From contig JBEKFQ010000001.1 of assembly GCA_050013235.1 (NCBI GenBank), positions 163,712 through 227,711 on the forward strand: a stretch of 64,000 nucleotides of DNA, written 5' to 3'. The translations under genes and the position numbers were made by a program. A model generated the notes under the pieces. It saw only the letters and a program-made list of their open reading frames with translations. It made no database searches and was not told the DNA's origin. The stretch comes from Beijerinckiaceae bacterium. Its GTDB lineage: Bacteria > Pseudomonadota > Alphaproteobacteria > Rhizobiales > Beijerinckiaceae. Positions 1 to 64,000 of this stretch are shown here, piece by piece; position 1 is the stretch's first letter, and every line of letters starts with the position of its first letter.

Positions 1-325
1 CCTTGAAGCAGATCAGCGTGCTTTGCAGCCGCACGCCAAACTTTTGCATGAGGGCCTTGCCGGTATCGAAATCGATGACGAAAGTCTGGAGCTGCGAGAA
101 GCGCGGATCTTGGCGCAACTTGCTCAAAATGGGGGCCTGAGCCTTGCAGACGGGGCACCAAGGCGCCGTCACCTCGATCAAAACCGGCTTGCCCGCCTTT
201 TGCGCCGCCGCGAAAGCGGCCTCGTCGAAGGGCACGGGATCCGGCGCGCCCCCGGCAAAGGCCGGCCGATGAAAGGTAAGGATCGACATTACGGCAAGCA
301 GGACGGCGGCACGGCGGCTCAACAT
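1..325 (-). CDS. Thioredoxin-family protein with N-terminal export signal (3' end runs off the window)
   Basis: Manual translation from ATG at 325: MLSRRAAVLLAVMS...KPVLIEVTAPWCPVCKAQAPIL; WCPVC active site; absent from the ORF track because truncated. Confidence 0.85.
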   Translation of the reverse strand, partial: MLSRRAAVLLAVMSILTFHRPAFAGGAPDPVPFDEAAFAAAQKAGKPVLIEVTAPWCPVCKAQAPILSKLRQDPRFSQLQTFVIDFDTGKALMQKFGVRLQSTLICFK

Positions 326-465
326 GTCTCGATCCTCTACTGACGCGCCCGGCGCTAAACCGGGAATGACGCTGGTCATCAGCAAATTTATCAAATTAAA
401 ACATGAAGTAATTTATATATCTAATTGAATATAATTACATATTTAACTTTCGTTGACATATGGAC

Positions 466-1044
466 CTAGCGTTCGCCCCCGGCCGTCATGCTCGCGGCCC
501 ACTCGGAATCCGCCTTCACGATCACCGTGTCGTGCACGGACTGCCAGCCTTCCATTCCCTCGGGGTACCAATAGACCGCGCTATAGCCGAGACTGGCGAG
601 GCGCTTGGCGGCGTTCCAACTGCCCCAGCAATCCGGGTGGCAAAAGGCGACGATCGTCTTCGCCTTGTCGCCGCCGGTGAGGCCTGCGATCCGGCGCTCG
701 AAGGCTTCGGCAAAAGCCGGATCGCTCGTGCCGCTCCCCGCGCCGGGCAACCAAACGGAGCCCGGGATGGAACGATGAGCCGGTTTCCACAGCGCGGCTG
801 CGGGCATGTTTTCCGGTTTTTTATCGGCATCGGCGACGTCGATCACGACGGGCTTCTTGTCCGCCACGAGCTTTTCAAAAGCGGTTGTATCGACCACGAC
901 CGCGCCCGCGACCGTATTGGGCGTGTAACCGTGCAGCGCGCCCTGCCAGAGCCCGGCGGGCTCGGGCACATGGCCCGGCGAATCCGCGCGGACACTGCCC
1001 GCCGCCAGAAGCAGAAGAGCCAAGAACGGTGCAAGACGGGCCAT
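466..1044 (-). CDS. Rhodanese-like PQQ-dependent catabolism-associated CXXCW motif protein
   Basis: FCHPDCWGSWNAAKR motif, YWYPEGMEGW, signal peptide MARLAPFLALLLLAAGSVRA; start moved to ATG 1044. Confidence 0.85.
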   Translation of the reverse strand: MARLAPFLALLLLAAGSVRADSPGHVPEPAGLWQGALHGYTPNTVAGAVVVDTTAFEKLVADKKPVVIDVADADKKPENMPAAALWKPAHRSIPGSVWLPGAGSGTSDPAFAEAFERRIAGLTGGDKAKTIVAFCHPDCWGSWNAAKRLASLGYSAVYWYPEGMEGWQSVHDTVIVKADSEWAASMTAGGER

Positions 1045-1052
1045 CGAAGCGC

Positions 1053-1856
1053 TCAATTGCTCAAGGTGGGCACGGGAACCGTCTTTTCCCAATGGCCGTT
1101 TTCGCTATCGGTCACCTCGACCTTGAGCTGGCTCTTGTCCGTGGGGACGAAGGAGAAATTGATCACGGGGTTCGAGGCCAGCGAGATGCCGGTTTCGAGA
1201 TCGAACACCTTCCGCGGCCCGTCGCTGACCGCGATGGTCTGGATATAACGGGCCGGCGTATACATCCGGCTCACCTGGTTCATCTGCATGCCGTTGAAAT
1301 TGGGGTGGCGGACCATCAAAGTCGCATCGACAGGCTTGGCCGGCGTGGCGTCGCCCGCGAACTTAATGCGCATCTCGCCTATGCCCTTCATCGCCTCCTC
1401 GTCGCTCATGCCCATCGGGGCGGAACATCCGCCCGAGGCTTTCACGAATTTCGTGGTCTCGAGCAACGTGCCGTCCGCCAGCTCGGCGACAACATGGACG
1501 TTGGTATAGGTGTTGACCCGCACGCGCATCTTGATCTCGCGGGGATCGGCGGCGGGCCCAAAAGTGTAATGGGCCGCAACTGGCGCGGGATTGTCGTCGA
1601 TCACGAGATACAGGCTCTTGACCGGCTGCTTGGCCGACAAAGTGATCCCCATGGGAACCAACGAGGCATCGTCTGCCCGGACCGGCACGTCGAGCGCGAT
1701 CACGCCGTCGCCGTTTTGCACCGCGCGGGTTCCAAACAGCGAGGTCTCGAGATCCTTCCACCGCGCCTGGCGCTCGGATTGATCGTCGGCATGCAGCGGA
1801 CCGGACGACAACAGAATCCCAAGCGCGATAAAGCTAACCCTGCCCAAGCTCTTCAT
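1053..1856 (-). CDS. Quinoprotein dehydrogenase-associated SoxYZ-like fusion carrier
   Basis: SoxY-like half (RAEDA-like VPVRADDASLVP, RVRVNTYT, KASGGCSAP) fused to SoxZ-like half (HPNFNGMQMNQ, ISLASNP). Confidence 0.85.
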   Translation of the reverse strand: MKSLGRVSFIALGILLSSGPLHADDQSERQARWKDLETSLFGTRAVQNGDGVIALDVPVRADDASLVPMGITLSAKQPVKSLYLVIDDNPAPVAAHYTFGPAADPREIKMRVRVNTYTNVHVVAELADGTLLETTKFVKASGGCSAPMGMSDEEAMKGIGEMRIKFAGDATPAKPVDATLMVRHPNFNGMQMNQVSRMYTPARYIQTIAVSDGPRKVFDLETGISLASNPVINFSFVPTDKSQLKVEVTDSENGHWEKTVPVPTLSN

Positions 1857-1875
1857 CTCGATGTCCTCCCCGCGT

Positions 1876-2799
1876 TTATTCCCACTCGAGCTCTTTATAG
1901 GCTTGGGTGACGTTTCTTACGTTGTAATCGTCGAAAAGCAGCCAATTCGATCGTTCGCCCGCGGCAACCGTCTTGATGGCCTGCTGAATCGAGCCATCTT
2001 GCTTGATTTCCGCCCGGACGCCATCCCGCAATGTGGTGAGATAGCGCCTGAGATCGCTCGCCGCTTGCGAGAAATCGACGCAGACGGGGCCGTGACCTGG
2101 CACCGCCTTGGCCGCCCCCATGGCTTTGAGAGCTTCGAGCTCCGCGAGCCACCCCAAAAGACTCCCGTCGAGCGAGGGAATGCGGGAGACGAAGAGCAGA
2201 TCGGCGGGCAGCAGCAGGCCGCTCTGCCGGTCCAGCATCGAAAGGTCGCACGTGGTATGGGCTGGCCCATGCGCCTTGAAGCCGATGATCCGGCCGCCGA
2301 GATCGATCTCGCCGGCGTCCGTAATCTCGAGCGTGGGCCTGACCAGCGGCCCGATCTGATCGACACCCACGATTTCGCTCAATTTGCTGCGGTAAAACTC
2401 TCCGCGCATCTCCAGGGCCGCGCGCAATTTGGCATGGCCAATAAAGACGGGATCGTCCGGCACGAAGGCCGCCGCGCCAAAAATATGATCGGGATGGATA
2501 TGGCTCAAGACGACATATTTGACCGGCTTGCTGGTCGTGGCCTTGATCGTCTCGCGCAGCCAGAGGCCATCGCCCAGGCTGCCGCCGCTATCGGTGACCA
2601 AAACGCTGTCGCGGCCGACGATGAAGCCGATATTGGCGATGGCATCGCGGTTTTGCGGTGTCGCATCCTCATCCACGCCCCGGCGGATAAAGACGCCTGG
2701 CGCCACCTCCTCCACCTTGAACGCCGCCGCCCGGCCAAGCCGGGGAAGACAACAGAGGCAGAAGGAGCCTAGCAGCGCCTCGCGCCGATTGAATCGCAT
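1876..2799 (-). CDS. Quinoprotein relay system zinc metallohydrolase (SoxH-related MBL fold), Tat signal
   Basis: SHIHPDH metal motif, NIGFIVG, PGHGP, YKELEWE C-terminus, N-terminal NRREALLG twin-Arg. Confidence 0.85.
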   Translation of the reverse strand: MRFNRREALLGSFCLCCLPRLGRAAAFKVEEVAPGVFIRRGVDEDATPQNRDAIANIGFIVGRDSVLVTDSGGSLGDGLWLRETIKATTSKPVKYVVLSHIHPDHIFGAAAFVPDDPVFIGHAKLRAALEMRGEFYRSKLSEIVGVDQIGPLVRPTLEITDAGEIDLGGRIIGFKAHGPAHTTCDLSMLDRQSGLLLPADLLFVSRIPSLDGSLLGWLAELEALKAMGAAKAVPGHGPVCVDFSQAASDLRRYLTTLRDGVRAEIKQDGSIQQAIKTVAAGERSNWLLFDDYNVRNVTQAYKELEWE

Positions 2800-2899
2800 G
2801 GTTCGAACCTGTTTTTGAACGATTTGGGTAATCCATAGCCGAAAATCAAGGCGGCGAAGCGACGCGAATTACCTATTCGTGCCACTATCCCGCCGGCGG

Positions 2900-3607
2900 C
2901 TACATTCGTCCAGGAATATCGAGCTTGGCGATCTTTTCGATCGCCTCGCGGCGCTCGCTGTAACGGCTGGTCAGAAATTCCGAGACGCCGCGCGTCAACA
3001 GCGTGAACTTCACCAATTCTTCCATCACGTCGACGACGCGATCGTAATAGGAGGACGGTTTCATCCGCCCGGCCTCGTCGAATTGCTCGAACGCCTTGGC
3101 GACCGAGGATTGATTGGGAATGGTGATCATCCGCATCCACCGCCCGAGAATGCGCATCTGGTTGACGGCGTTGAAACTCTGCGATCCGCCGCTGACCTGC
3201 ATCAGCGCCAGCGTCTTGCCTTGGGTCGGGCGCACCGCGCCGATGTTCAGCGGAATCCAATCGATCTGCGCTTTCAGAATGGCGGCCATGGACCCATGCC
3301 GTTCGGGACTGCACCAGACCTGACCTTCCGACCAATTGGTGAGATCGCGCAGCTCCCGCACCTTGGGATGGTCCGCCGGCGCGCCATCCGGCAACGGCAG
3401 ACCGGCGGGATCGAAGACGCGGGTTTCGGCTCCGAATGCTTCCAGCAACCGTGCCGCTTCTTGGGTCAGAAAGCGGCTAAACGAGCGTTCGCGCAGCGAG
3501 CCATAGAGCAGCAGGATACGTGGCGGATGCGTGAGCGGCGGCCTGTGCAAGGCGGCAAGATCGATGCGCTCGAATGCGGCGAGGTCGAGGTTTGGCAGAT
3601 CGCTCAT
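2900..3607 (-). CDS. arsH: Arsenic resistance NADPH-dependent FMN reductase ArsH
   Basis: [49 protein letters not shown]. Confidence 0.96.
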
Positions 3608-4308
3608 ACTAGGCTCGCTTCAGGGCTACGCCCGGCGCGGGCACCCGGACGGTGCCGAAAAAACCAGCCCATGAGTGCAAGGCCCGCGAGAGCCCCGGCC
3701 AGTTGCGCGACGATGAACATGGGAACATCCGCCGGCGCAATGCCCGAAAAGCTATTGGTCAGCGCGCGGGCAATGGTGACGGCGGGATTGGCGAAAGACG
3801 TGGAGGCCGTGAACCAATAAGCCGCCGTGATGTAGAGCCCGACCGCGACCGGAATTGCCTCGCTCTTGAAACGCGACACCGCGAGGATGGTGACGATCAG
3901 GCCGAAAGTGGCGACGAACTCCGCGAACCATTGCGCCGGACCGGTGCGCGCCTTGATCGCAAATTCGAGCAAGGGCAGTTCGAACATACCATGCGCGACC
4001 AGGGTTCCAATGCAGCCGCCGGCAATCTGCGCGGCGGCGTAAGGCAGGAATTCCCGCCACGGATGCTCTTTGCGCAAGCCCATCACCAGCGAAACCGCCG
4101 GGTTGAAATGCGCCCCGGAGATCGGACCAAGCGCGAGGATCAGCACCACCAGAATCGCGCCTGTCGGCAAGGTGTTGCCGAGCAGAGCGAGGGCGACGTT
4201 TCCGCCCGATAGCTTCTCGCCCATGATGCCAGAGCCAACCACCGTGGTGACGAGCAGCCCTGTTCCAAGGCATTCCGCCGCGAGGCGTTTGGCGAGCGGG
4301 AAGGTCAT
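3604..4308 (-). CDS. MIP/aquaporin-family channel in ars operon (AqpS-like)
   Basis: Two NPA motifs ([19 protein letters not shown]); 4-bp overlaps with arsC and arsH. Confidence 0.92.
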
Positions 4309-4730
4309 GCCGTCGCCACCCGGCGGCCCTGTTCGTCGATGACGCGCTCGCCATCTTCCTTGAAAAATTCCCCGCGTTGCGGCGGCAGCAGATCGATCAC
4401 GGCTTCGGACGGCCGGCAGAGCCGTACACCCTTGGGCGTGACGACAATCGGGCGGTTGATCAAGATCGGGTGCGCCACCATCGCGTCGATCAACGCCGCA
4501 TCGTCGAGCGCGGGATTATCAAGACCCAGCTCGTGAAACGGCGTGCCCTTTTCACGCAACAGCCCGCGCGGCGTGATCCCCATGCGCGCGATCAGCTGCT
4601 TCAGCAGCTCGCGCGACGGCGGGGTTTTCAAATACTCGATCACATGCGGCTCGACACCGGCATTACGGATCAAGGCGAGCGTGTTGCGCGAGGTGCCGCA
4701 ACCGGGGTTATGATAAATGATGACGTCCAT
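4305..4730 (-). CDS. arsC: Arsenate reductase, glutaredoxin-dependent
   Basis: MDVIIYHNPGCGTSRNTL, LINRPIV, RLCRP; ATG at 4730 overlaps upstream stop (TGATG). Confidence 0.95.
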   Translation of the reverse strand: MDVIIYHNPGCGTSRNTLALIRNAGVEPHVIEYLKTPPSRELLKQLIARMGITPRGLLREKGTPFHELGLDNPALDDAALIDAMVAHPILINRPIVVTPKGVRLCRPSEAVIDLLPPQRGEFFKEDGERVIDEQGRRVATA

Positions 4731-5257
4731 CAGGGAACCTCCGGGCGAATTTTCGACGCGCCTTCGAGCTGACCGATTTTGCGCAGCTCGTCTTTGAGGG
4801 ACATGGCGTCGAGGCTCGTGAGCGGCAGGCTCATGAAGCCGGAAACCCGCGTTTTCAGGTAACGGAACGCATTTCCGAAGGCGATCCCTTTTATGAAATC
4901 GTTTCCCACGACAGCCGCTGGATCGTCGATGCCCCAATGCGACGTGACCGGGCGCCCCGGCCAAACCGGACAAACTTCGCCACGGGCGCTGTCGCAGACC
5001 GTGAACACGAAATCGATTTTAGGCGCGCCAGAGCCTACGAATTCGTCCCAGCTTTTCGAGCGCAAGTTACCCGTTGGGTAATTCATGTTTTCGAGAACCG
5101 CGAGGGCCAGCGGGTTGACCGAGCCCTTCGGATGACTGCCCGCCGAAAAGGCGTCAAAGCGCCCGGCCCCATCTTTCCGCAAAATGGATTCGGCGATTAT
5201 GGAGCGGGCGCTGTTGCCCGTGCATAGGAACAGTACGTTGAAGACACGTTCAGCCAT
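4730..5257 (-). CDS. arsC: Arsenate reductase, LMW-PTP/thioredoxin type
   Basis: VLFLCTGNSARS P-loop, TVCD...CPVWPG, HWGIDDP. Confidence 0.92.
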   Translation of the reverse strand: MAERVFNVLFLCTGNSARSIIAESILRKDGAGRFDAFSAGSHPKGSVNPLALAVLENMNYPTGNLRSKSWDEFVGSGAPKIDFVFTVCDSARGEVCPVWPGRPVTSHWGIDDPAAVVGNDFIKGIAFGNAFRYLKTRVSGFMSLPLTSLDAMSLKDELRKIGQLEGASKIRPEVP

Positions 5258-5606
5258 GAGCGGCCTCCGCAGGCGGACAGCAAGGTGTCAAACCGGCGAT
5301 CAGTGGCGCGCACAGTTCAACCCGACCGCCGCAACAATCCCTCACGAGGAAAAGCGTCATCTCGTGAAGTCCGGCGAGGTTGGCGCGGTAGACGATCGAG
5401 CGGCCATGGCGCTCGGCCTCCACGAGGCCCGCGCGCATCAGCACGGCGAGGTGAGTGGACATGGTGTTGTGCGGTACGGCGAGCTGACGGGCGATTTCGC
5501 CCGCCGGCAGTCCGTCCGGTTCATGCTTGACGAGCAGCTTGAACGTGTCGAGGCGCGTGCCTTGCGCCAAGGCCGCTAGAGCGAGGATTGTGGTCTCTTT
5601 GTCCAT
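5250..5606 (-). CDS. arsR: ArsR/SmtB repressor with C-terminal Cys pairs
   Basis: LAALAQGTRLDTFKLLV, HTH, RDCCGGRVELC...PCCP; start set at ATG 5606. Confidence 0.92.
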   Translation of the reverse strand: MDKETTILALAALAQGTRLDTFKLLVKHEPDGLPAGEIARQLAVPHNTMSTHLAVLMRAGLVEAERHGRSIVYRANLAGLHEMTLFLVRDCCGGRVELCAPLIAGLTPCCPPAEAAHG

Positions 5607-5625
5607 AAGTCGAGACTTATAGACA
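5600..5625. promoter_or_regulatory. Inverted repeat overlapping arsR start codon, probable ArsR operator
   Basis: TGTCCATAAGT-CGAG-ACTTATAGACA, 11-4-11 with one mismatch. Confidence 0.7.
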
Positions 5626-5781
5626 TAATTCGCCGCGCGCAAGCACGGTCATCCGGATGGCCGGGTTGCCGAGGTCTCATCGCTCCCACATATTTGATAT
5701 ATCGCGACAAAGAGAAAAACGCAGGCGCTTCCACTTCTCGATTTGGTCTTGACCGCCGGTACCGGCAAGAAAGAGCGCAAA

Positions 5782-6105
5782 ATGACTTGGACCGTAGCGA
5801 ACTTGGTGATTCAGATCATCTTCGGCATTTTGGGTGGACATGCCGCCGCGGCGGCCACGAAGGAATTTAACTTCGGAGCGCTCGGCCATACGATCGCAGG
5901 CGCGATTGGAGGAGGCCTGAGCGGCTTTTTCTTACAAACAGTAGCTGGGAATTTGGTCACGGGCGGCGGCGACCTCACCGCGACAAATCCGGTGGAACAA
6001 GCCGTGACCCAAGGTCTGACCGGTGCCGTCGCCGGCGGGATCGCCGTTCTTGCCGTAGCGATGATCAAATTTGGGATCGACCAGCACCGGGCTTCGAACC
6101 TTTAG
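5782..6105 (+). CDS. Small Gly/Ala-rich membrane protein (GlsB/YeaQ-like appearance)
   Basis: MTWTVANLVIQIIFGILGGHAAA...GAIGGG...GAVAGGIAVLAV; three hydrophobic segments. Confidence 0.65.
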   Translation: MTWTVANLVIQIIFGILGGHAAAAATKEFNFGALGHTIAGAIGGGLSGFFLQTVAGNLVTGGGDLTATNPVEQAVTQGLTGAVAGGIAVLAVAMIKFGIDQHRASNL

Positions 6106-6176
6106 GCTTCTGGCCCGATGGCGGAGCTTTTCGATCGCCGGTTCCCTTCACCGGGCTGGACGTTGAAAGATTGTCG

Positions 6177-6578
6177 TCAGACCTGCTCCAACTCGATCAA
6201 CGTCCCGGAAAAGTCCTTGGGGTGGAGAAACAGCACGGGCTTGCCATGGGCGCCGAGGCGTGGCGTGCCATCGCCGAGCACGCGTGTCCCCTTCGCCAAT
6301 AACGCGTCGCGCGCGGCCAGGATATCGTCGACTTCGTAGCAGATGTGATGCATCCCCCCGCCGGTCTTGGCGAGAAAGGCAGCGATGGGCGAGGCCTCGC
6401 CGAGCGGCTCCAACAGCTCCACCTTGGTGTTGGGCAGCTCGACGAAGACCACCGTGACGCCATGCTCCGGCAAGGCTTGCGGCGCCGACACCTTGGCGCC
6501 GAGCACATCGCGGTAACGGGCCGCCTCACCCTCGAGATCGCGAACCGCGATGGCGATGTGATTGAGGCGGCCGATCAC
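6177..6578 (-). CDS. mce: Methylmalonyl-CoA epimerase
   Basis: LNHIAIAV, EHGVTVVF, ELLEP, GGMHHICYEV, GAHGKPVLFLHPKD, ELEQ. Confidence 0.95.
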   Translation of the reverse strand: MIGRLNHIAIAVRDLEGEAARYRDVLGAKVSAPQALPEHGVTVVFVELPNTKVELLEPLGEASPIAAFLAKTGGGMHHICYEVDDILAARDALLAKGTRVLGDGTPRLGAHGKPVLFLHPKDFSGTLIELEQV

Positions 6579-6581
6579 GTG

Positions 6582-8252
6582 TTACACCTCGATCACGAGC
6601 ACGTTCACGGCGGGCTTCTTCCCCCAGGCCTGATTGACGGCGCCGCGCACCGCTTTTTCGATGGCCGTCGAGACGAGATCGGCATCCCGCCGCTTTTGCT
6701 TCGGCAGGTTGTCGAAAGTCTGGAACAAAGCCGAATCGATCAAGGCATCCATGGCCGATCCGTCCTTGGTGCGGGTGGGCAAGCCATTGGTGACGACATC
6801 GGGCACGCCGGCCATGTCGCCCTTGGCCGTAATAGCCAGCGCGATGGTGACAATGCCCGCGAACGCGAGCGCTTGACGGTTGCGCATGGCTTCGTCGTCG
6901 AGCTTCACCAGCAAATTGCCGTCCTTGGCGAGCTTGCCATGGGCCGCTTGCCCGATCACACCGGGCTCGCCGGGCGCCAACAGCACGATATCGCCGTTTC
7001 GCACCTTGAGCACATGCGGCACCCCCCGCTCTTTCGCGAAGGCATGATGTTCGGCGAGATGGATTTCCTCGCCATGGGCGGGGATCGCGATATAGGGCCG
7101 CACCCAATCGTAGAATTGCGCGACCTCGCCGCGGCGGGGGTGGCCGGAGGCGTGAATCAAGGCCGTGCGGTCGGTCAAGACTTCGACGCCCTGCTTGATC
7201 AGATTGTTGATGATTTGACCAACCTCCCGCTCGTTGCCGGGAATGGTGCGCGAGGAAAAGATCACGAGATCGCCCGGCGCGAGGGTGATGGCGGGATGCT
7301 CGTCCTCGGAAATGCGGGCAATGGCCGCGCGCGGCTCGCCCTGGCTGCCGGTGGCGAGCACGACGACCTGATCGCGCGGCAGATGCGAAAAGGCATCGGC
7401 CGACAGGAACGGATGGACATGATCGAGAAAGCCGCATTCGCGCGCGACGCTCGACACCCGGTCCATCGCGCGCCCGACCAGCACGACCTTACGGCCCGCC
7501 GCCTGGGCCGCCAGAGCCACGGCCCGCATCCGCGCGACATTCGAGGCAAAGGTCGTAACGACGACGCGGCCCTTCGCTTGGCTGATGACCTCTTGCAGCG
7601 CCGAAGCCACCTCCGCCTCGGAGGGACTGACGCCATCGCGCAGAATATTGGTGGAATCGCAGATCAGCGCCAACACGCCTTCGTCGCCAATCGCGGCGAG
7701 GCGGGCCTTGTCGGTCGGCCGCCCCACGCCGGGCGAATCGTCGATCTTCCAATCGCCGGAATGAACGACGGTGCCGAGCGGCGTGCGGATCGCCAAGGCG
7801 CAGCTCTCGGGGATCGAATGCGCCACCGCCACGAATTCGACCGAGAACGGGCCGATGTCGGCGATCAGCCCCTGCCCCATGACGTGGATCGGGATTTGCG
7901 GCGAACCCGGCTCCGACAATTTCTTGATTTCAAGCAGGCCAGCGGCGAAGCGCGTGGCATAAATGGGCGCGCGCAAACGCGGCCACAGGTCGACCACCGC
8001 GCCGATATGATCCTCATGCGCATGAGTGATCACAATGCCCAAGAGATCCCCCTTCATCTTTTCGATGAAGCTGGTGTCGGGCACGATGATATCGATGCCG
8101 GGCTGTCCAGGGCCCGCGAAGGAAATCCCGCAATCGACCATCAGCCACTTTTTCTTGCGCGCGGAGCCAAAACCATAGAGCCCCATGTTCATGCCGATCT
8201 CGCCGAGTCCGCCGAGCGGCACGAATACGAGTTCGTCCGTCACTTCATTCAT
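6582..8252 (-). CDS. rnj: Ribonuclease J
   Basis: PLGGLGEIGMN, THAHEDHIGA, HSIPE, HSGDWK, TGSQGEP, HASGH. Confidence 0.96.
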   Translation of the reverse strand: MNEVTDELVFVPLGGLGEIGMNMGLYGFGSARKKKWLMVDCGISFAGPGQPGIDIIVPDTSFIEKMKGDLLGIVITHAHEDHIGAVVDLWPRLRAPIYATRFAAGLLEIKKLSEPGSPQIPIHVMGQGLIADIGPFSVEFVAVAHSIPESCALAIRTPLGTVVHSGDWKIDDSPGVGRPTDKARLAAIGDEGVLALICDSTNILRDGVSPSEAEVASALQEVISQAKGRVVVTTFASNVARMRAVALAAQAAGRKVVLVGRAMDRVSSVARECGFLDHVHPFLSADAFSHLPRDQVVVLATGSQGEPRAAIARISEDEHPAITLAPGDLVIFSSRTIPGNEREVGQIINNLIKQGVEVLTDRTALIHASGHPRRGEVAQFYDWVRPYIAIPAHGEEIHLAEHHAFAKERGVPHVLKVRNGDIVLLAPGEPGVIGQAAHGKLAKDGNLLVKLDDEAMRNRQALAFAGIVTIALAITAKGDMAGVPDVVTNGLPTRTKDGSAMDALIDSALFQTFDNLPKQKRRDADLVSTAIEKAVRGAVNQAWGKKPAVNVLVIEV

Positions 8253-8380
8253 TCCAGAAAAGCCTTTCAAGCCTCGATCGGAGCGGCCGAAACATTCCTC
8301 CCAGGACGGCGCCCTAGGTTAAAAACCGCTCTCTTTTCATTAAGTTAGAGTATTTTTGGAAAATCCTCTAAAGCACCCTT

Positions 8381-9145
8381 TTACGTCATCATGTCTCGTG
8401 TCGCGCCATGCAGAAAGACGTCGCCGGCGTCGATTATGACGCGGCCGCCTTCCGTTTCGACGAGCAAACGCCCTGTCTCATCCAGGCCGGTAAAGCGGCC
8501 CGTCACCACGCGTGAAAAACTTGTTACAGTGATTATGTCGTCGACCCCGGCCGCGATAGCAAGCCATGCTTGCCGAATTGTTGAAAAACCAACGCCGCGA
8601 TCCCAAAGGTCAAGCTGGGTTTGGAGGCTCGGACCAAGCGCCGCGAGCACGTCGCGAGGCTCGATGGGACGCCCCGCGGCCTGGGTCAAATGGCTCGTGG
8701 GATAGGCGAGTCCGTCCGGGCTCGACCCACAATTCACGCCAAAGCCGATGACGCAGGCGATCCGGCCGCCAGGCAAGGTCGTGCTTTCCAGCAAAAGTCC
8801 CGCAAGCTTGGCGCCATCGAACAGAATGTCGTTGGGCCATTTGAGACGCAGCCGCTCGTCGCCGCCCAAAAGCGCCCGCAAGGCCCGCGCCAAGGCAACA
8901 CCCGCGACAAAGCCAAGCTGCGGCAGAACCATGAGCGGCGCGGGGTCGCTGAGCAGGAAACTCGCGTAGAGATTGCCGGGCGGCGAGGACCAGACGCGGC
9001 CCTGCCGCCCGCGCCCGCCGGTCTGGCTTTTGGCCGTGATGAAAAGCGGTCCGCGTTCGCCCGATCGCGCCAGCGCCATGGCCTCGTCATTGGTCGAGCC
9101 CAAGCTGTCGTGAAAGACGGCCCGGTAAGGGCCGGCCTCAGTCAA
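8381..9145 (-). CDS. birA: Biotin--[acetyl-CoA carboxylase] ligase (no HTH)
   Basis: GSTN, QTGGRGRQGRVW, LKWPNDIL, KLAGLLLE. Confidence 0.95.
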   Translation of the reverse strand: MTEAGPYRAVFHDSLGSTNDEAMALARSGERGPLFITAKSQTGGRGRQGRVWSSPPGNLYASFLLSDPAPLMVLPQLGFVAGVALARALRALLGGDERLRLKWPNDILFDGAKLAGLLLESTTLPGGRIACVIGFGVNCGSSPDGLAYPTSHLTQAAGRPIEPRDVLAALGPSLQTQLDLWDRGVGFSTIRQAWLAIAAGVDDIITVTSFSRVVTGRFTGLDETGRLLVETEGGRVIIDAGDVFLHGATRDMMT

Positions 9146-9172
9146 GGTGCGGAGCCGGAGCGCGCATCACGG

Positions 9173-10606
9173 CTAGAACAAGGATTTTGCGGCCACCGAC
9201 GCCGCCCCGACAAACAGCGGGGGATAGACGAAGAGTGCCAGCACCAGCACGCCCGTCACGCCGAGAACGATCCGCAACACCGGCGAAGGCGGGTCGAACG
9301 CCACCGTTGCTTCGTCGAAATACATAAATTTGACGACTCGCAGATAGTAAAAAGCGGCCACGGCGCTCGACAGCACGCCGATCACCGCGAGCGGATAGAG
9401 ATGGACCTGGATCGCCGCGTTGAACACGTAGAATTTGGCGAAGAACCCGGCCAGCGGCGGGATGCCCGCCAGCGAGAACATCATCATCGCCAATAGAAAG
9501 GCCATGGAGGCGTTGGTCTTCGACAGACCCATGAGATCGGCGATATTTTCGACATTGCGGCCGTTGATCTTCATCGACAGGATCGCGGCGAACGTGCCGA
9601 GCGTCATGACGAGATAGATCGACATATAGATGGCCACGCCCTGCACACCCTCTTGCGTCCCCGCGGCCAAGCCGACGAGCGCGAAGCCCATGTGGCCAAT
9701 CGAGGAATAGGCCATCAGGCGCTTGATATTGGTCTGTCCGATCGCTGCGAAGGCGCCGAGCACCATCGACAAGATCGAGATGAAGACCACGATCTGCTGC
9801 CATTGCGCGGTAATTCCGGGAAAGGCGGTGACGATGACGCGCACCGTAATCGCCACGGCGGCCATTTTGGGCGCCGTCGCGAAAAAGGCGGTCACCGGCG
9901 TCGGCGCGCCCTCGTAGACGTCCGGCGTCCACATATGGAACGGGACGATCGACATTTTAAACGCCAGGCCCGCCATCAGAAAGACCAGGCCGAAGACGAT
10001 CCCAAGCGATGCCTTGCCATTGATCGCCGCCGCGATCCCCACGAAATCGACCGTGCCGGCGAAGCCATAGATGAGGGACGTGCCGTAGAGCAGCATGCCC
10101 GAGGACAAAGCGCCGAGGACGAAATATTTGAGGCCGGCTTCGGACGCCCTGAGATTGTCGCGGTGGAAGGCCGCGAGCACATAGAGCGCCAGCGACATCA
10201 ATTCGAGGCCGAGATACAGCGTCATGAGCCCGCTGGCGGAAATCAGGATCAGGCCGCCGAGCGTCGAGAGCAAGACGAGGACGGGATATTCGAACCGGTC
10301 GATCTTCTCCCGCGTCAGGAATTCCTGGCCCATGATCAATGTCACGATGGAGCCAATCAGCACCAGGATTTTCATGAAACGCCCGAAGGCGTCGTCGATG
10401 AACAGGCCATTATAGACGGTCGCCTTGGTATTGGCGCTGAACAGCACCACCAAAATCGCCAGGCCGAGGACGCCCACGGCGATTTCGGTCAGGAGAACAT
10501 CTTGCGCCTTGCCCCGGATCGCTCCCGCCAAAAGGAGGTCCAGCGCCCCGATGGCGAGGACGAGTTCGGGCAAGCTATGGGCGAGGGAGAGAGACAGAGA
10601 GGTCAT
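9173..10606 (-). CDS. nuoN: NADH-quinone oxidoreductase subunit N
   Basis: [40 protein letters not shown]. Confidence 0.97.
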
Positions 10607-12228
10607 TGGGCAGCCTTTGCGGCGGAGGCCACTTTTTCGGCCGGCGGCAGAGCAACCGCCGCCTGGTTGGTTTTTACCCCGGCGGCAAGGGCCGCCTCTT
10701 TGATCTTATCCGTGGCGGCAAGCGCCGCCTCTTTGGCTTTGCTGGAGGCGGCAAGCGCCACTTCATGAGTCTTGACCAGAGCCGAGACGCTCGCCGCCGA
10801 CCCGTTCAGGATGGGCGAGGGATGGAAGCCATAGAAAATCGTCAGCGCGACCAGCGGCGCGAGAATGACGATCTCGCGCGGGCCGATATCGAGGATCGAC
10901 TTTAAACTCTCCTTATCGAGCACGCCGAAAACGACGCGGCGATAGAGATAAAGCGCATAAGCCGCCGAGAGAATGACACCGGTCGAGGCGAACAAGGTCA
11001 CCCAGCTATTGACGCTGAACGTGCCGAGCAGGGTCATGAATTCCCCGATGAAGCCCGAGGTGCCGGGCAACCCGACATTGGCCATGGTGAAGACCATCAA
11101 GGCGACGGCATATTTCGGCATGCGATGGACGAGACCGCCATAGGCCGAAATCTCACGCGTATGCATGCGGTCGTAGACCACCCCGACGCAGAGGAAGAGC
11201 GCGGCGGAGACAATGCCATGCGACACCATCTGGAAGATCGCGCCCTGAATCCCCTGCTCCGTGAAGGAGAACAGCCCCATGGTCACGAAGCCCATATGGG
11301 CCACGGACGAATAAGCGATCAGCTTCTTCATATCCTCCTGCACCAGCGCGACGAGCGAGGTGTAGATGATGGCGATCACCGAGAGGGTGAACACCAACGG
11401 CGCGAAATACACCGAAGCATCCGGGAACATCGGCAAGGAGAAGCGCAGGAAACCGTATCCGCCCATCTTGAGCAGGATCCCCGCGAGGATCACGGAGCCT
11501 GCCGTCGGGGCCTCGACATGGGCGTCCGGCAGCCAGGTATGCACCGGCCACATCGGCATTTTCACCGCGAAGGAGGCGAAGAACGCCAGCCACAGCCAAG
11601 TCTGCATGTGCGGGGGGAAATGCGTCTTGAGGAGGACGGTGATGTCCGTCGTGCCGGCCACCCCATACATCGCCATGATCGCAAGCAGCATGAGCAGCGA
11701 GCCGACGAGCGTGTAGAGGAAGAATTTGAAGCTGGCGTAGATCCGCCGCTTGCCGCCCCAAATCCCGATGATGAGGAACATCGGGATCAGGCCGCCCTCG
11801 AAGAAGAGATAGAACAGCACGAGATCGAGCGCGCAGAAAACCCCGATCATCAGCGTTTCCAGCACCAGGAAGGCGATGAAATATTCCTTCACCCGCACCT
11901 GGATCGATTGCCAGGACGCCAGGATGCAGAACGGCATGAGGAAGGCGGTGAGCACGACAAAGGGGAAGGACATGCCGTCGACGCCGAGCTTGTAGACGAG
12001 CCCCGCGCCAAACCAGCCCTTTTCCTCGACGAATTGAAAGGCGGAGGAGGACGTATCGAAATGCGCCCAGGCGTAGAAGGCGAGCAGCATGTTGATCAGC
12101 GTCGTGATCAACGCGGCATAACGCGCGTTCCGCAAGGTCGCTTCGTCGTTGCCGCGCAACGTCAGAATGAAGGCCACGCCCACCAGCGGCAAGAAGGTGA
12201 GGCAGGAGAGAATGCCGAACCCGGCCAT
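10603..12228 (-). CDS. nuoM: NADH-quinone oxidoreductase subunit M with Ala/Lys-rich C-terminal tail
   Basis: [37 protein letters not shown]; ATG 12228 overlaps nuoL stop. Confidence 0.97.
10681..10770 (-). repeat. Three 33-nt (11-aa) tandem repeats in nuoM 3' end
   Basis: GGCGGCAAG at 10681, 10714, 10747; encodes [33 protein letters not shown]. Confidence 0.8.
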
Positions 12229-14240
12229 TAGCGCACCCCTCCGACGAGATACCACGTGACGATGGCGGTGACGCCGATCAGCATGGCGAAGGCATAGTGA
12301 TAGATGTAGCCGCTCTGCAGCTTCACCACTTGGCGAGTCCCGGCGACCACCGAGGCCGAAAGGCCATCGGGACCATAGCGGTCGATAATGCCCTGATCAC
12401 CCTGGCGCCAGAACAACCGCCCGATCCAGAACGCCGGTTTGACGAACAGAAAGTCGTAGAGTTCGTCGAAGTACCATTTGTTCAGCAGGAAATTGTAGAC
12501 GAGCGGATTGGTCCGGGCCCAGGCCGCGGGCGCCAAGGGATTGACGATATAGCCGTAGACCGCGACCAGAAACCCGCCCGCGAGCAGGAACATCGGCAGC
12601 CATTTCACGCCAAACGGCACCTCTTCCATGTCGTGGAGGATGTGATTGTCCGGCCCGTAATAGATCGCGCCCTTCCAGAATTCGGCCTGCGATTCCCCGA
12701 TGAAATGGCTGGCGAAGACGAGACCCGCCAACAGCGCGCCCACCGAGAGCACATAAAGCGGGATCAGCATGGTGTTCGGCGATTCGTGCGGATCGAGCGC
12801 GTGATGGTGATCGCCGTGACCGTGATCGGCATGCGCATGATCGTCATGACCGTGATCATCATGGCCGTGACCGTCCTCATGCGCCGACTGCCAGCGCGGC
12901 TTGCCGAAGAAGGTGAGGAAGGTCAGGCGGAACGAATAGAACGACGTGAGCCCCACCGCCGCCGTCGTCAGGAGATAGGCATAGAGCGCGCCGGTGCGGT
13001 GCGAGGCGAAAGCCGCCTCGATGATCGCATCCTTCGAGAAATAGCCCGCCGTCAGGGGGAAGCCGACGAGGGCGAGCGTGCCGATCGTCATCGTCCAGAA
13101 CGTCAAGGGAATCTTGGTGCGCAATCCACCCATGTTCCGCATGTCTTGCTCGTGATGCATCGCATGGATGACCGAGCCCGCGCAGAGGAACAACAGCGCC
13201 TTGAAGAAGGCATGGGTGAAGAGGTGGAAGATGCCGAGCCCGTAGCCGCCGACGCCCAGCGCCACGAACATATAGCCGAGCTGCGAACAGGTGGAATAAG
13301 CGATGACCCGCTTGATGTCGTTCTGCACGCAGCCGACCGTCGCGGCGAAAAAGCAGGTCGTGGCGCCGACGATGATCACGACGCTCGAGGCGATGGGCGC
13401 CTGCTCGAAGAGCGGCGACATGCGCGCCACCATGAACACGCCGGCGGTCACCATGGTCGCGGCATGGATGAGGGCGGAGACCGGCGTCGGTCCCTCCATC
13501 GCGTCGGGCAACCAGGTGTGCAGCAGGAATTGCGCCGATTTGCCCATGGCGCCCATGAAGAGCAGCAGGCAAGCCACCGTCATCACGTCCCAATCATGGC
13601 CGAAGACATGCATTGGCTTGTTGGCGAGACCCGGCGCGGCGGCGAAAATCGTCTCGAACGAGACCGAATTGGTCGCCACGAAGACGGTGAAAATGCCAAG
13701 CAAAAAGCCGAAATCGCCGACGCGGTTGACGACGAACGCCTTGATCGCCGCCGCATTGGCCGAGGGCTTTTCGTACCAGAAGCCGATCAGGAGATAAGAG
13801 GCGAGGCCGACGCCCTCCCAGCCGAAGAACATCTGCACGAGATTGTCGGCCGTCACCAGCATCAGCATGGCGAAGGTGAAAAGCGAGAGATAGGCGAAGA
13901 ACCGCGGCCGCGACGGGTCTTCGTGCATGTAACCGATGGAATAGAGGTGAACCAAGGCCGAAACCGTGTTCACCACCACCAGCATGACAGCGGTGAGCGC
14001 ATCGACACGCAAGGCCCAATCGACCTTCAACGCGCCGCCCTCGAACCAATTGCCGAGCACGGATACGGTCGTGGGATGCTCGCCGAGCGCATATTGGATG
14101 AACAAGATCCAGGACAGCGCGGCGGAAATCATGAGGAAGGCGGTCGTCACGATTTCGGACGGACGCACGCCAATCTGCTTGCCGAACAGGCCCGCGATCA
14201 AAAACCCCAGGAGCGGGAGCGCGACGACGACGGTGATCAT
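12228..14240 (-). CDS. nuoL: NADH-quinone oxidoreductase subunit L
   Basis: [48 protein letters not shown], His-rich loop. Confidence 0.97.
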
Positions 14241-14242
14241 GC

Positions 14243-14548
14243 TCAGCCTTTCATCGCGTTGATGTCTTCAACCGCGATGGAGCCGCGGTTGCGATAATAG
14301 GTCACGAGAATCGCGAGCCCGATGGCGGCCTCCGACGCGGCCACCGTCAAGATGAACAGCGCGAAGACCTGGCCGGTGAGATCGCCCAGGAAACTCGAAA
14401 AGGCGACGAAGTTGATGTTGACCGACAGCAAGATCAACTCGACCGACATCAGAATGACGATGATATTCTTGCGATTGAGGATGATGCCCGCCACGCCGAG
14501 CGTGAACAGGATTGCCGCGACGGTGAGATATTGGCCTAACCCGATCAT
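14243..14548 (-). CDS. nuoK: NADH-quinone oxidoreductase subunit K
   Basis: [28 protein letters not shown]. Confidence 0.96.
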
Positions 14549-14561
14549 GCCGCGATCCTCC

Positions 14562-15173
14562 CTAAACGCCCACGCCCTGGCGGGAGCGCACCTTGCGCGC
14601 CTCGACCGTCTTGGGCGACCGCGCATTTTGCGCGGGAATATTTTGACGCTTGACCGTCGGACGGTGGCGTAACGTCAGCACGATGGCACCGATCATGGCG
14701 GTCAAGAGCACGAGGCCCGCCGTCTGAAACAGCACGAGATATTGGGTGTAGATCACACGGCCCAATGCCAGGGTGTTGGACATGCCAACCGGCGCCGGCG
14801 TCGTCACATGCGCCTCGGCGCCCGCGCCAATCACCCAGGGAGCGACCACTAGAATCAATTCGAGCGCCACCACGGCGCCAATGAGAACGCCGGCCGGCAA
14901 ATATTGCAAGAAGCCCTGCCGCAATTCGGTGAAATCGACGTCGAGCATCATGACGACGAAAAGGAACAAAACCGCCACCGCGCCGACGTAAACGACGACC
15001 AGGATCATCGCCAGGAATTCGGCTTGCAGCAGCAGAAACAGCCCCGCCGCATTGACGAAGGTGAGAATGAGAAACAGAACGGATTGCACGGGATTTCGCG
15101 ACGAAATCACCATGAAGGCCGAGCCGATCAGCAGGGCGGAGAAAAAATAGAAGAAAGCGGAATGGATGGTCAT
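14562..15173 (-). CDS. nuoJ: NADH-quinone oxidoreductase subunit J
   Basis: [37 protein letters not shown]. Confidence 0.96.
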
Positions 15174-15252
15174 GGGGATGCTTTCTCCAAGGACACGGGC
15201 CGGAACGCAAGGGCTAATGCGGAGATGAAGCGAGATGAGAAGGCCATCGCGC

Positions 15253-15741
15253 TCACCGGTACGGCGCGTCGAGCGCGATGTTGCGCGCGATTTCCCGCTC
15301 CCAGCGATCACCGTTCGCCAGCAGCTTGTCCTTGTCGTAGTAGAGTTCTTCGCGCGTCTCGACCGCGAATTCGGCGTTTGGCCCCTCGACGATGGCATCG
15401 ACCGGGCAGGCCTCTTGGCAATAGCCGCAATAGATGCATTTCACCATGTCGATGTCGTAGCGCGTAGTGCGGCGCGTCCCGTCGTTGCGGCGCGGCCCCG
15501 CCTCGATGGTGATCGCCTGCGCCGGGCAAATCGCCTCGCAGAGCTTGCAGGCAATGCACCGCTCCTCGCCATTGGGGTAGCGGCGAAGCGCGTGCTCGCC
15601 GCGAAAGCGCGGCGAAACCGGGTTTTTCTCGTGCGGATAGTTCAACGTCGCCTTCGGCTTGAAGAAATAACGCATCGACAGCACGAAGGCGGCGGCGAAT
15701 TCGCGCAGCAGCAGAGACTTGGCGGAGGCTTGGAGGTTCAT
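15253..15741 (-). CDS. nuoI: NADH-quinone oxidoreductase subunit I
   Basis: Two 4Fe-4S motifs [12 protein letters not shown] and [12 protein letters not shown]. Confidence 0.97.
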
Positions 15742-15757
15742 CGGCGGTCCCTATTCG

Positions 15758-16777
15758 TCATCGCGCCATCACGCTGCCCCAGCCGGTGATCTCGAGCACA
15801 CCGGCGACGAGCACGACCATGAACAGCGAAATCGGCAAAAAGACCTTCCATCCCAAGCGCATCAGCTGATCGTAGCGATAGCGCGGCACGAAGGCCTTCA
15901 CCATGGAAAACATGAAGAAGACGAGTGAAAGTTTGAGGACGAACCAGACCACGCCGGGGATCCAGGTGAACGGCGCGAACGGGATCGGCGAGAGCCAGCC
16001 GCCCATGAACAAGATGACCTGCAGGGCCGACATCGTCACGATGGCCACATATTCGGCCAGCATGAACAGCATGTAGAGGGACGAGGAATATTCCGTCATG
16101 AAACCCGCGACCAGCTCGGATTCCGCTTCGACGAGATCGAACGGCGGCCGGTTGGTTTCCGCCAAGGCGGAGACGAAGAAGATCACGAACATCGGAAACA
16201 GCGGCAGCCAATACCAGCCGAAAATCCCAAACCGCGTGTCCTGCGCCTGCACGATTTCCGTGAGGTTCAACGACCCCGCCACCAACAGCACCGTGACGAT
16301 GACGAAGCCGATGGAGACCTCGTAGGAGACCATCTGCGCGGCCGAACGAAGCGACGAGAGGAACGGATATTTCGAATTGGACGCCCAGCCCCCCATGATC
16401 ACGCCATAGACGGAGAGCGACGAAATCGCGAAAATATAGAGGATGCCGACATTGATGTCGGCGACCGCCCAACCGGCATTGACCGGGATGACCGCCCAAG
16501 CCACCAGCGACAGCAGCGCCATGATGAACGGAGCGAACACGAACACGCCTTTGTTCGCGCCGGCTGGAATCACCGGCTCCTTCAAAATGAATTTCAACAT
16601 GTCGGCGAAGCTCTGGAACAGCCCCCAGGGTCCGACCACGTTGGGGCCGCGCCGCAATTGCACGGCGGCCCAAATCTTACGGTCGGCGTAAATGACATAA
16701 GCCACGCCGACGAGAAGAACCACGAGCAGCGCGAGGCTCTTCACGATTATGATAACGAGGGGCAAGAACCAGTCCAT
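15758..16777 (-). CDS. nuoH: NADH-quinone oxidoreductase subunit H
   Basis: [36 protein letters not shown]. Confidence 0.97.
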
Positions 16778-16786
16778 GGATCGATC

Positions 16787-18862
16787 CTATTCCGCCGCTT
16801 GGCTGGTTGCGGCGCTGGAATCTTGGCGCGCCTCGCCACGCGCCACCGCCGAGGCCTCGGCCATGACTTTCGACGCCCGGGCGACCGGGTTGGTTTGATA
16901 AAAATCCACCACCGGAGAAACGAAGGGTTCGTGCCCCAACGAGCCGCTAGACTTGCTGAAATCGGCAGCAGGGCTTTCCGCGATTTCGTCGAACCGCGCG
17001 AAATGCGGATGCGCCGCGAAAAGCTTTGCCCGCAAACCGGTCAGGGAATCGAACGGCAGTTTATGGCCCAAGGCGTCCGACAGCGCCCGCAGGATCGCCC
17101 AATCCTCCCGCGCCTCGCCCGGCGGGAAATTGGCGCGAGAAGCGAGTTGAACCCGCCCCTCGGTATTGACGTAGAGGCCTGACTTTTCCGTGTAGACGGC
17201 GCCGGGCAAGACGACATCCGCGCGCGCCGCGCCCTGGTCGCCATGAGTGCCGATGTAAACCGTGAAGGCGCCGGGTTGGACGGCGATCTCGTCGGCGCCG
17301 AGCAGGAACAGCACGTCCAGCGCGCCAGCTGTCGCCATGGCCGCCGCATCCAAGCCGCCTTCGCCCGGCACGAAGCCGAGATCGAGCCCGCCCACGCGGG
17401 CGGCGGCCGTGTGCAAAACCGCAAGGCCGTTCCACCCCTCGCGCGAGCCGGCCAGTTCCGCCGCCTTGGCGAGCACCGCCGCGCCATCGGGCCGGGCCAG
17501 CGCGCCCTGCCCCACGAGAACCAGCGGACGTTCGGCTTTTGCCAGAATTTCGGCGAAAGCGGCGGGCAGGCTGCCCAGCGTTTCCGGGCCCGCGCCGAGA
17601 TAGGTGGTGGGATAGGTGAGATCGGCCTTTTCGCCGATCACCCCGATGGGGAAGCCGCCGCGCAGCCAGCGCTTGCGGATGCGGGCATTGAGAACCGGCG
17701 ATTCCTTGCGCGGGTTGGAGCCCACGATCAGCAGCGCGCTGGCCTTTTCGATCCCCGCGATCGACGGATTGAAGAGATAGGAGGCGCGCCCGGCCTTGGG
17801 GTCGAGCTTGGCGCCATCCTGGCGGCAATCGAGATTCGGGCTGCCGAGCGACGCGATCAGGCTTTGCAGGGCGAAGAGTTCTTCCACGCTGGCGAGATCG
17901 CCGCCGATCGCGCCGATGCGGCCCGGTGCGGTCGCCTTCACCTTGGCGGCAATCGCCGCGAAGGCCTCGGCCCAAGAGGCCGGCTTCAGCTTGCCGTCCT
18001 GTCGGATGTAGGGGCGATCGAGCCGGCGGGTCTTTAATCCATCGACAACCTGGCGCGTCTTGTCCGAAATCCATTCCTCGTTCACCGCATCGTTCACACG
18101 CGGCAGAATACGCATGACCTCGCGGCCGCGCGTGTCGATCCGGATGGCCGAGCCCAGCGCGTCCATGACATCGATCGATTGCGTTTTGTTCAGCTCCCAC
18201 GGCCGCGCCTTGAACGCATAGGGCTTGGGCAGAAGCGCGCCGACGGGGCAGAGATCGGCGACATTGCCTTGCAGCTCGGAGCCCATGGCGGTTTCAAGAT
18301 AGGTGGTGATCTCCATGTCTTCGCCACGCCCGATCGAGCCCATGTCGGCGGTGCCCGCGACTTCCGCCGTGAAGCGGACGCAGCGCGTGCAATGGATGCA
18401 GCGGTTCATCGAGGTGCGCACCATCACGCCGATGTATTTGTCCTCGACGGCGCGCTTGTTCTCGGCATAGCGGGACGTATCGACGCCATAGGCCATGGCC
18501 TGATCTTGCAGGTCGCATTCGCCGCCTTGATCGCAGATCGGGCAATCCAGCGGGTGGTTGATGAGGAGAAACTCCATCACCCCCTCGCGCGCCTTTTTCA
18601 CCATGGGCGATTTGGTCAAGACAACTGGCGGCTCGCCATTGGGGCCGGGGCGCAGATCGCGCACGCCGACGGCGCACGAGGCTTGGGGCTTGGGCGGTCC
18701 GCCCTTCACCTCGACCAGGCACATCCGGCAATTGCCGGCGATCGACAGCCGCTCGTGGAAGCAAAACCGCGGGATTTCCGCGCCCGCCGCCTCGCAAGCC
18801 TGCAAAACCGTGAATTCCGGCGGGACGTCTACTTCGATCCCATCGACGATGAGTTTGGTCAC
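16787..18862 (-). CDS. nuoG: NADH-quinone oxidoreductase subunit G
   Basis: GTG start; CFHERLSIAGNCRMCLVE, HPLDCPICDQGGECDLQ, CIHCTRC. Confidence 0.97.
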   Translation of the reverse strand: MTKLIVDGIEVDVPPEFTVLQACEAAGAEIPRFCFHERLSIAGNCRMCLVEVKGGPPKPQASCAVGVRDLRPGPNGEPPVVLTKSPMVKKAREGVMEFLLINHPLDCPICDQGGECDLQDQAMAYGVDTSRYAENKRAVEDKYIGVMVRTSMNRCIHCTRCVRFTAEVAGTADMGSIGRGEDMEITTYLETAMGSELQGNVADLCPVGALLPKPYAFKARPWELNKTQSIDVMDALGSAIRIDTRGREVMRILPRVNDAVNEEWISDKTRQVVDGLKTRRLDRPYIRQDGKLKPASWAEAFAAIAAKVKATAPGRIGAIGGDLASVEELFALQSLIASLGSPNLDCRQDGAKLDPKAGRASYLFNPSIAGIEKASALLIVGSNPRKESPVLNARIRKRWLRGGFPIGVIGEKADLTYPTTYLGAGPETLGSLPAAFAEILAKAERPLVLVGQGALARPDGAAVLAKAAELAGSREGWNGLAVLHTAAARVGGLDLGFVPGEGGLDAAAMATAGALDVLFLLGADEIAVQPGAFTVYIGTHGDQGAARADVVLPGAVYTEKSGLYVNTEGRVQLASRANFPPGEAREDWAILRALSDALGHKLPFDSLTGLRAKLFAAHPHFARFDEIAESPAADFSKSSGSLGHEPFVSPVVDFYQTNPVARASKVMAEASAVARGEARQDSSAATSQAAE

Positions 18863-18890
18863 TTCGTCCGCTCCAAAATGTCCATCGCCC

Positions 18891-20201
18891 CTACTCCGCC
18901 GCGATGCCGTAGCCGCGCGCGGGCTCGCTATGCGGATTGGCCGCATATTGGTCGATGCGCTTCTCGATCTCCGGCCGGAAATGGCGGATCAGACCCTGCA
19001 CCGGCCAAGCCGCCGCATCGCCGAGAGCGCAAATCGTGTGCCCCTCGATCTGAGTCGTCACTTCCAGCAGCATGTCGATCTCGCGGCGCTGGGCGCGGCC
19101 TTCGGCCATGCGCGACAGCACGCGCCAGAGCCAGCCCGTGCCTTCGCGGCATGGCGTACATTGGCCGCAGCTCTCATGCTTGTAAAAATACGAGATCCGC
19201 GCGATCGCCCGGACGATATCGGTGGATTTATCCATCACGATGACCGCCGCCGTGCCGAGGCCGGATTTCAGATTGCGTAAAGTATCGAAATCCATCGGCG
19301 CATCGATGATTTCATGCGCGGGCACGCAGGGCACGGAAGAGCCGCCGGGAATCACCGCCAACAGATTGTCCCAGCCGCCGCGAATGCCGCCGCAATGGCG
19401 GTCGATCAACTCGCGGAAGGGGATCGACATCGCCTCTTCCACGTTGCAGCGCTTGTTGACGTGACCGGAGATGCAAAACAGTTTGGTCCCGGCATTATTC
19501 TTCGCGCCAAAGCTCGAAAACCAAATGGCGCCCCGGCGCAGAATCTCCGGCGCGACGGCAATGGATTCGACGTTGTTGACCGTCGTCGGACAGCCATAGA
19601 GCCCCATGTTCGCGGGGAATGGCGGCTTCAGCCGGGGCATGCCCTTCTTGCCTTCGAGCGATTCCAGCAGAGCCGTCTCTTCGCCGCAGATATAGGCGCC
19701 GGCGCCATGGTGGACGTAAATGTCGAAGGGCCAGCCGTGGACGTTGTTTTTACCGACGAGATTGGCCGCGTAGCATTGCTCGACGGCCGCCTCGAGACGG
19801 TGCTTTTCCAGGATATATTCGCCCCGGATGTAAATGTAGCAGGCATGCGCCTGCATCGCGACGCAGGCGATCAAGCAGCCTTCGATCAGCAGATGCGGAT
19901 CGTTGCGCATGATTTCGCGGTCTTTACAGGTGCCCGGCTCCGACTCGTCGGCATTGATGACGAGATAGGAGGGCCGCGCCGGATCGGGCTTCGGCATGAA
20001 GGACCATTTGAGACCGGTCGGGAAGCCGGCGCCGCCGCGCCCGCGAAGCCCCGAGTCTTTCATCTCGTCGATGATCCAATCGCGGCCTTTTTCGATGATC
20101 GCCTTCGTGCCGTCCCAAGCGCCGCGCTTGCGCGCGCCCTCCAGGCCCCAGTCGCCATAGCCATAGAGATTGGTGAAGATGCGGTCCTTGTCCTCGAGCA
20201 T
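18891..20201 (-). CDS. nuoF: NADH-quinone oxidoreductase subunit F
   Basis: [48 protein letters not shown]. Confidence 0.97.
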
Positions 20202-20205
20202 CCCG

Positions 20206-20880
20206 TCAACCCTTCTCTTTTTCGCTGGAGGCCGCGCCGGGAACATGCTCGCTCGACTCCGGCCCGCTGCGGCCATCGACGCCATAGAGCGAGAGCAGCG
20301 AAGTCAACCCGCCGGCCGGCTCCGACGTCTTGCGCCCGGTCTGCGAGCCGATCGTCACCGGCTTGCCCGCCGCGAGATTGTCGAGCAGCAGCTCGAAGTT
20401 TTCCGGCGTGAGATCTTCGTAATAGTCGTCGTTGATCTGCACCATCGGCGCGTTGCAACAGGCGCCCAGGCACTCGACTTCGAGCCAGGAAAAGAGACCA
20501 TCCGGGGTCACATGCCGTTGCTCGCCGACGCGCTTTTGCAGCACGGCCTTGATCGCATCCGACCCCGCCAGCACGCAGGGCGTGGTGCCGCACATTTGGA
20601 TGTAGAATTTGCCGACGGGCGCGAGGTTGAACATTGTGTAGAACGTCGCGACTTCGAGCACGCGGATGTAGGGCATGCCGAGCAGCCGCGCGACTTCCTC
20701 GATCGCGGGCTTGGGCAGCCAATAATCGTGTTGGGCCTGCGCCCGCCAGAGCAGCGAAATCACCGCCGAGGCCTGACGCCCCTCGGGATATTTGGCGATC
20801 TGCGTCTCCGCCCACGCCTGATTTTCGGGCGTGAAGGCAAAGCTTGCGGGCTGGATTTCAGCGAGACGGCGGACGGACAT
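20206..20880 (-). CDS. nuoE: NADH-quinone oxidoreductase subunit E
   Basis: [21 protein letters not shown]. Confidence 0.96.
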
Positions 20881-20915
20881 GGGCTAAACCACCCCTTGAA
20901 AAAGTGACGCGCGGC

Positions 20916-22118
20916 TCATCGATCCACCTCGCCAAAGACGATGTCGATCGAGCCCAGGATCGCGCTGACATCGGCCAGCATCGACTTGCGGCAGAGGAAA
21001 TCCATCGCGGCGAGATGGGCAAACCCCGGCGCCCGGATCTTGCAGCGGTAGGGCTTATCGGTCCCATCGGCGACGAGATAGACGCCGAACTCGCCCTTGG
21101 GCGCCTCGACGCTGGCATAGACTTCGCCCGGCGGGATCTTGAACCCTTCGGTGAAGAGCTTGAAATGATGGATCAAGGCTTCCATCGAGCGCTTCATTTC
21201 GGCGCGATGGGGCGGCACGATCTTGCCCTGCTGAGACGAGACGGGCCCCTGCCCGCCGGGGCCCAGCAGCTTCTCCACGCATTGCTTGATGATCGCGGTC
21301 GACTGCCGCATTTCTTCCATGCGGACGACCTGGCGCTCGTAGCAATCGCCATGCTTGCCGACGGGGATGTCGAATTCCATCTCCTCGTAGCACTCATAGG
21401 GCTCGGCGCGGCGCAGATCCCATTCGGCGCCCGACGCCCGCAGCACGGGACCGGAAAATCCCCAGCGCCAGCAATCCTCGAGGCTCACCACGCCGATATC
21501 GACGTTGCGCTGTTTGAAGATGCGGTTCTCGATGAAGAGATTGTGGAGATCGTCGAGCACCACGAGGAACGGGTCGCACCAGGCGCCGATATCCTCGATC
21601 AGCCGGACCGGCAGGTCCAAATGCACGCCGCCGGGGCGGAAATAATTGGCGTGGAGCCGCGCGCCCGACGCCCGCTCGTAGAACACCATGAGCTTTTCGC
21701 GCTCCTCGAAACCCCAGAGCGGCGGGGTCAGCGCGCCGACGTCGAGCGCCTGCGTCGTCACATTGAGGAGATGCGAGAGAATGCGGCCGATCTCGCAGAA
21801 CAGCACGCGGATCAACTGGCCGCGCCGGGGCACCTCGACCTTCAACATCTTCTCGATGGCGAGGCAGAAGGCATGCTCCTGGTTCATCGGCGCGCAATAG
21901 TCGAGCCGGTCGAAATAGGGCACGTTCTGGAGATAGGTCCGCGCTTCCATCAGCTTTTCGGTGCCGCGATGGAGCAGCCCGATATGCGGATCGACGCGCT
22001 CGACGATCTCGCCGTCGAGTTCCAGCACGAGACGCAGCACGCCGTGGGCCGCCGGATGCTGCGGCCCGAAATTGATCGAGAAGTTGCGAACCTGGGGGAC
22101 TTCGATGGTTTCGCTCAA
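20916..22118 (-). CDS. nuoD: NADH-quinone oxidoreductase subunit D
   Basis: TTG start; [37 protein letters not shown]. Confidence 0.97.
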
Positions 22119-22657
22119 AGAAGCAACTCCGGATAGCTGGCCTTCAACTGGGCCTTGACGTCGCTGAGATAGACCGGAACGACGGATTTCAGGCTCGTCT
22201 GCATCTGCTCGCCAATCTGCGGCAGCTTCGCAACAATGCTCAGCCCTTCGGGCGAGGAATAGAACTTATCGAGCGCGATGATTTCACTCGTGGTCAATGT
22301 ATCGAGTGCCACGACCATGCTCATGTCCATCAACACGACGATCCGGTCCTTCATGGCATCGTTCGCGATCGCCAACGTCTTGGCGATCTGATCCTTATTG
22401 AAGGATGGATTTTGCTTGGCTATATCGCCCAGCAAGCGCTTCTGAACATTGTCGAAGAGTTTGAGCAAAGCGGCTTGGCGGACGGGCGAGGCATAATAAT
22501 GCCGCGCCGCTGCAAGGGCCGCGGGATCATAGGTGGCGAGACGCTTTTCGAGAGCCGCGTGGTCGGTTGGAACAGGCTCGGCCGCGCGCGCGGCCGGAAG
22601 CGCCGCCAGGACGAAGGCGAAAACAAAAGCGGAAATAGCGGCTTGACGCACGATCAT
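22115..22657 (-). CDS. Secreted DUF2059-like protein inserted between nuoC and nuoD
   Basis: ATG at 22657 overlaps nuoC stop; signal peptide [25 protein letters not shown]; [18 protein letters not shown] motif; stop overlaps nuoD TTG. Confidence 0.8.
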
Positions 22658-23265
22658 GCTCCCTTGGCTCCCGCTTTTTCGTCGCCCGGCAGCACGTAAT
22701 CGGACCCCTCCCAAGGCGAGAGGAAATCGAAGGAGCGATAGGCCTGACTGAGCTTCACCGGCTCGTAGATCACCCGCTTCTGCTCGTCGTCGTAGCGGAC
22801 CTCGACATAGCCGGTCATCGGGAAATCCTTGCGCAGGGGATGCCCGTCGAACCCATAATCCGTCATGATGCGGCGGAGATCGGGATGGCCCGAAAAATAG
22901 ACGCCGAAGAGATCGTAAGTCTCGCGCTCGAACCAGTTGGCGGCGGGATAGACATCCACCAGCGAGGCCACGGGGGTCCGCTCGTCTGTCAAGACCTTGA
23001 TCCGAATGCGGTGGATATATTTCGGCGAGAGCAGATGGGTGACGACCTCGAAACGCTTCTCGCGTCCGGGATAATCGACGGCCGTGATGTCGATCAGGCA
23101 CGAAAAGCGGCAGGCGGGGTCGTCGCGCAGAAACGTCACGGTCTCGACCAGCTTGGCCGGATCCAGCAGCAGCGTCAGCTCGTCATGGGCGAAAGTCTGG
23201 GAGATCACCGCGCCCGGCAGGCTTGCCGCGACATGATCGCCCAGGCTCTTCAAGCTGTCATCCAT
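22654..23265 (-). CDS. nuoC: NADH-quinone oxidoreductase subunit C
   Basis: [26 protein letters not shown]; start set at ATG 23265. Confidence 0.96.
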
Positions 23266-23346
23266 CACTAGATCCCTTAGCCGGTGGCCTCCGCGAGGAT
23301 CGTCGCGGCGGGCAATTCGATACACACTTCGGACGGGCGTTCCGCC

Positions 23347-23913
23347 TTACCGCTCGATCGTTCCAATGCGTCTGATTTTCTTCTGCAGCAGCAGAATCCC
23401 GTAGACCAAGGCCTCCGCGGACGGCGGGCAACCCGGCACGTAGATATCCACGGGCACGATCCTGTCGCAGCCGCGCACCACCGAATAGGAATAGTGGTAA
23501 TAGCCGCCGCCATTGGCGCAGGAGCCCATGGAAATGACATAACGGGGCTCTGGCATCTGGTCGTAGACCTTGCGCAGGGCCGGGGCCATTTTGTTGGTCA
23601 GCGTGCCCGCGACGATCATCACATCGGATTGACGCGGTGAGGCGCGCGGCGCGAAGCCAAAACGTTCGACGTCATAGCGCGGCATCGAGGCTTGCATCAT
23701 CTCGACCGCGCAACAGGCGAGACCGAAGGTCATCCACATCAACGAGCCCGTGCGCGCCCAGGTGATGAGATCGTCCGCCGAGGTCACGAGAAAGCCGCGG
23801 TCGGCCAGCTCGTCGCTCAGCGCGAGAAAATAGGGATCGTTCACCGGGGTGCCGCCAGGCCGGGCGAGGCCATGGGTCGGCGTATCATCCGGCGCGGTGA
23901 CGATCACTCCCAT
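23347..23913 (-). CDS. nuoB: NADH-quinone oxidoreductase subunit B
   Basis: [26 protein letters not shown]; start set at ATG 23913. Confidence 0.96.
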
Positions 23914-24269
23914 TCGAGCGCTCCCTTTTTCCATTCGTAGACAAAGCCAACGGTCAAAACGCCGAGGAAGACGATCATCGACCAAAACCCGGCGGCGCCC
24001 ACCTGCTTGAACGCGACGGCCCAGGGGAACAGAAACGCGACCTCGAGATCGAAGATGATGAACAGGAGGGACACGAGATAGAAGCGGACATCGAATTTCA
24101 TCCGCGCGTCGTCGAACGCGTTGAAGCCGCATTCGTAAGCCGACAGTTTTTCCGGATCGGGTGACTTAAAAGCCACGAGAAACGGCGCGATGAGCAGCGC
24201 GCCCGAGATGAAAGCCGAGAGCCCCATGAAGACGGCAAGAGGGAGATATTCGCTGAGAATGTCTTGCAT
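23904..24269 (-). CDS. nuoA: NADH-quinone oxidoreductase subunit A
   Basis: [30 protein letters not shown]. Confidence 0.96.
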
Positions 24270-24678
24270 GACCCCGCTTCTCTCCTCTCGAAAAGGACCA
24301 GATGGACGCTATCGCCCAACCGGCAAACTACTCCTCCGGAGTAATTTTATCCCGGAAACTCCGGCCCGGCCCGGAATCCATAACCCTCTAGCCCATTTTT
24401 GTGGAACAACGATAAACCGTTGTCACAAAAACATAGCTGAGTCTTCAATCCTAACGCCCTGAACTCGCGCCACTTTCCTGCTAGCGGGATGATTCTCTTC
24501 CCCGCCGCGGGCCAGTCCCGGCGCGGGATGCCTACCGCAGTGCAACGAGCGAAGCAAGATCCGGGCGAATTCTATCCCGAGTTCGGAGGCGCCTCGACGC
24601 GCGGCAAAAGCCAAGCGCTAGCTTCGTCGCGCTGGCGAGGATAGAGTGAACGCAGGCTCCGGAACCGGAAGAACCGCC

Positions 24679-25459
24679 ATGGCTGCGTCCGAGATCATCC
24701 TGTTGATTCTCATTTTGGGCGTATTCTTTTCGACCGTCCGGGTCGCCAATGAATATCAGCGCGCCGTGGTGTTCCGCCTAGGGAAATATAACCGGACATC
24801 CGGTCCAGGTCTCTATTTCACCATTCCCTTCCTGGAATGGCGGGCGATGACGGATTTACGGGTTCTCACCACGATCGTCGAGCAACAGGAAACGATCACG
24901 CGCGACAATGTGCCGGTGAAGATCAATGCGGTGATCTGGCGGCGTACCGTCAACCCCAGGGATTCGATCATTAAAGTCAACGATGCCGATGACAGCGTCG
25001 TACAAGTGGCGGCCACGGCGCTGCGCAATATCATCGGGCAGCATTCGCTCGACGAGGTCTTGAAATCGCAAGACGTGATCGCGACCGCCCTCGCCGCCTC
25101 GATCGACCTGGTCACCGAGCCTTGGGGCGTGAAGGTCGAACGGGTGCAGATGAAAAACGTCGAGATTCCCGATTCCATAGCAGCGCGCCCTGGCGCAAGA
25201 AGCCGAAGCCCTGCGCGAAAAGCGAGCCCGGCAAATCAAGGCGGAAGCCGAAGTGGAAGCGGCAACGCTGCTGCGGGATGCCGCGCGCATTATCATGGAC
25301 GCCCCCGCCGGCCTGGAGCTGCGGCGGATGCAAATGATTACCGAGGTCGGCGCGGAACAAAACACCATGACGATCATCATGATGCCGAGCGAATTCGTGG
25401 AAATGGCGCGCGCTTTCGCGCACGGCCCCGCCCGTGAGAGTTCTGGATCGAGACCCTGA
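24679..25459 (+). pseudogene. SPFH/Band-7 (slipin/QmcA-like) gene with +1 frameshift
   Basis: EYQRAVVFRLG, ITRDNVPVKINAV, WGVKVERV; ATAG at 25177-25180 instead of ATG breaks the frame before QRALAQEAEALREKRA; 781 nt = 260 codons + 1. Confidence 0.85.
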
Positions 25460-25490
25460 CCTCGCGGTTTGAGCGCGGAAGCTCGAGAGC

Positions 25491-25730
25491 CTAGCGGCGC
25501 GAGCGCAAAGCCTTCGGCCGCATTTCGGTCCGGGCCGATTGGATTGTCATCGACAACATATAAGCGAGGAAGGTGTCGCCTAGGACGTCGGCGATCTCTT
25601 TTGCCGCCGTGCAATGATCGACAAGCGCGACGAGTTGATCCAACCGGCTCTGCTCAAACGGCACCGTAACTACATCCGCAGGCTTATTCGCATCTTCCGC
25701 CGCGAATAGTCTTGGCTCTTTCACAATCAT
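25491..25730 (-). CDS. Small hypothetical helical protein divergent from luxI
   Basis: GGAGG SD before ATG 25730; C-terminal IADVLGDTFLAYMLSM helix pattern. Confidence 0.6.
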   Translation of the reverse strand: MIVKEPRLFAAEDANKPADVVTVPFEQSRLDQLVALVDHCTAAKEIADVLGDTFLAYMLSMTIQSARTEMRPKALRSRR

Positions 25731-25806
25731 CTTCACCCTCCACTTATCGCCACGTTATTTCCGGCGTATTTTACTTGTAAAAGCTATTTTAAAAACAAAC
25801 TCGCAA

Positions 25807-25833
25807 GTGATTGAATATTTTATGTTCAATCAC
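25807..25833. promoter_or_regulatory. 27-bp palindrome, candidate operator
   Basis: GTGATTGAA-TATTTTATG-TTCAATCAC in the AT-rich divergent intergenic region. Confidence 0.5.
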
Positions 25834-26051
25834 ACATCACAAGTTTAACTATTCTAACCGTTACAACTCGAAAATAACACCGGCCTCCAAGAAAAACCTG
25901 CTGCCGAAACAAAACAACAAGCTCTTCCCAAAAAAAGCAACAACAACCCACAAGTCAGGCCAGGCGCTGCCGCCCGGATGGATCATCGCGACGATCTTAA
26001 ATCCCACATTCTCACTACGGCCGGACCCTAGCGAAAACCTCCGGGATAAAA

Positions 26052-26071
26052 ACCTGGGCATCTCCACAGGT
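26052..26071 (+). promoter_or_regulatory. lux box upstream of luxI homolog
   Basis: ACCTG-GGCATCTCCA-CAGGT, 20 bp, same arms and spacing as the canonical lux box; about 60 nt upstream of ATG. Confidence 0.85.
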
Positions 26072-26129
26072 TTCAAACCCTCGCGAAATTGCTTTTATTT
26101 TTCAAAGAATTTCCGACGGAGTGGCCGAT

Positions 26130-26750
26130 ATGATCGAAGCTTTTACGCTCGCCACCGCGCATCACTTTGGCGATGCCTTGGCCTCGCAAGCGCGGTTGAG
26201 ATACAAGACCTTCGTGGCTCATCGTGGCTTGCCACACAACCATTACGCAGGGTTGGAATATGATGAGTTCGATACGCCCGCGGCAGTATACTTTGTATGG
26301 CGAGACAAAACCTTTACCGTGAGGGGGCTCGCACGCCTGCTTCCGACGTCGCGGCCCTACATGATGCAAAGCTACTGGCCGGAGCTTGTGGACGGCACCC
26401 CGCCCTCGGCTCCCGATATGTGGGAAGTGACACGTGTCTGCATCGACCGCTCGTTCCCAGCGGCGCAGCGGCTCCGAATTTTTCCCGAAATTTTCGCTGG
26501 AATTGACGAATATTGCGGGATGGAAGGGATCAAATCCCTCATCGGCGTGGCCACGCCACCTCTTGTCAAACACCATTCGCGTTCCAGCTTCCAGTGGCTT
26601 GGCCAACCCGCCGAAGTGGAAGGTAAGATCGAGCGCGCCTTCCTGTTACCGCAGGGCCTGATCCGAATGCACGAGACCTGCGAGAAACTGTCAATTCCAG
26701 AATCGGTCCTGCGAATTGCGCCAAGCGAATCTTTCGCGATCGCCGCTTAA
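26130..26750 (+). CDS. Acyl-homoserine-lactone synthase, LuxI family
   Basis: RLRYKTFV, GLEYDEFDT, ARLLPT..PYMM, WEVTRV; GGAG SD before ATG 26130. Confidence 0.9.
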   Translation: MIEAFTLATAHHFGDALASQARLRYKTFVAHRGLPHNHYAGLEYDEFDTPAAVYFVWRDKTFTVRGLARLLPTSRPYMMQSYWPELVDGTPPSAPDMWEVTRVCIDRSFPAAQRLRIFPEIFAGIDEYCGMEGIKSLIGVATPPLVKHHSRSSFQWLGQPAEVEGKIERAFLLPQGLIRMHETCEKLSIPESVLRIAPSESFAIAA

Positions 26751-26775
26751 ATACACTCATTTTGGATGTCGGCCG

Positions 26776-27012
26776 GTGGCACGCAAGGACTTAAATCCGC
26801 TCAAGATCGCGCTCCAGATGCGAGAAGCCGTGGCCTATCTTGCGGCCCTCGCCTCCCGGTCCGAGTTGGAAAAAATCGCGCACGAACTCCTGAGGGTTCA
26901 TTTGAAACTCGGGACGCAAATCGACGCGATGATGGACGAGCAAAACGACGAGCGCGACCGCAACGTCCGTTATGGAAAAGCGGCACAGAAATCGAAAGTT
27001 TTGCGCCATTGA
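26776..27012 (+). CDS. Small hypothetical helical protein downstream of luxI
   Basis: Open frame 26716-27012; GTG 26776 or ATG 26818 start; AYLAALASRSELEKIAHELL amphipathic pattern. Confidence 0.5.
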   Translation: MARKDLNPLKIALQMREAVAYLAALASRSELEKIAHELLRVHLKLGTQIDAMMDEQNDERDRNVRYGKAAQKSKVLRH

Positions 27013-27030
27013 TAGGGCAATTACCCCGAA

Positions 27031-27050
27031 ACCCCGTGTATATCCCAGGT
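27031..27050 (+). promoter_or_regulatory. Degenerate lux-box-like site upstream of the aminotransferase
   Basis: ACCCC-GTGTATATCC-CAGGT, 20 bp, perfect right arm, flanks AA...T like the luxI box. Confidence 0.5.
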
Positions 27051-27151
27051 TATATACAATCAAAATTTATGATAAATATTTTTTCCTCTAATAAAGCAGC
27101 AATGCGAGGAAATATAGGTCTGCTCGCGCAATTACGATAGGGGTACGCCAA

Positions 27152-28465
27152 ATGTCCGTTTCAGTTGCTTATGCGCCTAACCATACAGGAACCTTCCTAG
27201 CCCATGAATCCGAGGTCCGGTCCTATTGCCGCAGAATGCCGCGTGTCTTCACGCGAGGCCGTAACGCTCATGTCTGGGACGAAGCCGGCACGGAATTCAT
27301 CGATTTCTTTTCGGCCTGCGGTTCGCTCAACTACGGCCACAACGACGCTCTGATCAAGCAAGCCGCGCTCGATCACCTGGAATCCGATTCCATCATCTGC
27401 GGGCTCGATCTACACACGTCGGCCAAACGCAACTTTATCGATGCGTTTCAGCGCATTGTTCTGGCGCCGCGCGGTCTGGATTATAAGCTTCAGTTTCCCG
27501 GGCCGACTGGCACGAATGCGGTCGAGGCGGCCCTAAAGCTGGCTCGCAAGGTCACCAAGCGGCATAATGTGGTGGCCTTCTCCCGTGGCTTCCATGGCAT
27601 GACGCTCGGCGCATTGGCCGCGACCTATAACAAGCAGGCTCGCCTAGGCGCGGGGGTTCCGCTCACCCATGTGACGCGCCTCGCCTACGAAAACGACGAA
27701 GATTGCGGTTTCCCGAGCCTCGACGCGTTCGCGGCCCGGTTCGAATCCGCCACGGCGGAAGCCGGAGCCCCGGCGGCCTTCCTTGTCGAAACGGTCCAAG
27801 GCGAGGGCGGCCTTCACGTGGCCTCCAAAGCCTGGCTTCAGCGTCTTGCCGCGCTGGCCAAGCGACTGGGATCCCTGTTGATCGTCGACGATATTCAAGC
27901 TGGCTGCGGGCGGACGGGACCGTTCTTCAGCTTCGAACGGGCTGGCATCAAGCCCGATATCGTCTGTCTCGCAAAATCCTTGAGCGGCCTCGGCCTCCCC
28001 ATGGCCCTCGTCCTCATCAAGCCTACATGGGACAAATGGTCTCCCGGTGAACATAACGGCACGTTCCGGGGCAATAATCTCGCCTTCGCGACGGCAACCG
28101 CGGCTCTCGGCTATTGGGAGCAAGCGAGCTTCCTCGGCCAAAAAGAGCAGAGCGAAACCCTGGTGCAAGCCTGGCTGGAAATGAAAAGCCGTATTTACCA
28201 CTCTTATGGGGTGAGCGCCCGCGGGCAAGGCCTGATGGCGGGATTGCGGTTTGCTTATCCCGGACAGGCGGAAGCCGTGGCCCGTGAAACGTTCAAGCGC
28301 AATGTGCTGATCGAAACCGCCGGTCAAAACGACGATGTTCTAAAACTCATGCCGCCGCTGACGATACCCCATGATGTCTTGATCGAGGGATTGGAGCGTA
28401 TCTCGCAAGCAATCGACGCGGTCCTGCCGGTTTCGGACACCGCCAGCCAAACCCTCGCGGCGTGA
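27152..28465 (+). CDS. Diaminobutyrate--2-oxoglutarate aminotransferase, EctB-like, without ectA/ectC
   Basis: ESEVRSYCR, GSLNYGHN, GLDLHT.AK, FPGPTGTNAVEAALKLARK, DDIQAGCGRTG, PLP Lys in LAKSLSG. Confidence 0.9.
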   Translation: MSVSVAYAPNHTGTFLAHESEVRSYCRRMPRVFTRGRNAHVWDEAGTEFIDFFSACGSLNYGHNDALIKQAALDHLESDSIICGLDLHTSAKRNFIDAFQRIVLAPRGLDYKLQFPGPTGTNAVEAALKLARKVTKRHNVVAFSRGFHGMTLGALAATYNKQARLGAGVPLTHVTRLAYENDEDCGFPSLDAFAARFESATAEAGAPAAFLVETVQGEGGLHVASKAWLQRLAALAKRLGSLLIVDDIQAGCGRTGPFFSFERAGIKPDIVCLAKSLSGLGLPMALVLIKPTWDKWSPGEHNGTFRGNNLAFATATAALGYWEQASFLGQKEQSETLVQAWLEMKSRIYHSYGVSARGQGLMAGLRFAYPGQAEAVARETFKRNVLIETAGQNDDVLKLMPPLTIPHDVLIEGLERISQAIDAVLPVSDTASQTLAA

Positions 28466-28506
28466 ACGGCGCGCCCCGGCTTTCGCGACTGCGAATGCCG
28501 GGGCCG

Positions 28507-29223
28507 TCAAAGTCCGATAATGCCTTCCTGAATCGCGATGACAATCGCCGTAATCCGGTTGCTCGCATCCAATTTCCGCATTGCATTGCCGATATGAAAT
28601 TCAACCGTCCGTTCGGCGACGGAAATGATTTGGCTGATCTCCCAATTCGTTTTGCCGTCTTTAGCCCATGACAAGCATTCGCGTTCCCGTCCCGTGAGCT
28701 GAATCTTTCTTTCCTCACATTCGAGTTCGCTCGAGAGAAGAGCGGAATGGCGGATCCAGGTTTGGGCCGCGAGCGCATAAATGAAAGGCACCCGCCGGGG
28801 GTCCGGTTTAGGTCCGTCGCGAAGGCTCACACTTACAATATGCGTACTGCCGTCAGGATTATGGAACGGCATTGTCAGCCCGCTGTGAACGCCCATATCC
28901 TTGCAATCGTCGAAAAACGCCCTTTGGCATTGGGTGAGCGGCCGGTTGTGGGCTATTGTGTCCCAAAGGAACGGTTGCTTCGCGATAATTGTCTGCTGCA
29001 ATATAGGGTCTATTAGATTGAACTTATTGCCAAAGTACTGCTCAGTATACCCGCTTGGAAATTCTTTGGCAATAATACACACCTCTGTTTTGTGGGGCAA
29101 ATGAGCGAATACAATGTTTTGATATCCTTCATCTACAACAGAAGCTTGAAATAATGCGCCAAGATCGCTCGGGCTCGCGACAGCTTGGGTCGCTTCTAGA
29201 AAATCTTCAAAATTGGACGCCAT
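28507..29223 (-). CDS. LuxR-family regulator with autoinducer-binding domain
   Basis: FPSGYTEQY, IDPI, PFLW, HSGLT, LTGRERECLSWAKDGKTNWEIS, HTH. Confidence 0.92.
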   Translation of the reverse strand: MASNFEDFLEATQAVASPSDLGALFQASVVDEGYQNIVFAHLPHKTEVCIIAKEFPSGYTEQYFGNKFNLIDPILQQTIIAKQPFLWDTIAHNRPLTQCQRAFFDDCKDMGVHSGLTMPFHNPDGSTHIVSVSLRDGPKPDPRRVPFIYALAAQTWIRHSALLSSELECEERKIQLTGRERECLSWAKDGKTNWEISQIISVAERTVEFHIGNAMRKLDASNRITAIVIAIQEGIIGL

Positions 29224-30119
29224 GTTGCGCCCCCGCCCCCCCCCCCAATTTGTTCCACGGCGGCTTCCCCAGGTGAAAGCTCGCCGGAAACTTCTTGCAA
29301 GAATGAGAGAAGAAGCTCGTTGAATTGATCAGGCGCTTGCCAATGCGCGGCGTGACCAACCCCTTCGAGAACCTGAACCGCGCCGCGCCAAAGATTCCGG
29401 TAGGCCGGCTTTCGCAGATAGGCAAGATTGATAAAGGGGTCTTTGTCCCCGTGGAGCACGGCCAACGGCCGGACATCGCGTTCGGCCAAATCCCACTCGT
29501 CCAAACCAAGGCCGTTCATGGCGTTTTGGACCATCCAAAAGCGGGCATCCCCATCTGTTCTGCGAACTGCCTTCAAAAGGTCCGGCGTGAGAAATTCCGG
29601 GCCGCCAACAACCGCTTCGCCGTAAGCGATCGCATCCTCGAGGCTGAAGTCGCGCTGACCCGCGTAATTCATCGCCCCTGAGGGGAGAAAAGCCTCGGCC
29701 AGCGATTCCATCCGCATTTTAGCGGCGGGCGTTCCAACAATGAGAAGCGAAGCGACACGGGCGTCACGGCCCATCAATTCCAGCCCGACATGCCCGCCGA
29801 GCGACCAGCCCACGACATGGATGGATTCAATCGCGAAGAAATCAAGTATCTCGGCTACGATCCCCGCATAACCAGGAAAGCTATAGACCGCCGAAGGATT
29901 TTTTGCATTTTCCGACGCGCCGTGGCCAGGTAAATCCAATGCCAATACGCCATAGCCCTGCTCGCGAAGGAGCGAGATCTGGGCCGCGAATATTTCTTTA
30001 CAGGCGGAATTCCCGTGAATCAAAAGGACGAGCGGACGCCGGCCTAAATAATAAACTAGGTCGATACGCCCACAACTTACCTCTACCGCATGATGATAAT
30101 CCGGCATGTGATGTGCCAT
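29196..30119 (-). CDS. Alpha/beta hydrolase resembling AidH-type AHL lactonase
   Basis: IHGNS, DLPGHG, YSFPGYA, GWSLGGH nucleophile elbow, RTDGDAR, HGDKDPF, NLWRG, GVGHA; similarity to AidH recalled from memory, not searched. Confidence 0.75.
   Translation of the reverse strand: MAHHMPDYHHAVEVSCGRIDLVYYLGRRPLVLLIHGNSACKEIFAAQISLLREQGYGVLALDLPGHGASENAKNPSAVYSFPGYAGIVAEILDFFAIESIHVVGWSLGGHVGLELMGRDARVASLLIVGTPAAKMRMESLAEAFLPSGAMNYAGQRDFSLEDAIAYGEAVVGGPEFLTPDLLKAVRRTDGDARFWMVQNAMNGLGLDEWDLAERDVRPLAVLHGDKDPFINLAYLRKPAYRNLWRGAVQVLEGVGHAAHWQAPDQFNELLLSFLQEVSGELSPGEAAVEQIGGGGGGATWRPILKIF
29230..29246. repeat. C5-G-C11 homopolymer tract (G11 on coding strand) at hydrolase/luxR junction
   Basis: CCCCCGCCCCCCCCCCC read directly. 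Confidence 0.9.
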
Positions 30120-30388
30120 AACTCGCGTGACAATTGCTGCTCACCTCAGCAAGACTATTCACACCTCGCGCGTCATGCAACATTAAATTGCAATCTCGCG
30201 CGAAATGGATTTTTGAAAACCAAAAACAAACTTTATTTCAATGAGTTCAACCACTTAAGAGTTAACTGGCTTTTTTTTGAAATACAACCATAGAGGGTAT
30301 TTACGATATCGTTCTCGAAAAAGATGTTCGGTATTTCTGGCTCCGGCGCAGTGTTATACTTTATAACAAGAAGAATTCGCCCCACCCC

Positions 30389-30402
30389 GGGGGGGGGGGG
30401 GG
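30389..30402. repeat. G14 homopolymer between parC stop and hydrolase promoter region
   Basis: 14 consecutive G preceded by CCCCACCCC. Confidence 0.9.
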
Positions 30403-30409
30403 AAGTGCG

Positions 30410-32665
30410 CTATGTAAACTTATTCACTTTCGGGAAGCCCTTGGGCGGCAGACGGCCGGCCTCGGCACGGGCGCCAGTCCAATCGCGCAGGTCCAGACCG
30501 CCGACATTGAAGGTCCGGCCCGCCGTATCCACCCATGAAAGGCCATCGGCCCAAGCAAAGATTTTCAAATCGCTGAGGCCGCCATCCTTGTACCGTTGCA
30601 GACGGACGCCCTTGCCCCGGCTCATTTCCGGCACCTGGCCGAGCGGGAAAACGAGCAGACGGCGGTTTTCACCGATTACCGCGACATGGTCGCCCTGTAC
30701 TTGGACGATTACTTGAGCCACGGCGGGTTTGTCGACGATCAAAACCTGGCGCCCCTTTCGCGTGCCACCGATCATATCGTCCTGATTGACGACAAAACCC
30801 CGTCCGTCGGACGCGGCGACGAGCATTTTTTGCCCCGGCGTATAAGGGAACACGGCGGCGATATCCTCGTCTTCGCCGAGATCGGCCATCACGCGAATGG
30901 GCTCACCCTGCCCTCGCCCGCCCGGCAAACGGGCCGCGTCGAGCGTAAACGCCCGGCCATCGGTCGCGAAGACGATGATCTTCGCCGTCGTTTCCGTGAG
31001 GAAACTCACCCGCAACTTGTCGTCGCCCTTGAATTGCAGGCTCGAGAGATCGGCGACATGACCTTTCAGCGCGCGGATCCAACCCTTCCCGGAGACGACA
31101 ATGGTGACCGGCTCGCGCTCGATCAACGCGGCCGCCGCCTGTTCCAAATCGACGGCGGCGGGTGCATCGGCGAAGGTCGTCCGGCGCCGGCCCAGCGCGG
31201 TCTCCGGCCCGTAGGCTTTGCGCAACGTCTTGATCTGGGAGGAAATGGTCTTCCATTGCTTGGCTTCGTCGCCGATCAGGCCGGCGACCTCGAGCTTTTC
31301 CTTTTCGAGCGCATCGTGCTCGCGCTTCAGCTGCATTTCCTCGATGCGGCGCAGGCTGCGCAGACGCGTGTCCAAGATATAATTCGCTTGCAGTTCGGTC
31401 AGCTTGAACCGGGCTTGCAGCACCGGCCGAGGTTCGTCTTCCTCGCGGATGATGCGGATGACTTCATCCAAATGGAGGAAGACGATCAACATGCCGGCCA
31501 GCACTTCGAGCCGGTGCTCGATCTTCTCCAGCCGGAATTTGGAACGCCGCACGAGCACGATCCGGCGGTGATCGAGCCATTGCCGCAGCGCCTCCTTCAA
31601 GGAGACGACGCGCGGCACGACGCCATCGACCAGAACATTCATGTTCAGGGGGAAACGGGTCTCGAGCTCGGTGGCGCGAAAAAGCTGCTCCATCATGATC
31701 GAGGGCGCCACCGCGCGATTGCGCGGCTCGATCACGACGCGGACGTCCTCCGCCGATTCGTCGCGGATGTCGGCGACCAGCGGCAGTTTCTTCTCGTTCA
31801 AAAGCTCGGCGATTTTTTCGATCAGCCGCGACTTTTGCACCATGTAGGGAATTTCGGTGACGACGACGACCCAGGCGCCGCGCGGCCCCTCCTCCTTGGT
31901 CCAACGCGCCCTCAGCCGGAACGAGCCCCGGCCGGTCCGGTAGGCCTCGGCGATGGACGCCTTCGGCTCGACGAGAATGCCGCCGGTCGGAAAATCCGGG
32001 CCCTGGACGAATTGCAGGAGATCGCTGTCGGCGGCCTCGTGATTCGCAATGAGATGGAGCGCGGCGTCGCAGAGTTCGGCCACGTTATGCGGCGGGATCG
32101 AGGTGGCCATGCCGACCGCGATTCCCTGCGCGCCATTGGCCAGCAAATTCGGAAAAGCGGCGGGCAGCACGATGGGCTCTTGCTCGGTGCCGGCATAATT
32201 GTCGCGGAAATCGATGGCATTCTCTTCGATTCCCTCGAGGAGAAGCCGCGCGACATCGGTCATCCGTGCTTCGGTATAGCGGTAGGCGGCGGCGCTATCC
32301 CCGTCGATATTGCCGAAATTACCCTGGCCGTCGACCAGGGGATAACGCGAGGAAAAATCCTGCGCGAGACGCACCAAGGCATCGTAAATCGCCTGGTCGC
32401 CATGGGGATGGAACGAGCCCATGACATCGCCGACGATCTTCGCGCATTTCCGGAAGGCGGTGCCCGGATCGAGCCGCAACACCTGCATGCCATAGAGAAT
32501 ACGGCGGTGGACGGGTTTTAGCCCATCGCGCGCGTCGGGGAGCGCGCGGCCCGTGATCGTCGAAAGCGCATAGGCGAGATAGCGCTCCTCCAGGGCTTCG
32601 TGAAGCGGGACAAGATCGATACCGCCGCCATTTTGCGGCGCGGGGGGAACGGGAGATTTGGGCAT
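30410..32665 (-). CDS. parC: DNA topoisomerase IV subunit A
   Basis: [32 protein letters not shown], short C-terminal domain ending LPPKGFPK. Confidence 0.95.
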
Positions 32666-32875
32666 GGCCCTCCCCTAATCGATCGAAGCCGCGCCCGCAA
32701 GTTCCTGTTTTGTTTTCCCAAATGAAAAGTGAACTCCGCCACAAAAAAAGCGCGGCTTTCTCTCGGGATGTTGCGGCATTGCACTAGTTAACGAGCCGAT
32801 GCGGAGCTAGAAGACTGCTCCGGCGGGGGAACTTTTTATCGCGTCCCGGCCTTTGCGTATGTCGCTTCAATCTTG

Positions 32876-32902
32876 GTCGATCTCGTCGATCTCGTCGATC
32901 TC
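32876..32902. repeat. GTCGATCTC x3 tandem repeat
   Basis: Three exact 9-bp copies in the parC/small-ORF intergenic region. Confidence 0.85.
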
Positions 32903-32955
32903 CGTATATTAAGGTGTGGCTAGTGCTTAAATTTTCCTTCGGCTTGAGTAAGACG

Positions 32956-33147
32956 ATGGTCCTTTTCGCTATCGCGGCCGCCGCCCTGATTGTCGCGGTC
33001 ACAGCGGTCACAATGCCATCGTCGGCAACGGTCGAAGCGCATGGAGGCACCGGCAAGGCAGCCGCCTGCCGGACGGAGCAGGTGGCTTTGGACGAAGGCT
33101 ATGGCGTCAGCCGCATTGCCGAGCGCCGCGTCTGCGAAGATCTGTAG
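32956..33147 (+). CDS. Small secreted two-Cys hypothetical protein
   Basis: Hydrophobic N-terminus, then CRTEQVALDEGYGVSRIAERRVC. Confidence 0.55.
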   Translation: MVLFAIAAAALIVAVTAVTMPSSATVEAHGGTGKAAACRTEQVALDEGYGVSRIAERRVCEDL

Positions 33148-33182
33148 ATCAGTAGAACCGCTTTCCCGGCACCGGCATTGAT

Positions 33183-34435
33183 TTACGCCGTCCCTTGATT
33201 CCCTAGAGGCAAGGTGACGACAAAGCGGCTACCGCCGCCGGGTTCCTCGCAACACACGATACGGCCCCCATGGCGGATTGCGATTTGCCGCGTCAGGGAG
33301 AGGCCAAGCCCCCAACCTCCGCTCGCTTCGCTGCGCCCGGCGGCCGGTAAAAGGGCTCGAAAATGCGCTCGCGCTCCTCCGCGGCGATTCCCGGCCCGCC
33401 GTCGGAAACGCTGATTCGTGCCTCGCGGTCATGACGGGACACGACGATACGTACCGGTGGCTGCCCGTGCTTCATTCCGTTCTCTAAAAGATTCCGGAAC
33501 AAGCGCCGCAGCAATATCGCGTTCCCATTCACTTCCACCGACTCGCCCGTGACCGCCGCGCCGAGCCGCGCGGCTTCCTCGGCGGCCAGTCCCAAAACAT
33601 CGATTTCCTCGTTTTGCATGAGGATCGGTCCGGAATGATCGAGACGGCTGGAAAGCAGGATTTCATCGACCAGTTGATCGATGTCCGCGAAGTCCTGGAC
33701 GATCCCGGCATAAGCCGCCGGCGTTGGATTTTGCAGCCAAAGCTCGATAGCGAATCGGAGGCGCGCGAGTGGCGAACGCAATTCGTGACTCGCATTGGCC
33801 AGTAGAGCCTTTTGAGACGTCAACACGGCATCGAGGCGCGAGGCGGCGGCGTTGAAAGTCCGGGCCACCAGCGCGACTTCGTCGCTGCCGGTTTCATCGA
33901 CCCGAGCCGAGAGATCACCCTCGCCCCAACGCGTCGCGCCGGAACGGAGCGCTTCGAGACCCCGTGTCAGCCGCGCCGTAACCGGAAAAGCCGCGAGCCC
34001 AATGCCGCCCGCGACGGTGATCATGACCATGAGAATCAGCGACCCCCCAGGCGGCGGCCCAGGCGGCGGCGGCAATCGCGTCAGGACAATATGGCCATCG
34101 GAAAGGTCGAAGCGCATGATATGATTATGCATTCCGCGCGTATCCGGGCCGAGCTTGATCGGCTTCCCACGCGAGGCGATCAAGGTTCCATCGCTGGCAT
34201 AGACGGAAACATCGGCGTCCGGCGGACCGCCCATTCCCGGCCCGCCCCTATACGGCGAGATAGGGGAGGCTAAACCACCCACGCCAGGAGCACGAATACG
34301 CGATGCTTCTTCCCATTCCCGCTCGGTTTTTCCCAGAAACCACCAGAAACAGCCCATGACCAGCGCGACCGCGGCGAGGCTCGAAAGCAAAGTCAGATAA
34401 ATCTTCCAAAACAACCGGCGGCGAATGACGATCAT
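33183..34435 (-). pseudogene. HAMP-HisKA-HATPase sensor kinase with -1 frameshift before G2 box
   Basis: ANASHELRSPL, NLLENG, DGGPGI; frame breaks near 33336; other frame continues SEASGGWGLGLSLTRQIAIRHGG...RFVVTLP to TAA 33183; 1253 nt = 418 codons - 1. Confidence 0.85.
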
Positions 34436-35130
34436 GTTTCGTCCTGCTTCTTGGCGAAGACATAGCCGCTACCCCGTACCGTGATGATCCGGCGCGGGTG
34501 CTTGGGGTCATCCTCGATCGCCGAGCGGATGCGCGAAACATGGACATCGATGGAGCGATCGAAAGCCTCGAGCTCCTCGCCCTTCACGAGGTCGAGCAGC
34601 CGGTCGCGATTTAGCACCCGGCCGGCATTCTCGGCCAACGCGACGAGAAGATCGAACTGGTAGCTGGTAAGTATTTTATCGCCGCCATCGACCCGCACCG
34701 TGCGCGACCCGCGATCGATGCGAAGGCGCCCGAAACGAAGGGCCGTGGTCTCCGCCTGGAAGGAGCTTCTCTGCCGCCGCAGGATCGCGCGGATCCGCGC
34801 GAGAAGGACGCGCGGATTGAACGGCTTCGAAAGATAGTCGTCGGCGCCGATTTCCAAACCGACGATCCGGTCGGTATCCTCGCCCCGCGCGGTCAACATC
34901 AACACAGGGACATCCGAACACGCCCTGATCCGCCGGCAGACCTCGAACCCGTCGAGGTCCGGCAGCATGAGATCGAGAACGACCGCGTCGAACGGCGCGC
35001 GCTCGATCGCTTCAAGACCCGCGGCGGCGGTGAAGCATTGCTCGGTCACGAAGCCGGCCGCGGAGAAATAGTCGCAAACCATGGCGGCCAGACGCACATC
35101 GTCGTCGATGATGAGAAGCCGATCCGCCAT
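34432..35130 (-). CDS. OmpR-family response regulator
   Basis: LLIIDDD, VLDLMLP, LEIGADDYLSKPF, DRSIDVHVSRIR, TVRGSGY. Confidence 0.95.
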   Translation of the reverse strand: MADRLLIIDDDVRLAAMVCDYFSAAGFVTEQCFTAAAGLEAIERAPFDAVVLDLMLPDLDGFEVCRRIRACSDVPVLMLTARGEDTDRIVGLEIGADDYLSKPFNPRVLLARIRAILRRQRSSFQAETTALRFGRLRIDRGSRTVRVDGGDKILTSYQFDLLVALAENAGRVLNRDRLLDLVKGEELEAFDRSIDVHVSRIRSAIEDDPKHPRRIITVRGSGYVFAKKQDET

Positions 35131-35147
35131 GGAAGCCGCGCTATGCC

Positions 35148-35783
35148 TCAGCCTTTGTCCGGGAATCCGACAGAACCATGGTTCTGCTCGAGATCAGGAT
35201 GATGGTCTCGATCGAAAGGCATGAGCATCGGACCGCCCCAAGGACCATGCTGCGCCATTTCCTCAAATTCCTCAAAGCGGTCTGCGAGACTCACCCGCTG
35301 CGCAGAGGTAAGTTGGTTTGCCACATCGACCAAGGCGCTCGCGATCTTCTTCGAGGCAGCGTCCATTTTGGCGATCTGCCCGGCACGGAGGTTTTCGATG
35401 GCTGCCGCATCGACGACCGGTGCGCGCAGAATATCGAGCGCCTGTTTGCGCAACGCCTCGTGTTGGTCCCCATCCAGGGTAATGTCCGCGAACGTCGCGG
35501 CGATGATGTCGTGAATCTTGGCCTCTTGCGTTGCCGTCGCACCGGCGGAATCCAGGGCTTCGAGCGCCAAATGCTGTGACAGCGCCAACTGCGGAGCATC
35601 GCGAAAACCGGCATGCCCTAACGTCATGGCCGCGAAGGCCAATCCGCCCGCGCCAATGGCCGCGCCGCATACAAAAGCCCCAACCAAGAGGATCGAGCGG
35701 GGCCAACGTGGGGATAGCGTGCCGCCCATGCTACCCGGCACCGAGCTTCCGGCTTCGACATGCGGATTGTCATTCTGGCTCAT
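35148..35783 (-). CDS. Spy/CpxP-family periplasmic protein
   Basis: TM/signal segment, ATATQEAKI and LTSAQR LTxxQ-like motifs; upstream of response regulator and kinase. Confidence 0.75.
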   Translation of the reverse strand: MSQNDNPHVEAGSSVPGSMGGTLSPRWPRSILLVGAFVCGAAIGAGGLAFAAMTLGHAGFRDAPQLALSQHLALEALDSAGATATQEAKIHDIIAATFADITLDGDQHEALRKQALDILRAPVVDAAAIENLRAGQIAKMDAASKKIASALVDVANQLTSAQRVSLADRFEEFEEMAQHGPWGGPMLMPFDRDHHPDLEQNHGSVGFPDKG

Positions 35784-35919
35784 CACGATCTCCCTGGCGG
35801 CGACGGTGTCTCGGCCAAGGAACATTAACAAAGCGACGTTTCGCCAAATCCAGCCGAATGTAAAGAATGATGAAGCAAGCCTGGCCGCGTTCGCCATGAC
35901 GTCCGCAATGTGAAGCGTC

Positions 35920-36642
35920 TCAGTCGCCTTTCATGAGCAGCGCGACATAGGCGTCATGCGCATCGGGCAAGCCGAGACCGCGCGGCGCGAACAGGTTTCG
36001 CGTTAGAAAATATCCCGCGAGTTTGAACCCATCGCGCAGATCGTCGCGGGAAATATGGTTCGCCCTTCCATGCCGGAGAAACGGCGGCAAGCGGAACAGG
36101 CGCTCCTTGTAGGGCTCGCCCGCCACGCGCGACACGGCCCGGCTGCTTTTGGGCGAGACATAGACGAGATCCTCGCGACTGCCGGTCGCCGCGCATTCCG
36201 TGAGATCGACGCCAAAACCGCAATCGGCCAGCACCGCCAGCTCGAACATCACGAGCCCCGCCGCGCTTTCGGGCTCTTTGAGATCCTCGATCAAAATCAT
36301 AGCCCGGTCGTAAAGCCCCGCATGCGACTCGCGCTCGGCGAGGAGCCGGAGCAGCGCGGTCATGAGATTGAGGCCATGCAAGGCGGCGGGTTTGCTCATG
36401 AGATCGCCGGCCCGCAGCTTCGTCGCCTCCACGGCATAGAATCCGAGATGCTCCTCGAGCCGCGCGCGCCAGGTCACCTCGACACTATTGCCCGGCTGAA
36501 GCAAAGGCTGCATCCGCTTGGAGCGCCCGCCCTTGACGAGGCCGAGATGGCGCCCATGCGCGCGTGTCATCACTTCGAGAATCACGCTGGTCTCGCCATG
36601 CTTCCTCGCGCCGATGATGAGACCGTCGTCCTGCCATTCCAT
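35920..36642 (-). CDS. recO: DNA repair protein RecO
   Basis: MEWQDDGLIIGARKHGE, LQPGN, CAATG..EDLVYVSPKS. Confidence 0.95.
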   Translation of the reverse strand: MEWQDDGLIIGARKHGETSVILEVMTRAHGRHLGLVKGGRSKRMQPLLQPGNSVEVTWRARLEEHLGFYAVEATKLRAGDLMSKPAALHGLNLMTALLRLLAERESHAGLYDRAMILIEDLKEPESAAGLVMFELAVLADCGFGVDLTECAATGSREDLVYVSPKSSRAVSRVAGEPYKERLFRLPPFLRHGRANHISRDDLRDGFKLAGYFLTRNLFAPRGLGLPDAHDAYVALLMKGD

Positions 36643-36744
36643 GAGCGGATCACTTTATCATTTTACCGGCTTTGCCACCCAAAAAGGGGATTGATTCTTG
36701 TCCTCATCCGGTCTAGCGGTACGGGACTATCACAAAGGTGACCG

Positions 36745-36795
36745 GTGAAGCAGGACCTTATCGTACGATTAGCGCTGGAGACGGGACGGAGATAA
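36745..36795 (+). CDS. ilv leader peptide (MKQDLIVRLALETGRR)
   Basis: AAAGG SD, GTG start, Leu-Ile-Val-x-Leu-x-Leu cluster with CTT/GTA/TTA codons, followed by terminator. Confidence 0.7.
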   Translation: MKQDLIVRLALETGRR

Positions 36796-36825
36796 CCTCC
36801 GCTTTCTCGCCGCTAGCGCTTACCC

Positions 36826-36850
36826 AGGCCCTTAAGGGGCCTTTTTTATT
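36826..36850 (+). terminator. Attenuator terminator upstream of ilvI
   Basis: AGGCCC-TTAAG-GGGCCT followed by T run. Confidence 0.8.
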
Positions 36851-36921
36851 GCCTTTTTTCCATCCCATACGACCGACCGCAACATCCACCAACGTACCCA
36901 CGCTGCCATGCGAACGAGGCT

Positions 36922-38691
36922 ATGATGTCGACAGCAGAGATGACCGGCGCCCAGATGATCGTTCAAGCGCTGAAGGATCAAAAGGTCGAAACGATCTTTG
37001 GTTATCCCGGCGGCGCCGTATTGCCGATCTACGATGCGCTTTATGGGCAAAACGACGTCAAGCATATTCTCGTGCGCCACGAGCAGGGCGCGGCCCATGC
37101 GGCGGAGGGCTATGCCCGCTCGTCCGGCAAGGTCGGAGTCCTACTGGTGACCTCTGGTCCCGGCGCGACCAATGCGATCACCGGCCTGACCGACGCGCTT
37201 CTCGATTCGATCCCGTTGGTCTGCATCACCGGCCAGGTTCCCACCCATCTGATCGGCTCGGATGCGTTCCAGGAATGCGACACGGTCGGCATCACCCGGC
37301 ATTGCACCAAGCATAATTATCTCGTCCGCTCGATCGAGGATCTCCCGCGTATTCTGCACGAGGCGTTTTACGTCGCGCAGAACGGCCGGCCGGGCCCCGT
37401 CGTCATCGACATCCCCAAGGATGTGCAATTCGCGCGCGGCGATTATGTCTGGCCGCGCCATGTCGAGCACAGAACCTACAAGCCCCGGCTCGAAGGCGAT
37501 GCCGCGCAGATCGAGCGCGCGCTTCATTTGATGGCCACCGCGAAACGCCCAGTGTTTTATACCGGCGGCGGCGTCATCAATTCGGGGCCGGAGGCCTCCA
37601 AACTGCTGCGCGAACTGGTGTCGTTGACGGGCTTTCCCATCACCTCGACCCTGATGGGGCTCGGTTCCTATCCGGCGTCTGGCGCGAATTGGCTCGGTAT
37701 GCTCGGCATGCACGGCACCTACGAGGCCAATCATGCGATGCACGACTGCGATGTCATGATCAACATCGGCGCGCGTTTCGACGACCGGATCACCGGCCGT
37801 CTCGATGCGTTTTCGCCCAATTCGCGCAAGATCCATGTCGATATCGACCCGTCCTCCATCAATAAGACGGTCAAGGTCGAGGTCGGCATCGTCGGCGATT
37901 GCGCCCATGTGCTGCGCGCCATGATCGATCAATGGAAAAGCCGCGAGCTAAGAGTCCCCGAAGCGGCCTTGAAGGACTGGTGGAAGCAGATCGAGATCTG
38001 GCGCGGCCGCAAGTCGCTCCACTTCAAGAATTCGACATCCGTCATCAAACCGCAGCATGCGGTGCGCCGCCTGCACGCGCTGACACGGGGCCACGACACC
38101 TACATCACGACGGAAGTCGGCCAACATCAGATGTGGGCCGCGCAGCATTTCGATTTCGAGGAGCCGAACCACTGGATGACGTCGGGCGGCCTTGGCACCA
38201 TGGGCTACGGCCTGCCCGCCGCCATCGGCGTGCAAATGGCCCACCCCAACGCGCTCGTCATCGATATTGCGGGCGAGGGTTCGATCCTGATGAACATGCA
38301 GGAAATGTCCACCGCCGCCCAATACAAGCTGCCGGTCAAGATCTTCATCCTCAACAACGAATATCTCGGCATGGTCCGGCAATGGCAGGAGCTGCTGCAC
38401 GAGAGCCGCTATTCCGAGAGCTATTCGCACTCCCTGCCGGATTTCGTGAAACTGGCGGAAGCATACGGCGCCCATGGCATCAGGGTTTCGGACCCCGCGG
38501 ATCTCGATGCCGCGATCCAGGAAATGATCGACACGCCGAACGCCGTCATCGTCGATTGCCGCATCGACAAGCTGGAAAATTGCTTCCCGATGATCCCCTC
38601 GGGCAAGGCGCATAATGAAATGATTCTCGCCGACGATGCCGATCTCGAACTCGAGGCGGTGATCGACGCCGAAGGCCGGATGCTGGTTTAA
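36922..38691 (+). CDS. ilvI: Acetolactate synthase large subunit
   Basis: FGYPGGAVLP, RHEQGA, TSGPGATN, TSGGLGTMGYGLPAAIG, GMVRQWQ. Confidence 0.96.
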   Translation: MMSTAEMTGAQMIVQALKDQKVETIFGYPGGAVLPIYDALYGQNDVKHILVRHEQGAAHAAEGYARSSGKVGVLLVTSGPGATNAITGLTDALLDSIPLVCITGQVPTHLIGSDAFQECDTVGITRHCTKHNYLVRSIEDLPRILHEAFYVAQNGRPGPVVIDIPKDVQFARGDYVWPRHVEHRTYKPRLEGDAAQIERALHLMATAKRPVFYTGGGVINSGPEASKLLRELVSLTGFPITSTLMGLGSYPASGANWLGMLGMHGTYEANHAMHDCDVMINIGARFDDRITGRLDAFSPNSRKIHVDIDPSSINKTVKVEVGIVGDCAHVLRAMIDQWKSRELRVPEAALKDWWKQIEIWRGRKSLHFKNSTSVIKPQHAVRRLHALTRGHDTYITTEVGQHQMWAAQHFDFEEPNHWMTSGGLGTMGYGLPAAIGVQMAHPNALVIDIAGEGSILMNMQEMSTAAQYKLPVKIFILNNEYLGMVRQWQELLHESRYSESYSHSLPDFVKLAEAYGAHGIRVSDPADLDAAIQEMIDTPNAVIVDCRIDKLENCFPMIPSGKAHNEMILADDADLELEAVIDAEGRMLV

Positions 38692-38711
38692 GAGGATCTA
38701 ATCTAACCTAG

Positions 38712-38812
38712 CCCCCATCCTGAGAAGCGGGCGAAGCCCGCGTCTCGAAGGACGGGGGCGGCCCCGCGATCCCTCGCCCTTCGAGACGCCTCCGGCTCCT
38801 CGGGGTGAGGGG
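38712..38812. repeat. Intergenic palindromic repeat (CATCCTGAG...GTCTCGAAGG...CCTTCGAGAC type)
   Basis: Nested inverted arms GCGTCTCGAAGG/CCTTCGAGACGC; resembles RIME/REP-like elements of Hyphomicrobiales. Confidence 0.7.
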
Positions 38813-38841
38813 ATCGAGACTTTTGCTAAAGAGCCAAGCCC

Positions 38842-39402
38842 ATGATCGCCCCAAGCAAACCGCCGCTATCGCCCTATTCCTCCAAGGCATTCGAGGAGGA
38901 GAGCAAGCCCCATACGCTCGCCGTACTCGTGGACAACGAACCCGGCGTCCTGGCGCGCGTCGTCGGCCTGTTTTCGGGGCGCGGCTACAATATCGAGAGC
39001 CTCACCGTCGCCGAGGTGGCCCATAACGAACTGCTCTCGCGCATTACCATCGTCACCTCGGGCACGCTCGACGCGATCGAGCAGATCATGCATCAGCTCG
39101 ACCGGCTGGTGCCCGTCCATAAAGTCACCAATCTCACCCTGGAATTTAAGGGGAAGACGGTTGCCCGCGAACTGGCGCTGATCAAGGTCAAGGGACGTGG
39201 CCAAGTCCGCCAGGAGGCGCTGCAACTGGCCGATGCCTTCCGCGCCCGCGTCGTCGATGCCTCGACCGAGAGTTTCGTCTTCGAGCTGACCGGCGCGGCC
39301 AGCAAAATCAACGATTTCGTCGAACTGATGCGCCCGCTCGGCCTTGTCGAAGTCTCGCGGACCGGCGTCGCCGCCATCACCCGCGGCCCCAACGAAATGT
39401 AG
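38842..39402 (+). CDS. ilvH: Acetolactate synthase small subunit
   Basis: VLVDNEPGVLARVVGLFSGRGYNIESL ACT domain, EVSRTG. Confidence 0.95.
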   Translation: MIAPSKPPLSPYSSKAFEEESKPHTLAVLVDNEPGVLARVVGLFSGRGYNIESLTVAEVAHNELLSRITIVTSGTLDAIEQIMHQLDRLVPVHKVTNLTLEFKGKTVARELALIKVKGRGQVRQEALQLADAFRARVVDASTESFVFELTGAASKINDFVELMRPLGLVEVSRTGVAAITRGPNEM

Positions 39403-39446
39403 GCGCCGCCAAAACTCGTTTTGACGTAACCAGCCTGGCGGCCTAG

Positions 39447-40517
<1,071 letters not shown>

Positions 40518-40589
40518 GTTTTATCCCTCACCTTCGATCTCGCGCGTCAACCTTGAAGTGCTTGCCATCGCAGGGAAAAGCGTTCTAGG

Positions 40590-40620
40590 AAAAGGCCACC
40601 GGAAGGTGGCCTTTTCTTTT
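40590..40620 (+). terminator. Intrinsic terminator after ilvC
   Basis: AAAAGGCCACC-GGAA-GGTGGCCTTTT-CTTTT. Confidence 0.85.
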
Positions 40621-40693
40621 GCCATATGGACGCTCCCGGAGGCGCCGGGCTAAACACACTCTTCAGTTTCCGGAGCAGAAGGTTCAACTCTCC

Positions 40694-43003
<2,310 letters not shown>

Positions 43004-43048
43004 CTCCCCGGCGTCACTTTTCTTTTCGACTCTTTTAGACGCCGGGAT

Positions 43049-43200
43049 GTCATTCCGGGGCGAGCCTCTTGGCGAGAACCCGGAACCCAAGACACCTTTT
43101 TTGCAGAATTAACACCAAGGATACCACTGCGGGACGATTTGGCTTCTTCTTGCAAACACGTTGTCTTGGGTTCCGGGCTCGCTTCGCGACCCGGAATGAC
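43049..43200. repeat. Intergenic palindromic repeat (GTCATTCCGGG...CCCGGAATGAC, RIME-like)
   Basis: 11-bp terminal inverted repeats plus inner arms CCCGGAACCCAAGAC/GTCTTGGGTTCCGGG. Confidence 0.8.
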
Positions 43201-43266
43201 ACGGCGGCCCTTCGGGCGATTTTCGTGACACGGAAAAACGACGCGGCATCGTCCTTCGCCCGCCTC

Positions 43267-44172
43267 CTACAAAGCCCCGGCCAGCTTCAAGGAGGAATCG
43301 CCGCGGCAGAACCGCCCGCGGCCGGTTTTCTTGGCCGTGTACATCGCGGCATCGGCCGAATCGAGGAGAGGCTCGATCTCGACGCCATCGTCCGGATACA
43401 TCGCGATGCCGATCGAGGCCCCGACTTCGGCCTGATGCTCTAGGAGTTTGTAGGGTTTCGATATTTTGCGAATAAGCCGGTTGGCCACCAAAGCGACGCT
43501 GTCCGGATGTTTGATATCGGACAAGATGACGACGAATTCGTCGCCACCCTGGCGAAACAGCATATCGTCCAACCTGACCACATCCGCCATCCGGTTGGCG
43601 GCCAGGACCAAAAGACGATCCCCCGCCTTGTGCCCGAAGCGATCGTTCACCTGTTTGAAACCATCGAGATCGATGAACAGCACCGCGACATAGAACTTCG
43701 ATCGCTTGGCGCTGGCGATCGCCTGCGTCAGCCGGTCGCGCATGAGCAGGCGGTTGCCGAGCCCCGTCAGCGAATCGTAATGAGCCAGGCGCTGCATTTT
43801 CGCATGCCCCTCTTTCTGCAGGCTGATGTCCGAGAAAAAGGCGACGTGGTGCGTGATCTCGCCATGGCCGTCGTAGAGAAGGTTGATGGAAACCCATTCG
43901 GGATAAATGTCGCCCGATTTCCTCTTGTTCCAAATCTCGCCTTGCCAGCTTCCGCGCTCCCTTAGGGCAAACCACATGTCGTGATAAAAGGATGCGGGAT
44001 GCTTGCCGGAACTGAGCATTTTAGGCGGCTGCCCGATCGCCTCGTCCATCGAATAGCCGGTGATCGCCGTGAAGGCAGGATTGACGCGAACAATGCGATT
44101 ATGGCGATCCATGACCATGATCGCTTCCGCGCTGCCATCGATGATGCGGTCGGATAGCGAGAGTTGTGTCAT
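43267..44172 (-). CDS. PAS-GGDEF diguanylate cyclase
   Basis: PAS (VNPAF..ITGY, WQGEIWNKRKSG), HYDSLTGLGNR, RLDD I-site, GGDEF. Confidence 0.92.
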   Translation of the reverse strand: MTQLSLSDRIIDGSAEAIMVMDRHNRIVRVNPAFTAITGYSMDEAIGQPPKMLSSGKHPASFYHDMWFALRERGSWQGEIWNKRKSGDIYPEWVSINLLYDGHGEITHHVAFFSDISLQKEGHAKMQRLAHYDSLTGLGNRLLMRDRLTQAIASAKRSKFYVAVLFIDLDGFKQVNDRFGHKAGDRLLVLAANRMADVVRLDDMLFRQGGDEFVVILSDIKHPDSVALVANRLIRKISKPYKLLEHQAEVGASIGIAMYPDDGVEIEPLLDSADAAMYTAKKTGRGRFCRGDSSLKLAGAL

Positions 44173-44298
44173 GACCAGGGACCACCCGTATTAGTTTGAT
44201 CGATAACGATACGCTACGCAAAGAATACGACGAAAGTCCTAATAGCCAACAAAATCCGCCGTTTGGCGCTGGACGAATGCCAGGCTCTTGCCGCGAGC

Positions 44299-45063
44299 CT
44301 ACCACCCCACCCCGGCCTCGCCCCGGTTGATCCGCTCCGCCAGCTCGGTCCGCTTCTCCCCCTCCTGCAACACCAGCCCCGGCATGATCGAGAGCGGCGC
44401 GCGGCTGCCGCGCACGGCCCGCACGAGCATGCGTTTGGCGCGCGCGCCGGCCTTGGTATGGACCGGCAAGATCGTTACTGCGCCCACGCCGCGCTCCAGC
44501 GACCGCAGCAGCAGCGGCAAGGCCTCGACCGTGTGGATCGTAATCAACGTGCCCTTGGGGCCGAGCAGCGACAGGCAGGCCGATATCCAAGCCTCCAGGC
44601 CGCCTTCCCCGCCGACATGGGCGGCGCGGCGGCGGGCGTCGGGGGATTCGCGCACCGTGCCCGGCTCGTGGAAGGGCGGGTTGGTGATGACCAGATCCGC
44701 CCGGCCCAAGACACCCGCCGCCTGCCGGCTGGCGCGATCGAGGAGATCGCAAGCGTGAAGCGCGACCCGTTCGCTCAATTGATTCAAAACGATGTTCTGG
44801 GCCGCGATTTCGGTGCTGAGGGGGTCGTTCTCGATCAGGCCCACGCGCGCGGCCGGGCATGCCCCGGCGACGCCGAGCCCGGCTGTGCCGGCGCCGGCCC
44901 CGGCATCATAGACCAGCCCCGAAAATCCCTGCGGCACGGAGGCAGCCAATAACACCGCGTCGGTTCCGGCGCGGTGGCCCTTGGCGGGCTGGAGCAGCAC
45001 CAACCGTCCCCCAAAGAACGCATCCCGCGTCAGGGGCCCCGCGCCCTCGAGCAATTCACCCAT
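44299..45063 (-). CDS. tRNA1(Val) A37 N6-methyltransferase-like (YfiC/TrmN family)
   Basis: GHRAGTDAVLLA, DAGAGAG, ITNPPF. Confidence 0.85.
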   Translation of the reverse strand: MGELLEGAGPLTRDAFFGGRLVLLQPAKGHRAGTDAVLLAASVPQGFSGLVYDAGAGAGTAGLGVAGACPAARVGLIENDPLSTEIAAQNIVLNQLSERVALHACDLLDRASRQAAGVLGRADLVITNPPFHEPGTVRESPDARRRAAHVGGEGGLEAWISACLSLLGPKGTLITIHTVEALPLLLRSLERGVGAVTILPVHTKAGARAKRMLVRAVRGSRAPLSIMPGLVLQEGEKRTELAERINRGEAGVGW

Positions 45064-45280
45064 TGCTCAATTCGCCGAGCAAGCCCGCCTCATGCAGGGC
45101 CATTCTGGCGCGGCCGAGGTCGTCCCGGCCGATCAGGATCCGGCGCGGCAAAAAGCCCAGAGATCCCTCCATCACGCTCATATATTGATCGGCGACGAGC
45201 ACATCGATCTCGTACTCGGCGAGCAGAGCCTCGATCCGCGAGATCAAAACGAAGTCATTGGTCCGCAGAAGTTCAATCAT
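45056..45280 (-). CDS. DUF2007 domain protein
   Basis: MIELLRTND, ADQYMSVMEGSLGFLPRRILI. Confidence 0.8.
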   Translation of the reverse strand: MIELLRTNDFVLISRIEALLAEYEIDVLVADQYMSVMEGSLGFLPRRILIGRDDLGRARMALHEAGLLGELSNG

Positions 45281-45557
45281 CCGGAGTCCGTGGCTCAGAA
45301 TATGGTCATCCCGGTCGAGCGACCGAGGTGACCAAAATCATTCTCCTTGCAAGACGAAGAACTTGTTCCTATCGCACCAGTCGGTTCTTTTCGCTCGCAA
45401 AAGCCAGTTCTGATCGCAAAAGCCGGATCGGCTTTCGCGCAACCTGCTCGACACCATCTTGCATGGGGTCGCGCGTCCTGCAAGGGTGCGCCAAGATGCG
45501 GCGGTTGTCCCAAGCAGCTCCGGTCCTCGAATCAATGCATCGCGACGGAGATACAAT

Positions 45558-46571
45558 TTGGGCGTCGTCATCCCCTTGGAAGACAAAGTGGTGGAACCTG
45601 CTCTCTCGGGCCTGGCGGGACTCGTGGCCAGCGACATGGCGCGGGTGGATCAAACGATTCTCGGGCGCGCCGCGTCGCATGTCTCGATGATTCCCGATAT
45701 TGCGCATCACCTGATCGCCTCGGGTGGCAAACGGCTACGGCCGATGTTGACGCTCGCCTCGGCAGGGCTCTGCGAATATCAAGGCAGCGGCCATATCAAA
45801 CTCGCGGCCTCGGTCGAATTCATGCACACGGCCACGCTTTTGCACGACGATGTCGTCGATGAGAGCGACATGCGGCGCGGCAAGCTCGCGGCGCGCATGC
45901 TCTGGGGCAACGAGGCTAGCGTTCTCGTGGGCGATTTCCTGCTAGGCCAGGCCTTTAAGATGATGGTGGAAGTCGGCTCCCTGCCCTGCCTCGACGTCCT
46001 GTCCTCGGCCGCCGTGATCATCGCCGAGGGCGAGGTCATGCAGCTCTCCGCCGCCAAGGATACGCAGACGAGCGAGGACGATTATCTCGCCGTCATCCGC
46101 GCCAAGACCGCCGCTCTGTTCGGCGCGGCCTGCGAGGTCGGCGCGATCCTGGGCAACCGCCCGAAGGCCGAGATCGCGGCCTGCCGGGGCTATGGGCTCA
46201 ATCTCGGCATTGCCTTTCAGCTCATCGACGATGCTCTGGATTACGGCGGCACGACCGCGAAGCTCGGCAAGAATGCCGGCGACGATTTCCGCGAGGGCAA
46301 GATCACCTTGCCGGTGGTGCTCTCGTTCCGGCGAGGAACGGAAAAGGAGCGGGCCTTTTGGACCCGCACGCTCGAAAAGGGCGAGATCGCGGACGGCGAC
46401 CTCGAGACGGCGGTGGCCACCATGAAACGCCACCGCGCCTTGGAAGACACGATCGAACGGGCCCGCCACTACGGCGCCATGGCCCGCGACGCGCTCGAAC
46501 TGTTTCAGGCCTCGCCCTGGAAGACCGCGCTGAACGACGTCGTGGATTTCTGCATCAGCCGCTCGCATTGA
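45558..46571 (+). CDS. ispB: Polyprenyl (octa/decaprenyl) diphosphate synthase
   Basis: GGKRLRP, LLHDDVVD and FQLIDD Asp-rich motifs; TTG start at 45558. Confidence 0.93.
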   Translation: MGVVIPLEDKVVEPALSGLAGLVASDMARVDQTILGRAASHVSMIPDIAHHLIASGGKRLRPMLTLASAGLCEYQGSGHIKLAASVEFMHTATLLHDDVVDESDMRRGKLAARMLWGNEASVLVGDFLLGQAFKMMVEVGSLPCLDVLSSAAVIIAEGEVMQLSAAKDTQTSEDDYLAVIRAKTAALFGAACEVGAILGNRPKAEIAACRGYGLNLGIAFQLIDDALDYGGTTAKLGKNAGDDFREGKITLPVVLSFRRGTEKERAFWTRTLEKGEIADGDLETAVATMKRHRALEDTIERARHYGAMARDALELFQASPWKTALNDVVDFCISRSH

Positions 46572-46578
46572 GATATTT

Positions 46579-46601
46579 CTTCTCCCGCGCGCGGGAGAAG
46601 G
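46579..46601. repeat. CTTCTCCC...GGGAGAAG hairpin (repeat family C fragment, possibly bidirectional terminator)
   Basis: CTTCTCCCGCGCGCGGGAGAAG between convergent genes. Confidence 0.65.
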
Positions 46602-46638
46602 ACACGCGGCATCATTAATTCACCGGCCGATTCGTTGC

Positions 46639-47043
46639 TCAAAACCGGTCCGTTTCGAAATCGTCGCAAGAGAAGCCGAATTGGTCGAGGCCTTCTTCGA
46701 GCTCGTCCGAGATCTCGGGATTGTCGAGAAATGCCTTCACGGATCTCAGTTCCGGGCGGGACGCCGCCGCTGCCAAGGCGTCGTTCCATTCGGCCCCGGT
46801 GAATTCGCCCCGTCCAACGAGGCTCAAGGCGACCAATTCGCGCTTTTCGTCGACGTCCATGGCGCGGATAAATTGCTCCACTTCCTTCTGGACGGAGCCA
46901 TGGGGCTCTACGGTATAGGCCGCCGCGAAGCCGTCGTCGGTCGCATTCGACCCGTCGCCCTCGTTTTCTTCGGTCTGGATGTCGAATTCCCGGATCTTGA
47001 CGATCAGAAAGCAGACTTTGCTGGGATTGAGTTCGACGAGCAT
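46639..47043 (-). CDS. DUF3775 domain protein
   Basis: KVCFLIVKIREFD, ELVALSLVGRGEF...EW, LEEGLDQFGFSC. Confidence 0.8.
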   Translation of the reverse strand: MLVELNPSKVCFLIVKIREFDIQTEENEGDGSNATDDGFAAAYTVEPHGSVQKEVEQFIRAMDVDEKRELVALSLVGRGEFTGAEWNDALAAAASRPELRSVKAFLDNPEISDELEEGLDQFGFSCDDFETDRF

Positions 47044-47146
47044 GGAAACGACTTTCGCCTGACGGGTTCAGGCGAACAACGGTTGGTTCTCATGTAAGTT
47101 TCATGACGGTGGACTAACGGATCGATCGGCGCCCTTTTTGGCGCCG

Positions 47147-47201
47147 CCCTCATCCGTCCAAGCGTCTCACCGGGCCACCTTCTCCCATGAACGGAAGAAG
47201 G
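47147..47201. repeat. CCCTCATCCG...CCTTCTCCC...GAAGG repeat (family C)
   Basis: Shares motifs with 57829-58003. Confidence 0.65.
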
Positions 47202-47220
47202 AAAAGGAACCTAGATTCCC

Positions 47221-49158
47221 TTAAGCCCGCAACCCTTCCTCCAACGTCCCGGCCTGCCCGAGCGTCTCCAGCACCTTTTTCACGATTCCCTTCGAGTCGA
47301 GGCCTGCTTGCGCATAGAGCTTCTCGGGCTTGTCGTGATCGATGAACACGTCGGGTAGCACCATCGAGCGGAATTTCAGCGAGTGCTGCGAGGTGCCGTC
47401 GAACACGCCCTCCTCGGACAAAGCTTGCATCACGAAGGAGCCGAAGCCGCCGATCGAACCTTCCTCGATGGTGATGAGGACTTTATGCTCCGCCGCGAGC
47501 TTGCGGATCAGTTCGAGGTCAAGCGGCTTGGCGAAGCGGGCGTCGGCGACGGTGACCGACACGCCATAGGTCGCGAGGTCCTCGGCCGCCAGCAGCGCCT
47601 CGGCGAGGCGGGTGCCGAAGGACAGGATGGCGACTTGCTTGCCCTCGCGCACGATGCGGCCCTTGCCGATCTCCAGAATTTCGCCATGGGCCGGCATTTC
47701 GATGCCGATGCCCTCGCCGCGGGGGTAGCGGAAGGCAATCGGGCCATCGTCATAGGCCACGGCGGTCGCGACCATATGAACGAGTTCGGCCTCGTCGGCC
47801 GCCGCCATCACCACCATATTGGGGAGGATGCCGAGGAAAGAGACATCGAACGAGCCGGCATGGGTCGCCCCATCGGCCCCGACGAGGCCGGCGCGGTCGA
47901 TCGCGAAGCGCACGGGCAGGTTCTGAATCGCGACATCGTGCACGACCTGATCGTAGGCGCGCTGCAGGAAGGTCGAGTAGATCGCGCAGAACGGCTTATA
48001 GCCCTCGGTCGCGAGACCGGCGGCGAAGGTCACGGCATGCTGTTCGGCGATGCCGACGTCGAACGTCCGCTCGGGATACGTCTTCGCGAACAGGTCGAGG
48101 CCGGTGCCGTTGGGCATGGCGGCGGTAATCGCCACGATCTTGTCGTCGCGGCTCGCCTCGTCGATCAGAGCATCCGCGAAGACCTTGGTATAAGAGGGCG
48201 CATTGGCCTTGGGCTTGAACTGGGTGCCGGTGACGACATCGAAGGTCGACACGGCATGGTATTTCTCCGTCGAGGCCTCGGCGGGCGCATAGCCCTTGCC
48301 CTTCTGCGTCACGACATGGACCAGAATCGGGGCCGAGCCGGCATCGCGCACGTTCTTGAGGACCGGCAGCAGATGGTCGAGATTATGGCCATCGATGGGA
48401 CCAACGTAATAGAAGCCAAGCTCCTCGAACATCGTGCCGCCCGACCAGAAATTGCGGGCGAATTCTTCCGTCTTGCGGGCGCGGTCGTAGACGAATTTGG
48501 GGAGGTGGCGGCCGAGCTGCTTGGCGGCTTCGCGCACGGAGCGATAGGTGCCGCCCGACACGAGCCGGGCGAGATAGGCCGACAGCGCGCCGGCCGGCGG
48601 GGCAATCGACATTTCGTTATCGTTCAAAATGACCACGAGGCGCGAATGCATCGCGCCGGCATTGTTCATGGCCTCGTAGGCCATGCCCGCCGACATCGAG
48701 CCGTCACCGATCACGGCCACGACATTGGAGGTCTTTTTGCCGGACAGGCTATTGGCGACCGCCATGCCGAGGCCAGCGGAAATCGAGGTCGAGGAATGCG
48801 CCGCGCCAAACGGGTCGTATTCGCTCTCGCTGCGCTTGGTGAAGCCCGAGAGCCCGCCAGCCTTGCGTAAAGTCCGGATGCGATCACGGCGGCCGGTGAG
48901 GATCTTGTGGGGATAGGCCTGATGCCCGACATCCCAAATGATACGGTCGTCCGGTGTATTGAAGACATAGTGAAGCGCGACCGTCAGCTCGACGACACCA
49001 AGGCCGGCGCCGAGATGGCCGCCGGTCACCGAGACCGCGTCAATCGTCTCCGTCCGCAACTCCTTCGCCACTTGGGTCAGGCTCGACTCCGGAAGCGCGC
49101 GCAAATCGGCTGGCGTCACGATCGTGTCGAGAAGGGGGGTCTTCGAGGTTTTCGTCAC
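47221..49158 (-). CDS. dxs: 1-deoxy-D-xylulose-5-phosphate synthase
   Basis: [42 protein letters not shown]; GTG start. Confidence 0.97.
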
Positions 49159-49757
49159 AGGCGCCTCTTGGTTGGTCTTATCAGCGCATGCGAGGCTTGC
49201 CGGACCCCGCACAAATCAAGATCATCGCGTCGGGTAACTCCCAAGATCCGGAAAAGACCAGACCTTGCTTCAAAAAAAGCCGGACCGGCTTTTCGACGCT
49301 CAATTTAAATGCACCTGGGGGAAATTCCCAGGCGTCGAGGTAAAATAACGGCAACAGGACCGGGATCAACAGGTTCGAAATCCCAGACCAAAGCGTTGAA
49401 TATCGAGTTTTACCGGCTACTGCAACGCATTAGGAAAGCGTTACGAAAGATCTGCGGCATTCACGCAACACTCCCCGTTTTGAGTTTATCCCGGCACGGA
49501 GAGCGCGAGGCGATTTTACGGCAGCCTGATCCATCGGCATGGACCGGAAACTGCTAGGTCCGCCGCACCATGTTCCGCATCCGTCTTGGACGTGGACCTT
49601 TTCGCCGTCCGCGTGGCCAAGATGACAGCATTTTTGGATCGCGGCGGTTTGGGATTTCGCGCGCGGGCTTTACAAGTCCGCTTCAGACGGTAAGACGGCC
49701 CGGCCGCTCACGACATACGGCTGCGGGCAATCAGCTGACCCCTGGGGACGAAGATCG

Positions 49758-52436
49758 ATGGTGAAGTGGGTTTACGAATTCGGCGATGGAACGGCCGAAG
49801 GCACGAGCGAAATGCGCAACCTTTTGGGGGGCAAGGGCGCAAATCTCGCGGAAATGGCGAATTTGGGCCTTCCGGTCCCGCCTGGCTTTACCATCACGAC
49901 CGAAGTTTGCACCTATTTCTACGACCATGAAAAGTCTTTCCCGCCCGAGCTGGAGAGCGCCGTCGATGCCGCGCTCGAACGGGCCGGCAAGCTCGCGGGC
50001 CATGTGTTCGGCGACGAGGAAAACCCGCTCCTGGTCTCCGTGCGGTCGGGATCCCGCGCCTCCATGCCCGGCATGATGGATACGGTCTTGAACCTCGGCC
50101 TCTCCGACAAGACCGTCGAGGCTCTCGCCCGCCAGTCCGGCAACGAGCGGTTCGCCTACGATTCCTACCGCCGCTTCATCCAGATGTATTCGAACGTGGT
50201 TCTCAATGTGGACCATCACAATTTCGAGGACATTCTGGAGACCTACAAGGAGCGCAAGGGCTATTCGCTCGATACCGAGCTGACCGCCGACGATTGGAAA
50301 TTGATCATCACCGCCTACAAGGCGAAAGTCTTGGAAGCGCTGGGCACGCCGTTTCCGCAAGATCCCAAGGCTCAGCTCTGGGGCGCGATCGGCGCCGTGT
50401 TCGGATCCTGGATGAACCCGCGCGCGATCACCTACCGCAAGCTGCAAAACATTCCGGGGAACTGGGGCACGGCGGTCAATGTCCAGGCCATGGTCTTCGG
50501 CAATATGGGCGAGACCTCGGCGACCGGCGTGGCCTTCACCCGCAATCCCTCCACCGGCGCGCGCGAACTCTACGGCGAGTTCCTGATCAACGCCCAAGGC
50601 GAGGACGTGGTGGCGGGTATCCGCACGCCGCAAAATATTACCGAGGCGGCGCGGATCGAGGCCGGCTCCGACAAGCCGTCGATGGAGACGGCCTTACCCG
50701 AGGTCTTCGCCGAATTCCGCCGCGCCACGGAATTGCTCGAAAATCACTACCGCGACATGCAGGACATGGAGTTCACCGTCGAAAACGGGAAGCTCTGGAT
50801 GTTGCAGACCCGGAACGGCAAACGCACCACCCGCGCCTCGCTGCGCATCGCGGTCGAGATGGCCAACGAGGGCTTGATCACCCGCGACGAAGCGGTGCTG
50901 CGGATCGACCCCGCTTCGCTCGATCAATTACTGCATCCCACCATCGATCCGAAGGCGGCCCGCAAAATTATCGCGACCGGCCTACCCGCCTCGCCAGGCG
51001 CGGCCAGCGGCGAGATCGTGTTCAACTCGAGCGACGCCGAAGCGGCCAAAGGCGCCGGGCGCCCATGCATTTTAGTGCGCATCGAGACGAGCCCCGAGGA
51101 TATTCATGGCATGCACGCCTCCGAGGGCATTCTCACCACGCGCGGCGGCATGACCTCGCATGCCGCGGTGGTCGCGCGCGGCATGGGCAAGCCCTGCGTC
51201 TCCGGCGCGGGCAGCGTGAAAGTCGATTACAAGGCGGGTACGCTGACCTCGGGCGGCGTCATCTTCAAGAAGGGCGATCTCGTCACCATCGACGGCACGG
51301 CGGGCCAGGTGATCGCCGGCGCCATCGCCATGTTGCAGCCGGAACTGTCCGGCGAATTCGCGGCCTTGATGGAATGGGCCGACAAGAAGCGCCGCATGGG
51401 CGTGCGCGCCAATGCCGAGACGCCGCAAGACGCGCGCGTCGCCCGCAAATTCGGCGCGGAAGGCATCGGCCTCTGCCGCACCGAACATATGTTCTTCGAC
51501 GGCGACCGGATCGTCGCCGTGCGCGAAATGATCCTGGCCGGCGACGAAGCCGGCCGGCGCCAGGCCCTCGCCAAGCTGCTGCCGATTCAACGCGGCGATT
51601 TCGAGGAATTGTTCGAGATCATGTCGGGCCTGCCAGTCACGATCCGGTTGCTCGATCCCCCGCTTCACGAGTTCCTGCCGCATACGGACGAGGAAATCGC
51701 CGAAGTCGCGGCCTCGCTCGGCGTTCCCGAAGACAAGCTGCGCCAACGCGCCTCGGACCTGCATGAGTTCAACCCCATGCTCGGCTTCCGTGGCTGCCGC
51801 TTGGCCATCGCCTTCCCGGAAATCGCGGAAATGCAGGCTCGCGCCATTTTCGAAGGCGCCATCGCCGCCAAGAAAAAGACCGGCGCCATCGTGACGCCGG
51901 AAATCATGGTGCCGCTGGTCTTCGGCAAGAGAGAACTGGATCTCGTCAAGGCGACCATCGACGCCATGGCCAAGGCGGTGGCAGCCGAGACCGGCGAGAC
52001 CGTCCCCTATTACGTCGGGACGATGATCGAACTGCCCCGCGCTTGCCTGCGCGCCGCCGAAATCGCGGAAACCGCCGAATTTTTCTCCTTCGGCACCAAT
52101 GACTTGACCCAGACCGGTCTCGGCATTTCGCGCGACGATGCCGCCTCGTTCCTCGGCCCCTATACCGCCAAGGGCATCTTGCCCTCCGACCCCTTCGTGA
52201 CCATCGACATCGAGGGCGTCGGCGAACTCGTCAAAATCGGCGTCGAGCGGGGCCAACAAACAAGGCCCGATATCAAGCTCGGCATCTGCGGCGAACACGG
52301 CGGCGATCCCGCCTCGATCCACTTCTGCGAACAAGTGGGTCTAACCTACGTCTCCTGCTCGCCCTTCCGGGTGCCGATCGCGAGGCTCGCGGCGGCGCAG
52401 GCGGCATTGGGGAAGATGGCGGAGAACCAGGGGTAG
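49758..52436 (+). CDS. ppdK: Pyruvate phosphate dikinase
   Basis: GGKGANLAEM, SMPGMMDT, RGGMTSHAAVVARG, SFGTNDL, GICGEHGG. Confidence 0.97.
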   Translation: MVKWVYEFGDGTAEGTSEMRNLLGGKGANLAEMANLGLPVPPGFTITTEVCTYFYDHEKSFPPELESAVDAALERAGKLAGHVFGDEENPLLVSVRSGSRASMPGMMDTVLNLGLSDKTVEALARQSGNERFAYDSYRRFIQMYSNVVLNVDHHNFEDILETYKERKGYSLDTELTADDWKLIITAYKAKVLEALGTPFPQDPKAQLWGAIGAVFGSWMNPRAITYRKLQNIPGNWGTAVNVQAMVFGNMGETSATGVAFTRNPSTGARELYGEFLINAQGEDVVAGIRTPQNITEAARIEAGSDKPSMETALPEVFAEFRRATELLENHYRDMQDMEFTVENGKLWMLQTRNGKRTTRASLRIAVEMANEGLITRDEAVLRIDPASLDQLLHPTIDPKAARKIIATGLPASPGAASGEIVFNSSDAEAAKGAGRPCILVRIETSPEDIHGMHASEGILTTRGGMTSHAAVVARGMGKPCVSGAGSVKVDYKAGTLTSGGVIFKKGDLVTIDGTAGQVIAGAIAMLQPELSGEFAALMEWADKKRRMGVRANAETPQDARVARKFGAEGIGLCRTEHMFFDGDRIVAVREMILAGDEAGRRQALAKLLPIQRGDFEELFEIMSGLPVTIRLLDPPLHEFLPHTDEEIAEVAASLGVPEDKLRQRASDLHEFNPMLGFRGCRLAIAFPEIAEMQARAIFEGAIAAKKKTGAIVTPEIMVPLVFGKRELDLVKATIDAMAKAVAAETGETVPYYVGTMIELPRACLRAAEIAETAEFFSFGTNDLTQTGLGISRDDAASFLGPYTAKGILPSDPFVTIDIEGVGELVKIGVERGQQTRPDIKLGICGEHGGDPASIHFCEQVGLTYVSCSPFRVPIARLAAAQAALGKMAENQG

Positions 52437-52568
52437 GACCACCGGTCCCGTCCTTGCTTCGCTTCGCTCGCAAGGACGGCTTCGGCCTTTGGGATTGCTC
52501 AGCCTCTTCCCCACAGAAAAATCCCCACTCCCGCTTGCGCCGGTTAAACTTTCGCGCACGTTAGAACC

Positions 52569-55500
52569 ATGCAATTCAGCAAGCTCCGCTTGACCGGCTT
52601 TAAGAGCTTCGTCGAGCACACCGAATTTCATATTCAGCCAGGACTGACCGGCGTGATCGGACCCAACGGGTGCGGCAAGTCGAATCTTGTCGAGGCGCTG
52701 CGCTGGGTCATGGGCGAAAACTCCTACAAGAGCATGCGCGCGTCCAGCATGGACGATGTGATCTTCGCCGGCGGCGGCGACCGCCCGGCCCGCAACATGG
52801 CCGAGGTCGGGCTGGTTCTGGACAATGCCGGGCGCACGGCGCCGGCCCAGTTCAATGCCACGGATATCATCGAAGTGACCCGCCGGATCGAGCGGGACTC
52901 CGGCTCGACCTACCGGATCAACGGTCGCGAGGTACGCGCCCGCGATGTGCAAATTCTATTTGCCGACGCCTCCTCGGGCTCGCGCTCGCCGGCGCTTGTC
53001 CGGCAAGGTCAGATCAGCGAGATCATCGCCGCCAAGCCGCAAGCGCGCCGGCGGATTCTGGAAGAGGCGGCGGGCGTCGCGGGCCTCCACACCCGACGGC
53101 ACGAAGCGGAGCTGCGGCTGAAAGGCGCCGAGGAAAACCTCAACCGCATCGACGACGTGTTGACGCAGATTTCCGCGCAAGGCGACGGCCTGCGGCGGCA
53201 AGCCCGCCAAGCCCAGCGCTACCGCGAACTGCAAGCCGAAATCCGGCGCTTGCACGCTTTGTCCGTGCTCATCGAATACGACGAAGCCTTGGCCGAGGTC
53301 GAAGGCGCGCGCGAAAAGCTCATGGCCGATTCCGCAAGGGTCGTGGAATCCACGCGCCACCAGGCCGAGACGGCGCGTCACCAGGCCATCGCCGCCCATG
53401 CCCTGCCCGCTCTGCGCGAGGCCGAAACCGAAGCGGGAACCGCTTTGCAGCGCCTGATCGTGGCGCGCGAAACCCTCGATGGCGAGGAACGCCGCGCCAA
53501 GGGCCGGCTCGCCGAGATCGAGCGCCGCATTCAAGAGATGATGGCCGATCTCGCCCGCGGCCGCGCCGCCCTCGACGATGCCGCCGGCGTGCTCGCCCGG
53601 CTCGACACGGAAGAAGAAGACCTCAACTCGCGAACCTCCGCCAGCGAAGCGGAACTCGACCTGCGCGAAGCCATTGCCGAAGCCGACATGCTGCGCGCCG
53701 AGGCAGAGACGGAACTGGCGGAGCTGCAGACCGCCAAGGCCGAATCCGAAGCCCAGCGCGGCGCGCTCGGCGGCAGGCTGCGAGACGAGACCACCCGGCT
53801 CGACCGGCTCGAACGCGAATTATCTGCGGCCCGGCAAGCGCGGGAGAACTTACGCGCCAGCTTGGAAGAGGCGGACGGGTTCGAGGCCTCCGCGGAACGG
53901 CTGGAAATCGCGGCGGAAAGCGCCGAAATCGCCGATCAAGAAAGCCTCGAGGCCGAGCGGGCGCTGGCCCAGGCGCGCGAGGCGGAAGCCGGCCTGCGCG
54001 GCCCGTTAGCCGAGGCGGACCGGGCAGCGCAACGGCTCGAAACCGAGGTTCGCACCCTCACCAAGCTGCTCGAATCCGCCAGCGGCTCGAAATGGCCGGC
54101 GGTGACGGATACGATCGAGGTCGCCAAGGGCTATGAAGCCGCGCTCGGCGCCGCTCTGGGCGACGATCTCGACGCGTCCATCGATCCCGCCGCCCCGGCC
54201 CATTGGGCGGAAACGTCTGGCCAAGACGGCCCCCTACCCGGCGGCGCCGAACCGCTGCTGCGCCATGTCCAGGCGCCGGCCGCCTTGCGCCGCGCGCTGG
54301 CGCAAATCGGCGTGGTGGAGCGCTCGCAAGGGCCCGCGCTCCGGCTTTCGCTGAAGACCGGGCAGCGGCTCGTCTCGCGCGAGGGGGATATTTGGCGCTG
54401 GGACGGGTTTACCCAAGCCGCCGAGGCCCCGACGCCCGCCGCCCGGCGGCTGGTCGAGCGCAACCGTCTCGCGGAATTGCGGCTCGATGCCGAGGCCGCG
54501 CGGGAAAAAGCGGACACGCTCAGAGCCTCGGCCGACGCCGCCCAAGCGGCGCTGCGCGAGGCAAGCAGCCGGGAAACCGCCGCCCGGGCGATGCAACAGT
54601 CCGCGCGGCGCGCCTTGGATGCCGCGCGCGAGCAACATGCCGCCGCCGAACGCCGCCGCAGCGAGAGCAGCTCGCGGCTCGCGGCGTTGGAGGCCGCCGA
54701 GGCTGGCACCATTGCCGCGCGCGACGAGGCGGCGCAGGCGCAAGCGGCGCTCGAAGCGGCCCTCTCGGGCCTGGCCCCGGTCGCGGACTTGAGCGAACGC
54801 CTGGACGAGGCCCGCGCGAGGGCGGCGCAATACCGGGCGGCCGAGACCGAGGCGCGTTCCGCCCTGCAATCCCTGGCGCGCGAGCGCGAAGGCCGCGACA
54901 AACGCCTCGCCTCCATTGCCGCGGAGCGCCAATCCTGGCTGACGCGGCGCGAGCAGGCGGACGAACATCGCGACGATATCGGCGAGCGCCTGCAAGAGGC
55001 GATCGCCGAGCGCGACGAACTGGCCGATTCGCCCAATCGCTTCATCCTGGCGCGGCGCTCGATCCTCGGCGATATCGAGGTGGCGGAAGCGGATTTACGC
55101 AACGCCTCGGACGCCCGCCAGAACGGCGAGACCATACTGGCCACGGCCGACCGCGAGGCGCGCGCGGCGATCGAGGCCATGAGCATCGCGCGGGAAGACA
55201 AAGCCCGCGCCGAGACACGAGTCGAGGTCGCCTCCGTCCGGCTCGAAAGCGTGGTCAAGACCGCCGTCACCGATCTCGAATGCGAGCCGGCGGGCCTCGC
55301 GGCCTTGGCCGGCGTCAAACCCCAGGACGACCGGCCGCCCGCCGCCCACACGGCCGCGAAACTCGAATCCCTGCGCGGCGACCGCGAGCGTCTGGGCGCC
55401 GTCAATCTGCGCGCCGAGGAAGAGCTCGCGGCCATCGAGGAACAGCGCAGCACGCTCGACAAGGAGCGCGAAGACCTGACCGAGGCGATCCGGCGCCTGC

Positions 55501-56018
55501 GCCAAGCCATCAACAGCCTGAACAAAGAGGGCCGCGAGCGCCTGCTCGCCGCGTTTACGGCCGTGAACACCCATTTCAAGGATCTGTTCACGACGCTGTT
55601 CGGCGGCGGCAACGCCGAGCTGCAACTCGTCGAATCCGACGACCCCCTGGAAGCCGGGCTCGAAATTCTGGCGCGCCCGCCGGGCAAAAAACCGCAGGTG
55701 ATGACGCTGCTCTCGGGCGGCGAGCAGGCCCTGACGGCGCTGTCGCTGATCTTCGCGGTGTTCTTGACCAATCCCTCGCCGATCTGCGTGCTCGACGAAT
55801 GCGACGCCCCGCTCGACGACGCCAATGTCGAACGTTTTTGCGACCTCCTCGACGAAATGCGCACCAAGACCGATACGCGCTTCATCACCATCACCCACAA
55901 TCCGATCACCATGGCCCGAATGGACAGATTGTTCGGCGTGACCCAGGCCGAGCGCGGCATCTCGCAACTGGTGTCGGTGAATTTGACGGAAGCGGAGCAG
56001 TTGCTGGAGGCGGTGTGA
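52569..56018 (+). CDS. smc: Chromosome segregation protein SMC
   Basis: GPNGCGKSN Walker A, long coiled coil, LSGGE signature, VLDECDAPLD. Confidence 0.96.
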   Translation: MQFSKLRLTGFKSFVEHTEFHIQPGLTGVIGPNGCGKSNLVEALRWVMGENSYKSMRASSMDDVIFAGGGDRPARNMAEVGLVLDNAGRTAPAQFNATDIIEVTRRIERDSGSTYRINGREVRARDVQILFADASSGSRSPALVRQGQISEIIAAKPQARRRILEEAAGVAGLHTRRHEAELRLKGAEENLNRIDDVLTQISAQGDGLRRQARQAQRYRELQAEIRRLHALSVLIEYDEALAEVEGAREKLMADSARVVESTRHQAETARHQAIAAHALPALREAETEAGTALQRLIVARETLDGEERRAKGRLAEIERRIQEMMADLARGRAALDDAAGVLARLDTEEEDLNSRTSASEAELDLREAIAEADMLRAEAETELAELQTAKAESEAQRGALGGRLRDETTRLDRLERELSAARQARENLRASLEEADGFEASAERLEIAAESAEIADQESLEAERALAQAREAEAGLRGPLAEADRAAQRLETEVRTLTKLLESASGSKWPAVTDTIEVAKGYEAALGAALGDDLDASIDPAAPAHWAETSGQDGPLPGGAEPLLRHVQAPAALRRALAQIGVVERSQGPALRLSLKTGQRLVSREGDIWRWDGFTQAAEAPTPAARRLVERNRLAELRLDAEAAREKADTLRASADAAQAALREASSRETAARAMQQSARRALDAAREQHAAAERRRSESSSRLAALEAAEAGTIAARDEAAQAQAALEAALSGLAPVADLSERLDEARARAAQYRAAETEARSALQSLAREREGRDKRLASIAAERQSWLTRREQADEHRDDIGERLQEAIAERDELADSPNRFILARRSILGDIEVAEADLRNASDARQNGETILATADREARAAIEAMSIAREDKARAETRVEVASVRLESVVKTAVTDLECEPAGLAALAGVKPQDDRPPAAHTAAKLESLRGDRERLGAVNLRAEEELAAIEEQRSTLDKEREDLTEAIRRLRQAINSLNKEGRERLLAAFTAVNTHFKDLFTTLFGGGNAELQLVESDDPLEAGLEILARPPGKKPQVMTLLSGGEQALTALSLIFAVFLTNPSPICVLDECDAPLDDANVERFCDLLDEMRTKTDTRFITITHNPITMARMDRLFGVTQAERGISQLVSVNLTEAEQLLEAV

Positions 56019-56271
56019 AGGGTGGGGGAGAAATCCTTCTCCGAAGAGCTAGGAACCACTCACAACGGCCCAAAACTAACATCAATCCGTGGCCCCGCCT
56101 CGCCATCCTACCCGCTAAACGGAATAAATTTCGCAAGTGCGGCTTGAAAGACGAAGCTGAACCGCCGCAATATCAACCGTAGCGAGACGTTGCGCGTAAA
56201 TACCTTCATGCAGCGGGGTATAGCTTGGAACTTCACCTGCGATTACGAGACAAGCTAGAAAGACCGGGACG

Positions 56272-57816
56272 GTGAACCCACCTCCCCAGCTCTCTTTCCA
56301 CGGTCCCTGCAATCTGCCATTGCCGTCTCTCGGTTCCCTTTTCAAGGGCCGCGAAACCCTTCTTAATTCGATTCACGAAGCTTTGACCGACAAAACGCAG
56401 ATCGTGGCTTTGACGGGAAGGGCTCTGCACGGACTGAGTGGCGTTGGAAAAACGCGGGCCGCAATTGAATATGCATGGCACTATAACGCCGACTATACAG
56501 CGATCCTCTTCTTGCGCGCAGGAACACCGGAGAGCCTCGCAACAAGCCTCGCGACGCTGGCCAATCCAAAAATTTTGGATCTCCCCGAACAAGATGCGAA
56601 GCAGGATTACATCCGAGGTCATGCCGCTTTACGCTGGCTTGAGACCAATCCCGGTTGGCTCTTAATTCTTGACAATGTCGACAACCAACGCGCTGCCGAG
56701 GCCATTCAGGATTTGCTCGCGCACCTGACAGGAGGACACATCGTCATTACCGGCCGCATCTCGAAATTTCCGGCTACAGTGACGAAACTCGACGTTGGCG
56801 CGCTCGAAGCCAGCGATTCAGCCGCCTTCCTTCTCGGATGCACAAATGGCCGTGAGTTCCAACCAGACGACAATGCTTTGGCGCGAGAGCTCGGCTCAGA
56901 ACTCGGTGGCTTGGCCCTATCCCTAGAACAGGCTGCCGCTTACATCGCCGCCGAGCATATTTCCTTCAGCCGGTATCTGGACCTTTGGCGAGCAAAACGT
57001 GAGACCGTACTCGATTGGTTCGAAGACGGCGTCACGGGCTATAGCCTCAAGATCAGCATCGCCGCGACCTGGGCCACTTCCGTGGAGAAATTGAGCGCAC
57101 AGAGCCGGTGCCTGCTGGAGCGACTTTCCCTTTTTGCTCCCGAACCTGTACCAAAGACACTACTCGACTTTGCCATGCCTGGTGACGACGCGAGCTACAA
57201 TGCCCATTCGGCCCTGACGTCTCTATACGCCTATGCACTGGTTTCCGAAGTAAGGATCGAAACTAAAACCATGACGCAGCCCGGGTTTGCGGTACACCGG
57301 CTAATACAAAACTATACCCAGCGAAGCATGTCCGACGAACGTTGGGGTGAAGCTCTTGATAATGCTTTGCTATGGGTGAACGAAATGTTTTTCGGATGTC
57401 CCACGACCGAACGATATTGGCAGGTACTCGAACCCCTCATCGATCACGTGTTAATTCTCGCCAGTTGCGGCGAAGATGCAATGATCACGGAACCCACCGG
57501 ACGCCTCTACAACTATGTTGGATCAATGTTTCAAGCCAAGGAGCGATATTCCGAAGCGGAACATGCGATGCGCTGTGCGCTAGCAATGGGCGAAGCGCAC
57601 TATGGGAGAGACGATTCCAACGTTGCGATAGCGCTCAATAATTTGGCGGGAGTGCTCGAAATAATAGGCCAGACCAATGAAGCGACGTCATTGTACCAGC
57701 GATCGCTGAAGATATTTGAGGCTAATTATGGGCCTGGATATTCCAGATCAATTTTGGTGCGCAAATATCTCGCGAGATTATTGGAAGAGCCCGCCTCGCC
57801 GCACGAACCGGGATGA
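56272..57816 (+). CDS. STAND/NB-ARC-like NTPase with C-terminal TPRs
   Basis: GLSGVGKT Walker A, WLLILDNVD Walker B, LGGLALSLEQAAAYI, VHRLIQ, ALNNLAGVL TPR; visibly lower GC than flanks. Confidence 0.8.
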   Translation: MNPPPQLSFHGPCNLPLPSLGSLFKGRETLLNSIHEALTDKTQIVALTGRALHGLSGVGKTRAAIEYAWHYNADYTAILFLRAGTPESLATSLATLANPKILDLPEQDAKQDYIRGHAALRWLETNPGWLLILDNVDNQRAAEAIQDLLAHLTGGHIVITGRISKFPATVTKLDVGALEASDSAAFLLGCTNGREFQPDDNALARELGSELGGLALSLEQAAAYIAAEHISFSRYLDLWRAKRETVLDWFEDGVTGYSLKISIAATWATSVEKLSAQSRCLLERLSLFAPEPVPKTLLDFAMPGDDASYNAHSALTSLYAYALVSEVRIETKTMTQPGFAVHRLIQNYTQRSMSDERWGEALDNALLWVNEMFFGCPTTERYWQVLEPLIDHVLILASCGEDAMITEPTGRLYNYVGSMFQAKERYSEAEHAMRCALAMGEAHYGRDDSNVAIALNNLAGVLEIIGQTNEATSLYQRSLKIFEANYGPGYSRSILVRKYLARLLEEPASPHEPG

Positions 57817-57828
57817 TCTCGCGTGCCT

Positions 57829-58003
57829 CCTTCTCCCGCACGCGGGAGAAGGTGTCGCGGCGAAGCCGTGACGGATGAGGGCCTCACCGGAAGAACCGCC
57901 CGCCTCGCCGCCCGCACCTTGCACCCATCATCCCGGCTGCGGCGAGACCCTCATCCGATCCTTGCTGACGCAAGGACCGCCTTCTCCCACACGTGGGAGA
58001 AGG
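57829..58003. repeat. Composite intergenic palindromic repeat (family C)
   Basis: Two CTTCTCCC...GGGAGAAG hairpins flanking CGGATGAGGG/CCCTCATCCG arms. Confidence 0.75.
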
Positions 58004-58008
58004 AAGGC

Positions 58009-59490
58009 TCACCTCGGCGAGCGCATCAGCCGGATGTCCAGATCCCGGATCTTCTTGCGCAGCGTGTTGCGGTTCAAGCCCAGAAGCTCGGCGGCCTTGA
58101 TCTGGTTGCCGCGCGTGGCGCCGAGGGCGGCGGAGATCAACGGCTGTTCCAGTTCGCGCAGCACGCGGTGGTAAAGCCCCGGAGGCGGCAGGGAATCGCC
58201 ATGGGCGGTGAAGAGCTTTGCGAGGTGGCGTTCGACCGCGACGGCGATCGGCGGCGTGGCTTCGCCGTCGCCGGGAACTTGGACGGCGGAGCCGTTCTTG
58301 GCCGCCGTGGGCGAGGGCTGGAAGGCGCCGGAATCGGCGGCCAATTCGGCATCGACCAGCGACTCCGAGATCGTCTCTTGCGGATAGAGCGCGGCTAGGC
58401 GGCGGACGAGATTCTCGAGCTCGCGGATATTGCCGGGCCAGCGGTGGCGCTTCATCCGCTCCAACGCGCCGGGCTCGAGCTGCTTTACCGGCAGCCCCTC
58501 GGCGGCGGCGATATTGAAGAAATGCTGCGCGAGATCGGCGACATCCTCAATCCGCTCGCGCAACGGCGGCAAGCGCAGCGGCACGACGTTGAGGCGGAAG
58601 AACAGATCCTCGCGGAACAGCCCCTGCCCGATCAGGATCCGCAAATCCTTGTTGGTGGCGGCGATGATCCGCACATTGGTCTTGATCGGCGTGCGCCCGC
58701 CCACGGTGGTATATTCGCCCTGCTGAAGCACGCGGAGCAGCCTCGTCTGCGCTTCCATCGGCATGTCGCCGATTTCGTCGAGAAACAGCGTGCCGCCCTC
58801 GGCCTGCTCGAAGCGCCCGGCCGAGCGCTGATTGGCGCCGGTAAAGGCGCCCTTCTCATGCCCGAACAGCTCGCTTTCGATGAGGTCGCGCGGGATCGCC
58901 GCCATGTTGATGGCGACGAAAGGCCCTTTCTTGCGCTTGCCGTAATCGTGCAGCGCGCGCGCCACGAGTTCCTTGCCGGTGCCGGATTCGCCGGTGATCA
59001 TGACGGTGAGATCGGTTGCCATCAGACGGGCCAGCGAGCGATAGATCTCCTGCATGGCGGGCGAGCGGCCCACCAGCGGCATGTCGTCGAGTTCCTCCGG
59101 GAGCGACGTCTTCAGCCGGTTTTTCGGCTCTTCGAGGGCGCGGCCGACAATCGCCACCAATTCGCGCAGGTCGAAGGGTTTCGGCAGATAATCGTAGGCT
59201 CCGCGCTCCGAAGCCTTGATCGCCGTCATGAACGTATTTTGCGCGCTCATGACGATGATCGGCAATTCCGGCCGGAGCTTTTTCATGCGCGGCAAAAGCT
59301 CGAAGGCGTTTTCGTCGGGCATGACCACGTCGGTGATCACGAGGTCGCCGTCGCCGGCTTTGACCCAACCCCATAACGTCGCCGCGGTCCCCGTGGTGCG
59401 CACGTCGTAGCCCGCCCGCGAAAGAGCCTGGCTGAGCACGGTTCGGATCGCGGCATCGTCGTCGGCTACGAGAATGTGTCCTGAGTTCAT
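58009..59490 (-). CDS. ntrC: Nitrogen regulation response regulator NtrC
   Basis: Receiver, [52 protein letters not shown]. Confidence 0.96.
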
Positions 59491-59520
59491 CGTCCGTTTT
59501 TCTCCGCCAGAGGCGGCTTC

Positions 59521-60702
59521 CTATCCGGCCAAATTGCCACGCCCATCGCGGGCCGCGAGCATTGGCATGAGAATCTTGAACGTTGTCCGCCCCGGATGCG
59601 AGTCGCACTCGACGATACCACCATGGTCGCCAACGATCTTGGAGATCAAAGCAAGTCCAAGGCCAGTTCCCGTCGGCTTGGTCGTCACGAAGGGATCGAA
59701 CAATCGCGGGATGATGTCGTCGGCGACACCGGGGCCGTTATCCCGAACGGAAAATTCGAGCGGCAGGCTCACCGGCATGTCCGAGCCGTTGACTTTCAAG
59801 CGAAAACCCGGCCGGAACGAGGTTCGCATTTCAATTTCGCCATCCTGCCGCGTGGGGCCGATCGCCTCGGCGGCATTTTTAACCAAATTGAGAAAAACCT
59901 GAATGAGCTGATCGCGGCTGCCGAAAACGGGCGGCAGGGAGGGATCGTAGAACTCCTTGAAGCGGATGTGCCGGGCAAACCCCGCTTGCGAGACTTTCTT
60001 CACGTGATCGAGGACCGCGTGAATATTGACCTGATCATATTCCTCGGGAACGCCCTGGGAGAACGGTTTCATCCGGTCGACGAGCTTCACGATCCGGTCG
60101 GTTTCATCGCAAATCAGGCGCGTCAACGTCCGGTCGCTATCGCTGACTTCGGCCTCGAGCAATTGCGCCGCGCCGCGAATGCCCGACAGCGGATTCTTGA
60201 TTTCATGCGCCAGCATCGAGGCCATGGCCGAGACCGAGCGCGCCGCGCCGCGCTGGGCGTGCTGGCGGTCGAGCTTCTCGCCGATCGCGCGCTCGCGCAA
60301 CATGACGACGACGGTCCGGCTTTGCGGCGTCAACAACGAGACGAACACGTCCACCTGGCGCTCGACCCCCTGGCGCGGCAAGCCCAGTTCGACCCGGTGT
60401 TCTTGAGTGGCGCTGCCGGTCTCGCGGACGTGGGCGATGGACGCCAAGAGCGAGGAATCCCGCGGGAGCAGGGACGCGAGCTTTTGCCGCCGCGGCGTCA
60501 CGAGGCTCGTGTCGAAGAACACTTCGGCCGCGGAATTAGCCTTCCAAATGACGCCATCCTCGCGAATTGTCATAATCGGATGCGGCAAGGCATCGAGAAC
60601 CTGAAGCGCATCGAGCCCGTCGACGGAAGAGGCTTTATCCACGCGCTTCGCCACATCGGCGGCCGGCAAGGGCTGAACTTTAGCGGACCGGCGCGCCGTC
60701 AT
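59521..60702 (-). CDS. ntrB: Nitrogen regulation sensor kinase NtrB
   Basis: [34 protein letters not shown]. Confidence 0.95.
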
Positions 60703-61736
60703 GCGGCCTTCTCCAAATTAGAGGAAACGTCGAAGCCGTCGAAAAGACCGGCGAGCAGCGGCCGGACTGTGGCGGGATCGCCGCTGGTGAGAAGCGTCCG
60801 CACCGCGTTCGAGGCGGGATCCGCGCCGGCATGGTGCGCATAAGCCGCGAGGTGCTTACGCGCATGGCGCACGCCCTTATCCCGGCCATAGAGTGAAAGC
60901 AGGAGATCGTAATGCTCGAGCGCCGCTTCTTGGCGTGCGCTCGCGGAGAGCGGGGCGCGGCGCGTGCCCGTGGCCAAGGCGTAGGCAATGTCCCCCACGA
61001 GCCAAGGCTGGCCCAGCGCGGCCCGGCCGATCATGACGGCATCGGCGCCGGAACGCTCCAACATCGCCACGGCATCCTCGACACTCCGGCAATCGCCATT
61101 GGCGATCACGGGGATCGAAACCCCGTCCTTGACGGCTTTGATCGCCGCCCAGTTCGCTTGGCCCTTGTAGAATTGGCAGCGTGTCCGGCCATGGACAGTA
61201 ACCATCGCCACGCCCTCCGCCTCGGCCCGGAGCGCCAGTTCGGGCGCATTAAGCGAGGCCTCGTCCCAGCCCAACCGCATCTTGACGGTGACGGGGATCG
61301 AAACGGCGCCCACCGTGGCCTTGATCAGGGCAACGGCATGGTCGAGATCGCGCATCAACGCCGAACCCGCCAAGCCGCCAACCACCTTTTTCGCGGGACA
61401 TCCCATATTGATATCGACGATATCGGCGCCTTGATCTTGGGCTAGCCGGGCGGCATCGGCCAGCCCTACGAGATCGCGGCCCGCGATCTGCACGACATGG
61501 CAGGCAATCCCCTCGCCGCTCGCTTTCACGGCACTGGCCGCATCCCCTGCCGTGTAAAAATCGCTATCCACCATTTCGGAGACGGTGAGAGAGGCGCCAA
61601 ACCGCTGGGCCAGCCGGCGCATGCCCAAATCCGTGACACCCGACATCGGCGCGAGAACAGCTTGGCCGAACGGGATTCGGGAACCCGTCACAAGAGGCGG
61701 GACATGGTTGCCTAAATCATGAGCAAAATGCAGCAT
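60699..61736 (-). CDS. dusB: tRNA-dihydrouridine synthase B (NifR3)
   Basis: [38 protein letters not shown]. Confidence 0.94.
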
Positions 61737-61903
61737 GCCCAGATTGTAATCAATTTGTGCGGCGCGGCAAGTGGCTCCTTGCGAAAATAAGTGGCCTTTC
61801 ATTTTTGGAACAAACAACGAAGCAAAATGCTCATCCGCGATTTGACCTTCCCTTGGAAACGCCGGAAAAGACGCGGATCATTCATCCGGGATGCCCGCTG
61901 GCC

Positions 61904-63109
61904 ATGACGCAACCTCACTCCACGGTCATTCTCGTGGTCGCCGCCGGGCGCGGCTCGCGCGTCGGCACGGCGATCCCGAAGCAATATCTCGCCTTGGCCG
62001 GCAAGCCGCTGCTGACCCACACGTTGCGCGCGCTGTTGGACGCCAGCGGCACCGCGCGGGTGCTGACCGTCATCCATCGCGACGATGCCGATCTCTATGC
62101 GGCCAGTCTCGAAGCTCTCGGAGAGGAGGGCCGCGAACGCCTGCTCCCGCCGGTTCCTGGCGGCGCCACCCGGCAGGAAAGCGTGCACGCTGGTCTTTCG
62201 GCCCTTGCCGGCATGCCTGACGCGCCGGACCTCGTTTTGATCCACGACGGCGCCCGGCCGTTCGCCACGCCGGGATTGATCGCCCGCGCGGAAGCGGCGG
62301 CTCTGCGCCACGGCGCCGCCGTGCCCGGCCTTACCGTCACCGACACGATCAAGACCGTGGACGAGAGCGGCAAGATTGCGGGAACGCCGCCCCGCGATTC
62401 GCTCCGCGCGGTCCAGACCCCGCAGGCCTTCCGTTTCGATCTCATCCACGCCGCCCACCTTGCGGCGGAGGCCGCGGGCGCCCATGGCTTGACGGATGAC
62501 GCGGCAATCGCTGAATGGGCTGGCCATTCCGTCCATATTTTCGAAGGAGATGCCGGCAATATGAAAGTCACGACGAAACAAGACGTCGCCGCCGCCGAAG
62601 CCCGGTTGATCCAAGACTGTCCCGATATCCGCACCGGCCAGGGCTACGATGTCCATGCGTTCGGGCCGGGCGACCATGTCTGGCTCGGCGGTCTCAAGGT
62701 GCCGCATACCAAGAGCCTCGTCGGCCATTCCGATGCCGACGTCTTGAGCCATGCGATCACCGATGCCCTGTTCGGCGCGCTTGGCGATGGCGATATCGGC
62801 AGCCATTTCCCGCCCTCCGACCCGCAATGGAAGGGCGCCGATTCCAATATTTTCCTGGCCTACGCGGCCGAGGCCGTGCGCAAGCGCGGCGGCATGATCG
62901 CCCATATCGACGCCACCGTGGTTTGCGAGACGCCGAAAGTCGGACCGCATCGCGAGGCGATCCGCGCGCGCATCGCGGAGGTCACGGGCATCCCGCTCGG
63001 CCGGGTCGCGGTCAAGGCCACGACATCCGAGCGTCTCGGCTTCACCGGCCGCGAGGAAGGAATCGCGGCCCTCGCGATCGCAACCGTAAGGCTGCCGCTG
63101 CCATGTTGA
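61904..63109 (+). CDS. ispDF: Bifunctional IspD/IspF
   Basis: [45 protein letters not shown]. Confidence 0.96.
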
Positions 63110-63594
63110 CGGGAGCCGGCATCACCGAGGCGGAAGCGCTTCTGGCGCTCTACCGCAAGCATCGCCTCACCTTCGCCACGGCGGAATCCTGCACGGGTGG
63201 GCTTGTGGCGGCTCTGATTACGGCAATCCCCGGCTCCAGCGCTGTCTTCGACCGCGGCTTCGTGACTTATTCCAACGCATCCAAGACGGAATGTCTCGGT
63301 GTGCCCGGAGACATGATCGAGCATTTTGGCGCTGTCTCGGCCGAAGTCGCCTGCGCCATGGCCATCGGAACGCTCGATCATTCGTCCGCCGATGTCGCGG
63401 TTTCCATCACCGGCATCGCCGGTCCCGACGGCGCCACGGCCGAAAAGCCCATCGGCCTCGTCCATTTCGCCTGCGTGCGGCGGGGAAGGCCCCCCGTCGC
63501 CGCCGAGCGCCGCTTCGGACCGCTCAGCCGCTCGCAAATCAGGACGGCGGCGGTGTTTCAGGCGTTCAAGATGCTGACCGAGGCGGCGGTTTGA
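63103..63594 (+). CDS. CinA/PncC-family nicotinamide-nucleotide amidohydrolase
   Basis: [30 protein letters not shown]. Confidence 0.92.
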
Positions 63595-63739
63595 AACATT
63601 CCGGCGGACAGGCATTTATTTCGCTAGAACCTTGATTGGCCCTGGCATGGCTCGCATACGACCCCGGGTTACTTCATAAACACCCCGGGAATGAGCGAGA
63701 CGGATCTCGCTCACGCCGGTGCATTCAGGGAGTTGTCGC

Positions 63740-64000
63740 ATGACGGATCACGGACTGATGTCACGAAAATCCGTAGACGACATCATCAGAAGCTCGGAAG
63801 AACATACCCACAAACTCGCCAAGACGCTCGGTCCGTACAGCATCACCGCGATGGGTATTGGTGCTATTATCGGCGCGGGCATTTTCGTTTTGACCGGAAC
63901 GGCCGCCGCGCAATATGCCGGGCCGGCCGTCATGCTTTCCTTTGTTCTCGGCGGCGTCGCCTGCGCGTTCGTCGGCCTTTGCTATGCCGAACTCGCGGCG
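63740..64000 (+). CDS. APC-family amino acid permease (5' part only)
   Basis: GGAG SD; MGIGAIIGAGIFVLTG, AGPAV..SF, CYAELA. Confidence 0.9.
   Translation, partial: MTDHGLMSRKSVDDIIRSSEEHTHKLAKTLGPYSITAMGIGAIIGAGIFVLTGTAAAQYAGPAVMLSFVLGGVACAFVGLCYAELAA

Follow-up and report, generated by a model that had tools for sequence, protein, structure and literature searches.

An AidH-like α/β-hydrolase gene beside luxR in a conserved LuxR/LuxI module of Hyphomicrobiales

Organization of the LuxR/LuxI locus

A 64,000-nt stretch of DNA from a Beijerinckiaceae bacterium, referred to here as the window, carries a LuxR/LuxI module in which the receptor gene is preceded by a gene for an α/β-hydrolase. The luxI-type synthase gene (26121-26750, plus strand; Pfam Autoind_synth) begins 50 nt downstream of a perfect lux box, ACCTG-N10-CAGGT (26052-26071, plus strand), which is conserved in four orthologous loci and recurs with one mismatch in a fifth. 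Next come a conserved ORF of about 80 aa (26776-27012, plus strand) and an EctB-like diaminobutyrate--2-oxoglutarate transaminase gene (27152-28465, plus strand), the latter assigned by NCBIfam PRK09264 with 579.7 bits against a cut-off of 438. No credible Pfam family was found for the small ORFs, including the 80-aa ORF. In the window, the transaminase gene is preceded by a lux-box-like site. The profile for ectoine synthase, PF06339, which would bear on whether the EctB-like gene is an orphan, is silent in this genome, but it is silent in control genomes as well. On the minus strand lie luxR (28507-29223), which encodes a 238-aa protein with Autoind_bind and GerE domains by Pfam, and, upstream of it, the hydrolase gene (29196-30119). 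The locus thus has a synthase, a LuxR with an autoinducer-binding domain and, before the synthase gene, a lux box; the genome encodes a single LuxI and a single matching LuxR.

Neither regulatory protein has the canonical residues for ligand or substrate (LuxI Trp34; TraR Trp57 and Tyr53). The synthase retains eight of nine classic LuxI residues and has Leu at the conserved Trp34 position, as do all aligned LuxI copies from the modules. The receptor in the window has Tyr in place of the Trp that contacts the lactone carbonyl (LasR W60, TraR W57) and Phe in place of LasR Y56 (TraR Tyr53). The former substitution is found in every module LuxR that was aligned, and the position of LasR Tyr56 is occupied by Phe, Leu or Val across the receptor clade.

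Relationship of the hydrolase to AidH

The hydrolase ORF, described in an earlier reading of the sequence alone without its strand, is indeed present as a 307-aa frame on the minus strand. Its Pfam domains are Abhydrolase_1/6, and the folded domain comprises about aa 9-280 (29280-30095), followed by a disordered tail of aa 281-307 for which the AF2 pLDDT is below 50. The sequence-only reading had called the protein AidH-like from a series of motifs that follows the Ochrobactrum enzyme. All 11 are found in the protein, and each aligns to the matching segment of AidH: IHGNS, DLPGHG, YSFPGYA, GWSLGGHVGLE, GTP, AGQRDFSLED, RTDGDAR, GDKDPF, NLWRG, GHA and APDQF. The solved structures of AidH, from Ochrobactrum sp. 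T63, are PDB 4G5X, 4G8B, 4G8C, 4G8D, 4G9E and 4G9G.

The proposed comparison with AidH was run as a phmmer search of the PDB and returned similarity far beyond chance, with the AidH chains 4g5x, 4g8b and 4g8c as top matches (E 1.5e-48, 169 bits; 36% identity over 268 aa). The second-best PDB chain has an E-value of 4.4e-10, and the lead of AidH over all other solved proteins is 126 bits. The AF2 model (pLDDT 91.6) points the same way, given that the top eight Foldseek matches are all AidH chains (TM 0.93-0.95, rmsd 1.5 Å, 271-273 columns), followed by BphD at 8e-17. The model predicts the AidH-type fold, an α/β-hydrolase core with a five-helix cap over the active site. With AidH closest both by sequence and by fold, and with catalytic and ring-binding residues conserved, the label AidH-like is well supported.

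Two other assignments were considered and rejected. The protein reaches 39.1 bits with the equivalog model for BioH, the pimeloyl-ACP methyl ester carboxylesterase (TIGR01738, cut-off 206.95), and 58.5 bits with that for the 3-oxoadipate enol-lactonase PcaD (TIGR02427, cut-off 255.85), in the latter case with only the N-terminal third aligned. Other NCBIfam models also remain far below their cut-offs, so the closer affinity to generic esterases that the sequence-only reading had named as grounds for abandoning its claim is not seen. Relatives of the hydrolase carry the JGI label 'pimeloyl-ACP methyl ester carboxylesterase'.

The hydrolase is nevertheless not orthologous to AidH. Relatives were collected from genomes and from a protein database; a pattern scan of contigs gave only one relative. 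In a maximum-likelihood tree of 73 sequences, AidH clusters with 18 homologues unlinked to quorum sensing, and the hydrolase falls outside this clade, across a branch with SH-aLRT 99. The tree places the hydrolase in the sister clade of AidH. An apparent in-frame TGA in the G019 copy was dismissed as read-through past the stop of that gene; the called protein (P0033) is intact. Homologues in the AidH clade have neither luxR nor luxI as a neighbor, whereas the clade of the hydrolase is embedded in the LuxR/LuxI module.

Other AHL lactonases, AiiM, AidA, Aii810 and JydB, belong to the same superfamily and have the same reported reaction. Three of them, Aii810, AiiM and AidA, have only about 11-14% identity to AiiO-AIO6, an 85%-identical relative of AidH (PMC7406587); the hydrolase, at 36% identity, is far closer to AidH.

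Active site and substrate pocket

The catalytic residues of AidH can be located by alignment. The nucleophile is Ser106 (AidH Ser102), within the GWSLGGH elbow; its TCG codon (29802-29804, minus strand) aligns with the site altered in the S102G variant 4g8b. His256 (AidH His248) is encoded by CAC at 29352-29354, and the triad acid is Asp227 (codon 29439-29441), which aligns with the site altered in the E219G variant 4g8c and is a conservative replacement of AidH Glu219. Tyr166 (codon 29622-29624; these three codons also on the minus strand) corresponds to AidH Tyr160, which forms a hydrogen bond to the oxygen of the lactone ring and then to the new hydroxyl of the product (PMC3532132). The AidH residues described as catalytic or ring-binding are S102, H248, E219, Y160, N33, L103, W101, H106, F138, M144, M188 and F221 (PMC3532132), and all are kept in the hydrolase, E219 as Asp. 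The ring-contacting Tyr160 and the backbone oxyanion contacts Asn33 and Leu103 are represented by Y166, N37 and L107.

The triad and the ring and oxyanion contacts are also conserved across the clade of the hydrolase. The triad is kept in 122 of 122 members, with Ser and His invariant and the acid either Asp or Glu; Tyr is found in 118, Asn in 122 and Leu in 121 of the 122 at the positions of AidH Tyr160, Asn33 and Leu103. Conservation of the triad and of Tyr160 to this extent indicates selection for an active enzyme, which is predicted to be a lactonase. Tunnel residues are partly retained (F144, M150, M196 and F229, for AidH Phe138, Met144, Met188 and Phe221) and partly changed, with F81 for AidH M77 and, at the tunnel entrance, V197 for F189 and A200 for F192. 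The hydrolase probably has a substrate tunnel, with an entrance different from that of AidH. An identity of 36% to AidH leaves substrate specificity unfixed. The disordered C-terminal tail is a further difference from AidH.

The hydrolase-luxR junction

The 3' end of the hydrolase gene and the 5' end of luxR overlap by 28 nt on the same strand (29196-29223, minus strand), as the sequence-only reading had noted in proposing co-transcription. The last 27 or so residues of the hydrolase, and with them the extent of the overlap, hinge on the reading frame through a homopolymer, G11-C-G5 on the coding strand (29230-29246, minus strand; C5-G-C11 on the plus strand). This tract, part of the sequence for the disordered tail, occupies the positions 6-22 nt before the ATG of luxR, where it takes the place of a GGAGG Shine-Dalgarno sequence found in the nearest relative, and it is missing from all relatives. 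An inverted partner, G14 (30389-30402, plus strand), is found between the parC stop and the promoter region of the hydrolase. Only five G/C runs in the 4.15-Mb genome reach a length of at least 10 nt. The poly-G tracts are identical in four independent peat-metagenome assemblies, which are assembled contigs and may mask minor variants. The 28-nt overlap is specific to this lineage, a by-product of the poly-G tract.

The spacing of the two genes varies among relatives. In the nearest relative the genes overlap by 17 nt (-17), and elsewhere they are separated by gaps of +4 to +133 nt, for a range of -28 to +133 nt over the nine junctions measured from DNA. In the other seven, read from gene calls, the gaps are about 30-100 nt, with a single exception of about 490 nt. 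In the window, the interval between hydrolase and luxR has no terminator-like site. Co-transcription of the two genes is plausible, and conserved synteny backs it better than the overlap does. Four candidate RNA runs were rejected as transcript evidence, given that coverage is an even 3-5x over genes and spacers, in short contigs, as for low-depth DNA.

Upstream of the hydrolase, neither the window nor the close relatives have a lux box with two or fewer mismatches. A scan for consensus sigma-70 promoters gave no match upstream of the hydrolase and four matches inside luxR, against 2.6 expected, which are probably due to chance. Alignment of the upstream region with the nearest relative suggests a candidate promoter for the hydrolase-luxR unit, TTGCAT-N17-TAGTCT (30152-30180, minus strand), a sequence other than a lux box that is conserved in that one relative; its designation as the promoter is a consensus guess. 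Given that a lux box is found at luxI but not at the hydrolase, it looks as if the latter is expressed along with the receptor and not in response to the signal. The suggestion of a built-in negative feedback or timer is therefore unsupported as it was put, since the conserved lux box precedes luxI only.

A conserved gene neighborhood

Placement of the hydrolase gene directly upstream of luxR, as claimed for the window, holds there and recurs on the same strand in 15 of 16 public contexts; in all 16, the sister-clade hydrolase is found inside a LuxR/LuxI module. Counting the window, the hydrolase is present in 17 of 17 modules. Within the genus, the hydrolase and this type of luxI occur together in four of four species and are both absent from the other 17. 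The other genes are less constant: the 80-aa ORF is usually present, and the EctB-like transaminase is found in 12 of the 17 modules. Modules without the transaminase (L026 and L048) have the same LuxI and LuxR substitutions and still have the hydrolase, which indicates that the hydrolase is independent of the transaminase.

The module occurs in peat and soil members of several Hyphomicrobiales (Rhizobiales) families, and is carried by at least one cultured isolate, Beijerinckia sp. L45. The organism of the window was detected in at least 20 peat-metagenome runs. What is new here is the location of a sister-clade hydrolase in a LuxR/LuxI module, mostly right before luxR. A search of the literature, with incomplete coverage, turned up no account of such linkage between an AidH-type gene and luxR, nor of the module, although an earlier description may exist.

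A proposed receptor-coupled signal sink and its alternatives

The somewhat favored interpretation is that the hydrolase is a lactonase of the AidH kind, co-transcribed with luxR, that acts as an intracellular sink for the signal made by the LuxI of the same module. The enzyme would be a cytoplasmic, metal-independent lactonase with a serine triad. Its substrate would most likely be the lactone ring of an acyl-homoserine-lactone-type signal from the LuxI encoded 2.4 kb away; given one LuxI and one matching LuxR in the genome, the module's own signal is the obvious candidate. Hydrolase and luxR would be transcribed together from a promoter without a lux box, and luxI, followed by the small ORF and the aminotransferase gene, would be expressed from behind the conserved lux box. 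A signal-induced synthase would thus be opposed by a receptor that is always accompanied by a signal-hydrolyzing enzyme. Such a sink could raise the activation threshold, filter noise and reset the system, and would not constitute a signal-induced negative-feedback loop. A lux box before luxI but none before the hydrolase is a better match for a receptor-coupled signal sink than for feedback induced by the signal or for a timer.

A simple picture of an AHL and its quencher leaves unexplained the usual presence of the EctB-like transaminase, the Leu of LuxI and the Tyr of LuxR. Retention of the hydrolase in every module seen hints at a more essential role, since frequent loss might be expected of a pure damping enzyme. 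The module may instead use a non-canonical signal, with the hydrolase as an enzyme that converts or matures that signal and is obligatory for its synthesis or perception, a view that is considered unlikely. For instance, a membrane-permeant lactone might be opened in the receiving cell to trap the ring-opened acyl-homoserine as the true LuxR ligand, or the substrate might be a diaminobutyrate-derived head group, of the lactam type, with the EctB-like transaminase as its source. Conversion of this sort would suit a hydrolase that is never missing and that accompanies the receptor rather than the synthase, the substitutions in the receptor and synthase clades, and a transaminase gene that is common in the modules and that, in the window, lies behind a lux-box-like site. 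However, retention of eight of nine classic LuxI residues makes ordinary SAM-dependent AHL synthesis the simplest reading, and the L026 and L048 modules keep the hydrolase and the same LuxI and LuxR substitutions with no transaminase. Ring closure from the free acid is beyond an α/β-hydrolase alone, and we know of no LuxR that uses a ring-opened AHL.

Two further proposals concern what the enzyme hydrolyzes. It is improbable that the lactonase serves as an insulator, mainly destroying the non-cognate AHLs of neighbors while sparing its own signal and so sharpening the specificity of the receptor. AidH and AiiO-AIO6 do have broad AHL spectra, the enzyme appears to be co-expressed with the receptor apparently without induction by the signal, and the peat in which the organism recurs would provide dense mixed communities; but the sequence gives no sign of discrimination against the cognate signal, and tight co-inheritance with one specific LuxI/LuxR clade is more in keeping with an enzyme that acts on the signal of that clade itself. 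Very improbable is the idea of an unrelated, BioH-like esterase or lipase whose gene merely adjoins luxR and may be one of the targets of quorum regulation. The functional promiscuity of α/β-hydrolases and the JGI name given to relatives would allow for it, but the scores for BioH (39 bits, where the cut-off is 207) and for all other NCBIfam models, the lead of AidH over other solved proteins and the conserved ring-contacting Tyr all count against it, as does the position of the gene: upstream of luxR, without a lux box, and linked to luxR in 16 of 16 contexts.

Comparison with known quorum-quenching systems

The proposed receptor-coupled sink has partial precedents. Agrobacterium tumefaciens, by way of the lactonases BlcC/AttM and AiiB, and Brucella melitensis, by way of an acylase (PMC3859601), degrade their own AHL to modulate or terminate quorum sensing. 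Those enzymes are metallo-β-lactamase-fold lactonases or acylases, whereas the protein described here is a serine hydrolase encoded directly upstream of luxR in a conserved module. The self-quenching enzymes of Agrobacterium and Brucella are not known to share a single unit with the receptor gene, and their regulation responds to other cues. Synthetic LuxI/LuxR/AiiA oscillators also combine synthase, receptor and lactonase in one circuit. In such engineered quorum oscillators the lactonase is under a lux promoter, which results in delayed negative feedback, whereas the hydrolase of the window has no lux box before it, and the natural circuit appears to be built with a sink that is always present.

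Significance

Signal-degrading enzymes are usually seen as weapons against the signals of others or as stand-alone genes. Here, a homologue of an AidH-type lactonase forms a constant part of a LuxR/LuxI module, in which it is placed with the receptor. The atypical residues of synthase and receptor, together with the recurrent diaminobutyrate transaminase, suggest that the module may produce a signal not described so far, and direct testing is possible given that Beijerinckia sp. L45 carries it. If the enzyme is active, the module would be a natural counterpart to engineered circuits of synthase, receptor and lactonase, and signal hydrolysis would be part of how the circuit is constructed, as a threshold, a noise filter or a reset. 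In short, the pairing of the hydrolase with the receptor gene in many soil and peat bacteria means that signal hydrolysis seems to be built into the signaling module itself.

Identity and active site of the hydrolase

The ORF at 29196..30119 (minus strand) encodes a hydrolase of 307 aa. The luxR gene directly 3' of it (28507..29223, minus strand; 238 aa, with Autoind_bind and GerE domains) shares 28 nt with it (29196-29223) on the same strand, as the sequence-only reading had described, omitting only that the strand is minus. The series of AidH motifs in that reading also holds, given that each is found and aligns to the equivalent segment of AidH, the lactonase of Ochrobactrum sp. T63. Pfam assigns the protein to the generic alpha/beta hydrolases and nothing narrower, and no NCBIfam model approaches its cut-off (BioH, 39 vs 207 bits; PcaD, 58 vs 256 bits). 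In a search of all PDB sequences, the six AidH entries are the top matches (E 1.5e-48, 169 bits); no other protein does better than E 4.4e-10. By BLASTP, the comparison proposed from the sequence, identity to AidH is 36% over 268 residues with four gap positions. An AlphaFold2 model with 40 homologues as input is confident (pLDDT 91.6), and AidH chains fill the first eight places among its Foldseek matches in the PDB (E 2e-32, TM 0.93-0.95, rmsd 1.5 A), ahead of the fold of BphD (8e-17, rmsd 3.5 A).

AidH uses the catalytic triad Ser102/His248/Glu219, with Tyr160 holding first the ring oxygen of the lactone and later the hydroxyl of the product, Asn33 and Leu103 providing the backbone oxyanion contacts, and a hydrophobic tunnel (PMC3532132). 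The equivalents of S102, H248, E219, Y160, N33 and L103 in the window protein are S106, H256, D227, Y166, N37 and L107, and further AidH residues are kept as W105, H110, F144, M150, M196 and F229. The two proteins differ at M77, which becomes F81, and at the tunnel-entrance phenylalanines F189 and F192, which become V197 and A200. The Ser-His-acid triad is present in all 122 members of the window clade, with Ser and His invariant and either Asp or Glu as the acid, and N33, W101, H106, F138 and F221 (AidH numbering) are likewise retained throughout. Because triad and cavity residues are kept across these 122 sequences, the hydrolase is evidently under selection for activity, with what appears to be an AidH-like catalytic cavity. 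AidH is the best match by both sequence and fold, and the catalytic and ring-binding residues are conserved; therefore, the protein is not closer to generic esterases.

A sister clade of AidH

A protein-database search at E <= 1e-20 finds 1148 relatives, and identity to the window protein is 42-100% among the top 120. A maximum-likelihood tree of 73 sequences was built from the window protein, a sample of the database matches, AidH and homologues that whole genomes of this order encode. It divides into two sides at a single branch with an SH-aLRT of 99. AidH falls with 18 homologues on one side. The window protein is on the other, joined by 39 uncharacterised proteins from metagenomes, by all homologues found beside quorum-sensing genes and by a long-branch sequence from genome G258, where neither luxR nor luxI is a neighbour. 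The Tyr160 position is conserved in 118 of 122 members of the window clade but is Tyr in only 6 of 19 sequences of the AidH-side sample. By this phylogeny, the window protein is a member of a sister clade rather than an orthologue of AidH. Fold and active site thus give strong support to the description "AidH-like", which does not extend to orthology, and lactonase activity is predicted from sequence and model. Two members of the family have been characterised, AidH and the 85%-identical AiiO-AIO6, both of which are broad-spectrum AHL lactonases; the alpha/beta-hydrolase lactonases Aii810, AiiM and AidA are only 11-14% identical to AiiO-AIO6.

Linkage to luxR and luxI

A hydrolase orthologue occurs in 4 of 21 species genomes of the source genus, the orthologous luxI is found in those same four only, and luxR lies directly downstream of the hydrolase in each. 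Across the order, 401 genomes were sampled evenly, and a homologue at E <= 1e-30 was present in 26. Three of these, all from one genus (g58; 46%, 46% and 39% identity), are linked to quorum-sensing genes, with hydrolase and luxR on one strand and luxI directly next in two cases; in the third, the contig also carries luxI, at a distance of about 17 kb. The remaining homologues of the sample (30-42% identity) have neither luxR nor luxI directly adjacent; in the nearest unlinked case, genome G428, about 5 kb separate the homologue from a luxR gene of the opposite strand. Linkage therefore tracks clade and not identity rank.

Metagenomic or MAG contexts picked across the clade contain the module in ten of ten cases, and cultured carriers exist, such as Beijerinckia sp. 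L45. The hydrolase lies inside a LuxR/LuxI module in 16 of 16 contexts beyond the window, and in 15 of them it immediately precedes luxR in the same orientation; in the exception, locus L021, it sits at the opposite end of the same module. It is never lost from the module in the window and these 16 contexts. An EctB-like class-III transaminase, together with an ORF of about 80 aa between it and luxI, is present in 12 of 17 modules, and three loci have the five genes colinear and in one orientation. The module fits an accessory, mobile cassette, since in the window it forms a lower-GC insert between nuo/SPFH genes and parC.

Transposase genes lie beside the module in two metagenomic contigs (L046:4511-6154, where luxI would be expected, and L047:1555-2547). 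A homologous XRE/HTH_3 regulator, 37-48% identical and with the motif LTFQQ[IV]QKYE[KR]G, adjoins the module at four distant loci (L019:4448-4822, L021:6278-6718, L025:8978-9421, L047:4471-4857) and has no counterpart in the window. One relative has the syntenic module, inserted at the SPFH/nuoA site as in the window, with its transaminase broken up across three frames (L020:6606-7845), either as a pseudogene or through an assembly error.

The overlap and the homopolymer tracts

The 28-nt overlap is a lineage-specific detail and not a conserved feature. Nine junctions were measured on DNA. From hydrolase stop to luxR start, the window has -28 nt, its nearest relative (86% identical) -17 nt and the rest +4 to +133 nt; for the remaining seven contexts, gene calls place the two genes about 30-100 nt apart, except for one gap of about 490 nt. 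The overlap arises because a disordered C-terminal tail (aa 287-307, minus strand, pLDDT below 50) is read through a G11-C-G5 run, which stands in place of the relative's GGAGG ribosome-binding site. With one base fewer in the run, the tail would end ...QHGVQF*, like the ...RHGIQF* of the relative with its 17-nt overlap. With one base more, the hydrolase frame would enter the luxR frame, which is open upstream, without a stop. Neither outcome touches the catalytic domain.

The C11 part of this tract (29236-29246, plus-strand reading), inside the hydrolase tail, has an inverted G14 partner (30389-30402, plus) in the stretch from the parC stop to the upstream region of the hydrolase, such that the two bracket the gene and its upstream region. 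Nowhere else does the 64-kb window contain a G/C run of >=8 nt, and the 4.15-Mb genome has just five runs of at least 10 nt, these two included. No related locus has a tract of this kind. Both are reproduced exactly in four independent peat-metagenome assemblies and are therefore real, although contigs cannot show length heterogeneity. The tracts are probably lineage-specific and may be slippage-prone, or they may be a trace of the arrival of the hydrolase gene. Outside the window, a C10 run (contig C25:13834-13843) lies about 100 nt upstream of a dienelactone-hydrolase-family-like ORF (C25:13948-14619), a putative member of another hydrolase family with reported AHL-lactonase members, and a G12 run lies near a serine-recombinase-like ORF on contig C40.

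Signal chemistry and regulation

Judged by its sequences, the module departs from a standard AHL system. At the conserved Trp34 position, the LuxI proteins of the clade (26121-26750 in the window) all have Leu in alignments with TofI and BjaI. Every LuxR (28507-29223 in the window) has Tyr at LasR Trp60 (the lactone-carbonyl-binding Trp57 of TraR) and Phe, Leu or Val at LasR Tyr56. These substitutions may reflect an unusual signal or an unusual way of binding it. Together with a transaminase (27152-28465, plus) that scores as diaminobutyrate--2-oxoglutarate transaminase (580 bits, cut-off 438), and with the retention of the hydrolase in every module, they could be read to mean that the hydrolase converts or matures a non-canonical signal. 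That role seems unlikely, however, given that 8/9 classic LuxI residues are retained and that modules without the transaminase have identical LuxI and LuxR substitutions and still carry the hydrolase.

A search of the source genome for ectoine synthase gave no match, with the control equally silent. Two small ORFs of about 80 aa without a Pfam family are conserved with the module (26776-27012 and 25491-25736). The former separates luxI from the transaminase and carries a conserved helical motif, M-x-[DE]-A-[VIL]-x-[YF]-L, and its frequent overlaps of 1-4 nt with its neighbours in other loci suggest translational coupling. A lux-box-like site with two mismatches (27031-27050) precedes the transaminase.

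Degradation of self-made signal is known from BlcC and AiiB of Agrobacterium and from an acylase of Brucella (PMC3859601). Unlike the alpha/beta-hydrolase of the window, these enzymes have other folds. To our knowledge, none is encoded in one unit with the receptor, and the literature that we covered, which is incomplete, describes neither a linkage of an AidH-type gene with luxR nor the five-gene module itself.

A perfect lux box, ACCTG-N10-CAGGT, lies 50 nt upstream of luxI in the window; three orthologous loci have an equally perfect copy at this position, and a fourth has a copy with one mismatch. The region upstream of the hydrolase in the window has no lux box at <=2 mismatches, and in related loci it has only two weak 2-mismatch sites, 60 nt (L020) and 86 nt (L024) away. 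A candidate promoter, TTGCAT-N17-TAGTCT (30152-30180, minus), is shared with the upstream region of the nearest relative. No terminator-like site was found between hydrolase and luxR in the window, and the gene order is conserved, making their co-expression plausible. The simplest reading of these sites would be two units, in which luxI, the small ORF and the transaminase are induced by signal and the hydrolase and luxR are expressed independently of it. The earlier proposal of a built-in negative feedback or timer is not supported by a lux box at luxI and none at the hydrolase, and a signal-induced loop would not fit the two-unit layout. More likely, the hydrolase would act as a constant sink, coupled to the receptor, that sets the threshold for the response.

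Follow-up and report, generated by a model that had tools for sequence, protein, structure and literature searches.

Among host-adapted pathogens, hypermutable repeats are a classic means of bet-hedging, and simple-sequence repeat (SSR) contingency loci with poly-G/C phase variation are described from Neisseria, Haemophilus, Campylobacter and Helicobacter; to our knowledge, such repeats are little documented in free-living soil or peat Alphaproteobacteria. The locus described here lies in a 64,000-nt stretch of DNA (the window) from a Beijerinckiaceae metagenome-assembled genome (MAG), and resembles the SSR contingency loci in carrying a run of 10 to 14 G residues, the length of which differs between otherwise identical genomes and determines in which frame the sequence downstream is read. 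Unlike those loci, no observed allele turns either gene off, the tract stands at the junction of two autonomous genes rather than inside a gene or promoter, and the host is a free-living peat alphaproteobacterium and not a host-adapted pathogen. Of the features by which SSR loci are recognized, a long repeat beside a gene and length variation are present at this junction, and on/off switching of expression is absent from the modelled range of G8 to G17.

Other described systems also bear comparison. AidH of Ochrobactrum sp. T63 (PDB 4G5X, 4G8B) is similar over its full length to the hydrolase encoded upstream of the junction, and shares with it the GWSLGG motif and the catalytic His, the acidic residue being an Asp in the window protein. 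In contrast to AidH, the window protein, a lactonase by homology, is extended at its C-terminus by ~30 residues, which change as the tract length changes, and its gene, part of a LuxI/LuxR cassette, overlaps luxR in an operon-like manner. As in translationally coupled overlapping gene pairs, the hydrolase ORF ends 17 or 28 nt into luxR and contains the luxR Shine-Dalgarno (SD) sequence, an arrangement that the nearest species shares; here, however, the stop has two alternative positions, set by a hypermutable repeat, and the coupling is putative. With 5'UTR RNA G-quadruplexes (PMC11087576) the locus shares a G-rich element beside the ribosome-binding site and a predicted tetrad count that depends on length, but the element at this junction is natural, heritable, length-variable and located inside an upstream ORF, its folding being predicted only. 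A simple-sequence hypermutable tract is a known kind of element; its location in this peat alphaproteobacterium, on the luxR ribosome-binding site and at the same time in the tail of an AidH-type lactonase, appears to be undescribed, and a full-text literature search returned no paper that connects phase variation at homopolymers to LuxR quorum sensing.

The hydrolase is assigned to the alpha/beta-hydrolase fold by its Pfam matches to Abhydrolase_1 (7.9e-23) and Abhydrolase_6 (2.8e-22). Its best solved relatives by far are 4G5X, 4G8B, 4G8C and related entries, which we take to be the structures of the AidH AHL-lactonase; the alignment to 4g5x_A (E = 1.5e-48) pairs query residues 9-276 with chain residues 5-268. 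The nucleophile Ser106 of the GWSLGG motif aligns to AidH Ser102, His256 to His248 and Asp227 to Glu219 (a conservative change), and these three AidH residues presumably have catalytic roles. Judged by these alignments, the protein is an AidH-type lactonase homologue. The hydrolase fold ends at about residue 276-280, in agreement with a reading made from the sequence alone (the sequence-only reading), which placed its end near LLSFLQEV: the AidH alignment stops at residue 276, at approximately LLSFLQE. The last ~30 residues, which span the tract, are non-conserved and lie outside the fold. By its domain content, namely an Autoind_bind domain (PF03472, 9.3e-19) and a C-terminal GerE domain (PF00196, 7.4e-19), the protein encoded downstream is a LuxR-type receptor, and its N-terminus, MASNFEDFLE, is kept in relatives. 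A LuxI homologue and a class-III aminotransferase adjoin the pair; the aminotransferase gene (27152-28465 of the window, and also in loci L016 and L017) is given as 437 aa or 409 aa depending on the public record, its start being ambiguous. The genome comprises 194 contigs and 4.15 Mb at 60.8% GC, close homologues are labelled as Beijerinckiaceae MAGs, and the locus is present in many peat metagenome runs.

A promoter and terminator scan gave nothing informative in the region between the genes. From the hydrolase start to the luxR start no sigma-70-like promoter was predicted, in keeping with co-transcription of the hydrolase gene and luxR, and we infer that the two probably form one transcription unit. 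Upstream of the hydrolase start, on the minus strand at 30176-30192 and 30100-30160, perfectly conserved blocks such as CAATTTAATGTTGCATG and TGAATAGTCTTGCTG are shared with an 85%-identical species in which the surrounding AT-rich spacer has diverged; these blocks are candidate promoter or regulator sites of the hydrolase-luxR unit. RNA evidence for the locus is limited to a 179-nt contig from a bioreactor metatranscriptome (run X22), identical to the luxR 3' end (window 28519-28697), which does not reach the junction.

The features of the junction and its surroundings are listed in Table 1.

Table 1. Features of the hydrolase-luxR junction and of the second long run, in window coordinates.
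Feature	Position	Strand	Remarks
luxR	28507..29223	-	238 aa
AidH-like alpha/beta-hydrolase gene	29196..30119	-	307 aa in G11 frame
TAG stop, hydrolase G11/G14 frame	29196..29198	-	28-nt overlap with luxR
TGA stop, hydrolase G10 frame	29207..29209	-	after ..QHGVQF; 17-nt overlap with luxR
Junction	29221..29249	+	CAT GTTGCG CCCCC G CCCCCCCCCCC AAT
luxR ATG (as CAT)	29221..29223	+	
GTTGCG	29224..29229	+	
C5	29230..29234	+	
G	29235	+	
C11	29236..29246	+	
AAT	29247..29249	+	
G5 run (probable luxR SD)	29230..29234	-	6 nt upstream of luxR ATG; counterpart of sister-species GGAGG
Poly-G tract	29236..29246	-	G11 in window assembly; same clone has G10 or G14 in further public assemblies
Second long run, C14 then GGGGTGGGG	30380..30402	-	7 nt past parC stop, ~270 nt upstream of hydrolase start; plus strand reads CCCCACCCC then G14

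The coding-strand sequence of the junction is ATT-G11-C-G5-CGCAAC-ATG, in which 23 nt separate the Ile codon from the luxR ATG, exactly as the sequence-only reading had it. In the G11 frame of the window assembly the hydrolase ends in ...EQIGGGGGGATWRPILKIF, and its ORF overlaps luxR by 28 nt. The junction was rebuilt in silico with 8 to 17 G residues. Lengths of G8, G11, G14 and G17 give a hydrolase ending in ..ATWRPILKIF, and G10, G13 and G16 give the ending ..AGAQHGVQF, so that the different stop foreseen for G10 is recovered. In G9, G12 and G15 the frame stays open into luxR, yielding a stop-free hydrolase-LuxR fusion of 536-538 aa (..EQIGGGGRGRNMASNF..) with the junction peptides ..EQIGGGGR / GRNMASNFEDFLEATQ..; the rebuilt G12 sequence thereby reproduces the in-frame joining of the 307-aa hydrolase and the 238-aa LuxR that had been proposed. 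Over the whole range from G8 to G17 the catalytic domain of the hydrolase is intact, as are the luxR ORF and SD sequence, and tract length alters only the hydrolase tail, its stop or the fusion.

The order aminotransferase, luxR, hydrolase is kept in four species of the genus, the window genome included; parC follows the hydrolase in the window genome and in its nearest species (G020, 85% amino acid identity), and species G015 and G019 are without an adjoining parC-like ORF. At the orthologous loci of these relatives the genes are separate and there is no tract. The junction of G020 reads ATTGGAGGTCCACGTCATG, with a GGAGG SD sequence 8 nt before the ATG, and its hydrolase ends in ..HGIQF on a TGA inside luxR codons 5-6; the TGA of the G10 frame is identical to this stop in position and frame. 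In a 92%-identical strain the hydrolase ends in ..SIGGPHHGIQF, and the hydrolases of the more distant G015 and G019 stop directly after LLLSFLLS.., with a short spacer before luxR. The caveat attached to the sequence-only reading, that the G run may act as the luxR SD, fits the sister-species site, and the G5 run is probably the luxR SD sequence. Because the sister species has a plain GGAGG at the junction and an ordinary hairpin at the position of the second long run, both runs are seen as recent, lineage-specific replacements, and by this comparison the junction run evidently grew out of the luxR ribosome-binding region.

Tract length was compared in short-read consensus contigs (Logan, JGI and ENA), in which any minority alleles within a sample, such as G12, would be invisible. 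The census is small, at ~15 contigs, and some JGI, ENA and Logan records probably derive from the same samples. G11 is found in the window, in runs X1-X4 (8-23x), in X12 and in SRR7027742; G10 in X6/SRR7028364, JGI 3300018009, JGI 3300017925, ENA ERZ27249941 and ENA ERZ27249792; and G14 in X9, JGI 3300048777 and JGI 3300048772. The 90% protein cluster of the hydrolase contains exactly the tails of these alleles. The G10 contig has no substitutions relative to the window in 5,900 bp, and the G14 contigs are identical to it over 1.9 kb: across the compared 1.9-5.9 kb of the locus, the repeat is the only difference within one clone sampled in peat metagenomes from 2017/18 to 2025. Between the G10 and the G11 samples, none of the control runs examined differs in length. 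The G14 run at 30389-30402 measures 14 in every assembly spanning it, X1, X2 and X6 agree on the length of the G12 run of contig C40, and the C10 run on contig C25 is C9 in X9 (2025) only, so the junction tract is more polymorphic than longer control tracts. Identical backgrounds together with constant longer control runs indicate that the length variation is real and not an artefact of a single assembly. The tract undergoes slipped-strand length variation in the natural population; as the sequence-only reading had supposed, it slips, and it is not invariant at G11. In two G10 contigs (L013 and L014, from JGI 3300018009 and ENA ERZ27249941; genes at 3816-4100) luxR is called as a 94-aa GerE-only protein, and since the luxR DNA of both contigs is identical to that of the window, this call is an annotation artefact beside the run. 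Ten further runs (X13, X14, X23, X24, X15, X16 and X17-X20) have too low a coverage, and their contigs break at the tract.

Long G/C runs are rare in this genome. Their number drops ~6.5-fold per added base up to length 8, and only seven runs of at least 9 occur in 4.15 Mb; five are of at least 10 (10, 11, 12, 14 and 14), against 0.28 extrapolated from the decay of the shorter runs, so that the junction run greatly exceeds chance expectation. Two of these five longest runs flank the hydrolase gene in complementary orientation (on the plus strand, C11 at 29236-29246 and G14 at 30389-30402), and the chance of any pair of runs lying this close is p ~0.005. The C14-GGGGTGGGG element has a predicted hairpin of -18.5 kcal/mol and stands where the sister species has an ordinary GC-rich hairpin. 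The remaining long runs are at C25:13834-13843, C40:16367-16378, C131:6340-6353, C130:4937-4945 and C9:33960-33968. The G12 on C40 lies ~20 nt upstream of an ATG, the C130 run (G9 on the coding strand) lies in an apparent signal-peptide region, and the C14 on C131 is 24 nt from the contig end. The possibility that the hydrolase segment inverts by way of the two complementary runs was considered, and no inversion joints were found in any run examined; the sole joint-like record is a 63-nt low-complexity contig from X12 matching both runs, and Logan contigs of this kind (45-63 nt) were set aside. The idea that the hydrolase gene is an inserted cassette bounded by the runs was rejected, as the parC/luxR synteny is conserved in species lacking them.

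The explanation that we favor, and hold to be the probable one though well short of certain, is that the tract is a lineage-specific hypermutable repeat which leaves the two genes separate and has at most a graded effect on LuxR, perhaps a near-neutral one. A G-rich ribosome-binding region of luxR, seen as GGAGG in the sister species, would have expanded into a simple-sequence repeat at the place where the hydrolase ORF reads across the luxR start, and replication slippage changes its length. All three observed alleles (G10, G11 and G14) keep the hydrolase and LuxR separate with their domains intact, and luxR retains its own G5 SD sequence and ATG. Length selects between two hydrolase tails and stops, the TGA with a 17-nt overlap (G10, apparently the ancestral frame) versus the TAG with a 28-nt overlap (G11 and G14), and also changes the G-rich RNA directly 5' of the luxR SD sequence. 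LuxR would be translated from its own SD sequence, probably coupled to termination of hydrolase translation, and any shift in its translation would be graded at most, acting through the termination-reinitiation distance, the SD context or G-rich structure; the receptor-to-lactonase ratio would shift as a consequence. Such a tract would be neither an on/off nor a fused/unfused switch, and may be close to neutral. The greater polymorphism of the tract compared with longer controls, together with the placement of two long runs around one gene, nevertheless hints at something beyond neutral slippage.

A more specific role for length is suggested by RNA structure prediction. The G11-C-G5 sequence conforms to the four-G-run, short-loop pattern of a G-quadruplex, and ViennaRNA with its gquad option predicts a three-tetrad structure. 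An RNA (or non-template DNA) quadruplex formed by the G run and the G5, with its tetrad number set by tract length, could heritably tune luxR translation or transcription: the predicted number is two at G10, three at G11-13 and four at G14, the G5 serving as the fourth leg, with minimum free energies of -62.5, -76.8 and -92.5 kcal/mol for the 2-, 3- and 4-layer forms. The steps fall exactly at G11 and G14, and 11 and 14, both seen as alleles, are minimum lengths by the rule 3L+2. An RNA G-quadruplex in a 5'UTR alters translation in E. coli in a size-dependent manner (PMC11087576). The evidence at this junction is, however, entirely that of an energy model, ribosomes on the hydrolase tail would unwind the structure, and the allele sample is tiny. 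Because the 3L+2 thresholds share the period of the reading frame, the alleles also cannot separate retention of the frame from a quadruplex step, and tuning of this kind is considered unlikely. Equally doubtful is the broader proposal of a selected, heritable rheostat, in which slippage would reset the LuxR-to-lactonase ratio through a tetrad-dependent quadruplex on the SD sequence or through occasional fusion; if it were true, clonal peat populations would diversify their quorum threshold.

It could also be argued that the tract has one true length and that G10, G11 and G14 arise from Illumina homopolymer errors and assembler choices, as the data consist entirely of short-read consensus sequences, about half of the low-coverage runs yield contigs interrupted at the tract, and one run has noisy G-rich loose ends at the other tract. 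Against this, G10 was recovered from JGI, ENA MEGAHIT and Logan assemblies, G14 from two JGI assemblies and from Logan X9, and G11 from at least six assemblies; in the same runs neither the longer G14 run, at a distance of 1.15 kb, nor the C40 G12 run varies, and the three-base difference of G14 is atypical of a miscall. The recurrence of each allele across assemblers and samples, with control runs constant between G10 and G11, largely answers the concern about homopolymer miscalls that accompanied the sequence-only reading, and we regard a purely technical origin as improbable.

The principal proposal of the sequence-only reading was a slipped-strand switch between separate and fused lactonase and LuxR. 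Spelled out as a model, the locus would alternate between separate proteins (G10 or G11) and a lactonase-linker-LuxR fusion (G12) with distinct signalling. In its favor, G9, G12 and G15 open the 536-538-aa frame with a Gly/Arg-rich linker, the tract slips in nature, the tail following the hydrolase fold is non-conserved and linker-like, and G12 is a single step from G11, the commonest allele. However, none of the three alleles found (~15 contigs) has the fusion frame, G10 and G14 being seen and the nearest neighbour G12 not, and the two genes are separate in all four related species. Six fusion proteins (two start calls for each of G9, G12 and G15) had no exact match among ~15 billion proteins, nor did the G13 variants in the same collection. 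When a fusion query was scored on its LuxR part, the only protein of at least 295 aa recovered was an unrelated one of 303 aa; when it was scored on its hydrolase part, LuxR domains were found in none of the 120 closest long homologues (295-442 aa). A HMMER search of 1.84 billion representatives likewise found LuxR domains in none of the 150 best matches. The few long matches in that search have the hydrolase at the C-terminus behind a second hydrolase, a permease or an N-terminal extension of unknown kind, and some long homologues are without any added Pfam domain. Natural hydrolase-LuxR fusions of the sort envisaged are therefore absent from the ~270 homologues listed. The proposed phase variation stands as far as length slippage is concerned and is unsupported as to the fused state, for which no G9, G12 or G15 allele appeared in the contigs, the homology searches or the exact look-up; the switch as a whole is judged very unlikely. 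Production of a minor fusion fraction from a fixed G11 or G14 genotype by transcriptional slippage or -1 frameshifting is the least credible alternative and can be largely set aside: a -1 shift in G11 or G14 does enter the luxR frame in the in-silico rebuild, the G run exceeds the RNA:DNA hybrid in length and formally contains a slippery heptamer (G GGG GGG), but bacterial RNA polymerase is known to slip mainly on A/T runs and no downstream stimulatory structure was identified.

For the favored reading, that of a slippage-prone repeat at the ribosome-binding region of luxR, the significance depends on whether its length reaches the receptor. The locus also shows how a gene caller can react to such a run (luxR as 94 aa in G10 contigs). 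If tract length has no effect on LuxR, the junction would still be a clean natural example of repeat instability; if length does affect LuxR dosage, quorum thresholds could be varied among the members of a population by simple genetic means.
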